A model generated the notes under the pieces. The model worked only from the letters and a program-made list of their open reading frames with translations, did no database searches and had not been told where the DNA came from. Of a stretch of DNA of 16,203 nt, positions 1-16,203 are shown one piece after another; positions within the stretch are counted from its first letter, which is position 1; each line of letters opens with the position of its first letter. Source of the stretch: a virus (Duplodnaviria; Heunggongvirae; Uroviricota; Caudoviricetes); IMG/VR virus record IMGVR_UViG_2547132271_000008, positions 1 through 16,203 of that record. One strand, given 5' to 3'. A program made the position numbers and the translations under genes.

Positions 1-474
1 ATGTACAGCCCGGTACAAATAGCCAATAAATTCATAACGTTGGGAAACCAACATCATAATCCTCTGACCCACATGCAACTGCAGAAGCTTACTTATATTG
101 CACATGGTTACTATTTAGCATTAACAGGTAAGCCTTTGCTCAATGAATGTGTCTCCGCGTGGAAGTACGGTCCAGTTATTCCTGGAATGTACGATGCTTT
201 CAAAGATTATGGGAATAAACCTGTTACGAATGTAGCAGTAGCTCCTTTTGGTGGCATTGTTACTATGGATCCACAAGCAGAGAGCATTATAGGGGCTGTT
301 TATAAATTTTACGGCTCGAAAAATGGAATTGAGTTATCAACTCTAACTCATATGCCTGGTACGCCTTGGTCACAAGCTTATAATGGTATTGGCTCGTCAA
401 TCATCTCAAATGATGCGATCAAGGCTTATTATCATGATTTATTGAATAACCGACAGCAATGTCAGGGCCTCTGA
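1..474 (+). CDS. Panacea-domain (DUF4065, SocA/GepA-like) protein; putative antitoxin-type component
   Basis: 157-aa ORF starting at window position 1. N-terminal pattern (MYSPVQIANKFI...HMQLQKLTYIAHGYYLA...GKPLLNECVSAWKYGPVIPGMY) matches the Panacea/DUF4065 signature as I recall it. Visibly AT-rich relative to the phage backbone. Family call from memory, not searched. Confidence 0.65.
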   Translation: MYSPVQIANKFITLGNQHHNPLTHMQLQKLTYIAHGYYLALTGKPLLNECVSAWKYGPVIPGMYDAFKDYGNKPVTNVAVAPFGGIVTMDPQAESIIGAVYKFYGSKNGIELSTLTHMPGTPWSQAYNGIGSSIISNDAIKAYYHDLLNNRQQCQGL

Positions 475-496
475 AAAAGTAATATTCAGGGATGAC

Positions 497-1045
497 ATGT
501 CTCACAATTCAGATATCTATAAACTTATCGGAGCGGCCGCAGGTGTTGAAAATGGTCGCTCTGAAGCATCCTTAAACTCTACTGACAGTCAAGAACAGAT
601 TTTTAAATCTGCATTTGAGCCGTCTAATCATGAGAGCGACGATGATTCTTCTTCAGAAAATAAAGCTATTCTGGAGGCAGAAGAGTTTGGTTCTAATACT
701 GGTGCATTGCATGAGTTTATGCAGCAGAACAGAATGGACAGTCTTCAAGCTCAGCTTGATATGCTCAAATCACAAGTACGGGATAAGATAGCTGACGCAA
801 CTGGTAAAGAAATAGACAATGAGCTTCGGACAAAAATGGCCTCATTCACGGTTTGGTTTATGTCGTGTTGGTGCTTATTCGTTGTCGCAATGTTTACATC
901 GTTTCTTATTGCACATGAAGGAAAGCCTCCAGTTGAAGCGATCGTTGCATTACTAGGTACAAGTACAATTAGTATTGTTGGTTTGGTTGGTTTCGTTGTT
1001 AGTGGATTGTTCAAATCAAGAAAAGATAGTGATAAAGAAAAATAA
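497..1045 (+). CDS. membrane protein with acidic N-terminal domain and two C-terminal TM helices; candidate PanT-like toxin partner
   Basis: 182-aa ORF 22 bp after the Panacea gene with AGGGA SD about 5 nt before ATG 497. Acidic/Ser-rich N-terminus, coiled-coil-like middle (SLQAQLDMLKSQVRDKIA), then two hydrophobic stretches (FTVWFMSCWCLFVVAMFTSFLIA; AIVALLGTSTISIVGLVGFVVSGLF) and a basic tail. No homolog recognised. Confidence 0.5.
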   Translation: MSHNSDIYKLIGAAAGVENGRSEASLNSTDSQEQIFKSAFEPSNHESDDDSSSENKAILEAEEFGSNTGALHEFMQQNRMDSLQAQLDMLKSQVRDKIADATGKEIDNELRTKMASFTVWFMSCWCLFVVAMFTSFLIAHEGKPPVEAIVALLGTSTISIVGLVGFVVSGLFKSRKDSDKEK

Positions 1046-1065
1046 CCCGTACATATACGGGTTAT
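1042..1065. terminator. perfect hairpin between convergent genes; likely bidirectional intrinsic terminator
   Basis: ATAACCCGTA (1042-1051), loop CATA, TACGGGTTAT (1056-1065). T-rich on both sides: TTTTAGTTT on +, and the complement of GATAAAGAAAAA on -. Sits between the + gene ending 1045 and the - gene ending 1079. Confidence 0.45.
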
Positions 1066-1078
1066 CCATAGTTTTAGT

Positions 1079-1351
1079 TTAGTTATATTTTTGTTTTTCC
1101 GTTCTGACTTTTTCCCACTCAGCTCGCCCTTCTTCCCGTCTTTTGTCAATATATTCCGCAAGATCCTGAATGTTGATGCAGCGTTTTGCTTTTTGTGATG
1201 TACCGATGCGATATGTAGGTACAGGCAACTTACAAGCGTTTGCTTTTGCTTCTGCTGTGGCTGGACTCATACCAAAGTATTTTTGACTAACTGCTGAGAG
1301 TTCAATGTTTGGGGTATTGAATTCAGCCATCAGTAAAAACAAGGTGTTCAT
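1079..1351 (-). CDS. PrtN/excisionase-like small DNA-binding protein
   Basis: Start chosen at the internal ATG (MNTLFLLMAEF...) because GGAG lies about 7 nt upstream; the ORF could extend to 1378. Motif KYFGMSPATAEAKANACKLPVPTYRIG resembles PrtN/Xis-type HTH proteins. Last gene of the leftward operon, the usual xis position. Confidence 0.5.
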   Translation of the reverse strand: MNTLFLLMAEFNTPNIELSAVSQKYFGMSPATAEAKANACKLPVPTYRIGTSQKAKRCINIQDLAEYIDKRREEGRAEWEKVRTEKQKYN

Positions 1352-1387
1352 AATTTTCTCCATCAAAACCGGCTGCACCCGGGAAAA

Positions 1388-1963
1388 TCATAATTCTGTG
1401 CTGGTGGCAGGAATTAGTTTCTGCCAGATAGCGGAAACATATTTTGCCTGATGACGGGCATCAGCCAGGGCGTTGTGCCGTTCTCCATCGAAAGGCATGT
1501 CCATTTTTGGGTCGAATCCGATGGAACGCCCAAGCGTAACGATCGTGCGTACATCGTGATCATTCCAGTACGCCCATGGGCAGATTTGTCCTGCTCGTTC
1601 ATAAGCTCCGCGTAAAATTACGTTGTCGAAGGTGGCCCCGTTACCCCAGACTTTTAAATATTTCGTATTGTCTGCGTGCCGATTAATGAAATGGCTCAGT
1701 TCAGAGAGTGCATCGCTGATCGACAAAGTATCATCAATAGAGATTGCAGCTCGTGCTTCAGGGCTTTGTTTCAACCACCACAGGATGGTATCGCCGTCAG
1801 GTGTGGCCCCTTGCTCCATGGCACTTTCCAGGCTAACAACCGTATAGAATTCTTGTCCGATATCTCCTGTTTCTGTGGTAAAGAACACTGCGCCAATGGA
1901 AACGATCGGTGCATCCTTATTTTTCCCCATCGTCTCAAGGTCGATCATTAAGTTGTTCATCAC
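1388..1963 (-). CDS. 3'-5' exonuclease, DnaQ-like (DEDDh) phage family
   Basis: 191 aa with DEDDh-type motifs: MIDLETMG near the N-terminus, WGNGATFDNVIL in the middle, ERHNALADARHQAKY near the C-terminus. ATGA start/stop overlap with the upstream gene. Confidence 0.7.
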   Translation of the reverse strand: MMNNLMIDLETMGKNKDAPIVSIGAVFFTTETGDIGQEFYTVVSLESAMEQGATPDGDTILWWLKQSPEARAAISIDDTLSISDALSELSHFINRHADNTKYLKVWGNGATFDNVILRGAYERAGQICPWAYWNDHDVRTIVTLGRSIGFDPKMDMPFDGERHNALADARHQAKYVSAIWQKLIPATSTEL

Positions 1964-2670
1964 TTCACCTCCTGCGGCGGTTCCGGTAGCGGCATCCAGT
2001 GAGTTGCTTGCTCAATACCATTACCCGGCTTAATTGTTGCACCTCCGCGCCGAAAGGTGCTTCCGGTATAGCGTGCGGAGCATATTAGCGGTTCAACCAG
2101 AGAGCTATCGAAATTCACCGAAATAAGCACGTTCTGGCCCTTTTCAGGCATTCGATCACTACAGCTTATCCAACTATCCGGAGTTCCCGGAGAGTTGCCA
2201 TTTACATCGAAGTTCGGCTCTGCGTCCTGAACCAGGAGGATGTAACCATTCTTGGCTGTATCAAGTTCTAACGCCTCGGTGACGGTGCCGAAATAGCGAT
2301 TACCTAAATCAGCATCACAAGTGCTTACATCAATGGAAACTTCCATGCCTTCGATTAATTCTGGCAAGTTGTAAGTTTGGCTTACAGGTTGGCTACCCTG
2401 AAGCATGGCGGCGCGGTGACACCAGATAATCCAGCCAAGCGCCATATCCCATGCCATGTATTCTCTATCGCCATTTTTTGCCCTACGGCGATCTACAGAT
2501 TCCCCGAAACGCTTCTCCATAAATAATTCATAGGCTGCTCGTTCATCCGATACTGCTGCCAGCGATGCCAGTGCAATTCGTGCCAGTTCCATTTGTTCGC
2601 CACGAGTAAGCCCGTTTTCAAGCGGATTTTTAATGAACAATTCAATACGTTCTTTGGTAATACTGGTCAT
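1960..2670 (-). CDS. DUF551 domain-containing phage protein
   Basis: 236 aa. C-terminal WISCSDRMPEKGQNVLISV...ATHWMPLPEPP matches the DUF551 signature common in lambdoid early-left regions. SD GAGGA upstream; ATGA overlaps with both neighbours. Confidence 0.6.
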   Translation of the reverse strand: MTSITKERIELFIKNPLENGLTRGEQMELARIALASLAAVSDERAAYELFMEKRFGESVDRRRAKNGDREYMAWDMALGWIIWCHRAAMLQGSQPVSQTYNLPELIEGMEVSIDVSTCDADLGNRYFGTVTEALELDTAKNGYILLVQDAEPNFDVNGNSPGTPDSWISCSDRMPEKGQNVLISVNFDSSLVEPLICSARYTGSTFRRGGATIKPGNGIEQATHWMPLPEPPQEVK

Positions 2671-2876
2671 TTGTTAATCCTCAAAACTTTATGCCCAGGC
2701 GCAAAAGCACGCGTTTTGTCTTTGCTTATTCGCCAGCCATCCTTGCGCGCCTCTTTTGCACAGCCTGCCCATGACGTACCGATATACTCACCGAAGTCTG
2801 GCCCTGGATATACACATTCCGTACACTGGCGGCAGTCACAATAGAGATGCATTGTGTAACTTGCGGCAATAGCCAT
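2667..2876 (-). CDS. small Cys-rich hypothetical protein
   Basis: Start set at MAIAAS... (ATG 2876) because AAGGAGG lies about 5 nt upstream. Cysteine cluster (CDCRQCTEC...GC). Translationally coupled within the operon. Confidence 0.45.
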   Translation of the reverse strand: MAIAASYTMHLYCDCRQCTECVYPGPDFGEYIGTSWAGCAKEARKDGWRISKDKTRAFAPGHKVLRINK

Positions 2877-2877
2877 A

Positions 2878-3441
2878 TCACCCTCCTTTACCATGAAGCA
2901 TGGCGTCGCTCCGCTCTATACCATCCAGCGCGATTCGCAGTGCCTGAATTGTGGTAGTGCTATCGTTTGGGGCTATTCCATATCGCTCGAATACAGCGAT
3001 ATGACCGCGCATAATCTCAGGCGTAAGCTCTTTGTAAGCATAAGCAAGCGACCCTGATGCATTATCCGGCACTACTGGCGATGGCTGTTTAGCTTCTAAA
3101 TCAGCAATTCTGTCAACCACGGCATCGACGGCATCTGAAAAACTGAAACAGTTACTCCACTCCGGCCTATCCCCGGTTGCTGCAAAATACATATCAGATA
3201 AAGCAGACTCAGCATTGTCACGCTCATTGATGAGTTGCTCTTCGCTTTCCTCCAGCTCTGCAATGCGTTTGCTTTGGGCTTCTCGTTCATCCAGCAGCGC
3301 CAGCACAATGTGTGGCGTTATCAAGGACTCAAATTCGGCAACAGCTTGCTCACCTCGCTTGTAATTCTTAATCCCACCTAAATCTTTCGCGTTCTGTGCC
3401 GCCTCACGCAGCGCCAGTGTGTCGATGTCGATGTTGCTCAT
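2878..3441 (-). CDS. Ead/Ea22-like early protein (tentative)
   Basis: Start at MSNIDID (ATG 3441) with GAGGAGG about 4 nt upstream. Acidic coiled-coil middle (RIAELEESEEQLINERD) typical of Ea22-like proteins. Family call from memory. Confidence 0.45.
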   Translation of the reverse strand: MSNIDIDTLALREAAQNAKDLGGIKNYKRGEQAVAEFESLITPHIVLALLDEREAQSKRIAELEESEEQLINERDNAESALSDMYFAATGDRPEWSNCFSFSDAVDAVVDRIADLEAKQPSPVVPDNASGSLAYAYKELTPEIMRGHIAVFERYGIAPNDSTTTIQALRIALDGIERSDAMLHGKGG

Positions 3442-3671
3442 TGTGCCTCCTCGATTTCGTCCCATTCCACCCAGGCATTCTCTCCATCAGCATCGATTTC
3501 ACCTTTGTGACCGCATTTGGAACAAACGGCCTCATCACCCGCCCACAAAGAATCTTTGGTTACCGACCATCCTGTTACCCTGGCTTTGCCGTGCTGGCAC
3601 TTAGGGCAATCATCAAGCCATTCGACTTCGACCGTTGAAGGACCAAATCCATGTTCAGTTCGGATGCTCAT
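3438..3671 (-). CDS. small zinc-ribbon protein
   Basis: CPKC...(22 aa)...CSKC motif. ATGA-type overlaps at both ends (3668-3671 and 3438-3441). Start taken at the internal Met (MSIRTEH). Confidence 0.45.
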   Translation of the reverse strand: MSIRTEHGFGPSTVEVEWLDDCPKCQHGKARVTGWSVTKDSLWAGDEAVCSKCGHKGEIDADGENAWVEWDEIEEAQ

Positions 3672-4024
3672 GACTGAACTCCTTTGCGAATCTGTTCCGC
3701 CCATTCTTCAAGGGATTTCTCCGCATATTCACCGGACAGGCCATCAATCGGATGCGATTCATTAGCTAACTCTTCTTTTGCTGACAGAATCATGCGTGTA
3801 ACGTCGAAAACTTCAGCCAAAGGCTTATTGATAAATCCGTGATTGAAAGCAGCAGCAAGACGGCTTGCGGTATAGTTAATACCCTCGTTGCGAGCCTCAG
3901 CACGTACTTCATCGAATTTACGCACCAGATACTCAGCATTTGTTTCATTCACTTTCAGATCTCGCGGTACACATTTCCCGCGAAGAAACCCTTCCATTTC
4001 GAAAACATTCATGCGCATTTGCAT
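3668..4024 (-). CDS. hypothetical early-left protein (YfdS-like by position and size)
   Basis: 118-aa ORF in the operon between the yfdR-like and zinc-ribbon genes. No recognisable domain. Overlaps the yfdR-like 3' end by 16 nt. Confidence 0.45.
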   Translation of the reverse strand: MQMRMNVFEMEGFLRGKCVPRDLKVNETNAEYLVRKFDEVRAEARNEGINYTASRLAAAFNHGFINKPLAEVFDVTRMILSAKEELANESHPIDGLSGEYAEKSLEEWAEQIRKGVQS

Positions 4025-4545
4025 AACCCCGATAACTCGTTAAAACGTTCCATAAACATCCCGTAGGCATGGCCTGGTGACAGTGGAATAACTTTGAACA
4101 TCTCTGTCGCCGGGATACCTTCCAGTACAGGCCAGAAAGAACCATCATCAAGCCCGAGATCGCGGCGTTCGGTTGCCAGCATAATGAGATCGGCATATTT
4201 CACTGGCGTGCTCATAACAGGAGGTAACCCGTATTTCTCACGGATTACGGCGTCTATTTTTTCTTCCATCCGTTTATAGTCAGGAAGAAGGCGTTTCAGT
4301 GGTGCGGGGATGTCCTGGCAATATGCTTCTGTTGCATCATGCATTAACGCTTCAAAAGCAAATTCCTGCGGTACCAGCTGGCTGCAAAGCACCGCATGTT
4401 GGGCGACGCTGTAGAAGTGTGAAAGATGTCCTGCAAAGCGACAGATATTTGAAAGGGAAACCGCGATATCGTTAATAACGATGTCGTCTTTATTTATCTT
4501 GTCATAATAAAAATGCTTCCCGGAAAAAGTTTTAATAAATGACAT
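4009..4545 (-). CDS. yfdR: HD-domain phosphohydrolase (YfdR-like 5'-deoxynucleotidase)
   Basis: HD-type motif (ALMHDATEAY) and conserved His-rich N-terminal part. Start taken at MSFIKTF, giving 178 aa, the length I recall for E. coli CPS-53 YfdR. Symbol assigned from memory. Confidence 0.65.
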   Translation of the reverse strand: MSFIKTFSGKHFYYDKINKDDIVINDIAVSLSNICRFAGHLSHFYSVAQHAVLCSQLVPQEFAFEALMHDATEAYCQDIPAPLKRLLPDYKRMEEKIDAVIREKYGLPPVMSTPVKYADLIMLATERRDLGLDDGSFWPVLEGIPATEMFKVIPLSPGHAYGMFMERFNELSGLCKCA

Positions 4546-4672
4546 TTTGTTCTCCACGTATATGCGCTGCACCGCGCTGAATTCTGCTAAAAGGAAGCTC
4601 TCACCATCCGGTGATTATTGAGTTAATTACGTTTCCATAAATGCCCCCGCAGGGGCATTTGCAGTAATGAAA

Positions 4673-5497
4673 TCAGGCGGTGAAAGTACCAATAAAGGTT
4701 TCTACTTTGCTGTCTTTGAATTTCTCAACAAGCAGATCACGAAATTCGTTAGCCATTTCTTCCTGCATCGCTTCCAGCTGAATAATGCGCAGAACCAGTA
4801 CAGGACGATCGCCAGTGATAATGCTGAGGCGTAATTTAAACGGACGTTCTTTCAGGCCTTCAAACGGAACGCATTTAAATTCAAATGCCACTGGCATAAT
4901 GTCTTTGGTTTTCGCTTCGACAGACTCCATCAGAGAGCGTTTGCCGCTGAAGTCATTGTCTTCAAAATCAGCGGTCTGGTTTGCTTCAATTGTGATTTTA
5001 CGGACTGCCGCAGCCGCTTTGGTTGCCTGAATGGTGTCACCATTAGCATCAAAGCCCACAAGGTAGTCGGCCCAGTCTTCAATCCATTCTGCCAGTGACT
5101 TCTGGGAGTTACGCTCGCCATTAACAGACAACAGAGCAGAAAACGGTGCTGTCTTTTTCAGTTTGAGGGTGGCGGTGTTATCTGCGTGACCTGGTTCATC
5201 AATAGTACCCAGGTTAAGCACACTGACGGCTCGCATATTATCGGCATCGATAAAGCAGCGGGTGCCTTCATCTGCAAGATCTTTAGAATAACGGGTAAAG
5301 TCATCGATGCTGGCAGTGGAAAGCGCACCACGGAAACGGAAGCGATTTAAATTAAATTTTTCCAGATCATGAATGCGGAAATTCTCAGGCAATGCCACAG
5401 CATCGGCACCAATCTTACTGATAATTTCATTAACACCCTGAGCAGAAATAAGGGCATGGATTTGATTAATTGCGGTTGCGTCTAAGTTCTGAGACAT
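4673..5497 (-). CDS. yfdQ: YfdQ-like prophage protein (DUF2303-type, function unknown)
   Basis: 274-aa ORF, same length and operon position as CPS-53 YfdQ. Clean coding appearance. Symbol assigned from memory. Confidence 0.6.
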
Positions 5498-5562
5498 AAT
5501 AAGTCCTCACTATATAAAGATATTCAGTGATGAGATAAATAATCAGTTTATTAAAAACGATA

Positions 5563-5925
5563 TTAACGACCTGCTGCGCGGAGTTTTCCGTCAGGTTCAC
5601 CGGCAAGAGTCAGTAATTGTCCCTGGTCTTCCTGCAGAATAGTCAGGCGACCACCGCGATTGACATACATCGGCGTTTCGGTGGTGTCTTCTTCGGAAAT
5701 TTTCCCGCGGTTAGTCGGGCGAACATATGAGAGTTTGTGTTTGATTTTCACACGGTTCTCATCAAATGGTTCGATTTCCAGGTTGAGTGAGACCTTACCT
5801 TTGGTTTTCGTGTTCATCACACCGGAAGCGACTTCACTGAGAACTGCGCCGATTTTGGTTTCAAATACGCCGCCGTCCAGCTCCCCGATAAATGCCTGCA
5901 CATCAGTACTGCGTTCGCTAGCCAT
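5563..5925 (-). CDS. yfdP: YfdP-like prophage protein
   Basis: ORF track gives 182 aa, but the N-terminal 62 codons are Cys/Arg-rich and overlap the structured non-coding region. Internal ATG 5925 (MASERSTD...) has GAGGAG about 6 nt upstream and yields 120 aa, the length I recall for YfdP. Confidence 0.55.
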   Translation of the reverse strand: MASERSTDVQAFIGELDGGVFETKIGAVLSEVASGVMNTKTKGKVSLNLEIEPFDENRVKIKHKLSYVRPTNRGKISEEDTTETPMYVNRGGRLTILQEDQGQLLTLAGEPDGKLRAAGR

Positions 5926-5973
5926 TTTGCTGCTCCTCATCATATCGACCCTGCAAGGTCGGTTGGTTTCTCC

Positions 5974-6062
5974 ACAAAACAGAGAAGAACACCTGCGGTG
6001 GCAGCCGCCCGGATGGATTGGGTTATGAGCCCGTCGTCCGGTGATGCTCTTCTCTGTTTTGT
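5974..6062. repeat. 15-bp perfect inverted repeat (ACAAAACAGAGAAGA / TCTTCTCTGTTTTGT) around a 59-nt GC-rich spacer
   Basis: Read directly: arm A 5974-5988, arm B 6048-6062, exact reverse complements. Lies in a ~400-bp gap with no convincing ORF, immediately 3' (on the - strand) of the terminator at 6060-6108. Confidence 0.8.
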
Positions 6063-6108
6063 AAAAAGAGCGGTACCAGCCGGAAGCAAGTGTACAAACT
6101 GGTACCGC
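6060..6108 (-). terminator. Rho-independent terminator for leftward transcription (tL1-like position)
   Basis: 10-bp GC-rich stem GCGGTACCAG (6070-6079) / CTGGTACCGC (6099-6108) with a 19-nt loop. On the - strand it is followed by UCUUUUUACA (6069-6060). About 220 bp downstream of the first leftward gene. Confidence 0.5.
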
Positions 6109-6328
6109 CAAAGCAGTGGCTGTTGTGGTGCCGGGTGCCTCCCGGTGCCTGGCGAAGGTTGCACACCAGGCGGGTGGGTATCCACAGAAGGTCGACTGTC
6201 AGTCTCAACCTTAACCCGCGTGCGCTGAGCCGCATTCACCACAACGCTAAGGATTCTCTCTGGTTGAAAATACTTAGCTGTTATGTGCCTGCTTTTAGCC
6301 ACATCAGGCGAGGTGGTAGGTACGTGAG

Positions 6329-6697
6329 CTACTTGGTGGTATTTGCCTTCGATGAGGCAAGATAGGCATCAAGATCACTTTTTAGGTAAATAACCTTTCT
6401 ACCGATTTTTAAAAAAGGTATTCGAACTTTTCCTGTGCTAGCCCAATTAGCTAAGGTTTGCGCTTCTACGCCGATATAGGCTGCGGCGTCTTCTCTATTC
6501 ATTTTTTCATGTTGTTCTGACAGAATACTCGTTGCTTCAAAATCAAAGCCCAGCCTTTCAAAGGCATAGATAATAGAGCCCAAAGCCATTTGTTTAACTG
6601 TTCTGTAGTTACTGCTTTCAACTTGGCTTAATGCAGTTTTTGCTGCTTCAATCACCACAAGCCAGGCATCTCGTTGGTTGTCGATACTGCCATCCAT
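6329..6697 (-). CDS. DNA-binding protein with C-terminal AlpA/excisionase-type HTH (HTH_17-like), in the N-gene position
   Basis: Start taken at ATG 6697 (MDGSID...) with AGGAGA about 6 nt upstream; the GTG at 6703 is too close to the SD. C-terminal AAAYIGVEAQTLANWASTGKVRIPFLKIGRKVIYLKSDLDAYL fits an AlpA/Xis-type HTH. Not Arg-rich, so not N-like. Confidence 0.5.
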   Translation of the reverse strand: MDGSIDNQRDAWLVVIEAAKTALSQVESSNYRTVKQMALGSIIYAFERLGFDFEATSILSEQHEKMNREDAAAYIGVEAQTLANWASTGKVRIPFLKIGRKVIYLKSDLDAYLASSKANTTK

Positions 6698-6703
6698 ATT
6701 CAC

Positions 6704-6875
6704 TCTCCTGCCATGTGCGAATCATCCGGTCATTCATACGCCACCGTCGGCTACTTCGTGGGCGTCCTGCCTGTTCGTTATCTTTGATATAAAAATCTAA
6801 CTTAACTTAGTTTTGATGGCAAGAGAAAACACCAAACTTTTCTTAGTTCGGTGTTTTGGTTAGAGAAAAGGGGGG
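6704..6875. promoter_or_regulatory. putative oL/pL region downstream of the repressor gene
   Basis: AT-rich gap containing ACTTAG/CTTAGT half-sites (CTAACTTAACTTAGTT at 6797-6812; TCTTAGT at 6841-6847) identical to those in the oR region. Promoter hexamers not confidently placed. Confidence 0.3.
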
Positions 6876-7502
6876 CTAGAGTTCGTATTGAACTCCTTTG
6901 ACTACACCAATGATGAGGCAATTACCATTGATCGGGATGTTGGGGTACCGGGGATTTAATGGCACTAAAAACTTTTGAGGGCCATCGATAACTAATTTTT
7001 TTACTGTGGCTTCGTTTGTTCCATCAAGTCTAGCGATGACTATTTTTCCATGCCGGGGTTCTGCATCAGGATCTACAATCACTGTTGCGCCTTCTGGTAT
7101 TGTTGGGAGGCCGTTAGGGTTAGTCATGGAGTCGCCTTTAACCTCCAATGCAAATGAGTTATCACCAATCTTTAATGATGTATCTACCCACTTGTCTACT
7201 TCACTAAACACTTCTGCTGTCCTGCACTCAGTAAACTGCCCAGCCTGAACCCACGAGATTACAGGAACTCTGCGCATGTTTGTGACGAGTTTGCCTTCAA
7301 ACTCCGCACCATAAAGAATGTAATCTATTGACGTATTGAAGAACTTCGCTAATTTTGAAAGTGCTTCCCCACCAGGGACATTGATGTCTTTCTCCCAGTA
7401 CCCCACAGCAACGTCACTTACTCCACAAAATTTACCCAATTCTTTCTGGGACGTTCTGGTAACTCTTCTCAGAGCTTTTATACGCTGACCAACCGTTTCC
7501 AT
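6876..7502 (-). CDS. cI: CI-like prophage repressor (N-terminal XRE-type HTH + C-terminal S24 LexA-like autopeptidase)
   Basis: 208 aa. N-terminal HTH (QKELGKFCGVSDVAVGYWEKD). C-terminal S24 signature with GDSM (EVKGDSMTNP) and a downstream Lys (TVKKL). Divergent from the Cro-like gene across a 97-bp operator region. Confidence 0.8.
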   Translation of the reverse strand: METVGQRIKALRRVTRTSQKELGKFCGVSDVAVGYWEKDINVPGGEALSKLAKFFNTSIDYILYGAEFEGKLVTNMRRVPVISWVQAGQFTECRTAEVFSEVDKWVDTSLKIGDNSFALEVKGDSMTNPNGLPTIPEGATVIVDPDAEPRHGKIVIARLDGTNEATVKKLVIDGPQKFLVPLNPRYPNIPINGNCLIIGVVKGVQYEL

Positions 7503-7599
7503 AGGAGCACCATTTCTTTAATTACTAAGTAATCTTAGTTTTTATTGACCTAAGATAGATTGATAATTAACATCTAATAAAACTTAGTTTGGAGGGCAT
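7503..7599. promoter_or_regulatory. oR-type operator/promoter region (divergent pRM/pR)
   Basis: Palindrome ACTAAGTAATCTTAGT (7524-7539) plus further CTAAG/ACTTAG half-sites (7551-7555, 7582-7587). Candidate rightward promoter TTGACC (7545-7550) with TAACAT about 17 bp downstream. GGAGGG SD before the cro-like ATG. Confidence 0.55.
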
Positions 7600-7800
7600 A
7601 TGACGACTGACGATATCGAAAGCTACTTCGGCAGCATTGAGAAAGTTGCTGCTTTTTTCGGCATAACAACTGAAGCCGTTTATCAGTGGCGAAACCGTCC
7701 TGGCCAGTTAATTCCAAAAGGACGTGCAGCAGAGGCTGCATATAGAACTTGCGGACGGTTGCCATTTAAACCTGAGCTTTATGAAAAATCTAATGGATAA
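7600..7800 (+). CDS. cro: Cro-like small HTH regulator
   Basis: 66 aa, first rightward gene opposite the repressor, with GGAGGG SD. HTH-like segment (FFGITTEAVYQWRNR). Confidence 0.6.
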   Translation: MTTDDIESYFGSIEKVAAFFGITTEAVYQWRNRPGQLIPKGRAAEAAYRTCGRLPFKPELYEKSNG

Positions 7801-8422
7801 ATCGATTTACAGAAACCACAGATATGAGGGCTTAAACGTGGGTAAAGAACCTGAATGGAAAGTTGATAAGCAACCAGCATGGCTGGTGGCAGCAATACGA
7901 AGAACGATTGCTGATTTACCTCATGGCTATGAGGAAGCAGCAGAAATTCTTGGTTTGTATAAATCTGATGATATCACCCCAGCAAAAGATCAATTGCATA
8001 ACAGACTGCGTAGCGGTGGGGATCAAATTTTTCCACTTGAGTGGGCCATGGTTTTACAGGATGCCAGTGGTACCAGGCATGTAACGGATGCAATAGCCCG
8101 TCGTAGTAATGGGGTGTTTGTGCCGCTGGTGGTCATTGATGACATTGACAATGGTGACATTAATCAGCGGCTGATGGAGTCAATAGAATGGATTGGCAAG
8201 CATTCCCAGTACTTACGCAAGGCAACTGCTGATGGAGTTATTGACCAAGCTGAGCGTGAGCAAATCGAAGAGAACAGCTACCAAGTAATGGCGAAGTGGC
8301 AGGAGCATTTAACACTGTTATTTCGTGTTTTTTGTGCGCCGGAAAAGAGTAACGCCCGCGAGTGTGCAGCTCCGGGCGTCGTGGCGTCGATTGCTTCTGG
8401 TTGTGGAGAAACTAACGCATGA
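7781..8422 (+). CDS. early regulatory protein, CII-like/YmfL-like (tentative)
   Basis: Second rightward gene, the cII position. Start uncertain: GTG 7724, ATG 7781 or ATG 7793, none with a clear SD, and it overlaps the cro 3' end. About 213 aa from 7781. Family call tentative. Confidence 0.45.
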
Positions 8423-8757
8423 ACAGTTTAACAACACACTACCGTCGTTCGCAACTGATTGCGCTTCCTGTACCGGGTGGAAAAGCGAAGGTGGAATATT
8501 GCTATGCAGTGAATGTACCAGGTGACAGGGAAATTGTAACCCACAGCTTTGCAGAGTGGGCTGTGGGTGATTTCAACCGGCAGAAGGAGACAGTCCTTTG
8601 CGACAAGTTAACCGCTGGTTCAAAGATCACTACGGAGTGCCCGTCAGAGTCATTCGTTGGGAGCCGGAAACACAACGGGTTATCTACCTCCGTGAAGGCT
8701 ATGAACATGAGTGCTTCAGCCCGCTCGAACAGTTTCGTCGTAAATTCAGGGAAATAG
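8419..8757 (+). CDS. hypothetical protein (YmfM-like by size/position); C-terminal half may be out of frame
   Basis: ATGA-coupled to the upstream gene and ends 10 nt before the O-like gene. After about codon 60 the composition turns Ser-rich with rare codons (TCA, GGG, CGG, TTA), while the overlapping frame looks more coding. Confidence 0.35.
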
Positions 8758-8810
8758 AGGTCGGTCATGAGCCTGTTAATGACATCCCAGCCCATTGTGA
8801 TAAATCGTGA
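8598..8810 (+). CDS. alternative-frame ORF with TTG start and strong SD (possible real overlapping gene or 3' part of a frameshifted gene)
   Basis: AAGGAGA (8584-8590) lies 7 nt before TTG 8598. The 70-aa product ([40 protein letters not shown]...) has a globular-looking composition and preferred E. coli codons. It overlaps the O-like gene start by 44 nt. Confidence 0.3.
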
Positions 8811-9759
8811 TCTTGCATGCCGTATTGGTCTGAATGAGGCAATTGTGTTGCAGCAGCTTCATTACTGGCTGAATGAAACGAATTCCGGCACTGAGCATGG
8901 CGGAATTCGCTGGGTTTATAACACGACAGAACAGTGGCTGGAGCAGTTTCCGTTCTGGTCAGAGTCCACTCTGAAACGCACATTTGCAAGCCTGAAATCA
9001 CTTGGGGTTTTGCGTCGCGAGCAACTCAATAAATCGAAGCGTGACATGACCAACTTCTACACGATCAACTATGAAAGTGAGCTTCTAGAAGAGGTCAAAG
9101 TGAACGAATCCATCAGGTCAAAATGCACTTCTCCATCGGGTCAAAGTGACCTGATGGATGGGCGCAAAATGACACGATCCATTGGTTCAAAACGACACGC
9201 TGTCATCGGGTCAAAATGGCCCAATGATCTTACAGAGAATACAACAGAGATTACTACAGAGAATAAAACCTCTTCTCGTCCGGACGCTTCGCAACCGGAC
9301 ACGCAGATGGCTGAACAGGATTTTTTAACTCGCCATCCTGATGCGGTTGTATTCAGCCCTAAAAAGCGCCAGTGGGGAACGCAGGATGATTTGACCTGCG
9401 CACAGTGGCTCTGGAAAAAAATCATCGCTCTGTACGAGCAGGCCGCCGAATGTGACGGCGAAGTGGTACGTCCTAAAGAACCGAACTGGACAGCCTGGGC
9501 AAACGAAATTCGCCTGATGTGTGTACAGGATGGGCGTACTCACAAACAAATCTGCGAGATGTACAGCCGCGTCAGCCGCGATCCGTTCTGGTGCCGTAAC
9601 GTGCTCAGCCCGTCGAAGCTGCGGGAAAAATGGGATGAGCTTTCCCTGCGCTTATCGCCGTCCGTCAGCACGCACACAGAAAAACGCGAAGACCCGTACT
9701 TCAAAGCCAGTTACGACAATGTGGACTACAGCCAGATCCCGGCAGGATTCAGGGGGTGA
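8767..9759 (+). CDS. phage replication initiation protein (lambda O-like replisome organizer)
   Basis: N-terminal [27 protein letters not shown]...WVYNTTEQWLEQFPFWSESTLKR resembles the replisome-organizer N-domain. Iterons lie inside the gene, as in lambda O. Sits in the canonical position after the cII-like gene. Confidence 0.7.
   Translation: MSLLMTSQPIVINRDLACRIGLNEAIVLQQLHYWLNETNSGTEHGGIRWVYNTTEQWLEQFPFWSESTLKRTFASLKSLGVLRREQLNKSKRDMTNFYTINYESELLEEVKVNESIRSKCTSPSGQSDLMDGRKMTRSIGSKRHAVIGSKWPNDLTENTTEITTENKTSSRPDASQPDTQMAEQDFLTRHPDAVVFSPKKRQWGTQDDLTCAQWLWKKIIALYEQAAECDGEVVRPKEPNWTAWANEIRLMCVQDGRTHKQICEMYSRVSRDPFWCRNVLSPSKLREKWDELSLRLSPSVSTHTEKREDPYFKASYDNVDYSQIPAGFRG
9091..9270. repeat. 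origin-like iteron array (six ~23-bp-spaced GGTCAAARTG repeats) followed by an AT-rich ACAGAGA triple repeat
   Basis: Read directly: iteron cores at about 9093, 9116, 9139, 9162 (degenerate GCGCAAAATGA), 9185 (GGTTCAAAACGA) and 9209. Then ACAGAGA at 9233, 9244 and 9256 in an AT-rich stretch. Confidence 0.6.
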
Positions 9760-9761
9760 TC

Positions 9762-10250
9762 ATGAGTCTTTTGAATGAAGCTCAGAAATTCATTGAAGCC
9801 CATCCGGGGTGTACTTCCGGAGACATTGCGGATGCTTTTGCAGGTTACTCACGGCAGCGCGTTCTGCAGTCAGCAAGCAAGTTACGTCAGAGTGGGCGTG
9901 TGGCTCACCGTTGTGAAGGAGATACACGCAGACATTTCCCACGCCTGACTGAGAGAGCGCAGGAGCCGGAACCACAACCAGTTCGTGAAACCAGACCTGT
10001 GCGCAATTTCTATGTCGGCACTAACGATCCCCGGGTGATTTTGTGCCTGACCCGCCAGGCTGAAGAACTGGAGTCCAAGGGCTTATACCGTCGTGCTGCA
10101 ACCGTGTGGATGGCGGCATTCCGTGAAAGCCACTCCCAGTCAGAACGAAACAATTTTCTGGCGCGCCGTGAGCGGTGCTTACGGAAAAGCAGCAAGCGCG
10201 CTGCATCGGGTGAAGAGTGGTATCTGTCAGGGAATTACGTGGGGGCTTAA
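9762..10250 (+). CDS. PerC-like transcriptional regulator (tentative)
   Basis: AGGGGG SD 5 nt before ATG 9762. C-terminal LESKGLYRRAATVWMAAFRES...RRERCLRK resembles the PerC/Pch core as I recall it. TAATG overlap with the next gene. Confidence 0.4.
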   Translation: MSLLNEAQKFIEAHPGCTSGDIADAFAGYSRQRVLQSASKLRQSGRVAHRCEGDTRRHFPRLTERAQEPEPQPVRETRPVRNFYVGTNDPRVILCLTRQAEELESKGLYRRAATVWMAAFRESHSQSERNNFLARRERCLRKSSKRAASGEEWYLSGNYVGA

Positions 10251-10903
10251 TGAGTAATAAATATTGCCAGGCGCTGGTGGAACTGCGGAACAAACCAGCC
10301 CATGAACTGAAGGAAGTGGGCGATCAGTGGCGCACGCCGGACAACATTTTCTGGGGAATTAACACCCTGTTTGGCCCGTTTGTTCTGGATCTGTTCACTG
10401 ACGGTGATAACGCCAAATGTGCCGCGTATTACACGGCGGAAGATAACGCGCTGGCGCATGACTGGTCAGAACGTCTTGCGGAGCTTAAAGGTGCTGCCTT
10501 TGGTAATCCCCCATACAGCCGCGCCAGTCAGCATGAGGGGCAATACATCACCGGCATGCGTTACATCATGAAACATGCCAGTGCCATGCGTGATAAGGGC
10601 GGGCGCTATGTTTTCCTGATCAAAGCTGCCACCAGCGAAGTGTGGTGGCCGGAAGATGCGGACCATATTGCTTTTATTCGCGGGCGTATTGGTTTTGAAC
10701 TGCCTGCCTGGTTTATCCCGAAGGATGAGAAGCAGGTGCCGACAGGAGCTTTCTTCGCTGGTGCTATTGCTGTTTTCGACAAGACCTGGAAGGGACCGGC
10801 AATCAGCTACATCGGGCGCGATGAACTTGAGGCATGTGGTGAAGCCTTTCTGGTGCAGGTTCGCCAGCAGGCGGAAAAACTGGTCAGGGAGATGGCAGCA
10901 TGA
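10250..10903 (+). CDS. phage Dam-type N6-adenine DNA methyltransferase
   Basis: Catalytic NPPY motif (AAFGNPPYSR) and the N-terminal KYCQALVE...WRTPDNIF pattern of small phage Dam-family methylases. Coupled to neighbours (TAATG and ATGA). Confidence 0.7.
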   Translation: MSNKYCQALVELRNKPAHELKEVGDQWRTPDNIFWGINTLFGPFVLDLFTDGDNAKCAAYYTAEDNALAHDWSERLAELKGAAFGNPPYSRASQHEGQYITGMRYIMKHASAMRDKGGRYVFLIKAATSEVWWPEDADHIAFIRGRIGFELPAWFIPKDEKQVPTGAFFAGAIAVFDKTWKGPAISYIGRDELEACGEAFLVQVRQQAEKLVREMAA

Positions 10904-11226
10904 CGACGTTAACTCAATGCCAGCAGCAGGTGCTGGATATGCTGATTTCTTACCAGAAAGAACGTGGCTTCCCGCCAACCAATCAGGAGGTGGCAACCAT
11001 GCTGGGATACCGTTCAGTGAATGCAGCGGTGGAGCATCTTCGCGCACTGGAGAAAAAAGGCGTCATTACGATAAAGCGTGGCGTGGCCCGGGGGATAACG
11101 CTTCATACCGCAGTGAAGGACGACGACAGAGAGGCGGTCGGGATTATCCGCTCACTGCTTGCCGGTGAGGAAAACGCAAGGCTGCGTGCAACCCACTGGT
11201 TACATGAGAGGGACCTGAAAGTATGA
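10900..11226 (+). CDS. LexA N-terminal DNA-binding-domain-like protein lacking the S24 peptidase domain
   Basis: MTTLTQCQQQVLDMLISYQKERGFPPTNQEVATMLGYRSVNAAVEHLRALEKKGVITIKRGVARGITL aligns by eye with E. coli LexA residues 1-70. Only about 38 further residues follow, with no Ser/Lys catalytic domain. Confidence 0.65.
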   Translation: MTTLTQCQQQVLDMLISYQKERGFPPTNQEVATMLGYRSVNAAVEHLRALEKKGVITIKRGVARGITLHTAVKDDDREAVGIIRSLLAGEENARLRATHWLHERDLKV

Positions 11227-11612
11227 AGCTGATCCTGCCTTTTCCGCCCAGCGTGAACACGTACTGGCGACATCCCAACAAAGGGGCGTTTGCTGGTAAG
11301 AGCCTGATAAGCGCGGCGGGGCGAAAATTCCAGAGCGCGGCGTGCGCAGCAATAGTTGAGCAGTTACGTCGTCTGCCAAAACCAACGTCGGCACCTGCTT
11401 CAGTGGAGATCGTGTTGTTTCCTCCGGATAACCGGATCCGCGATCTGGACAACTATAACAAGGCGCTGTTTGACGCCCTGACCCACGCGGGTGTGTGGGA
11501 AGACGACAGTCAGGTGAAAAGAATGCTGGTGGAGTGGGGACCGGTTATCCCGGAAGGGAAGGTCGAGATCACCATCAGTAAGTACGAGAAAACGGCGGGT
11601 GCAGCCGCCTGA
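11223..11612 (+). CDS. rusA: RusA Holliday-junction resolvase
   Basis: 129 aa. N-terminal LPFPPSVNTYWR and the acidic catalytic region (IRDLDNYNKALFDALTHAGVWEDDSQV) are typical of RusA. ATGA overlap with the upstream gene. Confidence 0.85.
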   Translation: MKLILPFPPSVNTYWRHPNKGAFAGKSLISAAGRKFQSAACAAIVEQLRRLPKPTSAPASVEIVLFPPDNRIRDLDNYNKALFDALTHAGVWEDDSQVKRMLVEWGPVIPEGKVEITISKYEKTAGAAA

Positions 11613-11631
11613 TCAAGAGGAGAAACGAAGT

Positions 11632-12441
11632 ATGAATAATCTGATGGTCATTGATGGTATTGAAGTTCGTCGTGATGCTTATGGGCGTTACAGCCTGAAC
11701 GATCTGCACAGGGCTGCCGGGGGAGAACAAAAAAACCGCCCGAAATACTGGCTCTCCAATAAGCAAACCTGTGAATTGATTGAACAACTTTTCACCGAGG
11801 GTGGAATTCCGCCTCTGGAACAAAATCAACCAGTTAGCGTCATTAATGGCGGAAATAACCAGGGGACGTATGTCTGCAAAGAACTGGTGTATGCCTATGC
11901 AATGTGGATCAGCCCGTCATTCCATCTGAAGGTGATCCGTACTTTCGACATGGTAACCAGCGCACCGGAAAAATTATCCGGACAGGCTGCTGACAAGATG
12001 CAGGCTGGCGTGATCCTGCTGGACTTTATGCGCCGGGAATTAAATCTGTCTAACTCATCAGTGCTTGGAGCCTGTCAGAAGCTTCAGGAGGCTGTTGGCT
12101 TACCGAATCTGGCACCGCGCTATGCCATTGATGCTCCTGCTGACGCGCCTGATGGCTCAAGTCGCCCCACGCTGTCGCTGAGTGCACTGCTGAAGCAGTA
12201 TGGTATCCGCCTGACAGCTAATCAGGCATATCACCAGATGGCGAAGCTGGGGATCGTTGAACAACGTGAACGATACAGCCGCACTGCGATTAACAACATC
12301 AAAAAATTCTGGTCGCTGACAGCGAAAGGCTGCATGTTCGGCAAAAACATCACCAGTCCCGCAAATCCGCGCGAGACGCAGCCGCATTTCTTCGAATCCC
12401 GATTCCCTGAGCTGTTAAAGCTGCTCGATACCGTTCATTGA
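11632..12441 (+). CDS. KilA-N domain protein (anti-repressor/Bro-type)
   Basis: Start at MNNLMVIDG with GAGGAG upstream. N-terminal YSLNDLHRAAGG...RPKYWLSNKQTCELI matches the KilA-N signature. Confidence 0.65.
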   Translation: MNNLMVIDGIEVRRDAYGRYSLNDLHRAAGGEQKNRPKYWLSNKQTCELIEQLFTEGGIPPLEQNQPVSVINGGNNQGTYVCKELVYAYAMWISPSFHLKVIRTFDMVTSAPEKLSGQAADKMQAGVILLDFMRRELNLSNSSVLGACQKLQEAVGLPNLAPRYAIDAPADAPDGSSRPTLSLSALLKQYGIRLTANQAYHQMAKLGIVEQRERYSRTAINNIKKFWSLTAKGCMFGKNITSPANPRETQPHFFESRFPELLKLLDTVH

Positions 12442-12442
12442 G

Positions 12443-13438
12443 GTGACCGTGAGAGCACTACTGACCCCTGAAATTGCCCCGCGTATGGGGATCGTATTGT
12501 TCAGGCCAGGTTCAGAGCTGATGCCCCTGTTTATGCAGGGGCGTGTTCTGCTGGAGCCTGAGCCGGAACGTTACTCATCTTTCGCCAGTGGTGCCGTTCC
12601 GGCGGCATCACAACCGCTGGCGGATGATCCTGCCGTTCGGGCCGTGTTCCGCAATGAGGCAGTGATCCGTCGTGCTGGTGGCGTGGAATGTCTTGAAAGC
12701 TGGTTACTTCGTGAAAAAGGCTGCCAGTGGCCTCATTCCGACTGGCACAGCGAGAACATGACCACAATGCGACACGCTCCGGGTGCAATCCGTCTGTGCT
12801 GGCACTGCGATAACCAGCTGCGCGATCAGTTCACGGAACGGCTGGAATCAATGGCAACGGATAACTGTGCCCGCTGGGTGTTGTCTGTTGTGCGTCGGGA
12901 TCTCGGTTTTGATGATAGTCACGTTGTGACAATGCCGGAACTGTGCTGGTGGCTGATTCGTAATGATCTGGCGGATGCCTTACCGGAAAGTGCAGCCCGT
13001 AAGGCACTGAGATTACCGAAGCCTGTTGTGCCGTCTGTTACCCGGGAAAGTGACCTTGTGCCTTCGGTTCCTGCCACCAGCATCATCCAGGATAAAGTGA
13101 AAAAGGTGCTGGCGCTGAAAGTGGATCCGGAGTCGCCGGAGTCTTTTATGTTACGCCCAAAACGTCGCCGCTGGGTTAATGAAAAGTACACGCGCTGGGT
13201 TAAGACACAGCCGTGTGCATGTTGTGGTAAGCCTGCTGATGATCCCCACCACCTGATAGGTCACGGTCAGGGTGGAATGGCTACAAAAGCGCATGACCTC
13301 TTTGTGTTGCCTTTGTGCAGAAAGCATCACGACGAGCTGCATGCGGATACCGTGGCATTTGAAGAGAAGTATGGCTCCCAGCTGGAGCTGATATTTCGTT
13401 TTATCGATCGTGCGCTGGCAATAGGCGTGCTGGCCTGA
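12443..13438 (+). CDS. DUF968-type protein with C-terminal Cys/His (HNH-like) motif, NinG/YdfU-like
   Basis: C-terminal CACCGKPADDPHHLIGHGQGG...PLCRKHHDELH cluster. Exact start uncertain among GTG 12443, GTG 12449 and ATG 12485. Sits in the nin-region position before Q. Confidence 0.55.
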   Translation: MTVRALLTPEIAPRMGIVLFRPGSELMPLFMQGRVLLEPEPERYSSFASGAVPAASQPLADDPAVRAVFRNEAVIRRAGGVECLESWLLREKGCQWPHSDWHSENMTTMRHAPGAIRLCWHCDNQLRDQFTERLESMATDNCARWVLSVVRRDLGFDDSHVVTMPELCWWLIRNDLADALPESAARKALRLPKPVVPSVTRESDLVPSVPATSIIQDKVKKVLALKVDPESPESFMLRPKRRRWVNEKYTRWVKTQPCACCGKPADDPHHLIGHGQGGMATKAHDLFVLPLCRKHHDELHADTVAFEEKYGSQLELIFRFIDRALAIGVLA

Positions 13439-13455
13439 TTTTGTGGAGAAAGTTG

Positions 13456-13827
13456 ATGCGTGATATTCAAATGGTTCTTGAACGTTGGGGGGCATGGGTG
13501 GCAAATAATCACGAGGATGTGGAATGGTCATCTGTTGCTGCAGGTTTTAAGGGATTAATTCCTTCGAAAGTAAAATCCCGCCCGCAATGTAGCGATGACG
13601 ATGGCCTGATCATTAGCTCTGCGATGACAGTTCTTAAGAAAAAGGAACCGTATCAATACGAATTACTGGAAATGTATTATGTGTATGGGGTTACATTACG
13701 GGCGTTGGGGGTAAAACTGGGGATATCACTTAATCAGGTTGTTATCAGACTGCAGAAAGCTGAAGGGTTTATTGACGGTTGTCTGGCAATGTTGGGGGTA
13801 TCTTTAGAAATTGATTGTTACATATAG
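13456..13827 (+). CDS. late-gene antiterminator Q-like protein
   Basis: About 123 aa with GGAG SD 7 nt before ATG 13456. Last gene of the nin-type block after RusA and DUF968. Sequence (MRDIQMVLERWGAWVANNHEDVEW...YELLEMYYVYG) resembles the small Q family of phage 82/21-type phages. Confidence 0.65.
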   Translation: MRDIQMVLERWGAWVANNHEDVEWSSVAAGFKGLIPSKVKSRPQCSDDDGLIISSAMTVLKKKEPYQYELLEMYYVYGVTLRALGVKLGISLNQVVIRLQKAEGFIDGCLAMLGVSLEIDCYI

Positions 13828-13902
13828 TAATAAATTCAATCAAAGTAAATAATCATATTTTATTATAACCTCCTGATGATACCTGTTCATTGGGAGGTTA
13901 TT

Positions 13903-14520
13903 ATGGATAAAAATGTAGAGCATGTATTAGTTGATGCAATTGAAAATAAGCTATCTTTAACAGTCGTTTACTTAGGAGGGAGCCAGCCCGGAACATTAAG
14001 GAATATTTCTCCGATTAGTATAAATGGGGATAAATTGCGGGCAAGATGCCATAGTTCTGGAGCAGTAAAGGTTTTCAATCTTGGGAAAATACAGTTACCC
14101 AGTGACTCCTGCGCGGTATCTATGCACTATGGAGATTTAGAAGTTAAAGCTTATGAGACGATGCAGAGCGTAAATGACAACTTTCATGCCCTTTATCCTG
14201 AAGGACGATGGGGTGTTGATTTTAATGAGCATCGCTTTGCTTTATTTGATTTTTTTAAAAACGGGAAACGAAAAAAAACGGCATTTATGGCAATTGAGTT
14301 CAGGGAAAGAGATGAAGAGAAAATAATAACAGGTGTAACAATTGATATTGGTATATCTGGAACAGTGATTTCTGAGAAGTCCCGAATCCCAAAAAGACGA
14401 CCATGGGTAGTGGTTGGTCCCGAACACGGAGAATACAGTACTTATTCAACTTTGGACAAGGCTGCTACAGCGTTTTTTGAGAGGCTATCGTTGATAGCAT
14501 CCGGCCTGGAAGATAATTGA
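13903..14520 (+). CDS. hypothetical cargo protein of unknown function; N-terminal segment possibly WYL/SH3-like beta fold
   Basis: GGGAGG SD 5 nt before ATG 13903, 75 bp after Q. Visibly AT-rich compared with flanking phage genes. N-terminal LSLTVVYLGG...LRNISPISINGDKLRARC...KVFNLGKI loosely resembles a WYL-type motif; no confident family. Confidence 0.55.
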   Translation: MDKNVEHVLVDAIENKLSLTVVYLGGSQPGTLRNISPISINGDKLRARCHSSGAVKVFNLGKIQLPSDSCAVSMHYGDLEVKAYETMQSVNDNFHALYPEGRWGVDFNEHRFALFDFFKNGKRKKTAFMAIEFRERDEEKIITGVTIDIGISGTVISEKSRIPKRRPWVVVGPEHGEYSTYSTLDKAATAFFERLSLIASGLEDN

Positions 14521-14650
14521 TTTTATGTTTGGTATTCAGAGTTCGCCGTGCTTAAGAAAGTCAAGATTCTAAAAATACTGAATGAGCTACTTGTGTTATA
14601 ACAAAAATGCTATTAGTGTGTTAAGAGTGGTTACTTCGACACACAACTTA

Positions 14651-14675
14651 AACCCGCCACTGAGCGGGTTTTTTG
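14651..14675 (+). terminator. Rho-independent terminator
   Basis: Stem ACCCGC (14652-14657) / GCGGGT (14664-14669) with loop CACTGA, followed by TTTTTTG. About 130 bp downstream of the cargo gene. Confidence 0.6.
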
Positions 14676-14796
14676 TACCTGTAAACTTGGTGCAGTACAG
14701 TAAACACGCTGGTGGTCGTGAATACTGACTTTTTATCTTGCTGGCTTTTTAGACAAGAGTTATTGGTATGTCATGTTAACCAGAAGGGAAAAAGAC

Positions 14797-15000
14797 ATGC
14801 TAAAACAGCAAGATATGACAGAAACCGCCGCCGCAGTCCTTCATTTCTTACCTGCTGACAAGTGGGTAACGCCACGCATGATGACGAGAACTACCGGAGT
14901 AAGCGAAGCCCGGTGCCAGTTAATACTGACTCAGTTAGTTCTGGCGGGTCTGGCGAAGGATAACGGCGGGTACGGGAATAAATTCAGACGCTGCCAGTAA
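14797..15000 (+). CDS. small putative winged-helix DNA-binding protein (FaeA/PapI-like pattern, tentative)
   Basis: 67 aa from ATG 14797 with AAGGGA SD 7 nt upstream. Pattern AAAVLHFLPADKWVTPRMMTRTTGVSEARCQLILTQLVLAGLAK resembles small wHTH regulators. Lies 150 bp upstream of the methyltransferase. Confidence 0.35.
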   Translation: MLKQQDMTETAAAVLHFLPADKWVTPRMMTRTTGVSEARCQLILTQLVLAGLAKDNGGYGNKFRRCQ

Positions 15001-15150
15001 TGGCGGTTTCCTGCTGTGAAAATGGGCGGCTGGTGGGTGTTGGTAGCACCTGCCAGCCATTCGCTCATGCTTACTGGTCACAAGCGAACCACGGCCCACT
15101 GCTTTAGCGCAAAAGCAGAGTGAGCCTACCAGAGTTACGCTTACTGATCC

Positions 15151-16203
15151 ATGAAAAATACTGTAAAAATAAACAGTGTTGATTTAATCAACGCTGATTG
15201 CCTGCATTTTATTCAGTCCCTGCCTGATGATTCCATTGACCTGATTGTTACCGATCCGCCGTACTTCAAGGTGAAACCCAACGGTTGGGACAATCAGTGG
15301 AAAGTGGACGAAGATTACCTTAAGTGGCTGGACCACTGCCTGGCCCAGTTCTGGCGGGTGTTAAAACCTGCCGGAAGCCTTTATCTGTTCTGTGGGCATC
15401 GCTTGGCATCTGATATTGAGATCATGATGCGTGAACGTTTCAACGTGCTTAACCATATCATCTGGGCGAAGCCGTCCGGACGTTGGAATGGGTGTAATAA
15501 AGAAAGTCTGCGCGCATATTTTCCTGCCACAGAGCGCGTTCTGTTTGCTGAACATTACCAGGGGCCATATCGCGGCAAAAGTGACGGCTATGCAGCAAAA
15601 GAAAGGGAACTCAAACAGCACATAATGGCACCGCTGATATCGTATTTCAGGGATGCTCGTGCCGAACTGGGTATAACGGCAAAACAAATTGCCGAAGCCA
15701 CAGGTAAGAAAAATATGGTTTCCCACTGGTTTGGTGCCAGTCAGTGGCAGTTGCCGAATGAGGCTGACTATCGGAAGTTACAGGCACTGTTTTCCCGTAT
15801 AGCGGCAGAGAAGTTTCAGGAACAACAACTGGAACAACCACACCACCAGCTGGTGGCATCTTATGATTCACTGAATCGCAAATATTCTGAATTGCTGGAT
15901 GAGTTTAAATCTCTCCGGCGCTATTTCTCCGTATCAGTCTCCGTGCCTTATACCGATGTCTGGATGCATAAACCCGTTCAGTTCTACCCGGGGAAACATC
16001 CGTGTGAGAAACCGGCGGATATGCTCAGGCAAATAATCAATGCCAGTAGTCGACCAGGTGATCTGGTTGCTGATTTTTTTATGGGATCCGGTTCCACAAT
16101 AAAAGCAGCAATGGCGCTGGGGCGTCGGGCCTTAGGTGTTGAGCTTGAGTCAGAGCGGTTTAACCAGACAGTGACAGAGATAAACGAGCTGGTGGGGAAA
16201 TAA
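15151..16203 (+). CDS. DNA methyltransferase, beta-class N6-adenine/N4-cytosine type (DPPY motif before the AdoMet-binding FxGxG motif)
   Basis: 350 aa. Catalytic DPPY (IVTDPPYF) near the N-terminus and AdoMet-binding DFFMGSGST near the C-terminus, the beta-class order. No restriction-enzyme partner in the window, which ends at this gene's stop codon. Confidence 0.8.
   Translation: MKNTVKINSVDLINADCLHFIQSLPDDSIDLIVTDPPYFKVKPNGWDNQWKVDEDYLKWLDHCLAQFWRVLKPAGSLYLFCGHRLASDIEIMMRERFNVLNHIIWAKPSGRWNGCNKESLRAYFPATERVLFAEHYQGPYRGKSDGYAAKERELKQHIMAPLISYFRDARAELGITAKQIAEATGKKNMVSHWFGASQWQLPNEADYRKLQALFSRIAAEKFQEQQLEQPHHQLVASYDSLNRKYSELLDEFKSLRRYFSVSVSVPYTDVWMHKPVQFYPGKHPCEKPADMLRQIINASSRPGDLVADFFMGSGSTIKAAMALGRRALGVELESERFNQTVTEINELVGK

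Follow-up and report, generated by a model that had tools for sequence, protein, structure and literature searches.

A known counterpart of the locus described here is sRNA-17, a 193-nt RNA that was mapped by 5′/3′ RACE and Northern blotting in a mEp460-type prophage of Escherichia coli K1 (PMC7719688). It accumulates as a discrete RNA from a promoter that ArcA represses and whose region ArcA binds. In the deletion mutant several phenotypes change, as does the expression of tens of genes; disruption of the locus raises yfdP, by about 96-fold in that mutant, and yfdR (PMC7719688). Judging from the primer design, this rise of yfdP may be polar read-through from the resistance cassette. STnc100, PasD and EcOnc27 have been reported as prophage sRNAs associated with Hfq, their Hfq binding being taken here from the literature. 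Among cis-acting RNAs, the put antitermination sites follow the early promoters, PL immediately and PR at a distance of about 270 nt (PMC9378689).

Here we analyse a gap of some 400 bp (5926–6328) in DNA from a virus of the Caudoviricetes; by ‘the window’ we mean the whole stretch of 16,203 nt, of which this gap is a part. An initial annotation, made from the letters alone, had placed the gap between the first leftward gene (6329–6703) and yfdP (5563–5925), an order that proved correct. We consider it likely that the gap is a composite non-coding module on the minus strand, consisting of a small RNA (sRNA) gene, a three-way-junction RNA and a hairpin with the RBS of yfdP (Table 1). The gap is matched in 2860 of 5426 complete E. 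coli genomes, so that the module or parts of it reside in more than half of them, and it also occurs, whole or in part, in phages of Shigella, Salmonella, Klebsiella and Citrobacter, including Stx2 phages. In current annotation pipelines the region either stays empty or receives ORFs that are spurious or labelled ‘frameshifted’.

Table 1. Features of the gap and its surroundings, in window coordinates
Feature	Position	Strand	Remarks and basis
Predicted pL-type promoter, TTGCCA-17-TAGATT	6794–6822	−	Just left of the cI-like repressor gene
First leftward gene	6329–6703	−	124 aa, C-terminal HTH_17; annotation and Pfam
120-codon GTG ORF	5940–6302	−	ORF listing; spans nearly the whole gap
Conserved block UACCACCUCGCCUGAUGUGGCUAAAAGCAGGCA	6278–6318	−	Just past the stop codon of the first leftward gene; short separate BLAST matches
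Predicted sRNA gene, sRNA-17 variant and borderline STnc100 member, about 184 nt	6063–6246	−	Rfam, primer identity, fold
Closing helix, 5′ arm GUUGUGGUG	6237–6245	−	Pairs with 6122–6130; 9-bp perfect inverted repeat
CCGGG-AGGCA-CCCGG hairpin and closing helix, 3′ arm CACCACAAC	6122–6147	−	Corresponds to the GGTGCC repeats of the initial annotation
Linker word GCCACUGCUUU, putative seed	6110–6120	−	Equals RybB nucleotides 1–11; exact-word scan
Intrinsic terminator, 10–13-bp stem, 15–19-nt loop, then UCUUUUU	6063–6109	−	Inverted repeat and fold
Three-way-junction RNA	5974–6062	−	Covariation, covariance model, fold
Hairpin A of the junction, near-invariant loop CGGGCUCAUAACCCAA at 6033–6018	6009–6041	−	Covarying stem
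Hairpin B of the junction, GCGG-CUGCCA-CCGC	5995–6008	−	Three of four pairs with compensatory changes
Conserved tail GUGGAGAAACCAAC	5962–5975	−	Directly after the junction; kept across genera
Small hairpin C, CGACC-UUGCAG-GGUCG	5946–5961	−	Predicted fold; just before the yfdP RBS
yfdP RBS GAGGAG (5938–5933) and coding sequence, start codon 5925–5923	5563–5938	−	RefSeq and phage annotation

The predicted pL-type promoter is the sole sigma-70-like site in a promoter scan of 5400–7000, and the gene next to it (6876–7502) encodes an S24/HTH repressor according to Pfam. Operator-like half-sites of the ACTAAG type, read from the sequence, overlap this promoter. The HTH_17 domain of the first leftward gene was likewise identified with Pfam (E = 3.8e-9); PGAP annotates just the last 57 of the 124 amino acids of this gene. 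The matches of the conserved block that follows it come from five prophages of other genera, and a relative of the block, ACCACYGAGCCUGAWGUGGUGAAAAGACAGGCA, is found at three further loci. At the opposite end of the gap, hairpin C changes its stem letters in other genera and a hairpin with a UGCAG- or GGCAG-type loop is kept.

The features described in the initial annotation are present and far from chance. The perfect 15-bp inverted repeat (5974–5988/6048–6062, with a 59-nt spacer) extends to 25 nt at 84% complementarity, and by our own arithmetic about 7e-5 such perfect repeats are expected by chance in 400 bp. The terminator-like hairpin has a perfect 10-bp stem (6070–6079/6099–6108) and a 19-nt loop, followed on the minus strand by UCUUUUU (6069–6063), and GGTGCC occurs three times (6127–6132, 6134–6139 and 6144–6149). 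A simple terminator scan missed the 6070–6108 hairpin because it allows loops of 3–8 nt only. Folding of the minus-strand RNA, which had been put forward as a check, yielded −92.9 kcal/mol for 5920–6130 (z = −6.8, none of 200 shuffles being as stable), z = −5.8 for the junction together with the leader, and −80.1 kcal/mol (z = −3.2) for the sRNA. The role of the long inverted repeat as the stem of a separately conserved three-way junction had not been foreseen; the repeat is not a terminator, there being no U-tract after it on either strand.

The small RNA gene that the initial annotation had listed among its options is supported by ends identical to those of the RACE- and Northern-mapped sRNA-17 and by a near-threshold match to STnc100. 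The full-length primers of sRNA-17 coincide with the 5′ end CGUUGUGGUGAAUGCG and with the 3′ end, matching the window at 6246–6231 (16 of 16 nt before the bodies diverge) and at 6064–6095; the 3′ end is of the sRNA-17 type, with the terminator GGCGGUACCAG...CUGGUACCGCUCUUUU. From the homology, an RNA with these two ends is known to be made in a lysogen of the sister element; for the window variant the transcript is predicted from its likeness to sRNA-17. Body and linker types recombine independently among variants, and the window sRNA appears to be a recombinant sRNA-17 variant in which the STnc100-like body of an SfV-type prophage is joined to the linker and terminator of sRNA-17.

An Rfam search of the window at the gathering threshold returned no match. 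In E-value mode STnc100 (RF02076) aligns over model positions 1–206 at 6263–6061 of the minus strand, with a score of 36.3 bits (E = 2.5e-6) that falls below the 47-bit gathering threshold of the family; a sister variant with an RprA-like linker reaches 49.1 bits and so exceeds this cut-off. The window sRNA has the full-length architecture of STnc100, with a closing helix, an inner CCGGG hairpin and a terminal terminator. The closing helix is the outer helix in both the STnc100 alignment and the minimum-energy fold, and the block at 6122–6147, which occurs once in the window, is the best-conserved part in common with the STnc100 consensus CACCGGGAGGCACCCGGCACCA. The terminator consists of a GC-rich stem with the U-tract directly after it on the transcribed strand, and its stem changes between genera with complementarity kept (by eye, GGCGGUACCAG, GGCGGCGUC and GGCGGCAUC types). 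In the predicted fold the linker between the body and the 13-bp terminator is mostly unpaired. Thus the RNA begins with a structured body, which the helix GUUGUGGUG/CACCACAAC closes, and runs through a short unpaired linker to a rho-independent terminator and its U-tail, a layout typical of Hfq-dependent sRNAs.

No sigma-70-like promoter for the sRNA itself was found in the scan of 5400–7000, and neither scanning nor inspection revealed a promoter consensus inside the terminator or the junction; sRNA expression may depend on pL or on processing of the 3′ UTR of the upstream gene. The terminator would stop the sRNA transcript and keep yfdP-yfdQ-yfdR silent in the lysogen. The initial annotation had envisaged a tL1-like terminator cluster; a real intrinsic terminator does stand between the first leftward gene and yfdP, but it is single.

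The linker would serve as the seed, copying the 5′ seed of RybB. Its word was recognised in an exact-word scan with RybB and RprA sequences taken from PMC7311995, and it includes C2, the RybB position used by all tabulated compensatory mutants (PMC7311995). Pairing with the porin mRNAs ompC (−49 to −40) and ompA (+19 to +33) is predicted through the same 8-bp core duplex as that of RybB. Since chance words of 10–12 nt common to other sRNAs are frequent in that scan, the 11-nt identity with RybB would be significant only by its position. In the same slot sister variants carry 14–26 nt from the conserved 3′ region of RprA (nucleotides 57–85), extended in some of them into its terminator stem; this pattern suggests modular exchange of seeds. 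The RprA-like word was also considered as an rpoS-pairing region and rejected; published RprA-rpoS pairing uses C42 (PMC7311995), and the duplex of the word with the rpoS leader is no better than shuffles. Through RybB- and RprA-like linker words prophages could reprogramme porin or stress regulons, a testable route to host genes, and the apparent exchange of body and seed as separate modules suggests a mechanism of sRNA diversification.

The outer stem of the three-way-junction RNA (6062–6043/5993–5974) is the inverted repeat of the initial annotation and can extend to U6067–A5969, with the U-tract pairing to GGAGA. Covariation across homologous prophages, proposed at the outset as a check, bore the structure out, compensatory changes in many prophages of Enterobacterales supporting the three-way junction. 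Among 26 diverse copies the proportion of paired cells is 94.6%, as compared with 89.0% for shuffles (none of 500 attains the observed value) and 33–51% for slid controls; 12 pairs show compensatory change, and all three helices are backed by covariation. Our own covariance model of the junction scores 115.6 bits on the minus strand and 41.5 bits on the plus strand, and the G-U wobbles of the copies fit the sense strand only. The junction structure is under selection on the sense strand.

The loop word of hairpin A is found in more than 120 viral contigs and includes 14 nt identical to the anticodon arm of the E. coli initiator tRNA, as verified on the sequence, while hairpin B varies in length and loop between phages, with insertions of up to about 25 nt. 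The tail word has an exact second copy, GTGGAGAAACTAAC, at 8403–8416 on the plus strand; this 14-nt word is all that recurs in the rightward and late parts of the window, where no second junction copy was found. A 15-bit match of the junction model at 13854–13913 is probably noise. No Rfam family matches the junction, and no description of it was found in the literature via the motif sequences or via tRNA-like elements in lambdoid late operons. The junction RNA is widely conserved and apparently undescribed.

The junction precedes different first genes of early-left blocks (yfdP, rdgC-like, yfdR-like and xis-like), and in late operons a short-stem form stands ahead of the lysis genes, with a Q-like gene on one side and holin or lysozyme genes on the other; one contig carries both the long-stem and the short-stem form. 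In two Klebsiella phages 5 nt separate the junction from a preceding tRNA gene, and CCA follows its 7-bp outer stem. By our own reading of four loci, the 7-bp stem with CCA is confined to some short-stem copies, and the long-stem copy of the window does not have it. Rfam returned nothing on the short-stem copies, and one short-stem variant gave four partial matches only among cultured phages. A hammerhead-like core, CUGANGA, was discarded as a candidate; it is present in only some short-stem copies and no Rfam ribozyme matches. At 25 loci the 300 nt to each side were searched for an RNA partner of the invariant loop, and no complementarity recurred consistently.

Read-through transcripts, for example from pL in lytic growth, would carry the junction straight after the U-tract. 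With low confidence we regard the junction as a leader, or a punctuation mark, that some host factor recognises, our best guess being an RNA-processing or host-factor-binding leader. In the mechanism we prefer, RNase III would act on the long outer stem and the tRNA-like short-stem form would be subject to RNase P-type recognition; cleavage would set free whatever RNA lies upstream (sRNA, tRNA or terminator RNA), and the mRNA beyond it would begin with a defined, structured 5′ end. This mechanism needs different nucleases for the two forms. A strongly covarying, unannotated RNA that heads early-left and lysis operons may be a missing lambdoid cis-element, and could act in processing, antitermination or translation. 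Both halves of the module can be joined in one reading that we advance tentatively and regard as rather doubtful. The junction would be a new RNA class that marks antitermination-dependent blocks (early-left and lysis/late) and shows an initiator-tRNA-like arm to a host machine, be it RNase P, the ribosome, RNA polymerase or Nus; the sRNA would be a chassis with a swappable seed cassette copying the seeds of core host sRNAs, RybB-like here and RprA-like in most relatives. If this is true, seed swapping lets prophages tap the envelope-stress and stationary-phase regulons of the host.

Other explanations of the gap have to be weighed against a composite RNA module. It is scarcely credible that the region is a decayed or frameshifted protein-coding gene with incidental hairpins, even though a 120-codon ORF spans it, a caveat to the earlier statement that no convincing ORF exists, and even though PGAP calls a ‘frameshifted hypothetical protein’ in one genome. 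That ORF has no coding signature: a Pfam search found no family, its variable sites number 22, 22 and 19 at codon positions 1, 2 and 3 and thus show no third-position excess, most sister variants carry an 8-nt indel, which is not a multiple of three, and PGAP leaves it uncalled in an identical genome. For these reasons the ORF is not a gene, and the frameshifted-pseudogene remnant that the initial annotation had kept in view can be set aside. Its Arg/Pro-rich composition is as expected of GC-rich non-coding DNA, and conservation across genera is limited to RNA helices and loops with compensatory changes. We also think it unlikely that the STnc100-like body and the terminator serve chiefly to attenuate the leftward operon in cis, with the short RNA as a by-product. 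The element does lie within the pL transcription unit, between its first gene and yfdP, no promoter of its own was detected in the scanned region, and yfdP and yfdR go up when the sister locus is disrupted; in a Buttiauxella locus, moreover, the STnc100-like body runs straight into the yfdP leader with neither terminator nor junction, and therefore the body may also act in cis. A pure attenuator would, however, hardly explain the swapping of RybB-like and RprA-like words, and it sits poorly with the discrete nature, the ArcA-bound promoter region and the wide deletion effects of sRNA-17 (PMC7719688) and with the Hfq association and the many RIL-seq partners documented in the literature for STnc100, EcOnc27 and PasD.

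For the junction, the main competitor of the leader just described is antitermination or anti-Rho activity in cis, in the manner of put or nut/boxA, whereby the junction would bind RNA polymerase or Nus factors and make transcription of a long downstream operon processive. The junction stands at the entry of both types of lambdoid antitermination-dependent operon, early-left and late after a Q-like gene, and its invariant loop, for which no cis partner was found, points to a conserved host factor. The word GCUCAUAAC in this loop is similar to boxA, which reads GCUCUUAA in lambda nutL and GCUCUUUAAC in rrn, but its U-rich core is altered by one substitution and one deletion. Certain hairpin B loops (YCCUAACC) may resemble the boxB of phage 21. 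Position speaks against such a role, for the junction comes after the terminator and cannot help polymerase past it. The element lies about 540–700 nt from the predicted pL, behind an ORF and the terminator, the single junction copy in the window being about 730 nt downstream of that promoter, and the rightward early operon has none. Similarity to the HK022 early region, which holds putL and putR, is absent: the loop word does not occur there with up to three mismatches, and the junction model yields a weak AT-rich match only. The put-like antitermination RNA proposed in the initial annotation finds no footing in these results. Nor is an N-like arginine-rich protein evident, and in late operons an additional RNA signal should be superfluous for a Q-modified polymerase; altogether we give this explanation little credence. 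A lambda-type nut site (boxA plus boxB) was rejected on account of its wrong position, the lack of an N-like protein among the leftward genes (Pfam) and the partial boxA likeness, and a boxA reading of the U-tract CGCUCUUUUUAC was dropped because the resemblance is not conserved in other genera. Very unlikely, in our view, is true mimicry of the initiator-tRNA anticodon arm by hairpin A, whether with a part in translation (30S P-site, IF3) or with a decoy function towards MetRS, VapC-type nucleases or other proteins that bind tRNA-fMet. The near-invariance of the loop across genera would fit, as would the identity of CGGGCUCAUAACCC to the initiator tRNA gene, which every one of the 5426 E. coli genomes has, a Klebsiella phage variant that keeps pairing by G-U wobble (GGG/UCC), and the short-stem form that has a 7-bp outer stem with CCA and follows tRNA genes. 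Common variants nevertheless have GG for GGG or CUCAUUC for CUCAUAA, one locus has an altogether different loop, and ARAGORN detected neither tRNA nor tmRNA in the window or at the junctions, just as the Rfam tRNA model did not match the window or the junction copies even at E = 10.

The processing leader that we prefer for the junction has its nearest likeness in tRNA-like and double-stranded processing signals, structured elements placed between an upstream non-coding RNA and a downstream message, of which mascRNA-type RNase P sites and the RNase III sites of phages T7 and lambda form our comparison set. The short form recalls them by its 7-bp stem with CCA and its anticodon-arm-like hairpin and the long form by a stem of about 20–25 bp rich in A-U and G-U pairs, whereas a D arm and a T-loop consensus are missing and tRNA finders do not call the junction. 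HK022 putL and putR are comparable in being structured RNAs, with two adjacent stem-loops, in an early operon of a lambdoid phage apparently without an N-like protein; they differ from the junction in sequence and model as well as in placement, the junction following a gene and a terminator without a rightward counterpart. The terminator of the window is intrinsic and located between the first leftward gene and the delayed-early genes, like lambda tL1, but unlike tL1 it doubles as the 3′ end of a predicted stable sRNA. RybB and RprA are core Hfq-dependent sRNAs, to neither of which the remainder of the window sRNA is homologous, and the seed is at the extreme 5′ end in RybB and internal in the window. 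STnc100 (RF02076), EcOnc27/sRNA103 and PasD1/PasD2 are, like the window sRNA, all prophage-borne, and share with it the closing helix UGGUG/CACCA, the near-identical 22-nt block CACCGGGAGGCACCCGGCACCA and the terminal terminator; the linker or seed differs, the window score remains under the gathering threshold, and the copies on record come from late regions (near Q and lysis genes, or downstream of stx2), in contrast to the early-left operon of the window. Closest of all is sRNA-17 of E. coli K1 RS218 (Sun et al. 2020, PMC7719688), which occupies the same slot of an mEp460/SfV-type prophage, upstream of yfdP and on its strand, and is identical in the 5′ 16 nt, the 3′ arm of the closing helix, the linker GCCACUGCUUU and the terminator. 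The two diverge in about 110 nt of unrelated body (body A against body B), the window having an SfV/STnc100-like body with the CCGGG-AGGCA-CCCGG hairpin and sRNA-17 a different insert, and in their upstream neighbour, an HTH_17 gene in the window as against a long non-coding stretch beside the repressor in mEp460. The window variant would thereby link sRNA-17, which is associated with K1 virulence and was reported without an Rfam homologue, to the STnc100/PasD/EcOnc27 family.

The window has the layout of a lambdoid immunity region (see the table). Its sequence from 5900 to 6340, used as query, matches Escherichia virus mEp460_4F5 at 100% identity and, except for its first 6 nt, is shared unchanged by prophages of three chicken E. 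coli strains. The initial annotation placed a structured gap (5926-6328) between the first leftward gene and yfdP, and this order is correct, since the first leftward gene, the gap and yfdP, yfdQ and yfdR are annotated in that sequence. The only sigma-70-like site in 5400-7000, at 6822-6794 on the minus strand, overlaps operator-like ACTAAG half-sites and is taken here as the predicted pL. The first leftward ORF encodes 124 aa from a GTG start (122 aa in the phage record), of which the RefSeq annotation is limited to the C-terminal 57 aa with the HTH_17 domain; its product is an excisionase/AlpA-like HTH protein and a candidate phage early regulator or antiterminator. Directly after its stop codon lies a conserved block (6278-6318, minus strand; UACCACCUCGCCUGAUGUGGCUAAAAGCAGGCA), which could form a hairpin with a 9-10-nt loop and also occurs in other-genus prophages at a variable distance from yfdP.

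Genes and RNA features of the window
Feature	Position	Strand	Remarks
P22-Cro-like gene	7600-7800	+	
CII-like gene	ends at 8422		
S24/HTH repressor gene	6876-7502	-	
First leftward gene	6329-6703	-	HTH_17 domain
yfdP	5563-5925		downstream of the gap
yfdQ, then yfdR	after yfdP		yfdQ: DUF2303
sRNA closing helix	6245-6237 with 6130-6122	-	GUUGUGGUG with CACCACAAC; common to window and STnc100
Junction outer stem	6062-6043 with 5993-5974	-	the inverted repeat of the initial annotation
Possible outer-stem extension	U6067 to A5969	-	U-tract pairs with GGAGA
Hairpin A	6041-6009	-	
Hairpin A loop	6033-6018	-	CGGGCUCAUAACCCAA
Hairpin B	6008-5995	-	

The individual elements described in the gap are all present, namely a perfect 15-bp inverted repeat (5974-5988 / 6048-6062), which extends to 25 nt with 84% complementarity, a perfect 10-bp hairpin (6070-6079 / 6099-6108) with UCUUUUU after it on the minus strand, and three GGTGCC words (6127-6149). 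Minus-strand RNA greatly exceeds shuffled controls in stability (5920-6130, z = -6.8; 5923-6069, z = -5.8). The view that the gap holds no convincing ORF stands insofar as we find no gene, but a GTG ORF of 120 codons (5940-6302, minus strand) does span it. We rejected this ORF as a gene or pseudogene because it has no Pfam family, its codon positions 1/2/3 contain 22/22/19 variable sites among 57 sister sequences, the commonest variant in that set carries an 8-nt insertion, and PGAP either ignores it or labels it 'frameshifted'.

The sRNA-17 of E. coli K1 RS218 is a 193-nt RNA of an mEp460-type prophage, mapped by 5'/3' RACE and Northern blot, whose expression rises in stationary phase and is repressed by ArcA (PMC7719688). 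According to the published primer table its 5' end reads CGTTGTGGTGAATGCG... and its 3' end ...GCGGTACCAGCCGGAAGCAAGTGTAC preceded by AAAAGA (PMC7719688); the former is found in the window at 6246-6231, and the latter, with AAAAGA before it, at 6064-6095 on the plus strand. Because both ends match these primers, we regard the window element as a variant of sRNA-17, although the bodies differ. Rfam yields no match in the window at curated thresholds; a search in E-value mode gives a minus-strand match of 36.3 bits (E = 2.5e-6) at 6263-6061 that covers the whole STnc100 model (RF02076, positions 1-206). The threshold is 47 bits, which L154, the commonest E. coli variant of the gap, exceeds with 49.1 bits. 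In the Rfam alignment window and STnc100 share the terminal hairpin with its U-tract and a nearly identical 22-nt block, CACCGGGAGGCACCCGGCACCA, which corresponds to the GGTGCC repeats on the opposite strand. The identity of the ends and the full-length STnc100 alignment support the earlier suggestion of a small RNA gene, judged by sequence to be a variant of the sRNA-17/STnc100/PasD kind. That a discrete sRNA with these ends exists is shown by homology, for the sister element. STnc100 and PasD1/PasD2 have been grouped as related prophage sRNAs (2026 preprint), and STnc100 copies downstream of stx2 have been equated with the Hfq-binding EcOnc27/sRNA103 (two further papers). The link between sRNA-17 and STnc100 appears to be new, because the authors of sRNA-17 reported no Rfam homologue (PMC7719688).

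The predicted fold comprises a multi-branched body closed by a 9-bp helix, a mostly unpaired linker (AGCCACUGCUUUGG) and a 13-bp terminator with a U-tail, a build typical of Hfq-dependent sRNAs. The proposed tL1-like terminator cluster comes down to the hairpin at 6070-6108, which is the sRNA terminator and of an ordinary type. Deletion of sRNA-17 increased yfdP about 96-fold and also increased yfdR, with yfdP at ~0.5 reads in wild-type RS218 (PMC7719688); as read from the primer design, the rise of yfdP may simply reflect read-through from the inserted cassette. In a Buttiauxella locus (L010, 2820-3000) an STnc100-like body (GUUGUGGUGAAUGCGGCUCAGCG...CACCGGGAGGCACCCGGCACCACAGC) is fused to AUUUUAUGUGGAGAACUAAC and the yfdP leader, with neither terminator hairpin nor junction.

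Among 59 distinct sRNA-region sequences, body and linker recombine: the body type of the window (body A) mostly carries the linker UUUAUGCUGUGUGUAGUCYU and, in the window and a few relatives only, AGCCACUGCUUU, the linker of body B, which is the sRNA-17 type. An exact-word scan of the linkers against 14 core sRNAs (sequences from PMC7311995) identified GCCACUGCUUU as RybB nucleotides 1-11, and the other linker as RprA nucleotides 57-85 over 14-26 nt. In most sister sRNAs (L005, L039, L116, L154 and many others) the linker, about 50-85 nt upstream of the junction, contains (A)UUGCUGUGUGUAGUCUU, a word shared exactly with RprA nucleotides 60-77; in L225/L230/L235 the identity covers 19-26 nt and reaches into the RprA terminator stem (GUAGUCUUUGCCCAUC). 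The RprA identity is beyond chance on length alone and suggests that prophages captured an RprA 3' module, or the reverse. The 11-nt RybB match calls for caution, because the same scan shows words of 10-12 nt in common with other sRNAs by chance; it is significant only by position, occupying the same slot and RybB's very 5' seed. All tabulated RybB compensatory mutants involve C2, inside this seed (PMC7311995). In RNAduplex predictions the window linker and RybB form the same 8-bp core (GCCACUGC) on ompC (-49..-40; -17.2 and -17.4 kcal/mol, respectively) and ompA (+19..+33; -17.9 and -17.5 kcal/mol). RprA pairs with rpoS through C42 (PMC7311995), and the RprA-like word lies outside the rpoS-pairing region; its pairing with the rpoS leader was rejected as no better than that of shuffled sequence (RNAduplex). 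The linker looks like a swappable seed; by sequence analysis, the modular exchange of an sRNA linker with words copied from RybB or RprA appears to be a new observation.

BLAST of the gap against YfdP-homologue loci from other genera, including Mangrovibacter, Enterobacter, Leclercia, Kosakonia, Phytobacter, Atlantibacter, Superficieibacter, Pseudocitrobacter and Scandinavium located the cross-genus conservation in the terminator and inverted-repeat region (5960-6112), excluding the sRNA body. Across genera the order is fixed: terminator and U-tract, a long stem around two hairpins (a three-way junction), GUGGAGAAACUAAC, a small hairpin and the ribosome-binding site. In an alignment of 26 diverse junction copies, 94.6% of cells are paired in the three-helix structure compared to 89.0 ± 0.4% upon shuffling (0/500 shuffles reach the observed value), 12 pairs have both partners changed (mean of the shuffles, 6.0), and compensatory pairs occur in all three helices; when the partners were slid by 1-3 columns as a control, 33-51% of cells paired. 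G-U wobbles are frequent at 11-122 and 27-106 and would become A-C mismatches if read from the opposite strand, and a covariance model built from the alignment scores 115.6 bits on the minus strand versus 41.5 on the plus strand; the junction is therefore an RNA on the yfdP-sense strand. On this comparative evidence it is shown to be a selected RNA structure immediately behind the terminator and ahead of the first gene of the block. No tRNA finder and no Rfam family matches it, full-text literature searches for motif sequences and related descriptions returned no account of it, and by sequence analysis it appears to be a new RNA motif, conserved but unannotated.

A search with just the loop word GGCTCATAACCCAATC returns >120 viral contigs, and the gene after the junction varies (YfdP homologues, YfdR-like, two kinds of RdgC-like, Xis-like). 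A second architecture with a short outer stem (6-7 bp) resides at the head of the late operon, between a Q-like gene with terminator and the holin-lysozyme-spanin genes; one contig (L204) harbours both forms.

Further observations concern the surroundings of these elements. Regardless of the next gene, the loops of hairpin B (6004-5999) and of hairpin C (5956-5951), the small hairpin right before the ribosome-binding site, are repeatedly UUGCAG, GGCAG or GUGCAG in type and could be a shared protein-binding loop. GTGGAGAAACTAAC, at 8403-8416 (plus strand), is an exact copy of the conserved post-junction tail of other genera, from which the window's own tail (5975-5962) differs by 1 nt; it lies at the end of the CII-like gene, where it provides ORF 8419-8757 (ATGA overlap) with a ribosome-binding site, and may be a word common to module boundaries or ribosome-binding sites. 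In several genera (L008, L018, L024, L027, L030, L032, L120, L124) the terminator loop is enlarged by a conserved insert (UCUUCAAC...GAGGAUGAAGAUAAUGUUCUG) that looks like either an extra stem or a mini-ORF with its own Shine-Dalgarno (AGGAGG..AUGAAGAUAGUGUUCUGA). The order is reversed in L168 (7942-8075), where terminator and junction precede GUUGUGGUGAAU, the start of an STnc100-like body, and the junction 3' strand runs directly into it. Two non-K-12 loci (L007/L014) lack sRNA, terminator and junction upstream of yfdP and have in their place iteron-like repeats of words resembling GATTTTGACGG; the yfdO-yfdP stretch of K-12 CPS-53 (L003, 3248-3604) measures 357 bp. A weak junction-model match at 13854-13913 (plus strand; 15.2 bits, E = 0.012, GC 0.30), just upstream of an unannotated 214-aa ORF (13876-14520), is probably an unrelated AT-rich hairpin. 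Phage tRNA genes lie shortly before the junction in Klebsiella phages L243/L244 (1346-1502; tRNA-Asn and tRNA-Arg, in the late leader) and in Phytobacter L020/L025 (~2722-2800; a gene called as tRNA Ile(aat), in the early-left operon).

In the lysogen the sRNA would be made and terminated, leaving yfdPQR silent, and would act in trans via its linker; during lytic growth leftward transcription would pass the terminator and the junction would form in the read-through RNA. We favour a role in RNA processing or punctuation, because the junction abuts a U-tract or a tRNA 3' end, because the ~20-25 bp stem of the long form, rich in A-U and G-U pairs, would suit RNase III, and because the tRNA-like short form would suit RNase P. 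The short form of Klebsiella phages GZ7 and Chronis begins 5 nt after a tRNA gene and has CCA behind its outer stem of 7 bp; NCCA follows the stem in about half of the ~8 short-stem copies, as read from their sequences. Cleavage might also recreate the sRNA 3' end where an antiterminated polymerase ignores the terminator, a guess that we consider somewhat unlikely.

Alternatively, the junction could be an antitermination element that binds polymerase or Nus, a reading in line with its boxA-like loop and its place in antitermination-dependent operons, or a mimic of initiator tRNA that acts on translation or as a decoy; 14 nt across the loop and stem of hairpin A match the initiator tRNA anticodon arm exactly (tRNA sequence verified against E. 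coli genomes). Within 300 nt of the hairpin A loop no complementary site recurs consistently, which points to recognition of the loop by a trans-acting factor.

The junction differs from HK022 put in having no sequence similarity to the HK022 early region, in its wrong position and in being a single copy in the window, with no rightward counterpart, and the put-like RNA first proposed for the gap was rejected on these grounds. With sRNA-17, the window element has in common the 5' end, the 3' arm of the closing helix, the linker and the terminator, and is distinguished from it by a different body of ~110 nt.

Follow-up and report, generated by a model that had tools for sequence, protein, structure and literature searches.

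Two probable protein-coding genes overlapping out of frame: ymfM and an embedded DUF4222 gene in a phage replication module

Upstream of the O-like replication initiation gene in a 16,203-nt stretch of DNA from a virus of the Caudoviricetes (IMG/VR record IMGVR_UViG_2547132271_000008, hereafter the window), two open reading frames, ORF1 and ORF2, overlap in different frames. Does this arrangement represent two overlapping genes, one gene whose frame shifts by mutation or by programming, or one real gene crossed by a meaningless frame? A first reading of the letters, which we call the sequence-only reading, had listed all three. We conclude from comparative sequence evidence, with a probability of roughly 0.8, that ORF1 and ORF2 are both real protein-coding genes and overlap in different frames without a frameshift. 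Independent evolutionary signatures in each frame support the first of the three alternatives and speak against the frame-shifting gene and the single gene.

Layout of the locus

The features of the locus are collected in Table 1. ORF1 is ymfM, a gene of e14-like prophages, which matches phrog_1170 with E=5e-70 and is labelled either YmfM or hypothetical protein in phage records. It runs from ATG 8419 to TAG 8755-8757 and consists of a conserved N-terminal module (module A) followed by an overprinted tail. The coupling of ORF1 to the upstream CII/YmfL-like gene, noticed at first reading, is an ATGA overlap in which ATG 8419 sits on the TGA at 8420-8422. The start of that upstream gene is annotated at 7865 by PGAP and at 7838 in mEp460_4F5, and a mechanically called ORF with a GTG 7724 start is an over-extended version of the same gene.

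ORF2 lies in the −1 frame relative to ORF1, so that ORF1 is in the +1 frame of ORF2. The frame opens after TGA 8568-8570 and TTG 8598 is its sole start candidate; the extent given earlier for this ORF, from TTG 8598 to 8810 with AAGGAGA 7 nt upstream of the start, is correct. Equally correct is the 44-nt overlap with the O-like gene (ATG 8767), whose first 44 nt are shared with the 3' end of ORF2 and which has the same reading frame as ymfM. A conserved ATGAGC favours 8767 over 8779 as the O-like start. On the opposite strand, stops in the frame of the 97-aa antisense ORF would require TTA, CTA or TCA codons in DUF4222, and this ORF is most likely a by-product rather than a gene.

Table 1. Coordinates of genes, modules and signals at the locus (positions in the window)
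Feature	Position	Strand	Basis
ymfL / CII-like gene	7865..8422	+	phrog_101 CII-like; Pfam Phage_CP76
ORF1 = ymfM, 112 aa	8419..8757	+	96% identity to K-12 YmfM b1148; phrog_1170
Module A, conserved YmfM N-terminal ~58 aa	8419..8595	+	HMM; pN/pS
Antisense ORF, 97 aa, codon-aligned to DUF4222	8502..8795	−	ORF list; CDS in ON470608.1, MK416017.1
DUF4222 Shine-Dalgarno AAGGAGA, within ymfM codons	8584..8590	+	read off the sequence
ORF2 = DUF4222 gene, 70 aa, TTG start	8598..8810	+	Pfam PF13973; PGAP CDS WP_001250270.1 (identical coordinates)
YmfM tail, 52 codons + stop, +1 frame of DUF4222	8599..8757	+	pN/pS; pLDDT; no stops
ymfM/O-like junction, TAG-AGGTCGGTC-ATG	8755..8769	+	stop, GAGG (8757-8760) as Shine-Dalgarno, O-like ATG
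O-like replication initiation gene	8767..9759	+	phrog_391, E=7e-102; PGAP start 8767

Evidence for a gene in each frame

We compared about 80 related loci. The protein searches proposed at first reading for both translations led to YmfM/phrog_1170 for ORF1, and to Pfam DUF4222 and phrog_1343 for ORF2. The match of ORF2 to DUF4222 (PF13973) is full length and scores 66.5 bits (cut-off 27, E=1.5e-18), with residues 2-53 aligned to profile positions 3-52 of 53. DUF4222 is the name of 145 protein clusters and also the NCBI name borne by the exact ORF2 cluster (P0001). The NCBIfam search returned no model matching ORF1 or ORF2, and the Pfam search no family for ORF1. In the overlap, substitutions are overwhelmingly synonymous when read in the ORF2 frame (hereafter B), for which pN/pS is 0.08-0.34 compared to >1 for the tail frame of ymfM. 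Across 52 unique type I junctions the start codon of B is ATG (45), TTG (4) or GTG (3), and an SD-like word precedes it in 51. The AF2 model of B has a core pLDDT of 87-90, and the DUF4222 protein is predicted to fold as a small beta-barrel.

These results bear on the view of the curated MG1655 annotation and of most phage records, according to which ymfM is the sole gene here and the DUF4222 frame is open by chance. MG1655 annotates nothing here other than ymfM, as 'cell division inhibitor YmfM', most phage records carry the 112-aa ORF alone, and the DUF4222 start in the window is a weak TTG. A chance ORF is nevertheless hard to reconcile with the full-length Pfam match, the synonymous substitutions, the conserved start and SD and the confident predicted fold. 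Non-overlapping copies of B moreover exist in Providencia, Yersinia, phiNP, CharmingMan and others, and a function has been demonstrated for one DUF4222 protein, RgdR (PMC3378721). We regard this view as scarcely credible.

The N-terminal part of ymfM also behaves as a gene. The module A HMM matches 74 of the 80 related loci, nearly always directly upstream of B, around the motif MNSLT..Q.R..PVPGG...Y.Y...VPG...H.F.EWAVGDF. Its pN/pS of 0.1-0.44 denotes purifying selection; its AF2 pLDDT is 55-73. Module A stands alone as a 59-69 aa gene at four loci (L013, L014, L015 and L019), and A-only genes occur in Hafnia, Providencia and phiNP. A and B each have a gene of their own in Providencia, Erwinia, Yersinia, Hafnia and phiNP, with other genes sitting between them in Hafnia yong2 and phiNP. 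Searched with phmmer against 1.8 billion representatives, the YmfM N-terminus had only 55 matches. The multi-stretch matches scanned were large repeat proteins (one Listeria-Bacteroides-repeat and three DUF7507), and we regard such matches as compositional.

We considered phrog_20047, a 63-aa profile covering YmfM 1-63, as an ancestral short form and dropped it, its 63-68 aa proteins being versions of the e14 allele altered by frameshift or truncation (P0163, P0181 and P0184). The true short forms are the Providencia, Hafnia and phiNP genes.

PGAP implies the reverse view, that only DUF4222 is a gene and ymfM a spurious long ORF; it omits ymfM in E. coli genomes, K-12 strains included, and leaves 8423-8597 unannotated. 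The lack of a Pfam or NCBIfam family for ORF1 fits this view, and the tail does resemble out-of-frame sequence (pN/pS >1, pLDDT 32-39). Yet a spurious ORF would explain neither the conserved N-terminal 58 aa with their ATGA-coupled ATG, nor the recurrence of module A across the related loci and as a stand-alone gene in distant phages, nor the highly non-random avoidance of stops in the ymfM frame across B described below. We consider it highly improbable, and the earlier alternative that only one frame is genuine meets contrary evidence in both directions.

The codon usage to which the sequence-only reading had pointed does not separate the frames. Rare codons had been ascribed to the tail and preferred codons to ORF2; a CAI-like index derived from the long ORFs of the window itself is 0.752 in the tail frame and 0.756 in that of ORF2, and by eye ORF2 also contains the rare E. 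coli codons CGA, GGA, CCC, AGA, CGG, AGG and ATA. The Ser-rich character of the second half of ORF1 was rightly noted (11 of the 52 tail residues).

Alternatively the two frames could belong to one gene, in which a mutational or programmed −1 frameshift joins the YmfM N-terminal module to DUF4222 in a fusion of ~119 aa. The frame relation of ORF1 and ORF2 suits a −1 shift, and fusion proteins of 102-119 aa are found in assemblies (P0015, P0016, P0106 and P0150), together with an SfV-like in-frame A'-B fusion on 44 contigs (P0232). The e14-type fusions are rare, however, and their junctions differ among proteins, which points to sporadic indels or sequencing errors. Between relatives we saw no indel near the ORF1/ORF2 junction of the kind that the sequence-only reading had offered as a sign of a shifted frame. 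No slippery heptamer X_XXY_YYZ is conserved from −60 to +60 of the B start in the 52 unique junctions, and the segment 8575-8680, scanned for a stimulatory RNA structure, folds no better than shuffles (z=0.49). The sole heptamer exception is TTTAAAG at +21 in 4 sequences. Against a fusion there also stand the own start and SD of B, the genes lying between A and B in Hafnia yong2 and phiNP, and the maintenance of the non-fused arrangement at 95-100% identity in about 2000 E. coli genomes. We therefore rejected both the programmed and the mutational frameshift, which we judge extremely improbable.

Each frame is thus under selection that the other does not explain, at the level of residues in B and at the level of ORF continuity in the tail. 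The locus adds a further example to the out-of-frame embedded gene pairs.

An open frame without a conserved sequence

Because ymfM reads on through the DUF4222 gene, its tail is the +1 reading of DUF4222. This frame is stop-free in all 55 unique type I sequences used to assess its openness. The expected probability of an open frame per sequence is 0.07 with local codon usage and 0.18 with the usage of B itself; over 13 representatives sharing <75 % nucleotide identity the product is 2e-9. Third bases that would make a stop are avoided at the critical sites only (Leu p=4e-12, Val p=1e-3, Ile p=0.02; these p-values are approximate, since the sequences share a phylogeny). For example, Leu is encoded in B by CTG at 30 of 40 non-critical sites and by CTC or CTT at 44 of 48 critical ones, while synonymous sites of B are otherwise saturated (pS about 0.73). 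The pattern indicates that selection purges those synonymous DUF4222 codons that would place a stop in the tail.

One explanation for the open frame is that it is a passive, unselected by-product of the amino-acid composition and codon bias of DUF4222. Indeed B favours C-ending codons (0.37 compared to a background of 0.25 at four-fold sites), and four Yersinia loci have an open +1 frame without an obvious entry point, where the probability of openness by chance is 0.16-0.18. The avoidance is nevertheless site-specific, as the Leu codons illustrate, and the usage of B itself leaves the frame open with a probability of only 0.18 per sequence. As controls we took six DUF4222 genes of other phages that have no ORF entering the +1 frame, and all six have early stops (at +4, +13, +43, +55, +55 and +85). 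A passive by-product is very improbable.

What is kept open is essentially unconstrained in its amino-acid sequence. The tail is rich in Ser, Thr, Ala and Gly, is predicted to be disordered, and shows no residue-level conservation, only a bias in composition. Compared to a stop-free synonymous null, Ser is enriched (23.0 vs 15.9 %) and Phe (1.8 vs 5.3 %) and Trp (0.2 vs 1.5 %) are depleted, as are Val and Ile. Selection appears to keep the tail polar, and the bias could point to a function of the tail itself.

It is conceivable that both genes are real and that the frame is kept open for the sake of YmfM rather than for the delivery of ribosomes to the O gene, the tail being a functional part such as a polar disordered segment for division inhibition or stability. 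The enrichment of Ser and depletion of Phe and Trp agree with this, and so does the avoidance of CTG ahead of G, although the TGG so formed is no stop codon. In SfV, ST64B and Hafnia the +1 segment joins upstream sequence to an Ash domain, and Providencia and Erwinia have it as an ORF in its own right, coupled by ATGA. On the other hand, residues are not conserved, the synonymous sites of B are saturated, Leu and Ser flip at the same positions, and the segment is hydrophobic in Providencia but polar in the enterobacterial versions; the conserved feature is the position of the stop relative to the O start. We consider a functional tail possible but rather unlikely.

In 55 loci the ymfM stop lies on the O-like Shine-Dalgarno, 10 nt before the O-like ATG, in the pattern TA[AG](A/G/C)GG..N..ATGAGC, which suggests translational coupling. 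Ribosomes starting on ymfM, itself ATGA-coupled to ymfL, would continue 52 codons past the ~58-aa module A and be carried across the embedded gene, to terminate on the O-like Shine-Dalgarno. For B, translation would begin separately, at TTG 8598 behind its own AAGGAG Shine-Dalgarno. From this geometry we tentatively propose, at somewhat less than even odds, that the tail is open in order to couple translation to the O-like gene. DUF4222 translation also crosses the O start and could alone suffice for coupling. No RNA structure masking the O start is conserved or predicted (−0.66 kcal/mol; z=+1.6), and an Rfam search of 8200-9000 gave no known RNA element at E<=1.

The locus represents a clean natural case in which selection keeps an ORF open without keeping its sequence. 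It bears on overlapping genes and translational coupling in phage operons, and on the handling of long overlaps by gene callers.

The K-12 copy and known systems

Of 5426 complete E. coli genomes, 2016 carry the locus, K-12 among them. The same DNA carries mutually exclusive annotations, ymfM only in EcoCyc/MG1655 and DUF4222 only in RefSeq PGAP; on the present evidence both are incomplete. Most annotations lack the DUF4222 gene at this locus.

In K-12 the e14 prophage gene ymfM (b1148) has been reported as the SOS-associated division inhibitor SfiC, and expression of the ORF from pBAD24 is reported to result in FtsZ-ring loss and filamentation (bioRxiv 10.1101/2020.11.19.390815). Ansari et al. 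cloned the ymfM ORF alone into pBAD24 and used no frame-specific mutants (bioRxiv 10.1101/2020.11.19.390815). In the literature ymfM figures as a plain gene of 112 aa, and our literature searches found no paper connecting it with DUF4222. The YmfM of the window is identical to the e14 protein at 108 of 112 residues, with all four differences in the tail, and the ymfL-ymfM-O synteny is shared. The e14 locus contains the same embedded DUF4222 ORF, 100 % identical over 58 aligned residues, in a 59-aa form compared to 70 aa in the window; e14 carries a chimeric ymfN where the window has an intact O-like gene.

Judging from the coordinates, the pBAD24 clone should also include DUF4222 sequence, namely its SD, its TTG and 53 codons. 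Published clones of ymfM include DUF4222 as well, and deletions of ymfM remove it too; the SfiC phenotype therefore cannot yet be assigned to either protein, and the identity of the SfiC division inhibitor, YmfM or DUF4222, is reopened. A more speculative proposal, which we think unlikely though worth stating, is that the 40-year-old SfiC/'YmfM' phenotype is due to or requires the embedded DUF4222 and not the 112-aa YmfM, the tail being perhaps a mere 'ribosome bridge'. If this is true, the selected feature of the ymfM frame is its continuity and not its product.

RgdR (ECs1581), the only characterised DUF4222 protein, is a regulator encoded on a PICI/cryptic prophage and acts on LEE type III secretion and on motility (PMC3378721, PMC10877973, PMC6092414). 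Proteins of the RgdR type activate LEE1 and repress motility. It has 99 aa with an RGD motif at residues 20-22 (PMC3378721). Like RgdR, ORF2 is a small DUF4222-domain protein of a mobile element, and RgdR was overlooked by the EDL933 annotation as ORF2 is by most annotations. Unlike RgdR, ORF2 has 70 aa, reads R-W-E at residues 20-22 and contains no RGD anywhere. RgdR belongs to a different element, whereas ORF2 lies in the replication module, embedded in ymfM.

Coupling of translation through termination close to or at the following start is known from ATGA overlaps and from the trp operon junctions. The ATGA at ymfL/ymfM and the ymfM stop on the O Shine-Dalgarno resemble such systems; the difference is that a coupled ymfM must cross an entire, independent gene that lies in a different frame.

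Out-of-frame embedded or overlapping phage genes include lambda Rz/Rz1, the MS2 lysis gene and those of phiX174. Rz/Rz1 is comparable to the present pair: in a lambdoid genome, all or most of one gene is contained in another in the +1 frame, and each has its own start. In Rz/Rz1, however, both product sequences are conserved and functional, whereas in ymfM/DUF4222 the residue-level constraint is confined to the DUF4222 frame; what marks the ymfM tail frame is the continuity of its ORF, a bias in composition, and a stop held on the ribosome-binding site of the next gene.

The two overlapping reading frames

Both ORFs sit in the immunity/replication module of an e14/SfII/mEp460-like lambdoid prophage, a region with 99.5% identity to mEp460_4F5 over 7700-9800. 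On re-reading the sequence, we found the coordinates and features that the sequence-only reading had listed for the two overlapping ORFs to be exact. The ATG of ORF1 and the TGA stop of the CII/YmfL-like gene upstream share the bases ATGA, and the second half of ORF1 is rich in serine (11/52 residues). ORF2 follows a near-consensus Shine-Dalgarno sequence (SD; AAGGAGA at 8584-8590, 7-nt spacer to the TTG) and overlaps the O-like replication initiation gene by 44 nt. Relative to ORF1 it lies in the -1 frame, ORF1 being the +1 frame of ORF2; its frame opens no earlier than 8571, preceded by TGA at 8568-8570, and TTG 8598 is the sole start candidate. The claimed contrast between rare codons in the second half of ORF1 and preferred codons in ORF2 disappears in a CAI-like index (0.752 versus 0.756).

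Coordinates of the features discussed; positions in comparison loci are those of the collected locus
Feature	Position	Strand	Remark
ORF1 (ymfM)	ATG 8419 to TAG 8755-8757	+	112 aa
ORF2 (DUF4222 gene)	TTG 8598 to 8810	+	70 aa
ymfM-O junction	TAG 8755-8757, GAGG 8757-8760, ATG 8767	+
Antisense ORF	8502..8795	-	97 aa, exactly codon-aligned to DUF4222
SfV orf37 (L012)	1052..1888		annotated 'transcriptional regulator / antirepressor / Ash'
ST64B sb41 (L009)	1058..2215		same annotation
Hafnia yong2 (L013)	1484..2167		same annotation
L065			same annotation

ORF1 is ymfM, with 96% identity to E. coli K-12 YmfM (b1148) and a match to phrog_1170; no Pfam or NCBIfam family was found for it. ORF2 encodes a full-length DUF4222 domain (Pfam PF13973, 66.5 bits against a cut-off of 27, E=1.5e-18, profile positions 3-52/53) and also matches phrog_1343. 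AlphaFold2 gives DUF4222 a confident beta-rich core (pLDDT 87-90 across residues 10-50), compared to 55-73 for the YmfM N-terminal module and 32-39 for its C-terminal 52 aa, hereafter the tail. Only 55 proteins among 1.8 billion representatives were found by phmmer with the N-terminal 60 aa of YmfM (8419-8598), which indicates a narrow, enterobacterial family. The same search returned multi-stretch matches in large repeat proteins; those scanned are one Listeria-Bacteroides-repeat protein and three DUF7507 proteins, and these matches look compositional (beta-strand repeats) rather than homologous.

We mapped two HMMs, one for module A (YmfM residues 1 to ~58) and the other for module B (DUF4222), on 84 loci drawn from phage records and one genome per species. 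With few exceptions A immediately precedes B, the pair sitting between the CII-like and O-like genes, and three arrangements were seen. Type I is that of the window, with A in the +1 frame of B and reading 160-178 nt into it; it comprises 55 unique sequences from Escherichia, Shigella, Klebsiella, Enterobacter, Citrobacter, Kosakonia, Kluyvera, Pantoea, Phytobacter and others. In type II (Providencia, Erwinia, Yersinia, Morganella) A forms a gene of 60-70 aa that terminates where B begins. The third has other genes between A and B (Hafnia yong2 and Citrobacter phiNP), and Providencia PSTRCR_117lys has A without B. The type II, separated and A-only loci show that A and B are separable genes and not halves of one gene.

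A single gene that shifts frame, another of the possibilities raised from the sequence, is not supported. No conserved slippery heptamer was found at the A-B junction, and the RNA there showed no unusual structure and no Rfam match. B has its own start codon (ATG 45, TTG 4, GTG 3), with an SD-like word in 51/52 unique junctions. A-B fusion proteins from assemblies were rejected as frameshift evidence, their junctions being of four different kinds. At SfV-like loci a run of 5-6 G just precedes the DUF4222 start (L012 ~1185-1200, gtggggggcgag), and in protein cluster P0232 (109 aa; 19 members, 44 contigs) a YmfM-like upstream ORF is fused in frame to DUF4222 exactly at this run, which may be slippage-prone or phase-variable, or a recurrent sequencing error.

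Probable selection for an open frame across DUF4222

Nei-Gojobori counts on 54 non-redundant type I loci point to purifying selection on the non-overlapping part of A (pN/pS 0.1-0.44) and give 0.08-0.34 for B, where synonymous differences saturate at ~0.73. The module A gene is very probably real, and for DUF4222 we have next to no doubt. Over B's own nucleotides the tail frame gives a pN/pS of 4.5 falling to 1.4, without residue-level constraint. Third positions of B codons are second positions in the tail, so any synonymous change in B alters a tail residue. Between the window and K-12, the four amino-acid differences in YmfM all fall in the tail, and DUF4222 shows 100% identity across 58 aligned residues.

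The tail frame nevertheless stays open. Given each B protein and local codon usage, ~7% of sequences are expected to be stop-free in +1 over the domain, or 18% with B's own codon usage at non-critical sites; all 55 of the 55 unique type I sequences are open. Multiplying the open probabilities of 13 representatives that share less than 75% nucleotide identity gives 2e-9, independence being assumed. We defined critical codons as those in which a synonymous third base would give TAA, TAG or TGA in +1, and found stop avoidance to be site-specific. Leucine is CTC/CTT at 44/48 critical sites compared to CTG at 30/40 non-critical ones (p=4e-12); T/C-ending valine codons occupy 96/100 and 33/43 respectively (p=1e-3), and ATA serves for isoleucine at 0/23 and 17/84 (p=0.02). 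In most loci a stop ends the +2 frame after 14 nt.

Where neither an ORF nor a start codon leads into the +1 frame of a DUF4222 gene, the first stop in that frame comes early, at +13 (phiNP), +55 (KpnBHU6), +43 (CharmingMan), +4 (SaltyDalty), +85 (Morganella IME1369_02) and +55 (Yersinia artesiana). Outside type I, open +1 frames each have an entry, apart from four Yersinia loci with no obvious one, which chance can cover (0.16-0.18 each). From these results together we conclude that selection keeps the +1 frame across DUF4222 continuous and that, judging by this evolutionary pattern, the frame is presumably translated; we put the probability that the tail frame is under selection to remain open at roughly 80%.

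Two kinds of entry were seen. In Providencia and Erwinia an ATG on the stop of A (ccaATGAag) begins a separate ORF spanning B (L014 1187..1354; also L067, L068, L069, L071 and L073). This ORF begins 7 nt past the DUF4222 ATG and finishes 5-10 nt from the start of O; the N-terminal 20 residues in Providencia are strongly hydrophobic (MKMLIISIAFIWISGVFAFASYVM), and it may encode a third product. The second kind is that of SfV, ST64B, a Citrobacter prophage and Hafnia, where the +1 frame continues through B to an Ash domain beginning 20 nt past the B stop. The Ash-type gene of SfV, ST64B, Stx-phage-like prophages and Hafnia starts upstream of DUF4222, crosses the whole of that ORF in +1, and reaches its Ash (and Rha) Pfam domains only after it, at residues 68-117. 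That of SfV opens MNSLT.., YmfM-like, and DUF4222 is unannotated at all these loci. Either the annotated N-terminal extension is genuine or the gene really starts downstream of DUF4222.

The junction with the O-like gene

At 55 loci AGG/GGA comes immediately after the A-frame stop (TAG or TAA), and the O-like ATG lies exactly 10 nt past the stop, in the frame of ymfM and inside the conserved C-terminal His-Glu codons of DUF4222 (CAT GAG). Records place the O-like start at 8767 (PGAP) or at an ATG equivalent to 8779 (mEp460_4F5); conservation in the 55 loci of ATGAGC at 8767, with GAGG 6 nt upstream, favours the former. DUF4222 comes in 59-aa and 70-aa forms; the form co-varies with whether O begins ATGAGCC or ATGAGCA, and the 11 extra residues in the window (8767-8810) are an out-of-frame reading of this O allele's N-terminus.

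We tentatively prefer, from this geometry, coupling to O as the reason for the open tail. Coupling would run from ymfL through the ATGA overlap to ymfM and, by a stop on the SD, to O. Ribosomes on ymfM would have to traverse the embedded DUF4222 gene to reach O, and a premature stop in the tail would leave O uncoupled. DUF4222 translation likewise reaches the O start, and no conserved structure masking that start was found. Alternatively, the tail may matter as a polar, disordered segment: compared to a stop-free synonymous null, which ignores phylogeny and B's preference for C-ending codons, it has more Ser (23.0% versus 15.9%) and is depleted in Phe, Trp, Val and Ile.

Annotation, reported function and known systems

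Public annotations of the locus, found in 2016/5426 complete E. coli genomes, are in conflict. In curated MG1655 'cell division inhibitor YmfM' stands alone, and most phage records have only the 112-aa ORF. NCBI PGAP, on K-12 strains also, has DUF4222 alone and leaves the ymfM N-terminus unannotated (WP_001250270.1 at exactly 8598..8810 in a 100%-identical E. coli genome); a single Klebsiella phage record likewise has only DUF4222. ON470608.1 and MK416017.1 carry the antisense ORF in place of both sense genes; it is probably not a gene, being open because DUF4222 lacks TTA, CTA and TCA codons. Upstream, the mechanical ymfL ORF (7724..8422, GTG 7724, 232 aa) overlaps a cro-like ORF (7600..7800), and the annotated starts are 7838 (mEp460_4F5) or 7865 (PGAP). 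Gene coordinates in NZ_CP039404.1 (E. coli, 100% identical over 8419-8810) depart from the window's ORFs left of ~7500 and right of ~13440. There that genome has four tRNA genes, and in the window ARAGORN found none, a difference of the kind usual in lambdoid mosaics.

Expression of the ymfM ORF from pBAD24 gives complete filamentation with loss of Z rings, and its deletion in a sulA recA441 background shortens filaments, in work without frame-specific mutants (Ansari et al., bioRxiv 10.1101/2020.11.19.390815). By coordinates, the cloned K-12 ORF holds the SD, the TTG and 53/59 DUF4222 codons, the whole Pfam domain, and the deletion also removes DUF4222; earlier library clones span both. The phenotype is thus assignable to neither product, and a named K-12 gene with a published function now needs that function re-tested.

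Among DUF4222 proteins, RgdR alone has been characterised. This 99-aa regulator, of PICI / cryptic prophage origin, controls LEE type III secretion and motility and was overlooked in the EDL933 annotation (PMC3378721, PMC10877973, PMC6092414). ORF2 differs in lacking RgdR's RGD motif and length. Our literature search turned up five papers in which DUF4222 is mentioned, none of them tying it to ymfM. The comparative loci and the selection in each frame thus make the two genuinely overlapping genes, also proposed from the sequence, a well-supported new instance of an out-of-frame embedded pair. Lambdoid phages have such a pair in Rz/Rz1, and in this ymfM/DUF4222 is of an ordinary kind; its selection pattern is unusual, with ORF continuity but no sequence conservation, and an end on the ribosome-binding site of the next gene.

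Follow-up and report, generated by a model that had tools for sequence, protein, structure and literature searches.

Phages are known to act on the host SOS response in two ways, by targeting LexA itself (GIL01 gp7) or by targeting RecA (DinI- and PsiB-like proteins). GIL01, a tectivirus (Tectiviridae) of Gram-positive bacteria, also encodes gp6, a truncated LexA homologue that is 44% identical to the N-terminal domain (NTD) of host LexA (Fornelos et al. 2018, PMC6182141). The gp6 protein binds a palindrome, GaCACAnnTGTGaC, over the -35 of the late promoter P3 and activates transcription (PMC6182141). In lambda, NinH is a mimic of host Fis, in which seven of eight DNA-contact residues are kept and a novel C-terminal extension is implicated in dimerization (PMC7166090). 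In the bacterium, cleavage of LexA lowers its DNA affinity and exposes residues that send the fragments to ClpXP/Lon, and DinI has a role in SOS modulation (both PMC6590174).

Here we describe a small LexA-like protein encoded by a lambdoid Escherichia coli prophage. The window, that is, the whole stretch of DNA analyzed, is 16.2 kb long. The gene is part of the rightward early (nin) operon and lies upstream of Q. As an earlier note on this DNA had stated, it is tightly coupled to the genes for a Dam methylase and the RusA resolvase; ATGA overlaps occur at both of its ends. The features of the locus are as follows:

6876..7502, minus strand: prophage immunity repressor (HTH_3 and Peptidase_S24 domains; CI-S24)
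7545..7573, plus strand: pR-like promoter TTGACC-17-TAACAT, before cro (consensus scan only)
10217..10903, plus strand: phage Dam N6-adenine methyltransferase, upstream neighbor (PF05869, E = 1.1e-45)
10900..10903, plus strand: ATGA in which the Dam gene stops and the LexA-like gene starts (translational coupling)
10900..11226, plus strand: LexA-like gene, ATG start, 108 codons, product identical to WP_000210147.1
11223..11226, plus strand: ATGA in which the LexA-like gene stops and the RusA gene starts (translational coupling)
11223..11612, plus strand: RusA Holliday-junction resolvase, downstream neighbor (PF05866, E = 6e-15)

The order of genes (cro, cII-like, replication, PerC-like, Dam, LexA-like) is gap-free and includes no internal promoter regions, and the transcript that reaches the LexA-like gene probably starts at the pR-like promoter. 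Late genes of the prophage are under Q antitermination. The LexA-like gene lies 3.4 kb downstream of the immunity region, in the rightward operon, and is not divergent from cro. Since the prophage has its own CI-S24 repressor, encoded at 6876..7502 on the minus strand, the LexA-like protein is not the lysogeny (CI-type) repressor.

A LexA-type DNA-binding domain with a two-helix tail

The earlier note had recognized LexA in the N-terminal ~70 residues and had found the autoprotease domain missing, and both observations hold. Residues 1-65 match the full PF01726 (LexA_DNA_bind) profile (positions 1-65 of 65) with 69 bits and E = 2.9e-19, far beyond chance; the gathering cutoff is 23.7 bits. E. 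coli LexA residues 2-69 (PDB 1LEA/3JSO) align without gaps at ~50% identity (HMMER, E = 7e-16), and an AlphaFold model of the protein (pLDDT 80.5) fits DNA-bound LexA (3JSO) to 0.9-1.1 Å over 66-69 residues. The modelled secondary structure consists of helices 6-22, 28-35 and 40-52 and strands 56-58 and 66-68. The protein ends at residue 108, and no PF00717 match, S24 peptidase/dimerization domain or Ser119-Lys156 dyad was found in it. The TIGR00498 match covers model positions 1-91 of 203 only, with 71 bits, which is below the equivalog cutoff of 110.95. Three parts of the protein can be distinguished:

10900..11106, plus strand: LexA-type winged helix-turn-helix, residues 1-69 (PF01726, LexA alignment, model)
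11014..11055, plus strand: recognition helix SVNAAVEHLRALEK, residues 39-52
11116..11208, plus strand: two-helix hairpin (helices 73-87 and 93-103), residues 73-103 (model, conservation)

LexA contacts bases through S39, N41, A42, E44 and E45 (PMC3091678, PMC13416735; both secondary sources). The earlier note had proposed checking such residues for conservation, and the outcome is divided: S39, N41, A42 and E45 are kept, and E44 is replaced with V44. The four residues are present in 83 of 84 window-type proteins, i.e., those of the same type as the product of this gene. Across essentially all subfamilies S39, N41 and A42 are retained. Glu44 never occurs in the short family, its place being taken by V, A, F or T, and in other subfamilies many members, the SOS-box-linked ones (SPNAVALH) among them, have A, T, S, L or D instead of Glu45. 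With E44 lost throughout and E45 not constant, the DNA specificity may differ from that of LexA. Outside these positions, H46, K53 and R64-G65-I66 of the LexA NTD are also conserved, whereas V replaces P40 and N replaces R28.

All 53 distinct alleles examined are intact, and their whole-gene pN/pS of 0.10 confirms the coding frame. The ratio is 0.02 in the DNA-binding domain and 0.32 in the tail. The value of 0.02, which extends to the recognition helix, together with the invariant S39, N41 and A42, suggests that the protein reads specific sequences.

The tail has a fold that is absent from LexA, and no matching structure was found for it in PDB or BFVD. Its helices are modelled at pLDDT 86-89 and the linker at low confidence. 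The tail is conserved in relatives down to ~40% identity, with L86, A93, A97 and L101 invariant. A confident, conserved tail behind a low-confidence linker is the pattern expected of a separate oligomerization module, and the tail is a candidate dimerization element. The C-terminus, …RDLKV, is unlike the ends of LexA cleavage fragments.

Within E. coli LexA, the phage protein resembles the N-terminal domain, which corresponds to the autocleavage product LexA 1-84, but it has no S24 domain with Ser119/Lys156 and carries the new tail instead. One would expect it neither to be cleaved nor to display signals for ClpXP/Lon. E. coli lexA is a chromosomal gene autoregulated within the SOS response, whereas the LexA-like gene belongs to a phage early operon.

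Distribution, selection and linkage

The gene is already known as an object. Residues 1-108 match the entire PHROG 362 profile (1-106 of 106, E = 8.2e-59), which is labelled 'transcriptional repressor', and WP_000210147.1 is annotated as "LexA family protein". SfV orf42, mEp460 gp46 and the Stx-phage pham 237 belong to the same protein family at 95-100% identity. We found no difference between these entries and the protein described here; they are annotation labels only, and a literature search by accession and annotation phrase returned no functional study of the family. The gene occurs in 2233 of 5426 complete E. coli genomes (41%), and its carriers include Stx2c, Stx2a, Stx2k, cdt and Shigella serotype-converting phages. 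Contrary to its presentation as a discovery in the earlier note, the family is already annotated and very common.

Two reports that might seem to concern this protein refer to other factors. Cross-repression by phage 1720a-02, a carrier of the gene, is credited to Cro in the 'bully phage' preprint, and the term 'LexA-like' in the mEpimmI paper denotes the S24 domain of CI, not a stand-alone protein. PADLOC gave no meaningful match to a defence system. A scan of one genome per species is uninformative for the short family: its search pattern lay in the recognition helix, which LexA shares, and only chromosomal lexA genes, such as that of Halomonas, came back.

A length of 106-108 amino acids is typical across Escherichia, Citrobacter, Salmonella and Hafnia, and an S24 domain was found in none of 166 close homologues. 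With the tail conserved as well, the possibility raised in the earlier note of a longer LexA-like gene reduced to a truncated pseudogene falls away: the gene is intact, under purifying selection and not a pseudogene.

The surroundings of the gene are conserved in part. RusA directly adjoins it in 77 of 78 window-type loci and also in subfamilies that are 40-47% identical, and in loci without RusA the LexA-like gene is followed by DUF968. The co-travelling genes are PerC-like, RusA, KilA-N and DUF968 (70-77 of 72-78 loci). Dam is a less constant neighbor, present in 62 of 77 loci, and RusA can also occur without the LexA-like gene, as in Hafnia phage yong2, where RusA directly follows Dam. Other regions are swapped freely: the particular immunity region is shared in only 11 of 74 loci with the gene, and the Q or late-promoter region in only 1 of 69.

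SOS boxes and candidate operators

A scan for CTGT-N8-ACAG boxes, suggested in the earlier note, identified a single strong box in the window:

15159..15178, no strand assigned: SOS box TACTGTAAAAATAAACAGTG, 22.3 bits, within codons 4-9 of a late-region N6/N4 DNA methylase gene

Matches with one mismatch numbered 10 against 5.6 expected, which is not clearly above chance, and other CTGT/ACAG spacings (N0-N20) revealed nothing relevant. The strong box is a possible in-cis target, although not one specific to gene-carrying phages. We rejected it as a dedicated operator because six phages without the gene also have it conserved at the start of the methylase, and because the box-bearing methylase accompanies the gene in 21 of 65 loci only.

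No phage-borne operator was found to be co-inherited with the gene. Within the co-inherited 9.7-13.5 kb block no palindrome was convincing, and in the constantly linked 9.8-13.4 kb LexA-like sites reached no more than 8.3 bits. The 16.2-kb window does not contain the gp6 core CACANNTGTG. Given the linkage pattern and a co-inherited block with no convincing operator, a target that lies outside the phage and is common to all hosts fits best.

A different arrangement was found in the P0137-type subfamily. A LexA box of 17-29 bits is present within 1.5 kb upstream of the gene in 27 of 34 loci, and in 18 of these 27 a classic SOS promoter (TTGAAC-17-TACTGT) leads into dinI, orf101 and the LexA-like gene. 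A umuD-like ORF adjoins this operon. By guilt by association, the arrangement ties the LexA-like gene to SOS modulators. An apparent 188-nt intergenic gap 3' of the gene in P0137-type loci proved to be a small overlapping ORF without sites. Near the gene in window-type, mEp390-type and P0125-type loci, no SOS box was detected.

Proposed function and alternatives

The best explanation, which we offer tentatively, is that the LexA-like protein is a functional, non-cleavable LexA surrogate acting in trans. Its binding to SOS boxes, or regulation of phage genes through LexA-like operators, as put forward in the earlier note, would be plausible from the features described above. The gene would descend from a copy of lexA that was cut short directly after the cleavage site and in which a two-helix tail replaced the S24 dimerization/autoprotease domain. 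The protein would be made solely after induction or infection, when RecA* has already destroyed host LexA, would dimerize through the tail and would bind CTGT-containing sites resembling SOS boxes. Being uncleavable and lacking the degron of the natural LexA N-terminal fragment, it could then restore or reshape the repression of LexA-controlled promoters, both those of the host and those of mobile elements in the same cell, as well as repression at the SOS boxes of the phage itself. The outcome would be an SOS response that is damped or rewired in lytic growth.

An unlikely but serious alternative is that the protein is a phage-specific transcription factor, in which the LexA fold reads an operator of the phage's own and activates or represses phage genes. 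The precedent is GIL01 gp6, the only phage homologue that has been studied. Compared by description, it likewise consists of a phage-encoded LexA DNA-binding domain only, and it has acquired a palindrome of its own and acts as an activator at a late promoter, an analogy that speaks against a LexA surrogate. The constant loss of E44 and the variability of E45 among subfamilies would fit a shift in specificity, and the PHROG 362 label would fit a transcription factor. However, the candidate regions do not travel with the gene (immunity, Q/late and methylase regions in 11/74, 1/69 and 21/65 loci), and the block that is constantly linked to it offers neither a convincing palindrome nor the gp6 core. 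The operon is gap-free without internal promoters, and the late genes are controlled by Q. The LexA-like protein also differs from the tectiviral protein in its lambdoid origin and in its extra helical tail.

Quite unlikely, in our view, is a role without transcription control, as a DNA-binding accessory of a RusA/DUF968-HNH recombination or nuclease module. Binding or bending of DNA, possibly with loose specificity, would here help or hinder the resolution of junctions, the restart of replication or packaging substrates. The constant adjacency of RusA, also in distant subfamilies, with DUF968 where RusA is missing, could indicate such a recombination role rather than that of a surrogate, and the ATGA overlap couples translation of the two genes. 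Lambda NinH provides the model: it is a small nin-region protein that sits beside a Holliday-junction resolvase, its gene directly following rap in this part of the genome, and copies the DNA-binding part of a host regulator only. Like the LexA-like protein, it keeps most of the contact residues (7/8, against 4/5 here) and has a novel C-terminal extension. The two proteins differ in fold (Fis HTH versus LexA winged helix) and in position (downstream of rap versus upstream of rusA); DNA binding by NinH is demonstrated, whereas that of the LexA-like protein is predicted. Against this role, the adjacency may be positional only, because gene order in the nin region is conserved. RusA also exists without the gene (yong2), and the strong constraint on the recognition helix points to sequence-specific reading.

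Two further possibilities concern the resemblance to LexA around its cleavage site. LexA-type cleavage is possible intermolecularly, and a remnant of the site could serve as a decoy for the SOS machinery, as a pseudo-substrate or competitor either for RecA* or for the S24 active sites of UmuD, CI or LexA. The HMMER alignment indeed continues through the LexA hinge/cleavage region (residues 70-90 against LexA 70-86; LLAGE versus VAAGE) and places A88-G89-E90 opposite A84-G85-E86, self-cleavage of LexA occurring at Ala84-Gly85. But G89 is not invariant, which led us to reject a cleavage-site decoy: it is N in Citrobacter relatives (LLANE), and other subfamilies no longer have the motif. The region is modelled as a helix, not as an extended loop, and the strongest selection acts on the DNA-binding domain, so we consider a decoy very improbable. 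The protein does resemble LexA truncated shortly past the cleavage site, but the idea of a functionless gene in decay, left over from a captured lexA or a longer phage repressor, is effectively refuted by the intact alleles, their low pN/pS, the conserved length and tail, and the many viable phages that carry it.

Returning to the LexA surrogate, its broadest form is that in ~40% of E. coli strains an uncleavable, ClpXP-resistant protein, made by a prophage only once it is induced, re-closes the SOS regulon after the loss of host LexA. This claim is doubtful, but, if true, the surrogate would silence rival elements under LexA control, such as antirepressor-type prophages, colicin operons and integron/ICE functions, and would also shut off error-prone polymerases and SulA. 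Stx-phage induction, competition in polylysogens and SOS-driven mutagenesis would be shaped by it, and the dinI-linked relatives driven by SOS boxes would give the SOS circuit a negative-feedback arm carried by phages.

If the protein does occupy SOS boxes, it would amount to a widespread viral override of the host DNA-damage response from the DNA side. Its presence in Shiga toxin, cdt and serotype-converting phages means that it could influence induction of toxin phages, and the gene could affect the rivalry of prophages within a cell and, when antibiotics impose stress, SOS-dependent mutagenesis. Whatever its target, this is among the commonest uncharacterized DNA-binding proteins of E. coli prophages and, after lambda NinH, a clean second case of a nin-region gene that copies the DNA-reading head of a global regulator of the host.

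A LexA head with a conserved tail

The 108-residue protein encoded at 10900..11226 (plus strand) matches the entire Pfam LexA_DNA_bind profile with residues 1-65 (E = 2.9e-19) and aligns with residues 2-69 of E. coli LexA without a gap. An AlphaFold model made from 19 family members (mean pLDDT 80.5) reproduces LexA's three helices and beta-wing, and superposes at 0.9-1.1 A on the LexA chains of the LexA-DNA crystal structure. The protein has no LexA autoprotease domain (S24), and its match to the LexA equivalog model, TIGR00498, is limited to the first 91 of 203 model positions and scores below the cutoff; for these two reasons it is not a member of LexA proper. It belongs to the LexA_DNA_bind domain family and to PHROG 362 ('transcriptional repressor'), which it matches end to end, and is of a known kind, the phage-encoded truncated LexA homologue. 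A LexA winged-helix start and the missing S24 catalytic domain, both noticed by eye in the earlier note, are thereby borne out.

Members of the close family are typically 106-108 aa long in Escherichia, Citrobacter, Salmonella and Hafnia, and its clusters, which represent thousands of sequences, contain none with an S24 domain. An exhaustive profile-free search yielded more distant members (106-116 aa, 40-52% identity) whose C-terminal part is still alignable. All 53 distinct alleles from related loci are intact, with a pN/pS of 0.10 overall, 0.02 in the DNA-binding domain and 0.32 in the tail. The ORF is a real gene and not a remnant; constant length, intact alleles and purifying selection contradict a truncated copy of a longer gene, which the earlier note had considered. 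A decoy role and a pseudogene are both all but excluded.

The tail (residues 73-103) is modeled with good confidence as two helices and a short turn, with invariant hydrophobic positions L86, A93, A97 and L101, and is joined to the domain by a linker (71-74) of low model confidence. Residues 70-90 can be aligned to the hinge/cleavage-site region of LexA (LLAGE versus VAAGE), so that the protein looks like a lexA copy cut just past the cleavage site and extended by some 20 new residues. Amphipathic hairpins of 30 residues are not usually stable without a partner, from which we infer that the tail is a dimerization element in place of the S24 domain.

Two other architectures occur among the related proteins. 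A 158-aa variant (related viral locus L172, 8001-8477; also L173-L179 and L003, 15273 onward) keeps the LexA-type domain but has a different 90-residue tail without a Pfam match; it occupies the same slot, in the order C5-methylase, variant gene, RusA, KilA-N. Seven homologs of 140-230 aa (P0128, P0129, P0148, P0151, P0154, P0159, P0164) carry two tandem LexA DNA-binding domains and may be single-chain pseudo-dimers of the LexA head without the protease domain.

LexA residues reported to touch DNA are S39, N41, A42, E44 and E45 (PMC3091678, PMC13416735). The corresponding reading in 83 of 84 loci of the window's own subfamily is S39, N41, A42, V44, E45. S39, N41 and A42 are practically invariant across four subfamilies; position 44 is V, A, F or T and never Glu, and position 45 is mostly Glu, although sizeable groups have A, T, S, L or D instead. 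Given the retained S39, N41 and A42, the head still looks built to read a CTGT-like half-site. Four of the five contact residues of LexA are thus kept and the fifth, E44, is replaced by V; the same specificity cannot be assumed.

Genomic setting and the SOS-linked branch

The window comprises the early/regulatory half of an E. coli prophage of the lambdoid group, whose closest named relative is mEp460 (mEp460_4F5 covers 76% of it at 97.7% identity).

Features of the window
left part: leftward early genes
6876..7502, minus: CI-type repressor (HTH_3 + Peptidase_S24)
7545-7573: pR-like promoter, 5' of cro
7600..7800: cro
between cro and the replication gene: cII-like gene
8767..9759: replication gene
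9756..10250: PerC-like gene
10217..10903: Dam
10900..11226: LexA-like ORF, 108 codons
11223..11612: RusA
11599..12441: KilA-N protein
12443..13438: DUF968/HNH
13441..13827: antiterminator Q
15151 onward: late-region N6/N4 DNA methylase

ATGA overlaps join the LexA-like ORF to both Dam and RusA, in agreement with the tight coupling proposed earlier. Since no gaps separate the genes between cro and Q and a pR-like promoter precedes cro, the ORF is most simply a delayed-early gene, which would be on in lytic growth and off in the lysogen. In Hafnia phage yong2 (L008, 4762-5795) the LexA-like gene is missing and Dam overlaps RusA directly through ATGA. This marks the gene as an optional insert, one that keeps translational coupling on both sides.

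Three further subfamilies (mEp390, P0125 and P0137 types, 40-47% identical) have the gene directly 5' of RusA, or of DUF968 if RusA is missing, followed by Q, and the 5' neighbor varies (Dam, C5-methylase, replication protein, others). The P0137 type tells the most: 27 of its 34 loci have a LexA box of 17-29 bits within 1.5 kb upstream of the gene. In 18 of these 27 the order is terminator, TTGAAC-17-TACTGT promoter overlapped by the box, DinI gene (PF06183, E = 3e-23), orf101 (without assigned function) and LexA-like gene. Locus L194 (7170-8290; similar in L193 and L186-L207), for example, has a 27-bit box, dinI, orf101, the LexA-like gene, a small 67-aa ORF and DUF968, and just upstream of the dinI module comes a umuD-like ORF that has a LexA box of its own (L207, 6836). 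At high level DinI inhibits the coprotease activity of RecA, whose filaments it modulates (PMC6590174). Part of the family is thus embedded in the SOS circuitry next to an established SOS modulator, a view tempered by the loss of E45 from most recognition helices of these proteins (SPNAVALH).

Other window genes also deserve mention. The PerC-like product (164 aa) has a C-terminal PerC domain (PF06069, E = 1.2e-9) and falls in PHROG 1324 ('transcriptional activator'); its gene overlaps the Dam start by 34 nt. In EPEC and EHEC, proteins of the PerC/Pch type control virulence genes. Directly 3' of Q lies a 214-aa ORF (13876-14520) without a Pfam or PADLOC match. Present in only 1 of 67 related loci, it is rare cargo at the site that morons such as stx occupy in lambdoid phages. 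A SocA/Panacea antitoxin-domain protein (1-474; PF13274, E = 6e-18) and a 182-aa ORF without assigned function (497-1045) may form a toxin-antitoxin or defense pair at the prophage end; the pair is common to only 1 of 80 related loci.

Co-inheritance and the search for an operator

Because lambdoid genomes are mosaics, a regulator and its operator must be co-inherited. In 80 related viral contigs, with counts corrected for truncation at contig ends, the LexA-like gene is accompanied by the PerC-like gene in 75/77 loci, Dam in 62/77, RusA in 77/78, KilA-N in 70/75 and DUF968 in 71/72. The window's immunity region (CI, cro) is shared by 11/74 loci, its replication gene by 10/75, its Q by 1/69 and the methylase with the SOS box by 21/65. 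Within the constantly linked block we found no convincing palindrome and no site above 8.3 bits with a LexA matrix based on 20 E. coli operators. The lack of a linked operator favors a target that every host offers, namely chromosomal or other generic SOS boxes, the alternative being a non-transcriptional role.

The scan did reveal a single strong LexA box in the window, TACTGTAAAAATAAACAGTG (22.3 bits, 15159-15178, codons 4-9 of the N6/N4 DNA methylase), but it is not specific to carriers of the gene. Ten diverged methylase genes conserve it as DNA sequence, and six of these genes belong to phages without the LexA-like gene, so it was rejected as a private operator, a host-LexA site or mRNA hairpin being preferred. 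CTG-N10-CAG is retained in all ten genes (L001-L009 and the window; proteins 74-82% identical), and third-codon bases are kept across an Asn-Ser/Ser-Ser replacement (AAC AGT versus TCC AGT), which suggests selection on DNA or RNA rather than protein. The palindrome also folds as an mRNA hairpin just past the start codon (z = -2.5), which leaves room for translational control as well as for LexA binding.

A second hairpin, CUGCUUU-AGCGCA-AAAGCAG (15099-15118), lies about 35 nt 5' of the methylase start codon and is kept with small changes in all ten phages compared; it has no Rfam match. Strong LexA boxes (25-26 bits, e.g., TACTGTTTTTACATACAGTA) were also met within leftward CI-type repressor genes, in the part that codes for the linker (L018 4515-4534, L011 5603-5622, L243 4499-4518), where they again encode N-T-V-x-x-N-S. 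Such boxes are present in 27 of 80 window-type loci and some mEp390-type loci. A LexA site within cI was unexpected; the window's own cI is without one.

Possible roles and distribution

Upon induction, RecA* destroys host LexA; once cleaved, LexA binds DNA less tightly and displays residues that mark it for ClpXP and Lon (PMC6590174). The phage early operon would then yield a LexA head that is uncleavable, free of that degron and held as a dimer by its tail. Bound at SOS-type boxes, this head would re-repress or re-program LexA-controlled promoters during phage replication. Fold, kept contact residues, missing S24 domain, selection, operon position and linkage pattern are observed, whereas expression timing, dimerization, site preference and physiological effect are what the proposal adds. 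We put this mechanism forward tentatively, as a whole somewhat short of probable; the observation in the earlier note is confirmed, and its interpretation partly supported.

Two precedents suggest other roles. GIL01 gp6, a truncated LexA homolog, binds its own palindrome over the -35 of a late promoter and activates that promoter (PMC6182141). The enterobacterial protein is alike in ancestry, and the linked block has no convincing palindrome; that it is a comparable phage-specific regulator seems rather unlikely. Lambda NinH, a nin-region protein beside the Rap resolvase, copies the DNA-binding part of host Fis, keeps 7 of 8 contact residues, binds preferentially at Fis-like sites and forms dimers through a C-terminal region that is new (PMC7166090). 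Genomic setting and design are alike here, and linkage to RusA and DUF968 is nearly complete; the LexA contact residues are largely kept, and we consider an accessory of the RusA/DUF968 recombination module unlikely.

The protein is identical to RefSeq WP_000210147.1 ('LexA family protein'), and some 50 phage records annotate the gene at 93-98% identity, with RusA always adjoining and Dam usually 5'. Carriers include Shigella phages SfV (orf42), SfII and SfIV, as well as mEp460, cdtI, Ayreon, 1720a-02, phiSTEC1575-Stx2k, Stx2a_WGPS2 and fifteen Stx2c phages. Of 5426 complete E. coli genomes, 2233 contain the gene's DNA, at up to four copies each. Probably the same gene is the pham 'LexA family transcriptional regulator, pfam01726' that a survey of Stx phages records for 15 phages without further comment. 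Predicted viral structures commonly include LexA-domain proteins of the stand-alone kind, 65-150 aa long, and our literature search found no experimental work on the enterobacterial protein. It is thus already known as an annotated object and is very common; its distinctive points are the conserved tail and the linkage to RusA in the nin region, the early rightward segment before Q. Its existence will not surprise a specialist, but the hypothesis is well defined, inexpensive to test and of relevance for the biology of Stx phages.

Follow-up and report, generated by a model that had tools for sequence, protein, structure and literature searches.

An HTH-less WYL-domain gene between the antiterminator gene Q and the inferred late promoter of an Escherichia coli phage: a candidate conflict factor

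Introduction

To date, WYL domains have been regarded as modules with which transcription factors that control DNA-damage responses and immune operons sense ssDNA. DriD of Caulobacter crescentus (PDB 7TZV, 8TP8) is an ssDNA-sensing, promoter-binding transcription activator in which an HTH stands at the N-terminus and a dimer (WCX) domain at the C-terminus; its residues Tyr168, Ser172 and Arg178 form hydrogen bonds with the ssDNA backbone (PMC9186387). CapW and BrxR are DNA-binding repressors of CBASS and BREX, respectively; both have a wHTH-WYL-WCX architecture and are encoded beside the operon that they control. PafBC belongs to the same class, in which the WCX domain serves dimerization and builds the ligand cleft jointly with the WYL domain. 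The ssDNA pocket of CapW contains conserved Ser and Arg residues, and CapW boosts CBASS expression upon induction of λ, with a reduction in virion yield of about 100-fold (PMC11662680).

In Stx phages, the Stx genes and tRNAs are located downstream of the late promoter pR' and the terminator tR' and are Q-dependent. The pR' of 933W and of H-19B reportedly drives stx expression. Exclusion and defence cargo of prophages, such as λ rexAB, P22 sieB and BstA, is found at slots in the immunity region and at operon ends. The gene described here lies in a 16,203-nucleotide stretch of tailed-phage DNA (IMG/VR record IMGVR_UViG_2547132271_000008), which was analysed as a whole and is referred to below as the window. 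It encodes a protein of 205 aa and had been singled out in a preliminary description as horizontally acquired cargo following a Q-like gene.

The Q gene and the 205-aa open reading frame

The antiterminator gene Q occupies positions 13441..13827 of the plus strand and belongs to the Q21/933W family, as judged from a match to PF06530 (E 5e-48) and 57% identity with the Q protein of 933W. PF06530 (Phage_antitermQ) has been tied to the Q21/933W-type Q family (bioRxiv 10.1101/651190). RefSeq genomes annotate the gene as 'antiterminator Q family protein', with a start assigned by PGAP at 13456, and its stop codon ends at 13827. The ORF under study (13903..14520, plus strand; RefSeq WP_000360285.1) begins with an ATG at 13903, 75 bp 3' of the Q stop, and a ribosome-binding site, GGAGG, is present at 13893-13897, 5 nt before this ATG. 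The distance from Q, the length of the ORF and the strong SD that had been read from the sequence earlier are thus borne out. An alternative in-frame ATG at 13876 (214 aa) was rejected; it lacks a ribosome-binding site, is located inside a hairpin, and is contradicted by the homologues, whose N-termini coincide with M1 of the 205-aa form.

The lower GC content claimed for the gene was confirmed by a comparison of composition with its neighbours. The ORF has a GC content of 0.396 and a GC3 of 0.320, as against a GC of 0.51-0.57 (GC3 0.54-0.66) in the four upstream genes and of 0.48-0.50 in the two downstream genes, and the 618-bp interval of lowest GC in the entire 16.2 kb begins at 13761. The protein matches phrog_8498 over its full length, a group annotated as function unknown, and newer PGAP annotations label it 'WYL domain-containing protein'. 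Two alleles of the gene are found in E. coli, and their comparison yielded a pS of 0.49 and a pN of 0.17, i.e. a dN/dS of 0.24, with the strongest constraint in the WYL domain and also in the first half of the C-terminal domain. The ORF is a genuine gene, with approximately 950 homologous clusters in addition to this low dN/dS.

The pR'-qut-tR' cassette

The sequence 3' of the ORF contains a counterpart of the late promoter cassette of 933W. The inferred pR' (14591..14619, plus strand) consists of a -35 hexamer TTGTGT (14591-14596), a 17-nt spacer and a -10 hexamer TAGTGT (14614-14619), in register with the annotated pR' of 933W (TTTACG-16-TATCAT) and with that of PhiR40_1 (TTTACA-16-TATGCT). 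It was located by homology with a 933W feature that is itself annotated as "putative", and a promoter scan did not flag it at 14591-14619 because its hexamers are weak. A qut-like element, TGGTTACT, follows at 14628..14635 (plus strand) within the conserved stretch AAGAGTGGTTAC and matches the annotated 'qut' of 933W, TGGTTACA, whose counterpart in the window reads G-TTAAGAGTGGTTACTTCG. This element is the same in the window, in 933W and in PhiR40_1, with a single base changed in the Stx2a prophage of RM10042, where the cassette aligns likewise with the pR'-qut-terminator region of 933W.

The cassette is completed by an intrinsic terminator at 14650..14675 (plus strand), tR', placed by folding and homology at the end of a short pR' leader. 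Its sequence is AAACCCGC-CACTGA-GCGGGTTT, followed by further T, with a folding energy of -13.8 kcal/mol (z = -3.1). In 933W the first terminator 3' of pR', given in that record as AACCCGCCGATGCGCGGGTTTTTTTGTACC, is homologous to it and aligns with AAACCCGCCACTGAGCGGGTTTTTTGTACC in the window; annotated terminators of Ayreon and SfV are homologous as well. A simple promoter/terminator scan missed the terminator at 14650-14675, which we think is due to an extension of the stem that runs into the T-run; folding and homology were used instead. A search of Rfam yielded no family at gathering score, and its sub-threshold matches were confined to the terminator region.

The preliminary description had assigned a clean terminator at 14651-14675 to the gene. 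A hairpin with a T-run is indeed present there, but it is a 933W-type tR' and not the ORF's own; it starts 130 nt past the ORF stop codon, inside sequence that is also found in phages without the ORF, and is common to ORF-less mEp460, Ayreon and Stx2c phages at 99-100% identity. It is best read as a late-leader terminator that Q would override and as part of the conserved flank, rather than as something brought in with the gene. The proposal that the gene is downstream of pR' and under pR'/Q control is contradicted by the order of elements, in which the homologue of pR'-qut-tR' lies 3' of the ORF, at 14591-14675. Since this cassette follows the ORF, the gene would by position be outside the Q-antiterminated late operon and not subject to late control by Q and pR'. 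A segment of approximately 760 bp, the ORF included, thus appears to be inserted between Q and its own late promoter. On the 3' side of tR', a small ORF (phrog_331) is followed by a gene for an N6/N4 DNA methyltransferase and then by holin and lysozyme genes.

A mosaic block in a variable slot

Comparison with related phages places the ORF in a low-GC mosaic block at 13615..14618 that comprises the WYL ORF together with the 3' half of Q on one side and the upstream part of pR' on the other. The limits of this exchanged block are set by breaks in homology with PhiR40_1, Ayreon, mEp460 and the Stx2c phages: homology with PhiR40_1 ends inside Q at 13614 and restarts at 14619, and that with Ayreon, mEp460 and Stx2c phages restarts exactly at 14651. 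Within the block, GC is 0.40 in the 3' half of Q, 0.25 in the gap between Q and the ORF, 0.40 in the ORF and 0.33 in the second gap. The 3' half of Q and the 75-bp gap co-occur in 74 of the 75 matching E. coli genomes, and the ORF is invariably accompanied by the same Q allele (approximately 50 viral contigs, 74 genomes). The ORF and the stretch up to pR' thus appear to travel as a unit with the 3' half of Q. Sequence flanked by Q and the cognate qut site would be shielded from recombinational loss, so that the strict linkage with Q needs no functional explanation.

The content of the slot varies among phages that share its flanks. PhiR40_1 carries an unrelated minus-strand ORF of 147 aa at this site and Ayreon an unrelated ORF of 141 aa, both without a Pfam match, and in 933W the slot is empty, its pR' overlapping the end of Q. 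Of 5426 complete E. coli genomes, no more than about 74 (approximately 1.4%) were found to carry the gene itself. The claim of horizontal acquisition in a cargo slot is upheld by these comparisons, and the ORF is, from its distribution, horizontally exchanged mobile cargo. The allele of the window is present in 51-52 of the 5426 genomes and a 72%-identical allele in 22 others. The latter occurs in Stx2a prophages, between Q and stx2, in LEE-negative STEC of serotypes O104:H21 and O113:H21; in the RM10042 prophage Q is followed, in this order, by the 205-aa ORF, the small ORF, the methyltransferase gene, three tRNAs and stx2AB. In some E. coli lineages the gene is interrupted by IS1, inserted in the hairpin that precedes the ORF, or by IS5 at TTAG (14137-14140), or is frameshifted, which suggests that the gene is dispensable or costly.

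Domain structure of the protein

The loose WYL-like pattern noticed earlier at the N-terminus has been substantiated by profile searches and structure prediction. Pfam WYL (PF13280) scored 14 bits (E 0.052) against this protein alone, for a cut-off of 21.8, and matched 53 of 75 family members with a best E of 4.8e-8; the PADLOC WYL model matched 49 of the 75 homologues. A phmmer search of PDB sequences with the single protein found no match even at E 10, and NCBIfam had no match for it. The family profile searched against the PDB detected DriD at E 2.3e-4, via the stretch "AIRAAIKGLQALSFRYEGGSTPGRTREVTPLG", and the motif Y-x-GGS-x-PG-x-x-RE-x-x-P is common to the family and DriD. Two AF2 models, built from alignments of 5 sequences (pLDDT 73.7) and of 75 sequences (pLDDT 86.6), agree on a helix at aa 3-14, a five-strand barrel up to about aa 66, a low-confidence linker and then an α/β domain. 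An Sm/SH3-like five-stranded β-barrel after a helix, the arrangement that marks the WYL fold, is therefore present in the prediction.

The N-terminal helix and WYL β-barrel correspond to aa 1-66 (13903..14100, plus strand), in which Y23, G25-G26-S27-Q28-P29-G30, R33, P37, K56, F58 and K62 are conserved. Three of these residues, Y23, S27 and R33, align with Tyr168, Ser172 and Arg178 of DriD and are conserved in 99%, 93% and 100% of 143 sequences, respectively. The N-terminal domain is thus a DriD-like WYL β-barrel. By analogy with DriD and CapW it is probably ssDNA-sensing, and ssRNA (as for WYL1) or nucleotides may be alternative ligands. No HTH was detected in Pfam or NCBIfam searches; in the AF2 models the helix at aa 3-14 runs straight into the barrel, and the homologues, at about 190-200 aa, are without an N-terminal extension.

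The C-terminal α/β domain (aa 86-205; 14158..14517, plus strand) is predicted by AF2 to consist of a helix (aa 87-97), five strands and a second helix (aa 184-204), and contains the conserved motifs GW, FKNGKxxK and RPW. An insert at about aa 134-165 is specific to E. coli and is of low confidence or disordered in the models. No Pfam family was found for this domain of about 120 aa when the protein and 75 family members were scanned. A Foldseek search of BFVD returned noise only, with one match at E 9e-4 and a TM of 0.23. Longer homologues (257-372 aa) were uninformative, one carrying zinc ribbons and the others nothing recognizable. Neither a catalytic motif, a transmembrane segment nor a known effector fold was found in the C-terminal domain, and Pfam and NCBIfam searches of the full 205-aa protein recognized no nuclease, ATPase or membrane segment. 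The protein is a cytoplasmic, two-domain WYL-domain protein that falls outside the wHTH-WYL-WCX regulator class.

Family and genomic contexts

A word-indexed search recovered only nine relatives. An exhaustive profile search yielded 949 clusters (50% identity, E ≤ 1e-3), 191 of them at E ≤ 1e-30, and nearly all members are 185-210 aa in length and align from end to end. The genomic contexts of the homologues were inspected at about 14 loci, a small sample to be read without statistics, and no constant partner gene was found across them. Two of the homologues reside in defence islands, one in Leucothrix together with genes for an AAA_15/21 ATPase, FRG, GmrSD_N, HEPN RiboL-PSP and NERD proteins, the other with an AAA_13/SMC-like ATPase and an Mrr-nSTAND3 gene. 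Prophage repressors are also neighbours: a homologue is located 14 bp downstream of a CI-like repressor gene in a marine prophage, and in a Shewanella prophage another is convergent with an S24-type CI repressor gene.

Further homologues occur as prophage cargo beside HicA and an integrase, at the accessory end of a satellite-like element that has integrase, capsid, protease, portal and small terminase genes, and as insertions in phage late regions, once between the large terminase and a Rha-type gene and once after tail genes. Several loci are flanked by IS elements or are nondescript chromosomal spots. PADLOC-DB 2.0 returned no described system, its matches being confined to generic WYL 'associated signaling' models. 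Such a distribution is plausibly what would be expected of a self-contained accessory conflict gene, and the contexts fit defence or exclusion somewhat better than anti-defence.

Expression of the gene

The promoter scan found no consensus-like plus-strand promoter upstream of the ORF, so that read-through from the early rightward transcript of Q is the default mode of expression. The gene would accordingly form the tail of that transcript, or else have its own weak promoter. Its translation would be restrained by a 15-bp RNA hairpin (13865..13901, plus strand; arms 13865-13879 and 13887-13901), predicted by folding, in whose 3' arm the GGAGG ribosome-binding site is buried. The folding energy of the hairpin is -23 kcal/mol (z = -3.7 to -5.8). 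It is kept in the 72%-identical allele of Stx2a phages (z = -4.9), with two G-U pairs replaced by Watson-Crick pairs and the loss of one pair. Sequestration of the ribosome-binding site was rejected as a trait of the whole family, the hairpin being strong in just the two E. coli alleles.

A TATTAT sequence at 13861-13866 is aligned with TACAGT in the other allele. It is speculative that TATTAT serves as a weak -10, in which case transcripts would begin in the 5' arm of the hairpin and be free of the anti-RBS sequence. Being placed after Q, the gene of the E. coli phage is more likely to be expressed in lytic growth than in the lysogen, a pattern that agrees with an anti-defence or developmental role no less well than with exclusion.

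Possible function

A role of the gene in phage-host or phage-phage conflict would be in keeping with its contexts. We lean, with confidence somewhat short of an even chance, towards an ssDNA-triggered single-gene exclusion or defence factor. The WYL domain would bind short ssDNA through backbone contacts of Tyr23, Ser27 and Arg33, as in DriD and CapW, and ligand binding would switch the C-terminal domain, whose output would be exerted through protein-protein contacts or oligomerization and not through DNA binding. Such a sensor would respond to ssDNA intermediates that arise when a phage infects or replicates and would then block that phage, either as superinfection exclusion or as abortive defence. 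What the defence output could be is difficult to envisage, because the C-terminal domain is without a catalytic motif, a transmembrane segment or a known effector fold. In a rather unlikely alternative, the HTH-less WYL protein would act as an anti-defence decoy that soaks up the short ssDNA of prophage induction and replication, with the result that ssDNA-sensing CapW and BrxR of the host fail to activate CBASS, BREX and similar systems. The ssDNA-contact residues are those of DriD and CapW, and the protein resembles known phage sponge proteins in having neither a DNA-binding nor an effector domain. A prophage would profit from blunting the CapW signal, since CBASS raised by CapW cuts virion yield, and the gene, being directly 3' of Q, would be expressed in lytic development by early-transcript read-through. 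However, homologues are also found in chromosomal defence islands and beside prophage repressors, where lysogenic expression is expected, which is atypical of anti-defence genes. Moreover, stoichiometric sequestration of an abundant ligand needs high expression, yet the ribosome-binding site is hairpin-buried.

Use of the same ssDNA signal in the phage's own development is distinctly improbable in our estimation. The protein would then sense ssDNA from replication or damage and tune the early-to-late switch, for example by acting on Q, on RNA polymerase at pR' or, as PsiB does, on RecA/SOS; the lytic timing suggested by the position after Q would accommodate this. That the ORF is a decaying, functionless passenger retained through its linkage to Q and pR' is the least credible reading and is given very little weight. 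The copies broken by IS1, IS5 and frameshifts and the low prevalence in E. coli speak for it. On the other hand, the two alleles, although half of their synonymous sites are different, have a dN/dS of 0.24, the roughly 950 homologous clusters retain the full two-domain architecture and the invariant residues, and the predicted fold is confident; the conservation data largely exclude a passenger. A broader proposal covers the whole family and is put forward with more doubt than belief: proteins of about 195 aa with a WYL domain plus a novel α/β domain may constitute a new ssDNA-triggered single-gene conflict family of prophages, satellites and defence islands, representing either a new anti-phage defence whose effector domain has no precedent or the first decoy that a phage encodes against an ssDNA alarm.

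Comparison with described systems

The assignment of a WYL domain is in itself not new, RefSeq already naming the protein 'WYL domain-containing'. A literature search with the accessions, the PHROG identifier and HTH-less phage WYL proteins as subjects found no mention of this protein. In the literature searched there was also no description of the HTH-less architecture, WYL plus a C-terminal domain of its own, as a large family, of the distribution of that family over mobile elements and defence islands, or of a placement in the gap between Q and pR', including that in Stx2a prophages. A large family with ssDNA-contact residues, no DNA-binding domain and an uncharacterized output domain would represent a second use of this sensor, and its occurrence in prophages as well as in defence islands singles it out as a concrete candidate for a defence or counter-defence function of a new kind.

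DriD is among the closest known systems, with the difference that the 205-aa protein has no HTH and a C-terminal domain whose fold is unassigned and appears to differ from WCX. Unlike CapW and BrxR, the family is without a wHTH and, at the approximately 14 loci, without a constant neighbour gene. The locus as a whole resembles that of 933W in having the same Q family (57% identity) and a homologous promoter, qut and terminator, and it shares with 933W and the Stx phages the downstream small ORF, methyltransferase and lysis genes.

With Stx-type cargo the ORF has in common that the content of its slot varies among phages with the same flanks. The two differ in position: Stx genes and tRNAs are found downstream of pR' and tR', whereas the 205-aa ORF is upstream of pR'. 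The gap between Q and pR' thus constitutes a cargo site separate from the well-known Stx site behind pR', and cargo placed in it remains linked to Q and the qut site. The allele that lies between Q and the toxin genes in Stx2a prophages may be relevant to induction and toxin expression, and from its place between Q and pR' this copy could influence toxin and late-gene output.

The 205-aa protein is related to rexAB, sieB and BstA neither in sequence nor in fold. The resemblance is one of genetic setting. As with rexAB, sieB and BstA, it is the product of a single accessory gene of atypical composition that is variable among related phages, and the parallel extends to its homologues, which adjoin CI repressors and occur in defence islands.

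Modular organization around the ORF

The Q gene of the window contains a mosaic junction at 13614/13615. Its 5' 174 nt are approximately 94% identical to the corresponding part of Q in phage PhiR40_1, which carries an unrelated ORF in place of the WYL ORF, while the 3' 213 nt have no detectable similarity to PhiR40_1 at the DNA level. Despite this 3' divergence, each of the two Q proteins is a full-length PF06530 member, and the same qut-like sequence is used by both.

In phage Ayreon (L003, 2218-3030), Q is of the λ type (PF03589) and an annotated terminator lies about 100 nt beyond it. This terminator is followed by an unrelated 141-aa cargo ORF and then by a conserved terminator, the same as that at window 14651-14675. 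Thus, one downstream block has been joined to different Q systems, and the point of joining is exactly the terminator at 14651-14675.

The first genes past tR' in the window are a small ORF (14773-15000; 67-75 aa; phrog_331) and an orphan N6/N4 DNA methyltransferase (15151-16203; matching PADLOC MTase_II at E 2e-151); the small ORF gives a MarR/TrmB-like signal, though a weak one. The pair is kept in mEp460, cdtI, Stx2c and Stx2a phages, in which it precedes tRNAs, stx or lysis genes.

Alleles, disruptions and other genes

In Stx2a prophages the ORF is present as an allele of 72% identity that starts with GTG, as in Escherichia coli O43 strain RM10042 (L004, 3857-8197), where the gene order is Q, ORF, small ORF, methyltransferase, tRNA-Ile/Arg/Arg and stx2AB. 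This allele was found in about 22 complete genomes, including those of O104:H21 and O113:H21 strains.

In other E. coli prophages, the locus has been disrupted independently by two IS elements. The first, presumably of the IS1 type from its end sequences (GGTGATGCTGCCAACTTACTGATT), occupies L030 5213-5980, equivalent to window ~13882-13893, inside the RBS hairpin. The second, with ends GGAAGGTGCGAA..., which we take to be of the IS5 type on the same basis, occupies L059 4636-5832, at TTAG within the ORF (equivalent to window 14137-14140).

A 356-aa homologue is located immediately after a 649-aa protein, with a phage terminase adjoining (L077, 3671-6702). The 649-aa protein also has a faint WYL match, and the family could here be in a paired or duplicated arrangement. 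Elsewhere in the window, the early right operon encodes a 108-aa protein with a LexA DNA-binding domain only (10900-11226; PF01726, E 3e-19), from which the S24 peptidase domain is absent; its gene is flanked by those for a Dam-type methyltransferase and RusA.

Minus-strand promoter-like site facing Q

Among σ70-like sequences in the region, the best match (TGAACA-16-TATAAT, 10/12) is on the minus strand at 13862-13889, within the DNA of the RBS hairpin, and is directed back into Q. It is kept in part in the Stx2a-phage allele. This putative promoter could produce an antisense RNA to Q, for which the known comparison is paQ of phage λ.
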